DNA from: Octopus bimaculoides
Lineage: Eukaryota
Length of the DNA stretch: 34,165 nucleotides
Assembly: GCF_001194135.2 (NCBI RefSeq)
Contig: NC_068982.1
Coordinates: 57,927,978 to 57,962,142, forward strand
Direction of reading: 5' to 3'
A program made the position numbers and the translations under genes. The notes beneath the pieces were generated by a model. The model was not told where the DNA came from and did not search any database. It was given only the letters and a program-made list of their open reading frames with translations. Positions 1 through 34,165 of this stretch are shown here, one piece after another. Position 1 is the first letter of the stretch. Every line of letters starts with the position of its first letter.

Positions 1-286
1 CATCATCCATGCGAACACATTTCTCTCCTACAACATCACTATTCTCTCTCCTACACTGTCTTGCAACACGAAATACCTCGAGTCTTTGGTCCTCACGGCG
101 CAGAACATTGGCAAATCTTTTCTTATCTGCTTCCCCTCTGGCTAAATAAACCTGTCGCCTAGCCTCCCTTCTGGCACATTGGTACAATTCCCTGCTACCA
201 CCGTTCTTCCAGTCCTTCCAAGCCTGTTTCTTTTGTCTAATAGCCCTGTCTACCTCCTTGTTCCACCACCACGTTACTCTGGGTCT
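1..286 (-). mobile_element. RTE-clade LINE fragment (linker between endonuclease and RT), runs off the window edge
   Basis: Minus strand translates without stops as RPRVTWWWNKEVDRAIRQKKQAWKDWKNGGSRELYQCARREARRQVYLARGEADKKRFANVLRREDQRLEVFRVARQCRRENSDVVGEKCVRMDD, matching the RTE WWWNxEV...AxRxAxRxV linker pattern. Confidence 0.85.
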
Positions 287-295
287 TTATGTGTA

Positions 296-600
296 TTCAT
301 GTGTTACTTATAGACTTGAAACCTACTGGACCAATCTTAATGAAATTTGGAACACAAAATCCAAGCTCAGGGAGAAGGGTAATGCCATATGTTTCATTCA
401 ATTTTGAGGGGGCAGGAGCCCCCGTGAAAATTCATATGCTTTGGATTTTGATGAAATTTGAACCATAGGTATTAGAAATAAATTTTAAAATATACCCAAA
501 ATTTCCATTTCTTTGGATGATTCTAAGATCCCCTAATACAGGCTTAACCCCAAAATTTTAGCCATTTTTCATGATACTGAAGATTAGGTTAACAGATCAA
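296..600 (+). mobile_element. Possible Helitron/Helentron-type non-autonomous remnant
   Basis: ACTGGACCAATCTTAATGAAATTTGG and a second ATGAAATTTG resemble DINE-1/HINE-type core repeats (from memory). No termini identified. Confidence 0.3.
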
Positions 601-1317
601 ATAATTACCAACAAAATTTCATAGAAAATGTTTAATCCTCTTGGGACACCCAGGCTGATTGATTGGCCCAAGTGATACAACCTGAAAGGATTTTGAGGCT
701 GATCCATTGGCCAGAATGGAACAAATGTTGTGAATGGTTGGATTTGAAGTGTAATAGCTAATCAGAGATCATCTTTCAGTTGATGTGTCGCAATAGAAAA
801 AGAATTTTGGTCTTTTTGATTACACATCCCAAAACACCATGTGTTTCAAAAGGGTTAACGTCGTAGTTCTAGCTTCTATTAGCTTTATTTCTCCAGATAG
901 TTCTCTGCAACAAGTCCTCTGCAATATCCCCAAAATCGTGTTTCTGGGACTTTCTATGCAAATATGTCTGAGAGCTTTGTGTGTTACAGAGGTGAATAGG
1001 TAAGGACTGACTCAATGGCAGTGCCAAAAGTCAGAAATGGCATGGAAGGAAAATAATTAGCAAAATAATTTTAGATATGCTCTCTTCCCTCTCACCTGCT
1101 TGTCCTATCCCCACCACCCTCCACCAGCTAGTAGCTGAGGTGATTAATTTCATAGACAATCTCTGATAAGCCCCTTTTTAAGGGCAAAATAAACATAGGA
1201 TTAGAACAGGAAAGAGAAGGAAGGAAATACAGAGAAACTGAGGTGTGTATATGTGTGTGTGTGTGTGAGTGTAAAAGTAGGAAAAAGATTATGTGTGCAT
1301 ATGAGACAGAGAAAAAC

Positions 1318-1361
<44 letters not shown>

Positions 1362-1584
1362 GGGTGGGAGAATGGAAATGTAGAAATGAGAATCAAAACT
1401 GAATGGGAATAATACTGTCAAAGCAGGGAGGAAGTGGCAGTGGGGTGGACAAAAAGAGAATGAAAGTGAGAAGCAATGGAAAAACAATTAAGACACACAC
1501 ACAAAAATAAAAGAACAATAACAAAACAAAATTCACATAGCTCCTCAACCAACAAACACCTCCCCACCACCACCCAGGACTATT

Positions 1585-1626
1585 ATTATTAGAAAAAGAT
1601 CATCATCATTATAAAGAAATTATTAT

Positions 1627-1657
<31 letters not shown>

Positions 1658-1676
1658 AATATTATCATTATTATTA
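1585..1676. repeat. (TAT)n-rich microsatellite
   Basis: Imperfect ATT/TAT run visible in the sequence. Confidence 0.9.
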
Positions 1677-1940
1677 CGCAGTTATTCCTTGCTTTATCAG
1701 GACATTGTGATATGAGCAGAGTTTAGAATGTTCCAAATATTCATTTGGCCAACATGATACATTGGTCTATTATTTGTAGTAGTGTCAGGGGCAACAGTGC
1801 TGGATGATTCATCCATCAATACCTTTATTGGTCATGTCCACTACCAAAAGTGGTTTCACCCCCCCCCCCCCCCACACACATTCTTCCCTCCTCTCTTTCT
1901 CTTGCTCTTACTCCACTCTGTTCTTTCTTTCTTTCTTTCA

Positions 1941-1978
1941 ACCGCCCACACCAATCAATGAAGCAGGAAGCTCTCAGT
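1941..1978 (+). promoter_or_regulatory. Candidate core-promoter motif cluster
   Basis: CCGCCC (1942-1947), CCAAT (1951-1955), CAGGAAG ETS-like (1964-1970) and TCAGT Inr-like (1974-1978) within 38 bp. Confidence 0.25.
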
Positions 1979-2510
1979 AGTGCATTGTGCTGTGTGGACT
2001 TTCTCACATAGCCAACACTTACTCCCTCCCTTGCAGCTACTTCTTTCTTCCCACCACCTTTTTCTCTCGTTCTTTCTTTTGGATGTTTGTCATCAGAACT
2101 CAGTTACACATAAACATAGGTGCACATGTGCATTCACATACATACACAGATTATATCTTGTTTCTTTATTATGATCGGTATCTTGCAGTTATTAGTGGTA
2201 CATGAAGAGTTACGGATAGTCAGGACAGAACTTGTAGGTATCTTGATTGTAACGATCTCACAAGTCAAATGATGAGCCATAACCAACTAAATGATTAATT
2301 AACTAACTAATCCACTGTCTTTCTATAAGTTACTATTACTAAGGATGCCATTATGCAGAGTAACACGACAACAAAGTGATAAAATGTCTGTTCTGCACTG
2401 TATTATCAAAAAACCTCTATGTGGTTTTTTGGCCTGCTAGAAATACTAGCTACATTTCCTTTAAACTACATCCTATCATTTCAAATGAAAAAATGATAAA
2501 ATTGCACCAT

Positions 2511-2665
2511 GATCATGTGGTTAAGAAGTTTGTTTTGCAATCAAGTGGTTTTAGGTTTAATCCCACAGTGTGGCCCATTTGGCAAGTGTCTTCTTGCTAT
2601 AGCTTCAGGCTAACTAATGCCTTGTGAGTGCATTTGGTGGAGGGAAACTGTGTGGAAGCCTGTCT
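2511..2665 (+). mobile_element. tRNA-derived SINE family B, 5' part (tRNA head plus CORE-like segment)
   Basis: Degenerate A/B boxes followed by GGCAAGTGTCTTCT...GCCTTGTGAGTGCATTTGGT; homologous to the copies at 5878-6263 and 28890-29070. Confidence 0.7.
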
Positions 2666-3260
2666 CATATACATACATGTATGTATGTATATATGTATGT
2701 ATGTTATTATTCAATTTTATTTCAAGATTTCTTGCCAGTAGAGCAAGGGCCAGTTTCTAACCTAAATCCAAGGCTCCTTCATTGTAATTTCAACAACAGG
2801 TATTTTTGTATGTATGTATATGTGCAGATTTGAATGTTTTGTTTTATGTATGTATTCTCATGCACATAGTTGCATATCTAAACATGCTCATATATACTTA
2901 AATGATAAACTTCTTGAAAGTTTTACAGATTTTTACAGTTACAATGATGGATTGGATCTGTAATTTTTGAATCAGCTTTCTCCTTTCTGTCTGTCTGTAG
3001 GTAGGTATGTATGTGCCACTGTATGAAGTAGACTATCAGGTGCTATACACCACAGGTCACACTGTGCTTCCTCACATTGTTATAGCTTACAAATGATGTC
3101 ACTCCACTGGCTGGGAACCCTGTCTTGGATGGTTTAGTCAAACAAATCAGGTGCAGTGCTTATTAATTTTTTTCAGAACCTAATTAGCTGGTTGTTTCTT
3201 AAACTTAATATCAGTTCTTGGGAAGAATTTTATTTTAGTTTTAAAGTTTGAAATTATTTA

Positions 3261-3488
3261 TTAACCCTTTAACATTCGGATTATTCTGTCAAATGCAAAG
3301 ATTATTTTTGCACACTGTTTTGAATTAAGCATGAATTACCTTGTAACTTCAAGATTTCGATGATGTGACTGTTTATTTTCGCAATGAGATAGTAGGGTAG
3401 GTGTGAGAGGTCAGCTCTAGCTGGTTTCAACATTAAACAGGTAAAATATTCTGGCCTGGTGTAGCTGGTTTAAATGCTAAAGGGTTGA
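3261..3488 (-). mobile_element. piggyBac-like MITE (~228 bp)
   Basis: Begins TTAA-CCCTTT and ends AAAGGG-TTGA; reverse-complement homologue of 4266-4494. Confidence 0.8.
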
Positions 3489-3574
3489 AACAGGATATTT
3501 GTGCATTCAAAAGCGAACATTTGAACATCAATTTCTAATTTCTGTTCATATTTGTTTTTAAATAGCTACAGCAT

Positions 3575-3790
3575 GCAATCTATCATTGCTATTGTTGTTT
3601 ATCTCCAGGTCAGCATTGGTCAAGTAGACCTGTGAAGAAAAACAATCCAGCCATGATCAACCCATCTTTTTTTCAGATGCTGTGTAACTAAGGTTACAAT
3701 ATCTGATGCATGTTTTATAACAGAGGGATGTGATTTGTAAAAATTTGGCTGCTATTTCAAACAGCTCAAAGAACCACAGAGAGGCTTCTT
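3575..3790 (+). repeat. Unclassified interspersed repeat family H
   Basis: Shares ATTTGGCTGCTATTTC..CAG...GAGGCT with 9795-9865 and 25108-25170, and its upstream part resembles 5650-5750. Confidence 0.55.
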
Positions 3791-4265
3791 TGCTTGCTTG
3801 ATGTAATTCTTTGAAAAAATTTAAAACACATATTGTTCAATCTGCTTTATTCATTAATTAAAAAAAAAAATCTAAGAAAACTAAAATTTAAATTCAATTA
3901 CAAAATTGTGCTACTCGAATCATTTATCAAAATTATATTTTACTCAAAAGAAATGGGCCTTAACCATTTTTGGGGTTTATAGAACATCAAAGTAATGACA
4001 TATAGTACCCAAACACCATTCCTTCAATGTAAAATTTTATCTGCTCACAAACAAACTACAAACTTCACCAGTCTGCTAGTCAGATCCAAGAAGAATTTTT
4101 CTGCTCTAATTAATCAGATTTATAAATTTCCGCTTTTGAATTCAATTTTACAGTCAAGAATCAAGAATTAATTTTTTCCAGATTTTAAACGAAACTATTT
4201 CATATGTTTTCATAAATTATCTCTTGGCCAAGCCAAAGTTGAGAATCATTGCTAAAAAAAACACT

Positions 4266-4494
4266 TTAACCCTTTAACATTTAAATCAGTTACATCCAGC
4301 CCAAATATTCTACCTGTTTCATGTTCAAACTGGCCAGATCTGGCCTCTCGCACCAACCCTACAATGTCATTCTAAAAAGAAACAACCACATCATCAAAAT
4401 CTTTAAGCTGTGAGATAATGCATGATTTATTCAAAACAATTTGAATAAATAGGCATTACAGTTTGATGGAGTAATCTGAATGCTAAAGGGTCAA
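4266..4494 (+). mobile_element. piggyBac-like MITE (~229 bp)
   Basis: TTAA-CCCTTTAACATT ... AATGCTAAAGGG-TCAA; terminal inverted repeats with TTAA-type flanks. Confidence 0.8.
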
Positions 4495-5877
4495 ACCAAA
4501 TGATGCAGCAGTGATTAAGAACTAGATGTTGCATAATGGAAAGAGAGACAGTATTCTTCACTTACTAAAGAATATAATCACAACAACAGACTTATTCCAG
4601 TCAGGCCATTCTATCTCATCACCACCACATCAAACCGGCTGCCACCTCCTTCCTTTCTTCCTCCTCCTCCACTAAATAATGAAATTTGTAAAAAGAACAT
4701 TCCGACCTATGGCTCATTTTCAAATCTATCACCATATACACTCTTCGGTTAACTTTAGAAAACTTGTGTAACTGATTATATAATCTGGCAGTGTTGGTAG
4801 CACATATGGAGAAAAAAGAAAAACGATAAAGATAAATAAAAAATAAATAGTGCAAAAACCTACAGGAAAGAGGGGAAAAAAATTACTGAATTTTGGGTTA
4901 ATAAAAGATATGTGTGAAGACATACAGGCAGACAGACAGAGACAACCAACCAAGGGCAACCAGGCTGACAGACATACAGACACACAACGACAACATCTGG
5001 AAGCACTCAATCTTTATAGAGGATCTCAGATTTCTTGTCATTAGTCACCAACAAAGCTAAAGTTGTCTTATTTTAGACGCCACATTCTCATTTCGATATA
5101 CTCTGAAAATCCCACTCAGCTCAGCTTACCGAAGCACATCAGACAGATATTTCAAAACTATATCCTATCCTCAAATGAGAAAGAAATAAAAGGGTAGGTG
5201 AGGAGAAAGAAACAAAAAAAGCAAAAAAAAAAAAAAAAAAAAAANNNNNNNNNNCAAAACAAACAAGCAAACACACAAATAGAAAAATCTGAGAAGTTTC
5301 ATGGGTACTTCAACACAAATCATCGTCAGAAAAGTAAGAAAATTTATCAACTAATAACACCTGGTCTCTTTTCTCCATTTTCTTTGAGCTTCTCAGTTCC
5401 TTTACCATCCTCTTTCAACAGTATTTGATGATGTCAAGGACTGTTTCTATTTTCTCTCTTACACATGGCACTTCTCAAGAAAGAAAGTGATATGAAATGA
5501 TAATTTTTTTCTTTTTTTTTTTTGCTTTGTCCTCTTTGGTAATATTATTATAAATGACCCACCTTGAGACTCTCCTGAGAACAAGAAGAAAGGAAGAAAA
5601 TTCCAGCTGTTGATACACTTGTTTTGGCCCATGCCAGTCCTAAATGGGTAAATTTAGGATCAAAAGACATTCCATTTGTGACCATTCCTTCTTTTCTTTT
5701 CAGGTATAGTCAAGATAAGATTACAAAATATCCAATGTGCTTTTTTCTAAATGGGTAGACTGATGATTGAAAAATACTCCAGCTTTGGCTTCCTTTTTTG
5801 GTATAGTAATGCTAGGACTACAATATCCATTGTGTTTTACCCTAATTAAGATGGTAAGGTGGTATTATTAATGCTTT

Positions 5878-6263
5878 CCTTGTTTCATTGAACTGTGGCC
5901 ATACTGGGGCACAGCCTTGAAGAGTTTTAGTTGAACAAATTGAACTCAGTGTTTAGGTTCTTCAAATCTAGTACTCATTCTATTGGTCTGTTTTTGCCAA
6001 GCTGCTAAGTTACAAGGATATAAATAAGCCACCACTAGTCAAACGGTGGAGGTGGGTGACATACAGACACAAAAACACACATGGATACACACACACACAT
6101 AGATTTAAGGGCTTCCACAGTTTCTGTATACCAAATTCACTGACAAAGCATAGGTCAACCTGGAACAATAGTAGAAGATACTTGCTCAAGGTGCCACGCA
6201 GTGGAACAGAACTTGAAACCATGTGATTGCGAAGCGAGAATCTTAACCACACAGCCTTACCTG
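5878..6263 (-). mobile_element. Near full-length tRNA-derived SINE family B
   Basis: tRNA-like head at ~6200-6260 and CORE-like CTTGAGCAAGTATCTTCT on the minus strand; internal CA microsatellite; 3' part homologous to 26136-26331 and 14730-14905. Confidence 0.75.
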
Positions 6264-6577
6264 CTAGAAGTGAGATTCAGCGAACATTTTCAGTAAATTG
6301 AAAAACCATGTAGAGGATCATTTGTTGGCTGAAGGAAAAAGTTGTATACTGGCAAAGCTAAGATAGCAATGTTATAAACTGTTCTAACTGTAAGAGAGAC
6401 TAATATAAACAAGAAACTAATATAAATATACAGAAAACTTTGCCTGGGGCTATAAACTACAGTAGCATCATCCCATATGGGTCAGCTACATTTAGGTGAC
6501 AAATATACTTCATGATGTCAGGCTGCTACTGTTTACATCTCACTCAGAGATTTATTATTGCTTGTTTCTCCTTTTTT

Positions 6578-6690
6578 NNNNNNNNNNNNNNNNNNNNNNN
6601 NNNNNNNNNNNNNNNNNNNNNNNNNNNNNNNNNNNNNNNNNNNNNNNNNNNNNNNNNNNNNNNNNNNNNNNNNNNNNNNNNNNNNNNNNN
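6578..6690. other. Assembly gap with an identical 53-bp sequence on both sides
   Basis: 6525-6577 is identical to 6691-6743. Confidence 0.95.
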
Positions 6691-6796
6691 GCTACTGTTT
6701 ACATCTCACTCAGAGATTTATTATTGCTTGTTTCTCCTTTTTTGAGATCAGCGATGATTTGTCACTGGAAAAAGCATAGAGTATTTTGTGTTCCGT

Positions 6797-6841
6797 CACA
6801 CGCTGATGACAGGTTACTAGCCAGAAACCCGGGTCCATGTG
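6797..6841 (+). ncRNA. Type I hammerhead ribozyme, partly decayed
   Basis: CACACG-CTGATGA-CA-GGTT-ACT-AGCC-A-GAAA-CCCGGG-TC-CATGTG. Exact core boxes, GUC triplet at 6833-6835, palindromic helix III ACCCGGGT, and helix I with 5 of 6 pairs. Confidence 0.75.
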
Positions 6842-7435
6842 TATCATGCCAGGCTAGAGATGGGAATGATGATTTCCCTTGGCAAATACTGATCGGGCAC
6901 AGACAGTGTGTTGTTAGCCAGTTGGAGGAGATGTCTTCCTGGGGCTAAAAGCTACAGTAGCATCGTCCCATATGGGTCAGCCACATTTAGGTGGCAAATA
7001 TACTTCACTTTGTCAAAAGAGAAATGTGGCAATTATCAGCAATGTCATATTGATGGATTGAAATGCAACTTTTCAATAACTGTTTTTGTCTACTGGGTGT
7101 GTGGGTTTGTAGAGACATCAGCCCCATAGCAAATACCATTAGTGAAAATAACATAGGTTGACTCCTGTAAAAGTGTCATTGAATCAGTTCATCTTCAATG
7201 ATAAAGCATTGCAGAGATGAAATCAATTTGAGATGTTGCTATTTAATGTAAGAAGTATATTTGACCATGACATTTAAATTGCAAGACTACCTATCTAGCA
7301 ATTGTGAATTCAAACATTCACTTATTTAAAATATTTGCAAAACCTCACTGTGAGTGAAAATAAGAACTTTTTAACGTTTTTATATTCTTATTTCACTCAC
7401 CACAAGGCTTTGCAATATCTAAATGTATTTAAAGG

Positions 7436-7634
7436 CAGTGAGATGGCAGAATTGTTAGCATGCAGGGAAAAATACTTAGTGGCACTTCGTCCATCTTTAT
7501 GTTCTGAATTCAAATTCTGCTGAGGCCAACTTTGCCTTTCATCCTTTCGGGGTCAATAAAATAAGTACCTGTTGTGCACTGAGGTTAATATCTCTTACCC
7601 CAAAATTGCTGGCCTTGTGCCAAAATTTGAAATC
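7436..7634 (+). mobile_element. tRNA-derived SINE family D
   Basis: TGGCAGAATTGTTAGC head, TTCAAATTC B-box and GCCTTTCATCCTTTCGGGGTCAATAAAATAAGTACC central domain (resembles the Meta/MESC domain, from memory). Confidence 0.85.
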
Positions 7635-7789
7635 AATATTTAAATGTATTTCAGTTTTTCAGATTTACATTGTGCTACAGTGCATAAAATATAATGCTGT
7701 CAACTGCAGTAATTGTCATCGACAACTATGACAACACCACCGCTGCTGCTACCATCACCACCAACACCACCGTCATCACCATTCATTCA

Positions 7790-7970
7790 TTTTCCCTACT
7801 GGTATGGGTGTGCTAGTTTGTTAAGTTTCAATAGTTTGGGGGAACATCCTGCTCCAATGTCTCATTTTTGGCATGGTCTCTGTGTTTAAGTGCCCTTCCA
7901 AACACCAACCATTTTAATAGAGTGTACAGGGTATATTTCTTCATAGCACCAGCACTACAAAGGTTGCCTT
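7790..7970 (-). mobile_element. Decayed SINE family G
   Basis: TGCCCTTCCAAACACCAACC and GCACCAGCAC match the family G motifs seen at 22010-22200 and 24315-24526. Confidence 0.55.
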
Positions 7971-9065
7971 GTCACCAGCAAGGCTAAAGAACCCTCTCAA
8001 GTCATGCATTGATACTGCTTGAATCAATAGCCAATCCCTTACAGCCTGTGTGTGTTTTGTGGTACCAGCACTTTTGAGGTCATGCTGTAGCTTGGGAGAT
8101 GAAAGTGGGGCTTCATGATGTTGGTGAGTGGGGAGTAATGGAGTCAGAGGAGAGAAGGGGAAGAGTAATGTCAGGGATTAGAGTGAAGGTGAGGTGGAAA
8201 AAAGTGATAACGGTAAAGGGGAAGTTAAGCTGGTGGACCAAGTGATAGAGTGGTGCAGTTCATTCACCATGCCAGTATGGGTTGGCTGGTTTGTTAGGGT
8301 CCAAGACTGTTTTTTTTGGAGTTAAACAGGTTTGTTGCTGAGAGATGATGGTAGAGGAGAGATAACAAAGACAATATTAGAGAAAGGAAGGAGTAACAGA
8401 AAGAAAGCAGAAGTAATGGTAGGTAGTTAGTGATAGAATAATGGACGTTGAGTAAGAAGAGATGTAGGACTACCCCACATTATACATGGGTGGGTAAAGT
8501 GGAGCAGAAAGGAAAGATAAATTGGAAGGAAGGAATAGGAGGGAAAGGGAAAAATAGTATCAAGGGATTTGTGATAGAGAGTTAGAGAAATACAGACAGT
8601 AGGGAGAGAAAGAGGAGGAGAATTGAGTAGATGTAGTGTTTCTTCATGTTATATATATGGGTGGGTAGAGTGGTGCGTGGTGGAGAAATAACATGATTAT
8701 GAGAAGTTAGGCATAAGCTCAACTTAACACGTCAAAGCAAAGAGATTCGGGTGACAGGAGAATCAAAGAGGACTGGTAAAAGTTGTCATCGTGCAATCCT
8801 TCTCCACTCAAGCATTAGGATTTCAGAAGACAGATATGTAGCAGGATATAGGTGATGGAGGTATGAGAAAGAAATATATTCAATATGCACAAATCAAGTA
8901 CTTTCCTCTCAATTTGGGGTGGCATGGCATTGTAAGTAGAAGAGATAAGGTGGTACAGAACAGATACAGCAGTTTGGAGACTAGATGGAAGGGGTGAGGG
9001 TATAGAATGGGCAATAGACAAGAGGGTGCATGGCCATTAATAACAGGTAAGGGATGAAGAGATGA

Positions 9066-9312
9066 GTGCATGCACTAGGCTTGTGTAAGGGTTGGGGCTT
9101 CTGCAGCACCACATATTGCTGGTTGACACAGTTTTCTGTCATTTCTCTTATAAGCTATAACATCACAAGATCCCTTTTTACCACTTCATTCTCAATCTTC
9201 TTATACAGTTACATTTTACTTTTATTGTTCAGAACATGCTTATATAGCTGTCATTCTCCATTTACATTATATGCCCATATCTGCGCAGTCTCCTCCCTGG
9301 TGCACTACATCT
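9066..9312 (-). mobile_element. Decayed RTE LINE 3' end
   Basis: Minus strand gives RRLRRYGHIM*MENDS... and NEVVKRDLVML*LIREMTEN..., decayed versions of RTE RRLRWYGHVMRM and WxEVVxxDL motifs. Confidence 0.65.
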
Positions 9313-10914
9313 GATTTCTCTTATACCCAATTTATGTTCTAGTTCCTTTATCACCACCACCATTGCTTCCACCACCACAACCACCGCCATCACTGCTGTT
9401 GGTACCACCACCGCTTATTTGCCTCAGTGACCCTGAGAGCTTTTCCAGCTGAACACAAGCTCTTGGCAGGGCCTTCCATGCTGGACATATCAAAGAATAG
9501 AGGCCAAACTAATTTAAACCACTTCTGTCCATAAGTTAAAAAAAGGAGAGTCAACACCCCCACCTTCCTAGCAAAAAAAAAAAGCAAAGTTACAGGGGCA
9601 TTGATGACAATTCAAAACCAATGAGATCTGTGAGAGGAAGGCCTTCAGTTAGGGAGACATATGATGTAGTGCAGCAAAATAAAAGCAGGGATTCTACAGA
9701 AGAGCAGAATAGAGCCAGAGTCAAGAAGAGTGAAGAAAAGTTACTGATGGCCTATTCTCCATAGGGAGCAAAGGGCTTTATCTCCTTTTAAAATAGTAAG
9801 GATTAATTTGAAGATTTAGTTGTTATTTCAAGCAGGCTTAGCAACCACATAGAGGGTCTCCCCTTTTGTCCTTGCAATTTAAACAAACCTCTTCTCTCAT
9901 TCACATACACACACACACAAATAAAGAATTAAATCAAATAGGCATAACCCCAAAATGTGTGTATGCACATACACACACACACACGCACTTACAGGGGGCA
10001 AATGACTGAAGACATTTAAGTGTAATAAAGGTAGTATCAGACAACATTAAGAGAGATGTCTAGGAAATAATGGGGATAATTATTAGTCATCAGATATTTA
10101 GTACCAAATACTAATATTCATATGACGATGGAGTCAAAATAAAAATTCACCAGATAACTTGCTGATTCCATCTTGAGTGCTTTATCACCTAAGTTAATCT
10201 TTGGTACTTGTTTAAGTAACAACATCAAAGGATTTCCCAAAGAACATCGCTTATGAAATTCATCTTTGATAATGAAAGGTTAACAGATAACCTTAAAAAA
10301 AAAAAAATTCCTCCCCGCTCAAAAAAAAACAAAAAAACAAAACAAGGAAAAAAAGCGTTGTCTCAGTCATTTTCTTTTACGTTACATTTATTTTTTTTTT
10401 CAAATTTATTTTATTTTATATTTTCTTTTTATACAAATTATTATTGCTAAATTATCCATTCCAGAAAATGTAAGCTTTGAAAGTCATAAAAGCTGACAGA
10501 TTTCTTGCTGATCAGCTTCTCACTTGAAAAACACATGCACACATACAAGCCATGCACACACACACATATTCCCATGCAACTTATAGAAAAGTTAGCTCAA
10601 TTCAGTAAACACACAAATTCAGCCAAGCCTGAAAATGGTGATAATTTCTGACCTTTCAATTCGTCTCAATATTCCACCATGCATAACACCCGCACTTCAT
10701 AAATAACTCCACCTTAACAAATTCCTAGCTTCACCTGTCATACGTCACTTAATTTAGTCTTATTTAATATTCTTCTTTTATTACATTATCCTTCCTATAT
10801 TGCATTTACACTGTGTTGTTTTTTTAGTCTTACATTTAGAATACACAAGTTCTTTTCCTTTATTTTCTTTTGCGTTTTAAACTTTGACTACCAAATACTC
10901 TACTAACACCACCA

Positions 10915-11400
10915 CCAACTTTCATTCTTTTCACCTGGGGTGGGGTTTGATTCTAATCTGAAGACATCTCTACCACCCTTACCACAGCAGAGCAGATCGC
11001 TCCCACATAGGACAATTACCAGACTCTCTACAAGGTACACCAACCAAATTCATTGAATAACAGCTGATTAATGCAAACACGACACTCTCTCCACCTAGTT
11101 TCTTATAGAATACAGCTTAAGTACTCCAGGACACTTAACTTCACTGCTATCTCTTCACTGTAGATCAGCCAATACTTGTCTATTAGGCATACCTTCTTCA
11201 CCTGCACTCCTTCCAGACTACATATTAGACCATCCATAATATGACTCTCCTCCCTTTAGCCTTCTTCTGCGGCTGATTAGTATCCTACAGGACACATTCT
11301 CCTCCCTCTTCAACTCTCCCCAGTGGGTGAATTCCTAACACCCTCACTGGCATTTAATTGTCCTCCCCTCCTTCTCCTATGCTTCATACTTCAGCGTGAA
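10915..11400 (-). mobile_element. Possible highly decayed L1/Tx1-like 3' region
   Basis: Resembles an octopus Tx1-like 3' end from memory (GGTAATTGTCCTATGTGGGAGCGATC). No convincing reading frame. Confidence 0.25.
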
Positions 11401-12219
11401 ATCAACCGACATTGTGACATAACTCACACTCCAATTATATATGAATCCCTCATTATTTCACTTTGAAGAGAAGCCTAGCAATTCCATGAGTTCTCTCGGA
11501 ACCATTGTGTTCATTCACAGTCACCTAAATATTTCTCTGCTGACAGTGGTTGAATATCAGAAAACAAAAACCTTTGAATATTTGAATTAAACAAAGAAAT
11601 CAAACAGGATTAGCAATAAATAATAAATAAATAAATAAAAAAAAAATAAATAAATAAAAATTTCTAACAACATAAATAATAATGATAGAAAAATAATTTC
11701 TTCACCTAAAATATCTGAAAGGAAGGAAATGTGTATGAACGCTTGCAAATTTGTATGAATATAACTGTATAGGTGTATGTATGTATGTATGTATGTATGT
11801 ATGTATATATGTATCAATGTGTTTGTGTAAATATCATATATCTTAAAATCAGATGTACTATGTGGAATGTGTGCATGCATGCATGTGTGTGTGTGTGTGT
11901 GTGTGTTCATCCTAAGATGAAACTAAAAATGAAGGATGAAGGCAAAGAGAAAATGATAAGTGCAAAGGGCTTTTTGAGGAATGGAGTGAGAAATGCATCT
12001 GAAAAGAGGAAGAGAGTAAGATATAATAATAATAATAATAATAAAACTACTAATCCTTTCTACTGTAGGCACAAGGCTTGAAATTTTGGGTGCAGGGACT
12101 AGTTGGTTAGATCAACCCTAGTGTTTCACTGGTACTTAATTTATCGACCTCGAAAGGATGAAAGGCATAGTCAACCTTGGTGGAATTTGAACTCACAATG
12201 TAAAGATGGATGAAATGCT

Positions 12220-12453
12220 TATTTCTTTACTGCCCACAAGGGGGCTGAACATAGAGAGGACAAACAGGGACAGACAAACGGATTAAGTCGATTACATCGA
12301 CTCCAGTGCGTAACTGGTACTTATTTAATCGACCCCGAAAGGATGAAAGGCAAAGTCGACCTCGGTGGAATTTGAACTCAGAACGTAGTGGCAGACGAAA
12401 TATCGCTGAGCATTTCGCCCGGCGTGCTAACGTTTCTGCCAGCTCGCCGCCTT
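12220..12453 (-). mobile_element. Young, CpG-rich full-length SINE family D (different 3' tail subfamily)
   Basis: Minus strand GGCGGCGAGCTGGCAGAAACGTTAGC head, GAGTTCAAATTCC B-box and intact central domain; many CpGs retained. Confidence 0.92.
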
Positions 12454-12471
12454 TTTATTTAATTTTTCTTT

Positions 12472-12557
12472 GATGTTCACTGAGTCCTGCAATTCGCATC
12501 AGTTCACGCGGATAGCCGCGCTCTTCATCGACGGACGAGCCGAGTGATCCCCCGTCC
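12472..12557 (-). pseudogene. 5.8S rRNA 5' fragment (86 nt), retroposed
   Basis: Reverse complement GGACGGGGGATCACTCGGCTCGTCCGTCGATGAAGAGCGCGGCTATCCGCGTGAACTGATGCGAATTGCAGGACTCAGTGAACATC contains the conserved 5.8S motifs GGATCACTCGGCTCG, CGATGAAGA and GAATTGCAGGAC. No ITS, 18S or 28S context. Confidence 0.9.
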
Positions 12558-12622
12558 AGATGGATGAAATGCTGCTAAGTATTTTGCCTGGCATGCTAAT
12601 GATTCTGCCAGCTAACCACCTT

Positions 12623-12844
12623 AATAATAACCCTTTCTACCTAGGCACAAGGGCTGAAATTTGGGGGAGGGGACAAGTTCATTACATCGACTGCAGTGTT
12701 CAACTGGTACTTAATTTATAAATTCCGAAAGGATGAAAGGCAAAGTCCAACCTTGGTGGAATTTGAACTTAAAATGTAGCAATGAACGAAATACCGCTAA
12801 GCATTTCATCCAATATGTTAACAATTCTGCCAGTTCACCGCCTT
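12623..12844 (-). mobile_element. SINE family D (tandem copy)
   Basis: Same head, B-box and central domain; its (AAT)n tail abuts the head of the previous copy. Confidence 0.9.
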
Positions 12845-12845
12845 C

Positions 12846-13077
12846 TTAATAATAATAATAATCTTTTCTAGTCTAGGCACAAGGCCCCAAATTTTGGAGC
12901 AGGGGCCCAGTTGATTAGACCGTACCCCAGGACACAACTGGTACTTAATTTATTGACACTGAAAGGATGAAAGGCAAAGTCGACCTTGGTGGAATTTGAA
13001 CTCAGAATGCAAAAACAGATGAAGTACTGCTAAGCATTTCGCCCAGTGTGCTCACGTTTCTGCCAGCTCACCACCTT
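12846..13077 (-). mobile_element. SINE family D (tandem copy)
   Basis: Same head, B-box and central domain; flanked by (AAT)n on both sides. Confidence 0.9.
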
Positions 13078-13375
13078 AAAAATAATAATAATAATAATAA
13101 TTATAAGTGAAAAGGGATTAGTAAATCCAGGCAGAAATCTATACAGCTCTGTGTTAAATGATTTTGGTTAACTATATCTAACAATGAGCTACCAATTTTG
13201 GTTTGCCTTGATAACATTGTGTTAGCATGTATTTTCAGATATAATAATTTGATTGGTATTGTATACCTTTTCCTGTATCTAAATATGCTTGCACACTAGA
13301 AACAATCGTCGGTAATGCATGGTGTAATCATCAATTAATGATGTAATTTTCTCCAAACTTATTCTTATTTCATAT

Positions 13376-13658
13376 AGTGGTTAGTGGTAAGTGCGTTGCA
13401 CTTATGATTGCTAGATCGTGATTTCAATTCATAGACTAGGTGGTGCATTGTGTTCTCGAGCAAAACACTTCATCTCACATTGTTCTGTGATCACTTCAAC
13501 ACCTGACGTATGGTACACAGTGCATCTGTTCAGGCAATGTCGATTTGATGGAGAGAGTGAACTAATGTGTGACATGAACATTTCATGCCGCAATCATTTA
13601 TGCAGGTTGTTCAGCAAAAGCTGAATGCTCGTATGTCATCTTTGATGGGAGAGCCCAT
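13376..13658 (+). mobile_element. tRNA-derived SINE with CORE/V-like segment (family E)
   Basis: tRNA-like head, then TTGTGTTCTCGAGCAAAACACTTCATCTCACATTG; head and core are homologous to the minus copy at 26370-26688. Confidence 0.7.
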
Positions 13659-13994
13659 CACACACACACACACACACATGGACGGACGGACAGACAGATA
13701 GATAGACTGTGCAGATAGATTATCTCACATGATCAAATGGAAGAAAGCAGATGACGTGCAGATCAACAACTATTCCGTTATTTGTATTTTCATGATATGT
13801 CATGATTAGAATTATTTTTCCTAGTTAACAATACATTACAGGGAAAAAGAGGAGAAAGTATTTAAAAAGAAAATAGTTGTTTTTGTTTTTGTTGTTGTTA
13901 TGAAACTTTGCCAAGCATGATCTGGCAGAGTTAAGACACATAAGTAATTGATTAAAATCAATTAGGTGTAATCCATAGATATACTGTTAAAATT

Positions 13995-14265
13995 TGTCTC
14001 AAGCCTCCGTGCCCATTTGGCTGAAGCTTATCTCAGTTTCCAAGACATTTTACGTGACAAAGATCACAACACCCTTTCCCATGCCTGAATGGGATACCAA
14101 TCTATCGCAAGGCCAACAGCCAGCTTCTACAGTTACTCTTTTTGTTTTAGCAGAGTGAACTAAAGCAACATGAAAGGAAGTACCTTGAAGTAACACCTGG
14201 TCTGGAAATTGAATCTGCAATTTAACAATTGTGAGCCTAAAACCTGAACCAAGAGGCCATGTGTC
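13995..14265 (-). mobile_element. Old decayed tRNA-SINE
   Basis: Minus strand shows a tRNA-like head (TGGCCTCTTGGTTCAGG...GATTCAATTTCC) and a decayed core; GAATGGGATACCAATCTATCGCAAGG lies further inside. Confidence 0.45.
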
Positions 14266-14729
14266 ACTGTCTGATTGATGACAAAGTGTAGTTGTTTAGT
14301 TCAATGTCAATCCTCATTGAAGAAACCTATTATTTGGCACAGGCACTATTATGTGACACTGACATGGGAGCTATTATGGGGCAGCAGCATAGGTACCTTT
14401 TACATGGTGTCAGCACAGTGTTGTTTGTATTACTGATATGCTACATGCAGAACTTTGTATACATTATAAAACATCTACTGTGATTTCACTGGTTCATTGT
14501 TGATGCTATAAACCCAGTAAATGTGTCTTGCTGTTAGCAATTTCTGCTTCAAAAAATATCCACTTTGGCTGTTATAAAGGCAGTGGCCAATTGATGCAAT
14601 AACTAGAAGAAATTACGCATATATATGCAAGCATATGTATGTATGTATGTATGTATGTATGGATGTGTATGCATACATATATATATACACACACACACAC
14701 ACACACTGATGCACCCATCCATTCATCTA

Positions 14730-14905
14730 TCTAACAACTGGTGCTGGTGTGTTTACATTCCCATAATTTAGCAGTTCAGTAAAAGAGCCTGACAGAACAA
14801 ATACCAGGCTTCTCAAAAATATAATAGGTACTGGGGTGAATAAATTTGACTGAAATTCTTCAAATTATTGCTGCAGTCTAATGACTGAAACAGATAAAAG
14901 ATAAA
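14730..14905 (+). mobile_element. SINE family B 3' half
   Basis: CAACTGGTGCTGGTGTGTTTACATTCCC...GCAGTCTAATGACTGAAAC; reverse homologue of 26136-26331. Confidence 0.75.
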
Positions 14906-14926
14906 TGTTATTTGTGTGTATAAAAG

Positions 14927-14980
14927 ACATACATTTATGTGGTCATGCACAAAGGATGATGTACAAGGAGTGAGAATATA
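14927..14980 (+). repeat. 54-bp direct repeat of 15906-15959
   Basis: 53/54 identical (ACATACATTTATGTGGTCRTGCACAAAGGATGATGTACAAGGAGTGAGAATATA). Confidence 0.95.
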
Positions 14981-15232
14981 AGGCCTCCAATAGTTTCATG
15001 TAGAGAGCAACCTCTCAGCTGTCAACAAGATGAGTACCAATGTACCTATGTGATAGGCTTGGTAATTGTTGGAAGATTACTCACTGCATGAAACCATTGG
15101 TAGCCTTATTAACCCACAAATAAGAATATTGACCCACCAACGTCAAATGTGGCATACTTGAATAACTGTTGAGTGATATGTCTCTCTTTCAACATGAAAC
15201 CAATGGTAGCCTGGTTAAAGCACAAATAAAGT

Positions 15233-15236
<4 letters not shown>

Positions 15237-15324
<88 letters not shown>
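15237..15324. repeat. (GT)n(AT)n compound microsatellite
   Basis: Directly visible in the sequence. Confidence 0.95.
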
Positions 15325-15327
<3 letters not shown>

Positions 15328-15374
15328 AGTGAGTAGACAAATGAAAGAAGGGCACCAAACACATTTATTTAGAG

Positions 15375-17070
15375 TTACATGTACAGATCACAACAGCTTG
15401 ATTCAGATTTCTTGGTACTCCGAGTTTCAAGCATGTGGCTAGTCTTCGGCCATTAGAGTCTGAATGAGAGATTGATTGAAGAGAGTCAAGGTTTATTACA
15501 GGACATTAGCCTGCGATTGGTTGAGAAAGGTCACATGGTATTAATGTTTGTATTTCAGTATTTCAGTGACAAGAGTTAGATGGAAAATACCACATGGTGG
15601 ACAAGATATTGGTCATGTAGTTGCGAGAAGTAGGAAGGAGCAGTTGATGTGGGTGTAGACGTGGGTGTATATGTGTACATATATATGCCCATATATCTGC
15701 GTGTATGCATACATGTGTGTATGTATGTTTAGATGCACATACACACACATGTGCATTTTTATCTCCATGTACATATGCATACGAGTGCATGCACACACAA
15801 GTGTGCACATATACACACATGGGTGCACATGCATGCATGCACATGTACACACCCGCACATCCGTGTGCATGCATACAGTGAGCAAATACATATGTGCATG
15901 CAAGCACATACATTTATGTGGTCGTGCACAAAGGATGATGTACAAGGAGTGAGAATATACGGAGAGACAGGTATGGGGAAGTGTTGGGGATTGGTGATTT
16001 GCGGTATTGTTCATGGGGTTCATTTCTAATGATCACCTTGGTGCAGACGGTGCAGGCTTGTACTAAGGAGGTATATCCGGGTTGTCAGTGGCCAATGGCT
16101 TGAAATTTGCCAGAAGGATGTACCCCTGATGACAGCAATACAATACTTCATATTTTTTGTTGATGGATACTGTGGGTTGGTAGATGAAATGCAGTTTTTC
16201 ATGGAGTCACAACTGGTAATTAGGGGTGTTGGGTGAAAATGGTGGCACCCTGTTGATAATAGTCCACTTGATGCTGGGTGTTTCATCTCAGAGGTCACAA
16301 CGTCTTCTGAGAAAGCACGACAGGGAAGTTGAGTTCTCTTGCTCCCTGGAGCTAAATGAATGCAAATGCTGGGAGTATCTTCACTTGAAGGCATTAGCTG
16401 TCATACCTGTGTAGTGCTTAGTAATACCATCGGATGGTGTAAATTTGTGCATATGTGCGTGTGCATATGTATATGGAAATAAAGGTGTGCATGTGTTTAC
16501 ATGTGCGCATGCATGTGTGCCTTCGTGTATGTGTGTGCATCTGTGTATACATATGTGCATGCCTTTGTGTATGTGTGTGTGCCTTTGCATATGTGCATGC
16601 GTATGTGTATATGTGTGCACATGTGTGTGCCTTTGCATGTGTGCATGTCTGTGTGTGTGTGCAGATGTAGGAATGTACATCTAAGCATATATACACACTC
16701 GTATAAGTACTGATGCATACACACAGATATATGGGCATATACATGTACATATATACATATATACTCCCACATCTGCTGCCCATTCCTACTTCCCTGCCAA
16801 CCACACGACTGATATTTTATCCACCACGTGGTCGATTTCCTGTTCACCGCATGGTATTTTCCATCTAACTGCTGTCGCTAAAATACTAAAAATACTGACA
16901 TTAATATCACATGACCTTTCTTGACCAATAGTAGGTTAACATCCAGTAATAAACATTGACTCTCTTCAATCAATCTCTCATTCATACTTCAATGACCAAA
17001 GACGAGTCACACACTTGAAACTCAGGGTTCCAAGGATTCTGAACCAAACTGTTTTGATCTATATATTGCT
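15375..17070 (-). mobile_element. Penelope-like element relic: 5'-truncated body plus inverted pseudo-LTR
   Basis: GIY-YIG C-terminus at 16063-16395 (-); its downstream region 15378-15795 recurs inverted at ~16445-17070, clearly alignable but diverged; hammerhead-like motif in both arms. Confidence 0.75.
16063..16395 (-). pseudogene. Penelope-like GIY-YIG endonuclease C-terminal fragment with three internal stops
   Basis: NAFK*RYSQHLHSFSSREQENSTSLSCFLRRRCDL*DETPSIKWTIINRVPPFSPNTPNYQL*LHEKLHFIYQPTVSINKKYEVLYCCHQGYILLANFKPLATDNPDIPP* follows the PLE pattern FKxRYxxHxxSF..NSTxLS..IxWxI..CxLCLxEK..NKxxE..CRH..LLxNF. Confidence 0.8.
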
Positions 17071-18796
17071 GCACAAAACAGTACTGTTGGCAGGTTCCAA
17101 AATCGTTGTGATCCCCTGTCGACAGCTGAAGAAGACAATGTCTCACAATACAAGCTATATATAGAACATACGCAAGCAGAGGTGCACATATACATATATG
17201 CACATTGATGCATGCCCCCATATACATAAATTCATATTAACACACATGCACACATATCAATTTACAAACACATCAATACATACCCTCATTTATATGCTTA
17301 TATATAGTATGTATCTCTCTCTCTATATATATACATACACACACTTATACATACATATATGCTCCAACAAATGCATACTGACATGTTTAAGAAGTGCCAT
17401 CTATTTATATTTCATCCAAACTAATGAAACATTCATTAATGAACATATTTATAGCTGGTATCATCATCTGAATAATAATAAAAACAACAACAATTGCTTT
17501 TGTTTCTAATTCCTTTGTTTCTTCTTGTCATTGCCTATTATGAACATTAAGGAAGTGGGTGTTGTCTTATAATGTTTCTCCTGATGATACACACTGCAAT
17601 GTGAAAGAAGCTATCATATATTAAAGATAGCTAACTGTCGAAAGTAATTAGCATTACTTAATATCTATGAGCCATTCACAGCAGTCAGTAACTTGCGGGG
17701 AACTAACGGGCCCACAACAAACAATATTCAGTTAGTTTTTGCTAAAGATTACAAGCTTAGAGCAGAAATGTATCACATTTCCCAAATGAAAAATCAGAGT
17801 TAAATTACAAGCAATGCTGAGAAGGTTTTTATGCAGTTGCCTTAAGGCATAAGGTTTACACTTAAATAATTTTCCTACTTTTACATGTTCATTACTTAAA
17901 GACCATTATGAATGCTTTTCTGACTTTGACAATATCAGTAATTTCATTTCGAGCCGTACTTCTCATTACATTGTCGAAGTGTGTGTCGATATATTTTTCC
18001 TGGCGTTGCCTCCTCATCTTCAATATAAGAATTCACTGAGAAAAAGAGGATCTTGATGAGACAAATATAGAGAATGTTGTTTCGGTCACTGAGTCATAGT
18101 GCCTCAGGGCAGAATTTGTCACAACCAATGAATGTTTTGTAAAGTTGGATATGGCAGCGTGCTGACATTTTACTAGCTTTCACACTCGTTGCCATGTCAA
18201 CGGTGCCTAAAATGACAAAATGCCTACAGATAAAAGGCTTTTTATGGCTCACTCTTTCCAACAACCAAATAGCATTCACACAAGGTGGTGGGTGGGAGGA
18301 AGATTGTTAGGGCAGGTTAATACTTTTAGGGCGATCACTTTCCTTTATATTTAGGCATGCAATACTCTAAATATGCCTAATATATTTCAATAAGATAAAA
18401 CATTATTAGCAGGCCCTAACCTATTTTTATCCAATTACCTCAGCCTTACAAGCAACAAGCATTAAGCAAATAATTTAAACAAAGGCTTCAATAAATAATT
18501 TACAGAAACCACTTGTTAATATCGTTAAATTTCTGAACAATTTACCTAAATATAGATATTTACATAACCAGGGAAGCAAAATAGGAAAATTATCATAAAA
18601 TATTTTACTCCCATCCAAATAGAATTTAAAATTCCTTGTGATCAATTACTCAACTGAAAACTGGTTTAGCCAATTCTTTCTTCAATATAATGCAGCCTGA
18701 ACCTAAATTAGTTGAAAACAATTAGCTTTGAATTTGATATATATTTTATAACTAATCACTTGTCACTGACCTATTGGCAGGAAAATTTAAATTGAC

Positions 18797-18827
<31 letters not shown>

Positions 18828-19306
18828 NNNNNNNNNNTATGTATGCATGTATAAGAATTAAGATAGAAACTCAAATTAGGCAATCATACTCATACATTTA
18901 TAAATTCGACTTAAAATGCATATACATATATTAATAAATATTAACATATGAATATTAAAAAAAAAATAAAATATATATAAATATACATAAAATACATGTA
19001 AATAAAACCCATGTGGGATATGTATGGAAGGAAGTGTGAGAGAAAGAGGACTGACAAAAAGAGGATTGATAAAAAGAGGACTGGAAAATATTTTTTTTGG
19101 TACTGAAACTAAGAGTGGTTAAGAGTTTCAATTAAAAAATCCATAGAGTTTGGTGTGTTTTTTAAAAAATATAAATGGTATATAAGGTATAAAATACAGT
19201 TCGAGGAGGTTCATTTTCAACAGCCATTTCTAGAGCTCATATCCTGGTAGAAAAATTAATAAATCTTACAAATCATGTGGACAACGTCCCCTTCATCAGG
19301 AAAGGT

Positions 19307-19347
19307 ATCCTCATAAAATCACATTCTTGATGTGATTTTATGAGGAT
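19307..19347. repeat. Perfect 18-bp inverted repeat with a 5-nt loop
   Basis: ATCCTCATAAAATCACAT-TCTTG-ATGTGATTTTATGAGGAT. Confidence 0.95.
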
Positions 19348-19679
19348 GGTTTGTAATAGTTATTAATTTTAGTCAAATTTATAAATGTATGAGTATGATT
19401 GCCTAATTTGAGTTTATATCTTAATTGTTATCTTTTATCTCGGGTTCGACCCGAGCACTTCTTTTTAGTAGTTCTATATATTTCGTAAGAAAGAACAATA
19501 ATATTCTATATATGTATATATATATATATTGTAGAAATAGTAATAGATGTGATAGTATAGTAGAAGTAGTAGTAGTGGTGGTGAATTTATATGGCTAGTA
19601 CAATCAAAAGGACAACACCCAAATTACTTAGTAAACAGAATATCTGTCTGCCTGTTGTCTGTCTATCTATCTATCTGTC

Positions 19680-19710
<31 letters not shown>

Positions 19711-19711
<1 letters not shown>

Positions 19712-20384
19712 AAGGCATGTGGCGTAGTGGTTAGGGTGCTCCACTCATGATCACTAGATTGTGGGTTCAGTTTTCTCTAGACATCAGGTAATGGTTATAA
19801 ATGAGCATCCCTAGCATACAAGACAAGTGAGGCTTTCCATTTCCACTCTTCTGTGAGAAACATGTCAAACTATGGGAAAATATCACCTTGCTTGGAAACT
19901 GGTGAGGGCTAGCAACCAGAAGGGTGTGGCTGGCTTCATGTTGTTGCTTGATGGGTCTGGGATCATTCCAAGTTAGTGGTCCCGGAGGCATCATTATGTG
20001 TAGAGCTGACCAGATCCTTCAGTGCTCTCAATCACTAACAGTCTTGCACCAGCCCATGTGCATCCTCCAAGGTGATGTCAAGCCTCTGGAGATCCTCCCC
20101 AATCGTGTCCAGCCATCGAGTGCGGGGTCTGTCATGAGGCCTCTTCCAACTTGGATGTTGCCTTGAATGAGAATGAAGCTCTAGCACAATGATCTAGCAG
20201 GAAATGAAAAACATGTCTGTACCAGCACATGTGATGGATAGCCATGAGATAGGAGGCTATGAGCTGATATGTGCATACACACAGTTCTTTGTATCGATCC
20301 GTAAAAAATATAAGCCTCAATAAATTCTGTCTGACATATGCAAGCATGGAAAAGTGGACATTAAATAATGATGATGATGATGAT
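19711..20384 (+). mobile_element. Composite: tRNA-headed SINE with family G-like 3' end and (GAT)n tail, interrupted by an antisense RTE fragment
   Basis: A-box TGGCGTAGTGG at 19720-19730, B-box-like GGTTCAGTTT, and tail GCATGGAAAAGTGGACATTAAATAATGATGATGATGATGAT. Confidence 0.6.
19996..20154 (-). mobile_element. RTE LINE C-terminal fragment
   Basis: PSWKRPHDRPRTRWLDTIGEDLQRLDITLEDAHGLVQDC**LRALKDLVSSTH matches the RTE WKRPRGRPxTRWxDxIxEDL motif. Confidence 0.8.
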
Positions 20385-20442
20385 TAAATCATTCTTTGCA
20401 GAAATTTAAAAAACAAATATTTGCCAACTCATCATCATAGTT

Positions 20443-20897
20443 TTAACCATTTAGCATTCAGATTACTCTGTCATACGTAATGCTTATTTTATTTGTTCAC
20501 TTTGTTTTGAATTAATCATACATTGTCTTGCTTGAAGTTTTGAGATTTCGATGAGGTGATTGTTTATTTCCAGAGTGACATCGTGGCTGTTGCCAGTACC
20601 GCCTGTCTGGCTTTCGTGCCGGTGGCACGTAAAAGCACCCACTACACTCTCGGAATGGTTGGTGTTAGGAAGGGCACTCAGCTGTAAAAACTCTGCCAAA
20701 TCAGATTGGAGCCTGGTGTAGCCATCTGGTTCGCCAGTCCTCAGTCAAATCGTCCAACCCATGCTAGCATGGAAAGCGGACGTTAAACGATGATGATGAT
20801 GATGATGATCATAGGGTATGCATGAGAGGCTGAAGCTGACCAGTTCGAATGTAAAACAAAATGACTATTTGGGATGGTTTAAATGCTAAAGGGTTAA
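20443..20897 (-). mobile_element. piggyBac-like MITE split by a SINE G insertion
   Basis: TTAACCATTTAGCATTCAGATTAC ... AAATGCTAAAGGGTTAA; both halves match the MITE at 3261-3488. Confidence 0.8.
20582..20809 (+). mobile_element. Young SINE family G 3' portion with (GAT)n tail
   Basis: GGTGTTAGGAAGGGCACTCAGCTGTAAAAAC...TCCAACCCATGCTAGCATGGAAAGCGGACGTTAAACGATGATGAT; CpG-rich. Confidence 0.85.
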
Positions 20898-21678
20898 TGT
20901 CTACTTTGCCATGCTAGCATGGGTAAGGCAGAATGTCTAGAATCTCTCTTAACATAGGTTTACTCAATCATTTTTGACCAAGGGTTGAACAACAACAACA
21001 ACAACTGTAGCAATAACAGCAGCAGCAACAACAACAAATATCTTATTTATCTTGTGTAGAAGAAAACAAACATGACAGTTATAATGCTTGAAATGTCTGA
21101 TATTTCATAATTTAGCTTCATGTAAATAAAAATTCAGCAAAAAAAAACAAAAACAGGTAATAATAAAATAATAAAAATAACATTTCTGACTTTCTTCATT
21201 GATTTAGGTATGTTAAAAAAAGAAAGAAAGAAAAAAAAAAAGCAGCAAAAGTTTAATTTTGGCAACTCTTAAACAGATTTCTGTTTCAGACACGAAGCCA
21301 TCGACTGATCTAATCAGATTTATCTATGTTCTTTACAGACAAATAGAGTTAAACAGTCGTTGTCACAATTCCACATTATTCCGCACTGACAGACAGGTTC
21401 CATTCTTATGTCACAGATGAGTTGGTTAGTGGTAGAAAGGGCATCCAGCTGTGAAAATCAATTGTTCCTATAATATGCAAATATCCAAATTTAAGAACAC
21501 AGCCCCCTTTCTCCACACCTCCTCGTGATGGCATGGAAAGATTAAAAAAAAAGGCAGTAAAAAACAGTGACAAAATAAAGAGGGAAAAATGAAATGATAT
21601 GCTAGTAAAAATTGTACTTGTGATTTTCTTTCTTGCACACTATATATATTATTATATTATCGTTTAAGTGTGAGTGTA

Positions 21679-21783
21679 TGTGTGTGTGTGTGTGTGTGTG
21701 TTTACATGTGTATAGGTATGTATACATATACACAAGCATGTATCTGTGAGCATGTGTTCATATAAGTGGGTAGATGTATGTAT

Positions 21784-21861
<78 letters not shown>

Positions 21862-21990
21862 GCATGTACATTATATATAAAGTGTGTGTGTGTATATATT
21901 TTTATATGATTATATATATATATATATCTACACACACACACACATGTATGTATGTATGTATGTGTGTTTACACACACATATGTATATGTA
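21679..21990. repeat. Compound GT/AT/ATGT microsatellite block
   Basis: Directly visible; it explains several spurious ORFs. Confidence 0.9.
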
Positions 21991-22009
21991 TATATCATTA
22001 TCAATATCA

Positions 22010-22200
22010 CCATTATTACATCCGCTTTTCATGCTAGCATGGGCTCAAACATTTGGACAAGATTCAATAGCTAAGAGAGCCATGTCTTGCTCTAGTGTTT
22101 CAGATCTGACCTGGTTTCTATGGTTGGATGCCCTTCCTAATGCCTTCCACTTTATAGAGTGTATTGGGTGCTTTCTTCATGGTACCAGCACAAATGAGGA
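22010..22200 (-). mobile_element. SINE family G
   Basis: CATCCGCTTTTCATGCTAGCATGGG...GGTTGGATGCCCTTCCTAATGCC; reverse of 20582-20809. Confidence 0.8.
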
Positions 22201-22680
22201 CACCTACGAACTTGCTTTTCTGAGAGGGGGAACAGAAAATAGGGTGGTTGCTTCAAACAAGATGTTGAGAGGTTAAAACATGACCAGAGTGAATGTGAAA
22301 GAATAGGTTTACTCATGTGCAGGAGATTCATAGCTAACTCACATTTTCGCAGATTTTACTTGTATGAGACTTGTGTGAGACTGGGTTGGTGTCCAAAAGT
22401 GAGGTAAATATAATGGTTAGGAAGTGCCAGAACATACACTCATGGCAGCATGTCCAAGAAGGTGAACAGAAGAACCAACAAGGGTGGGTAAGGTTTCAGA
22501 AGAATGGGAAGAAAAGTGAGAGACAGATATAGACATGGGGGAGAAAATGGTTAGATGTATATGGGGTGTGAATGTAATGAATGGTGAACAGGGGTGAGAG
22601 TGATAAATGAGTTGGAAATGATGGTAAGAATGATAAGAATGAGGGATGGATGATTGAGTATAGTACAAAGACTAGGAGTG

Positions 22681-22882
22681 ATGGCTGGCAGTAGAATCAT
22701 TAGCACACTGGGCAAAATGCATAAAGGCATTTTGTCCAACTGTACATCCTGGGTTCAAATTCTGCTGCGATTGAATTTGCCTTTCACCCATTTCAGGGTT
22801 GATAAAATAAGTACCAGTTGAAAACAGGGGATGATTTAATTGACTTAGCCCTCTCCTAAAATTGTACCAAAATTTGAAACCA
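22681..22882 (+). mobile_element. Decayed SINE family D
   Basis: GGGTTCAAATTC B-box and TTTGCCTTTCACCCATTTCAGGGTTGATAAAATAAGTACCAG central domain. Confidence 0.8.
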
Positions 22883-23506
22883 ATATGCTAAGGCATGTAT
22901 TAAAAGCTTCTGCTTTCATTTCTTACAACAGCAGAATAATACAATAAATAAGAGGGTGAAGGTCAAGTAAGTGATAGGGTGATAAGGGGATGGGGTTAAA
23001 GGTTGCAATGTATGCATGTGTGTGTATGTAGTGGAGGGATTCGGTTGTGTGCATAGTGCACATACACATTATATTTTGAGAGCCGTCACTTGATAAAATG
23101 TGACTCAAAGTTTTTCTGAAATCATACAAGAAATGTATTTTACACCTTTTATTGGAAAATTATGATTATACATATATACATACACACACACATACATTTA
23201 TATCATCAATGAATATATTAATGGTTATGGTATGTAACTAAACAGAATGTTACTGTCTGTTTTGTACTGTATATTGCCATTAAACAATATGTGACTCTTT
23301 CCCAAAATATCTGGGGGTCATATAATTTCATAGTTGCAAAGAAGGTCTGAAGAGTTGTTAATATTATCTAGTAGTACTATTGAACATGAAACCTATGGTA
23401 GTATTATGGCCAGTTATATGCTATATAACGCTTGAATGATACAGAAATATATATCAGCACTATTACTTATATTGAGTCTGTTTTTATTTCTGACTTGTGG
23501 ACAACT

Positions 23507-23550
<44 letters not shown>

Positions 23551-23654
23551 GTTCAAAAAAGAAAAACGACAAAAACAACAACAAAAAACAACAATGTGAG
23601 GACGTGATACAGATATTGTGTTACTGAACGCTCAGGAAAGGAAAGAAAGAGAAT

Positions 23655-24155
23655 NNNNNNNNNNNNNNNNNNNNNNNNNNNNNNNNNNNNNNNNNNNNNN
23701 NNNNNNNNNNNNNNNNNNNNNNNNNNNNNNNNNNNNNNNNNNNNNNNNNNNNNNNNNNNNNNNNNNNNNNNNNNNNNNNNNNNNNNNNNNNNNNNNNNNN
23801 NNNNNNNNNNNNNNNNNNNNNNNNNNNNNNNNNNNNNNNNNNNNNNNNNNNNNNNNNNNNNNNNNNNNNNNNNNNNNNNNNNNNNNNNNNNNNNNNNNNN
23901 NNNNNNNNNNNNNNNNNNNNNNNNNNNNNNNNNNNNNNNNNNNNNNNNNNNNNNNNNNNNNNNNNNNNNNNNNNNNNNNNNNNNNNNNNNNNNNNNNNNN
24001 NNNNNNNNNNNNNNNNNNNNNNNNNNNNNNNNNNNNNNNNNNNNNNNNNNNNNNNNNNNNNNNNNNNNNNNNNNNNNNNNNNNNNNNNNNNNNNNNNNNN
24101 NNNNNNNNNNNNNNNNNNNNNNNNNNNNNNNNNNNNNNNNNNNNNNNNNNNNNNN
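23655..24155. other. Assembly gap
   Basis: Run of N. Confidence 1.
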
Positions 24156-24314
24156 ATATATCATTCAATAATAGGATAAAGTCTTTATAAGAATTTATCA
24201 AGTAGTTAGCGTGAAAAAACCTCATAAGGGAAAAAAAACCATCATCAATCCCTATAAATATATTTAATTTAATTTAATGCCCTTATATAAATTATATACA
24301 TATATATATATATA

Positions 24315-24526
24315 ATCATCCTCCTTTAACATCTGTATTCCATGCTGGTATAGGTTGAACAGTTTGACCAGAGCTGGTGGGTCAGAAAGCTGCACCAGGT
24401 TCCAGTCTGATATGGCTTGGTTTCTATGGCTGAATGCCCTTCCTAATGCCAATCACTTTACAGTGTGTGCTGGTTGCTTTTAACGTGGCACCGGCATGTG
24501 TACTTTGTATGTGGCACCAGCACAGG
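24315..24526 (-). mobile_element. SINE family G
   Basis: ATCATC tail, TTCCATGCTGG and GGCTGAATGCCCTTCCTAATGCCAATCAC. Confidence 0.8.
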
Positions 24527-25603
24527 ATTCTTGCAGGTCAATCCTCTTCATAAGGGAGAACAATCTTAACATTTCTGCTGTAGAGAATGAGTTTCCTTTT
24601 GTGTGTGTGTGTGAGTGTGTGTGTGTGTGTGCATGTGTTTGTGTGTGTGCATGCATGTTTGTATGTGCATGTAATTTTAATGCAAAGTTTTAAAAAATCA
24701 CCTATGGTTAGGGCCGGATGCCGTATAGCTCTTACACAGAGCAAACTCTTCTACCATACTATTTCTACACATGGAAAACACTAAGTGCAAACCACCCGAA
24801 TTACTAAAGCCACAATCTATGATGATTTCTTATGATAATCGCACATGTAAATGATTGTGCAAATAGTATCTCAAAAGTTAGGTATCCTATTTAGGATAAG
24901 AAAATACTGACCCTCTATGATGTTCAAGTAAGAAGTAAGGCCCTCATTAAAAGAGAAACACATTGCAACATATAGCTGGGGTACAAGTACCAACAATGAA
25001 AGTATGTGAAAGGAAGAATTCTGAGGAAATGGTTAAATTAGATTTTAGAAATCATTGATGCCATTTTAAGAACATTGAGAAATCTCTTATCCAGTTTTAA
25101 GAAAACTGTATGAGTTGAGGGTGATTTAGCTGCAATTTCTAGCAGCTGAACCACAAATTAAAGGCTCCTTAACAGGCTCAAAATAAGTAGTGTTGAATTT
25201 ATATGATGTATGTGATTTAATAGAAATGTCTAACTTAATTTGATGTAGATGTTAAACAAGGATTGTTATCTACATGTTCTGATTTAGTTAAAAACTCTTT
25301 TGCATGTGTATGTGTGTGCATGTGAGTGAATGTGTGCACGTGTATGAATGAGTGTGTGTGTTTGTAAGAGAGTGAGTATATGCGGGATCACTTTTACCCA
25401 CACAAATACTTACAGATATTATGGTCTCTTGAAGTTCTAAAACTAACATAGATTGACATCGTAAAAAACCAAAACTAAAGTATTGAATTTCCTGTTTTGT
25501 AGCAAAGTAAAAACAAAAATAAAAAATAAAAACAAAAGAAAACAAATGAAACAAAACAAGGAATATTTGTAATACAGATAAATGTAAAACTAAAGGTTTT
25601 TAC

Positions 25604-25692
25604 CGTCTTTCAGCCAAAAGGGAATTTCTAACAGCATGGAATGACTTCAGTTCTTTTTCTAGTTTCTCTGTTTTGGCTTGGTTAGCACTCCT
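25604..25692 (-). CDS. Internal coding exon (89 nt, phase 0 to 2) of an unidentified coiled-coil-like protein
   Basis: Acceptor ttttgttttttgccaacAG, donor GTaaaa. The only open frame gives RSANQAKTEKLEKELKSFHAVRNSLLAER(R), phase-compatible with exon 30533-30612. Confidence 0.75.
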
Positions 25693-26135
25693 CTGTTGGC
25701 AAAAAACAAAACAAAATAAACACACCACCAATAACAACAACAAGAACATAAAAAGCAACATTAGTAACACTAATAAATATCAAAACAAAGCGATCCTCAT
25801 CACTGACAGTTTAATGTCTCTCTTTTTTTCTCCTCCATGTTTACGTTGCTTGGACAAATCTCAGACATATTACTGCTATTCCTCCCAATCACTGACTTCT
25901 TTGAAGATCAATTTCCATTGCTTTGGACAAATGTCAAAAATTCTCTTTTCTCTATTTACCAATGTCTGAATGACCATCTAAAGTGTCATAACCAGATTTG
26001 TGTGGTTATAGTGTCACATAATGAGCTAGGTTTTAATATAACTAAATGAGGGTTTATTTATTTGTTGGACTGATGTATATGATGCATTTTCTGAAGAATA
26101 GCCTCATTGATTACATGTTTCCAATAAGTCTCTCT

Positions 26136-26331
26136 CTTACTCTTTACTCTTTTACTTGTTTCAGTCATTTGACTGCAGCCATGCTGGAGCACCGCCTTTA
26201 GTCGCGCAAATCGACCCCAGGACTTAATCTTTGTAAGCCTAGTACTTATTCTATCGGTCTCTTTTGCCGAACCGCTAAGTTACGGGGGATGTAAACACAC
26301 CAGCATCGGTTGTCAAGCGATGTTGGAGGGA
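26136..26331 (-). mobile_element. Young 5'-truncated SINE family B (3' half with AAAGAGT-type tail)
   Basis: TTACTCTTTACTCTTTTACTTGTTTCAGTCATTTGACTGCAGCC...; CpG-rich. Confidence 0.85.
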
Positions 26332-26369
26332 GTTCACTACATTTATAAAAGTGAAAATGGTGTATCGGT

Positions 26370-26688
26370 GGGACTTGTGGTTGCTATGATGAGGGCTCCT
26401 GTTGAGCTGATCAACAGAACAACCTGCTCATGAAATTAACATGCAAGTGGCTGGGCACTCTACAAACACACAAATCCTTCATATAGTTCTCATGGAGATT
26501 CAGTATGATACAATGTGACAAGACCGGCCCTTTGAAATACAGGTACAACTCATTTTTGCCAGCTGAGTGGACTGGAGCAATGTGAAATAAAGTGTCTTGC
26601 TCAAGGACACAATACACCACAGGGAATCAAACACATGACCTTATGATTATGAGCCAAATATCTCTAGCCACTAAGCCATGTATCTTCA
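26370..26688 (-). mobile_element. tRNA-derived SINE with CORE/V-like segment
   Basis: Minus strand TGGCTTAGTGGCTAG A-box, GTTTGATTCC B-box and TTGTGTCCTTGAGCAAGACACTTTATTTCAC. Confidence 0.8.
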
Positions 26689-27060
26689 CACACAAACACA
26701 AAGACATATAGCATGAGCTTCTTACTGCCAACTGCATTCACTCAGGCATTGTGTTAATTTAGGATGTGCTTACACACACACACACACACATAAGACAAGC
26801 ACCTGGACAGTTGCTGCATATTACATTCACTCAGATGACATATGAGGCATTGGTGTTATTTTATGAAGATGTGTTTATACACACACTTACAAACATATAT
26901 ATTTCATGATTTCATTTAAGCATAGTAGTATTAATAACCAGTTATTAGAACTCAGTATAATTATGCTTTAGAGTAAAGCATTAGAAGAGTACACAGTATA
27001 ATATCAATTGAAGAATGACAAAAGAACAGAATTTTGGTAATCCCCTACATCAGCTTAACT

Positions 27061-27570
27061 TAGGGGTGGAGAAACTTTTTAGTGCGGTGGGCAAAAATTT
27101 ACAAAAAAAAAAAAAAAAAAGGTCCATGGGCAGATCACAAGTTCTAACTCTTATATCTGTGTAGATCTTGTAGATATCTATCTTTGTATAATTCGATATA
27201 TATTAATAAAGATAAGTTTAACACATTAAATTAACGCGTAACACCTTCATTAATGCAGCCACTAAATTTTGGATGTTTACATTACTTATGAGGTGTTCTG
27301 TATTTCTCAGCTAGAGTGTAGTTGGGTTTCAAGGGGGTGGAACAATCCTAGCAATATGTGTTTTATAGTGAAAACAAAATTTCCATTCAAATGGCAATTA
27401 CCGGACGAATTTCTGTTCGAGTCTAACTGTTTTAAGCTGTACTGGAAATGCAACCTATGTCGCAAATAGGTATATGAGTATTGTGTAAATTTTATAACTG
27501 AAAAATTTTACCGTATTTTGTACATAAAAGCATATCAGCCTGTGGGTGAAATAAAATGGGCTTGCATTTA
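27061..27570 (+). mobile_element. Possible hAT/Charlie-like MITE remnant
   Basis: Starts TAGGGGTGGAGAAACTTTTT, like a CAGGGGTG hAT terminus; the right terminus was not found. Confidence 0.35.
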
Positions 27571-27685
27571 GATTACTTTATCAAATGTAATGCTTATATA
27601 TTTGCATTGTTTTGAATTAATCCTGTGTTCTCTTATAGCATCAGGATTCCGGTGATGTGATTATATATCTAAGGATAGCTGTGAT

Positions 27686-27766
27686 AAGCCAAATCTAGCC
27701 AGTTTGAACATAAAACAGTTAGAATATTTGGGCTGGATATGGAAGATTTAAATGCTAAAGGATTAA
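27686..27766 (-). mobile_element. piggyBac-like MITE, terminal fragment
   Basis: AATCTAGCCAGTTTGAACATAAAACAGTTAGAATATTTGGGCTGGAT...AAATGCTAAAGGATTAA matches one end of the 3261/4266 family. Confidence 0.8.
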
Positions 27767-28040
27767 AACTGTCATTTTTGCTATAAGAAACTGAGCACTC
27801 AGAACTAAGTGCTTCCCAAATGAACATACACTTCATTTTAATGGCTCCAAGAAAACTATAAGATGTTATACAAGCAATCAGCTCTGACTGCACTGTTCCT
27901 TATAGCAGAAACAGCTGTAAACTAATGGAGGTAATTATGTAACTCCTGTTCTTTTGTCATTCATTCCTTGATGTGTGTGTGTGAGTATTGTGTGTGTGTG
28001 TGTGTGTGTGTCTATATGTGCATGTGAGTATGTGTGTGAT

Positions 28041-28244
28041 TCATCATCATCATTTAGCAACCATTTTCCATGCTGACATGGGTAAGACAGTCTGACTGGA
28101 GCTGATAAGCTGTACCAGGCTCCAGTTTGATTCGGCTTGGTTTCTTTGGTTGGCTGCCCTTCCTAATGCCCATCACTCCATAGAGTGCAGTGGGTGTTTT
28201 TTGTGTGTCACCGGCACAGGTGCCTTTTATGTGTTACCAGCACG
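28041..28244 (-). mobile_element. SINE family G
   Basis: (CAT)n tail, TTTTCCATGCTGACATGGG and GCCCTTCCTAATGCCCATCAC. Confidence 0.8.
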
Positions 28245-28889
28245 TGTGTGTGTGTAGAAAACCATGGTCATCACTTCCAAGCAGTATAACTGAATGGTAA
28301 GTACCATGCTTTTGTTAACTGTATTTAGGTGCCCATGTAGTTGCAGGCAGAAACGACACTCTCTCAGCCTCCTACCTATGATCCAACTGAACACAGGGGA
28401 TTTGACAACTATATCATGTGTGTGTGTGTGTGTGTGAAAACAACAAAAGCAAGACAAGAAAAAGAAACACGTAAAAGGATACATGGCACAAGAATGTTTT
28501 AGTTTGAAAAGATTCATAAAAAGAAACGTGAAAAATTTATATTCCTGGGGTATAAATATTTTAATTTATTACATGGTTATTTGTCAAAATAGTTTCTCTT
28601 TCAACATTTAAAATGGTATAAGCTGATCTCATATATCACAAGATCAAGTTTCAGATACGTTTATCATTTCCATTTACATCTCTAACATGATAATGCAAAT
28701 TTGACTTGCTTCTTTTTTAATTTTATATATATTTTAAAAACTACACCCACTGCCAGTATTTCTGAACTATGCTACAAAGAATGGCCAAAAGCAGTGGCTC
28801 TCAAATTCAGGGAACTGAAACCTATATTTTATAGATAAGTCCAACTATCTTAAGTTTGAAAAGACATTAAATGAAGTTTTGGAGAGAGA

Positions 28890-29070
28890 TGCAATCACGT
28901 GGTTCTGAGTTCAGTTCCACTGCATGGCACCTTGGGAAGATGTCTTCCACTATAACCCCCAGGCAGACCCATGCCTTGTGAGTGAATTTGGTAGGTGAAA
29001 ACTGTGTCGAAGCCTGTTGAATATGTGTGTGTGTGTGTGTGTATGTTTAAGTATGTCAATGTGTTTGTGC
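28890..29070 (+). mobile_element. SINE family B 5' part
   Basis: GAGTTCAGTTCCACTGCATGGCACCTTGGGAAGATGTCTTCC...GCCTTGTGAGTGAATTTGGTAG. Confidence 0.8.
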
Positions 29071-29130
29071 TTGACCCCCCTGGCATGGCTACGTTTGTGC
29101 ATATCTTTTTTTTTAAAAAAAGGCAACCTT

Positions 29131-29329
29131 GTTGGCAAAAACATTAGCACACCTGACGAAATGCTTAGTGACATTTCATCCATCTCAGATTTCACTGAGG
29201 TCAACATTACCTTTCATCCTTTCAGAATCAATAAATTAAGTACCACTCAAGCATTGGGGTCAATGAAATTAACTAGCCTCATCCCTAAAATTTTAGGCTT
29301 TGTGCCTATTGCAGAAAGGATTAAGATAG
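29131..29329 (+). mobile_element. SINE family D
   Basis: CCTTTCATCCTTTCAGAATCAATAAATTAAGTACC central domain and tail GGCTTTGTGCCTATTGCAGAAAGGATTA. Confidence 0.8.
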
Positions 29330-29541
29330 TGTTTAGAACATAAACTAATGTAAAATTATCACTTTAAAACAAAAAAAATTACATCATAGAACAAGAGACA
29401 AGATGGTGCCAAAAGTATTATGGTACCCATGTTTGTAATTATTTAAATACCTGAAATAATTCTCAATGAGACTACGTAGTTTTCCTGATTATTAACCCTT
29501 TCTTTAAATTGTATTCTTACAATATTTACATCTATGTTATG

Positions 29542-29708
29542 TAGGGCCGGCCCTAGGGTTACTGGCGCCCCAGGCAAGCTGAACTTTGGTGTGTACAAGC
29601 TGACAGTCATGAAATTTCCTCATCTTTGTCAAACTCCCCCTTGGTACCTCCTAGCACTTGGGCACCCCGGGCAAATGCCCAAGTTGCTGGTAACTTGAGA
29701 CGGCCCTG
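29542..29708. mobile_element. hAT-superfamily MITE (167 bp) with perfect 8-bp TSD
   Basis: Termini TAGGGCCG... and ...CGGCCCTG; ATGTTATG at both 29534-29541 and 29709-29716. Confidence 0.88.
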
Positions 29709-29861
29709 ATGTTATGCTTTGATCAGACTGATTATGAGAAAACTTGTAAATAACAATGTTATTGTTCTTTAGAAATAAATGCTCTCAGTTCAAATCAAGA
29801 CAGGGACTACATACATCCATAACCAAGAATCGTGACCAGTGATCAAATTTAATGAAACACT

Positions 29862-30152
29862 GCTGGTGGCATGTAAAAAGCATTTAGTTCACAATGTAAA
29901 ATGGTTGGTGTTTGGAAGGCCATCCAGCTGTAAAAACCATGCCAAAATAGACCCCGTTGGTGCTGGTGCCACATAAAAGGCACTCAGTCCACTCTGTATG
30001 GTGGTTGGTGTTAAGAAGGGCATCCAACCATAAAAAACCTTGCCAAAACAGACAGTGAAGCCTGGTGCAGTCTTCTGTTTAGCCAGTTCCTGTCAAAGAG
30101 TCCAACCCATGTCAGCATAAAAAACAGACATTAAATGATAATGAGGATAATG
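29862..30152 (+). mobile_element. SINE family G with internal tandem duplication
   Basis: The GGTTGGTGTT..GAAGG(G/C)CATCCA..C..TAAAAA block occurs twice; decayed GAT tail. Confidence 0.75.
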
Positions 30153-30532
30153 TAGATGTAAAAAAGCTGTAAAAATATACAATATATACTCTAAAGATGA
30201 GAGTAATAGCTTGGAAAATTGTAATCATATCATTTCTGAGCTACATGCCTTCTATAGATATAAAATGATAAATACTATAGAATTACAAAGTTGAATGGAC
30301 TTATTCTATATGAGATACCATAAGTAAGTATTTTGTTTACCATATATTTAACTTGATAAACTAAGACATCTGTACACGAACGCATATATCTGGTAGCTCT
30401 GTGAGTGAGTATGTGAATGAAAGCATGTATATGTGTGTAAGGGTATGTGTGCATGTATGTGTGTGTAAGGGTATATGTGTAAGGGTAATATACAAAAGAA
30501 TGCTTCAAGAGACTTTAAAATTTCCCAGTTAC

Positions 30533-30612
30533 CTCACTCCTTAAAAGTTTCAATTCTGCTTCCATCTCTGTCTTCTGACCATCATCTTTCAACCGAAGAA
30601 GGTGTTCATAGT
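30533..30612 (-). CDS. Internal coding exon (80 nt, phase 1 to 0) of an unidentified coiled-coil-like protein
   Basis: Acceptor ttttttattctccttacAG, donor GAG|GTaact. The only open frame gives (x)YEHLLRLKDDGQKTEMEAELKLLRSE. Confidence 0.78.
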
Positions 30613-30913
30613 CTGTAAGGAGAATAAAAAAGTCATCAAGTTCTCCTCACAAATCACCTTTGTTTACTGTCCAGTCTAGAAACTTCTGCTCTTGTTTACT
30701 GTACTCATCTCATTTTTTTCACTTGTATGCTTTTAATGTCTGCTCCTTTTTAGACCAATAACTTTTTATTGCTGATGCTGCCAAATTGAAGACTATTATC
30801 ATAGGTGTTGAAATTCCAGAGGTATTTGGTTTATAACTGATGAGGGGATTGAGCCTGTCTGTGTCTATTTTGTGTGTGTTTTCCTGTTATTCTACGCATC
30901 TCCTTGTGCTGAG

Positions 30914-30916
<3 letters not shown>

Positions 30917-30953
<37 letters not shown>

Positions 30954-31180
30954 AACACACATATACATATATACACACACACATATATATATACATATAT
31001 ACACAAACACCCACATATACATACACACACACACACACATATATATATACATATATATATATATACACATACATATACATACATACATTTACACATACAT
31101 ACATGCATGCATGCATGCATACATACATACATATATATATATATGTATACATACATACACATATATATATATATATATAA
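30917..31180. repeat. AT/AC/ATAC microsatellite block
   Basis: Directly visible in the sequence. Confidence 0.95.
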
Positions 31181-31467
31181 CCAAATGAATAATAACATAT
31201 GATGAATAATTGTCAGCTCATTAAAGCTGTTTCTTACGCATCTTTTTAATAAAAGAATGAGAACATTACCTCCATTATCAAAAACTGCAAATACTCATAG
31301 GGTTGGTTTTCTTTGTGTACACAACCAGAATATCCTATTTGATACTCACAAACCATAGGCTGAAACCACGGGTTTATTCAACCCTACCAGGTGCATATCT
31401 TTTCAAGTACCTGATTCTACCTGAATCCTTATTTTACTGCATGCATACATACATACATACATACATA

Positions 31468-31970
31468 CATGATGATGGCCGTCCACTCGTGACTGAGGAA
31501 GACCATTGCCGACCTTCAGGAACATTGTGCGCTCTAGGACTAACTTATATTTTGCATTTGCAGCTCCGTTGGTGGCTAATGAGCCCTGCACTTGACAAGC
31601 ATACACGACTGCAAACATTGCAGATTAAGCTTTCCCCATTCACTATAAGAGCCGTGCGCTTTCGCGCAGCTCGCTTAAGTTCTTCATGCTGGATACGTGC
31701 TATCTCAAAAGTGTTGATCCCCTCCTTAACCTGCTTCCTCCATCTGTGGCGATGACAGGCATTGTTCTCCCAGTCAGTGTCCTGCATATCACAGAACTTT
31801 AATGAGGACTTGACACAGTCCTTAAATCGCAGACTTGGTTTCTGTTGGAGTCTCTTTCCATTCACAAGTTCTCCATAGAGTATCTGCTTAGGAATCCTGC
31901 TATCCTTCATTCTAAGGTGTCCAGTCCAACGTAGCCGTTGCTTGCGCACCATCACCTCAATAGTCAAGAT
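31468..31970 (-). mobile_element. 5'-truncated RTE (BovB-like) LINE 3' end with (CAT)n tail
   Basis: ORF 31545-31988 encodes QRLRWTGHLRMKDSRIPKQILYGELVNGKR...RFKDCVKSSLK...WENNACHRHRWR...CNVCSRVCLSSAGLISHQRSC, the RTE C-terminus with a C2H2-like finger. Confidence 0.92.
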
Positions 31971-32232
31971 ATGTATGTATACACACACGTGACTGATCTA
32001 GTTTCAGAAAATTTGCGATTTCTTATTTAACACTTCTACTGTCACAGCAGTAGGATGGAGGAGGGAGGGCAACAAATTCCATGGTTCCTTCCTTGACCTC
32101 TTCTTCACCATTAGACAAAAAAAAAAGCAAAACAAAACTTTTAACATAAAACACATACAAATGTATAACAAAACAAAAGGCATACACATTGATGTATAGT
32201 TATTTTTGTCATGTGTACATGCATCCTTGACT

Positions 32233-32283
<51 letters not shown>

Positions 32284-32396
32284 CAAACACACACGAGAGA
32301 GAGAGAACAGGGTGCAAGAGAGAGAGAGGGAGAGAGAGAGAACAGGAAGCAAGAAAGAGAGAGAACAGAGAGCAAGTGAGAGAGAGAGAGAGATAG

Positions 32397-32736
32397 NNNN
32401 NNNNNNNNNNNNNNNNNNNNNNNNNNNNNNNNNNNNNNNNNNNNNNNNNNNNNNNNNNNNNNNNNNNNNNNNNNNNNNNNNNNNNNNNNNNNNNNNNNNN
32501 NNNNNNNNNNNNNNNNNNNNNNNNNNNNNNNNNNNNNNNNNNNNNNNNNNNNNNNNNNNNNNNNNNNNNNNNNNNNNNNNNNNNNNNNNNNNNNNNNNNN
32601 NNNNNNNNNNNNNNNNNNNNNNNNNNNNNNNNNNNNNNNNNNNNNNNNNNNNNNNNNNNNNNNNNNNNNNNNNNNNNNNNNNNNNNNNNNNNNNNNNNNN
32701 NNNNNNNNNNNNNNNNNNNNNNNNNNNNNNNNNNNN
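32397..32736. other. Assembly gap
   Basis: Run of N between (GA)n and (AT)n microsatellites. Confidence 1.
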
Positions 32737-32775
<39 letters not shown>

Positions 32776-33136
32776 TATATATGGTGTATATGTATGGTGT
32801 GTGTGTATGTGTAGCAGTCTATGAATGACTGTGAGATTGCTTATGAACTTATGTTTATTTCTCCAGTAGAAGATGAGTTAAAGAGAAAGAGGTCTAGAAA
32901 CAGTTGAGATTTTTAAATAAAATGTCATAGTACAAAACAAACAAGATACCTTACTGCTTAAACACATTAGATACCATAATCATTATCATCAACACTGGTG
33001 GGTAGGTGTACTGTAGCATATATACCTGCATACATATACAATCCACAGATACGTACACATAATGATATATACACAAATATATACATATGCACATACCTGT
33101 CCTCTCTCTCTCTATATATATATATATATAATATAC

Positions 33137-33310
33137 CATCATCAACATCATCATTATTTAAAAGTCCACTTTTCCATGCTTGTATGGATCAGATGGAATT
33201 TGTTGAGACAAATTTTTGTATAGCCAAATGTCCTTCCAGTCATCAACCGTCACCTGTTTCCAAACAGGGTAGTATTTCCCCTTGGCCAGATATGTTTTTC
33301 ATTTCACTTC
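33137..33310 (-). mobile_element. SINE with family G-like 3' end
   Basis: CATCAT tail, GTCCACTTTTCCATGCTTG and CACCTGTTTCCAAACAGGGTAGTATTTCCCC match the 19711-20384 element in reverse. Confidence 0.7.
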
Positions 33311-33802
33311 TAAGACAATAACATTCATTTACAACCTTCACATTATGTCAACACAACAGTACACACAAACAAACAGACACATACACACATAACACAGATT
33401 CTTGCACACAAGCATGCACACACACACACACACATATATATAGTTCAAATTTACAGAAAACAAAAGATGCAGACAGGTGAAGGAACAACAAGCAGGTGTA
33501 TTAGTTTAACGCTCGGGAATAATGGAATAACTGTCTTTGACAGTTCATGCCTATGCTCTTTGACAGAAAGAAATGAGAGGAAAAAATGGAGAGAGAAAGA
33601 ACGTGTAGGGATTAATGGTTCAAGATGAAGTGTGTGTATGAGTGTGTGTCTACACAGACATGCAGGAAGTAAACAGACACCTTTAATTTTCAAAATTTCT
33701 GATCTAAATGTCTTAATAGGTTTTCAGTGGTGTAGAATTTACAATGTAATTATTCTTTTTCATTCCAGGTGCCATTATATTAAACACTCGTGAAGAGTAA
33801 CC

Positions 33803-34088
33803 ATGCCACACAAAAAACTCAGCAGAACTGTCAGCTTTTCAAAGAGGTCGTACTGTTGGGCAATCTGAGGCTGGTCTTAGCCAGCAAAAAATTGCTGAAA
33901 ATCTTCAAATTCTTCTTGCTACTGTTTGAAGAGAATTGTGGAAAACAAACCCCGTTTGAAGGCTTGACATTGCAGAAGAGCTGGAAGTTAGTGCAAGAAT
34001 GTGTGTTACATATCTGCGTAAGCTTGGGTATTATGGACAAGCAGCTAGAAGAAAACCTCTCCTTCAACCAATTAATATCAAATAAAAG
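33803..34088 (+). mobile_element. Tc1/mariner transposase N-terminal remnant (internally deleted, with stops and frameshifts)
   Basis: [30 protein letters not shown] (first HTH) and DIAEELEVSARMCVTYLRKLGYYGQAARRKPLL (second HTH plus RRKPLL motif). Confidence 0.88.
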
Positions 34089-34124
34089 ATCTTGAAAACT
34101 AAAGGTGTCTATTTACTTCCTGCA

Positions 34125-34165
<41 letters not shown>

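Follow-up and report, generated by a model that had tools for sequence, protein, structure and literature searches.

The insert at positions 6443-7007 of the octopus window (the whole stretch of DNA that was analysed, 34,165 nucleotides) is best explained, with about an even chance, as an old, inactive insertion of a hammerhead-bearing non-coding retroelement, that is, a metazoan non-LTR retrozyme or non-autonomous Penelope-like element. The published anatomy of metazoan non-LTR retrozymes and of the partial tandems formed by Penelope-like elements (PMC7229834, PMC8557442, PMC11167929) fits the insert. The retrozyme reading of the original prediction is favored by the unit size, the GC content, the type-I-like motif, the terminal redundancy and the target-site duplication (TSD), and is weakened by a defective motif and by a unit that is not notably self-paired. 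The locus itself appears to be dead. That the octopus harbors a living family of hammerhead retrozymes of ~330 nt, with this locus as a fossil copy descended from it, is a tentative extension that we consider possible rather than probable.

Anatomy of the insert and length of the unit

The insert and its parts, in positions of the window, comprise:

6438-6442, + strand: left putative TSD copy, CTTTG, read directly (ACTTTG from 6437); the same 5-mer stands at 7008-7012
6443-7007, + strand: whole insert as scaffolded, 565 bp with the gap and one of its duplicated edges counted in
6443-6512, + strand: first copy of the terminal direct repeat, covering unit positions 1-70, 65/70 identical to 6938-7007
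6525-6577, + strand: left gap edge, exact duplicate of 6691-6743 (53/53)
6578-6690, no strand: assembly gap of 113 N, either an unmerged 53-nt overlap or at least one whole hidden 329-nt unit
6691-6743, + strand: right gap edge, exact duplicate of 6525-6577
6797-6841, + strand: hammerhead-like type I motif, read directly and found by descriptor scan, without covariance-model support
6938-7007, + strand: second copy of the terminal direct repeat, likewise covering unit positions 1-70
7008-7012, + strand: right putative TSD copy, CTTTG, read directly, at a boundary that is ambiguous by a few bases

Direct reading and a repeat search both bore out the predicted pair of 70-bp repeats (65/70 identical) with CTTTG directly outside both ends, or ACTTTG if the A common to the repeat end is counted. 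The two repeat copies differ at five positions, four of which are transitions, and one of these transitions sets a CpG against a CpA. Weaker similarity between the copies extends to 78 nt at 90% (6443-6520 versus 6938-7015). The left boundary of the insert is sharp; the right one can be placed only to within a few bases, because TGTCA at 7011-7015 also matches the continuation of the unit at 6516-6520. Given the base composition of the window, a chance match of the 5-nt CTTTG at fixed positions has a probability of ~0.0014, rising to ~0.01 with a few bases of boundary slop. At 5-6 bp the putative TSD exceeds 4 bp, as in the retrozyme definition. Microsatellites and the SINE cluster excepted, only two short-range direct-repeat pairs of at least 50 nt are present in the 34-kb window, and this insert is one of them.

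The two repeats are offset by 495 bp, a distance that includes the assembly gap at 6578-6690. Since the 53-nt edge duplicate is exact, the two sides of the gap are in phase, and removing 166 bp leaves a period of 329 nt. The offset and the predicted 329-nt monomer (495-166=329) were in this way confirmed as a period. The number of copies, which had been put at 1.2, is not fixed by the same observation, as the edges fit 1.2, 2.2 and further copies. If the gap is an unmerged overlap, the insert measures 399 bp, or 1.21 units of 329, and this is the count towards which we lean.

Another view of the gap, to which we give somewhat less than an even chance, is that a longer tandem array of at least 2.2 units was collapsed into the gap by short-read assembly. 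This is a variant of the retroelement explanation rather than a departure from it, and would make this a canonical tandem locus of the retrozyme or satellite type, carrying two or more hammerheads and able to release unit-length RNA. The in-phase exact edges resemble contig ends at an exact repeat common to neighboring units, and duplicated edges are found at only this one of the five gaps of the window, none of the other four having them. The estimate of 113 N is about midway between the two counts, 166 from an overlap of -53 (1.2 copies) and 163 from one hidden unit at +276 (2.2 copies). Moreover, two units that are 7% apart have a ~40% chance of sharing one exact 53-nt run, as calculated from the 5/70 differences of the repeats. 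Against the array, gap closing commonly produces duplicated edges as an artefact, and 53-mers from units 7.1% divergent would show zero differences with p ~0.02, a figure without ascertainment that is weakened because exact shared runs are precisely where an assembler ends its contigs. With its single hammerhead motif, the locus could release unit-length RNA only if a further unit lay within the gap.

Both the length of the unit (329 nt) and its GC content (43%) lie inside the published retrozyme ranges (150-450 bp, <50%). Retrozyme tandems are defined as dimers or longer, and 1.21 units are visible here. The original prediction described the insert as having no open reading frame. This does not hold literally, as the collapsed unit contains an open frame of 92 codons; the non-coding character of the unit stands, since this frame has no homologue in a collection of 5.8 billion proteins and thus provides no evidence of coding. 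ARAGORN found no tRNA-like head. The circular fold of the unit has a minimum free energy of -92.0 kcal/mol (dinucleotide shuffles: -84.4 +/- 5.5 kcal/mol; z -1.4) and pairs 66% of the bases. This is not significantly more structure than in the shuffles, whereas retrozyme circles have been described as highly self-paired.

We found no second copy of the unit within the 34-kb window and no paralogous empty site, the immediate flanks being unique in the window. DNA pattern scans of JGI metagenomes, IMG/VR and prokaryote genomes gave no match, as expected for eukaryotic DNA. Four further frames of the unit, searched as a concatenate, had no protein match. A control with frames of the SINE at 12.0-13.1 kb, which may be the common octopus SINE, returned a single Logan protein, from a run (SRR16213284) that a paper lists as a mealybug sample; because this abundant-SINE control was nearly empty, the protein route is blind and silent on the copy number of the unit.

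The hammerhead-like motif and its decay

The motif at 6797-6841 is made up of:

6797-6802, + strand: helix I, 5' strand, CACACG
6803-6809, + strand: core, CUGAUGA
6810-6823, + strand: helix II region, 14 nt, with an internal hairpin (6812-6815/6819-6822); C6810.A6823 and A6811 are unpaired
6824-6826, + strand: GAA (GAAA at 6824-6827)
6827-6834, + strand: helix III, ACCCGGGU, 2 bp with a palindromic CCGG loop
6835, + strand: C17, with the predicted cut at 6835/6836 and the GUC triplet at 6833-6835
6836-6841, + strand: helix I, 3' strand, CAUGUG

The conserved core (C3-A9, G12-A14, A15.1-U16.1 and H17) is canonical throughout, with N7=U and a GUC triplet. Helix I spans exactly 6 positions, 5/6 of them paired and one an A.C mismatch, and helix III consists of 2 bp with the CCGG loop or, in a dimer, of an 8-bp intermolecular duplex. 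Helix II is where the motif fails: no pairs close on the core within 6810-6823 (C6810.A6823, A6811.C6822), and the conserved G10.1-C11.1 pair is absent and would be C-G after CpG reversion. Rfam reported no hammerhead at gathering score in the whole window and, at E<=10 over 6300-7150, no hammerhead and no tRNA, 5S, 7SL or snRNA-like head. A custom covariance model (R1) was built from four experimentally validated retrozyme hammerheads (NAR 2020 supplement) and searched against the window with filters off; it gave the candidate 10.4 bits (E 0.73), tied second among fifteen chance-level matches in the window. The hammerhead fold is disfavored in the sequence as it stands (+0.2 versus a minimum free energy of -9.5 kcal/mol) and still disfavored after reversion (-7.6 versus -19.9 kcal/mol). 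The canonical-core hammerhead of the original prediction is thus borne out in part: the core, the GUC and helices I and III are present, and a helix II closing on the core and a significant Rfam or R1 score are lacking.

All three helix defects (6811, 6823 and 6837) are A.C mismatches in which the A lies within a CpA. The window is depleted in CpG (observed/expected 0.29) and enriched in TpG/CpA (1.38), and the CpG/CpA difference between the 70-nt repeats is of the same decay kind as the helix defects. When A6811, A6823 and A6837 are reverted to G, helix I is paired at 6/6 positions and a 3-bp helix II closes on the core. In random sequence with the dinucleotide content of the window, a single mismatch in helix I is CpG-repairable in 0.8% of cases (p=0.008), and a 14-mer of random sequence gains at least 3 closing pairs only via CpG reversion in 0.8% as well (p=0.008). 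Among 3490 random windows, there were 3 motifs in the class "perfect or CpG-revertible", or ~1e-3 per window and ~1e-5 per 329-nt unit; these numbers are optimistic because the class was defined after seeing the data.

Could the likeness to a hammerhead be coincidental, the insert being an unrelated, unclassified short non-coding repeat, retro-insert or local duplication? This is the main rival of the retroelement explanation, and we consider it rather less probable. The bare core (CUGANGA, 4-40 nt, GAAA) occurs 8 times in the window, the candidate alone having helices I and III. A relaxed descriptor, with helix I paired at 5/6 or more positions, helix III with at least 3 closing pairs and helix II left free, matches only the candidate in the real window and 0.11-0.125 times per random 33-kb window, and is uncompelling on its own. 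The scores of Rfam and R1, which are not significant, agree with coincidence, as do the failure of helix II, the disfavored hammerhead fold and a unit that is not unusually structured. On the other hand, the window has just two non-simple structures bracketed by repeats, and the motif falls within one of them, a placement with a chance of ~1% for the relaxed motif. All three defects are of the CpG-decay type and their reversal completes the ribozyme, at a joint chance of ~1e-3 per window, and the palindrome of helix III and the GUC match validated mollusc retrozyme ribozymes. Judged from the sequence, the motif is probably a genuine hammerhead in decay. It may once have been a working ribozyme that was inactivated by three CpG-to-CpA transitions at 6811, 6823 and 6837. 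A more general lesson is that, where a genome is strongly depleted in CpG, covariance models can miss old ribozymes because of CpG decay.

Route of insertion and the putative family

Two further readings of the repeat structure fare much worse. In the first, which we regard as very improbable, the structure would be a scaffolding artefact, contigs of different loci or haplotypes of a dispersed repeat having been joined across the gap. The two 70-nt repeats do lie on separate contigs with the gap between them, but the junction from unit position 329 to position 1 is present within the right-hand contig itself, the exact 53-nt overlap is common to both contigs, and the same CTTTG stands on both outer flanks, as expected of one insertion and not of two loci.

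The second, slightly less probable again, takes the 70-nt repeats for the LTRs of a miniature LTR-type element with a short TSD, either TRIM/SMART-like or a retrozyme of the plant LTR style. Direct terminal repeats with a 5-bp TSD and a purine-rich tract (GGAGGAGA) 8 nt upstream of the 3' repeat would suit it. Against it, the repeat termini are CC...CA rather than TG...CA, and the 5' repeat is followed by 18 nt (TGATGTCAGGCTGCTACT) that lack an initial TGG and are unlike any tRNA 3' end. Nor does the purine tract adjoin the 3' repeat. The motif is of type I and outside the repeats, whereas in plant LTR retrozymes the motifs are of type III and reside in the LTRs. A length of 70 nt is also below that of known LTRs. 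No terminal inverted repeats, TG..CA ends, TGG-type primer-binding site (PBS) or adjacent polypurine tract (PPT) were found in the insert. The combination that marks plant-type LTR retrozymes and TRIMs (type III in LTRs, PBS, PPT and a 4-bp TSD) is lacking, the TSD here being 5-6 bp. LTR/TRIM, MITE and Helitron readings were all rejected on terminal features.

Under the retroelement explanation, the insert would have arisen by reverse transcription. In a sequence of steps drawn from the literature, tandem units of the family would be transcribed, and a type I hammerhead would cut after GUC (6835/6836), releasing 329-nt RNAs. A 2-bp helix III with a palindromic CCGG loop would favor ribozyme action as a dimer. 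The released 329-nt RNAs may be circularized by a tRNA ligase, and a Penelope-like reverse transcriptase (RT)/endonuclease would copy the RNA, either as a circle or as an uncleaved multimer, into an AT-rich target. Copying of this kind would leave a unit with 70 nt of terminal redundancy and a TSD of 5-6 bp, and the empty site before insertion would be expected to read ...AAAACTTTGTCAAAAG... with a single CTTTG.

The order of unit positions limits what the template can have been. The insert runs from unit position 1 to 329 and on to 70, with the predicted cleavage site (unit 227/228) intact. Because it spans both the cleavage site and the 329/1 junction, the RNA template was continuous across both, which excludes a single cleaved linear monomer. 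A ligated circle and an uncleaved multimeric transcript satisfy this continuity equally. The suggestion that reverse transcription ran more than once around a circular RNA is accordingly one possible route, which the structure does not single out, an uncleaved multimer fitting just as well. An uncleaved multimer is also the current model for Penelope-like elements, with their partial tandems, short "tail" and AT-rich sites. According to a 2026 preprint (10.64898/2026.07.22.740005), animal retrozymes are non-autonomous Penelope derivatives, and monomeric, non-mobile offspring are common. Terminal redundancy alone, then, does not separate a circular from an uncleaved multimeric template.

In a putative octopus family, tandem transcription, self-cleavage as a dimer and circularization would be followed by mobilization by octopus Penelope-like elements. 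The giant squid genome has 235 matches to Rfam Hammerhead_1 (PMC6962438), recently active Penelope families are present in Octopus vulgaris (PMC13282606), and retrozymes have been reported "from molluscs to arthropods" (PMC7229834). None of the papers in the library that was searched mentions cephalopod retrozymes. If true, the family would extend ribozyme-derived small circRNAs to cephalopods, an extension that is useful yet expected.

Comparison with known hammerhead elements

Four known systems offer comparisons with the octopus insert. Sm-alpha of Schistosoma is a SINE-like element with a non-coding, dispersed or tandem unit of ~335 nt, one type I hammerhead and a tRNA-like pol III head. 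The octopus unit is like it in size, in its non-coding nature and in having one type I(-like) hammerhead, and unlike it in having no tRNA-like or other small-RNA head.

The satellite hammerheads of axolotl (HHR_Amex2) and newt (PMC7229834) likewise have a unit of ~330-350 nt, present in these amphibians as tens of thousands of tandem copies. Helix III is palindromic in both the amphibian and the octopus motifs, and the amphibian ribozyme works best as a dimer. Helix II is weak in both, its basal position being mismatched (U.U in Amex2, C.A in the octopus motif); such a basal mismatch thus also occurs in HHR_Amex2, which is active. In Amex2 the one mismatch is followed by three clean pairs, whereas the octopus motif has two consecutive A.C mismatches, or a mismatch and a bulge.

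Penelope-like elements (PMC4209133, PMC8557442, PMC11167929) have pseudo-LTRs and insert as partial tandems with repeated ends, like the octopus insert, and the two share a short extension past one unit, an AT-rich target and a small palindromic helix III. Compared with a tail of 30-40 nt reported for Penelope-like elements, the octopus insert has 70 nt of redundancy. The minimal hammerheads of these elements typically have a long helix II of 6-8 bp, one unpaired base after A9 and the G10.1-C11.1 pair, none of which is seen in the octopus motif. No RT or GIY-YIG open reading frame was found in the insert or elsewhere in the window, so that the insert is at most a non-autonomous Penelope-like derivative.

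The remaining comparison is with the retrozyme Mg353 of the mussel Mytilus galloprovincialis (Cervera & de la Pena 2020, PMC7229834). In contrast to Mg353, the octopus locus has 1.2 visible copies, a single motif, an unclosed helix II and no G10.1-C11.1 pair; its motif lacks covariance-model support and its unit is not strongly self-paired. The unit has no similarity to the mussel (Mg353) or coral retrozymes, which is expected because retrozyme sequences are species-specific. Otherwise, the two are alike in being non-coding, a few hundred nt long (350-390 in the mussel versus 329 here) and below 50% in GC, in having a TSD longer than 4 bp and in lacking LTRs, a PBS and a PPT. Both carry one type I motif, hammerhead-like in the octopus, in which helix I spans 6 bp, helix II is short and the triplet is GUC; the validated mussel retrozyme ribozyme reads ...CUGAUGA GUCUUUUGUAGAC GAAAC GCGC GUC. 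In both, helix III consists of 2 bp and a palindromic tetraloop, ACCCGGGU here and ACGCGCGU in the mussel. If the octopus family exists, a mollusc-wide comparison with the mussel elements would become possible.

Base composition and the custom hammerhead model

The window has a GC content of 36%, contains five assembly gaps and is densely populated with microsatellites of the (TG)n/(TA)n/(GA)n kind. CpG is strongly depleted (observed/expected 0.29) and TpG/CpA is in excess (1.38) in the window as a whole, and this composition implies heavy, methylation-driven decay, a process that will wear away RNA motifs containing CpG. The best match of the custom hammerhead covariance model was found at 1159-1201 (+), with 13.4 bits and an E value of 0.1. 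Despite a good helix II (GCCC/GGGC), its core is broken (CUGAUAA, AAAA), and the match was attributed to chance.

Repeats and retroelement-like sequences

The following features were recorded outside the hammerhead-like insertion:

6395-6426: imperfect small tandem duplication (AGAGACTAATATAAA / AGAAACTAATATAAA)
7429-7589, 22684-22830, 29185-29273: dispersed copies of the same ~230-nt SINE as in the cluster
12039-13095: cluster of the ~230-nt SINE, at least 4 copies head-to-tail
about 12470-12563, minus strand: 5.8S-like core of an Rfam match
14927-14983 / 15906-15962: direct repeat pair, 57 nt, 96% identical, 979 bp apart
31545-31988, minus strand: 147-aa ORF (…RLRWTGHLRMKD…) similar to the C-terminal tail of non-LTR (LINE) ORF2

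On the AT-rich left side of the insertion site, the tandem duplication lies 12 nt upstream. The terminal repeats of the insert and the 57-nt pair are the only two non-simple, short-range direct repeats of the window, and the stretch between the copies of the 57-nt pair is rich in microsatellites. The 147-aa ORF had no Pfam match, and an exact-protein look-up found no called gene on record for it.

The 5.8S rRNA match and the SINE

Rfam reported a 5.8S rRNA match at 12408-12563 (-), scoring 53 bits against a gathering score of 42. The resemblance is confined to approximately the first 95 nt. Beyond these come an A-rich tract and, next, a SINE copy in reverse orientation; the 3' portion of the alignment extends into this copy. 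The match looks like a retro-copied 5.8S fragment lodged between SINEs.

The SINE itself reads …CTTTCTAC.TAGGCACAAGGCC…GGTGGAATTTGAACTCAGAA…GCTAAGCATTTCGCCC… and terminates in (TAA)n. A 168-nt stretch ~80% identical to it is present at 484-651 of Logan contig SRR16213284_3789, assembled from a run for which a paper gives a Mexican mealybug (Planococcus ficus) as the sample. This stretch could reflect either cross-sample contamination or a SINE domain common to many organisms. The ~230-nt element of the window appears to resemble the abundant octopus SINE.
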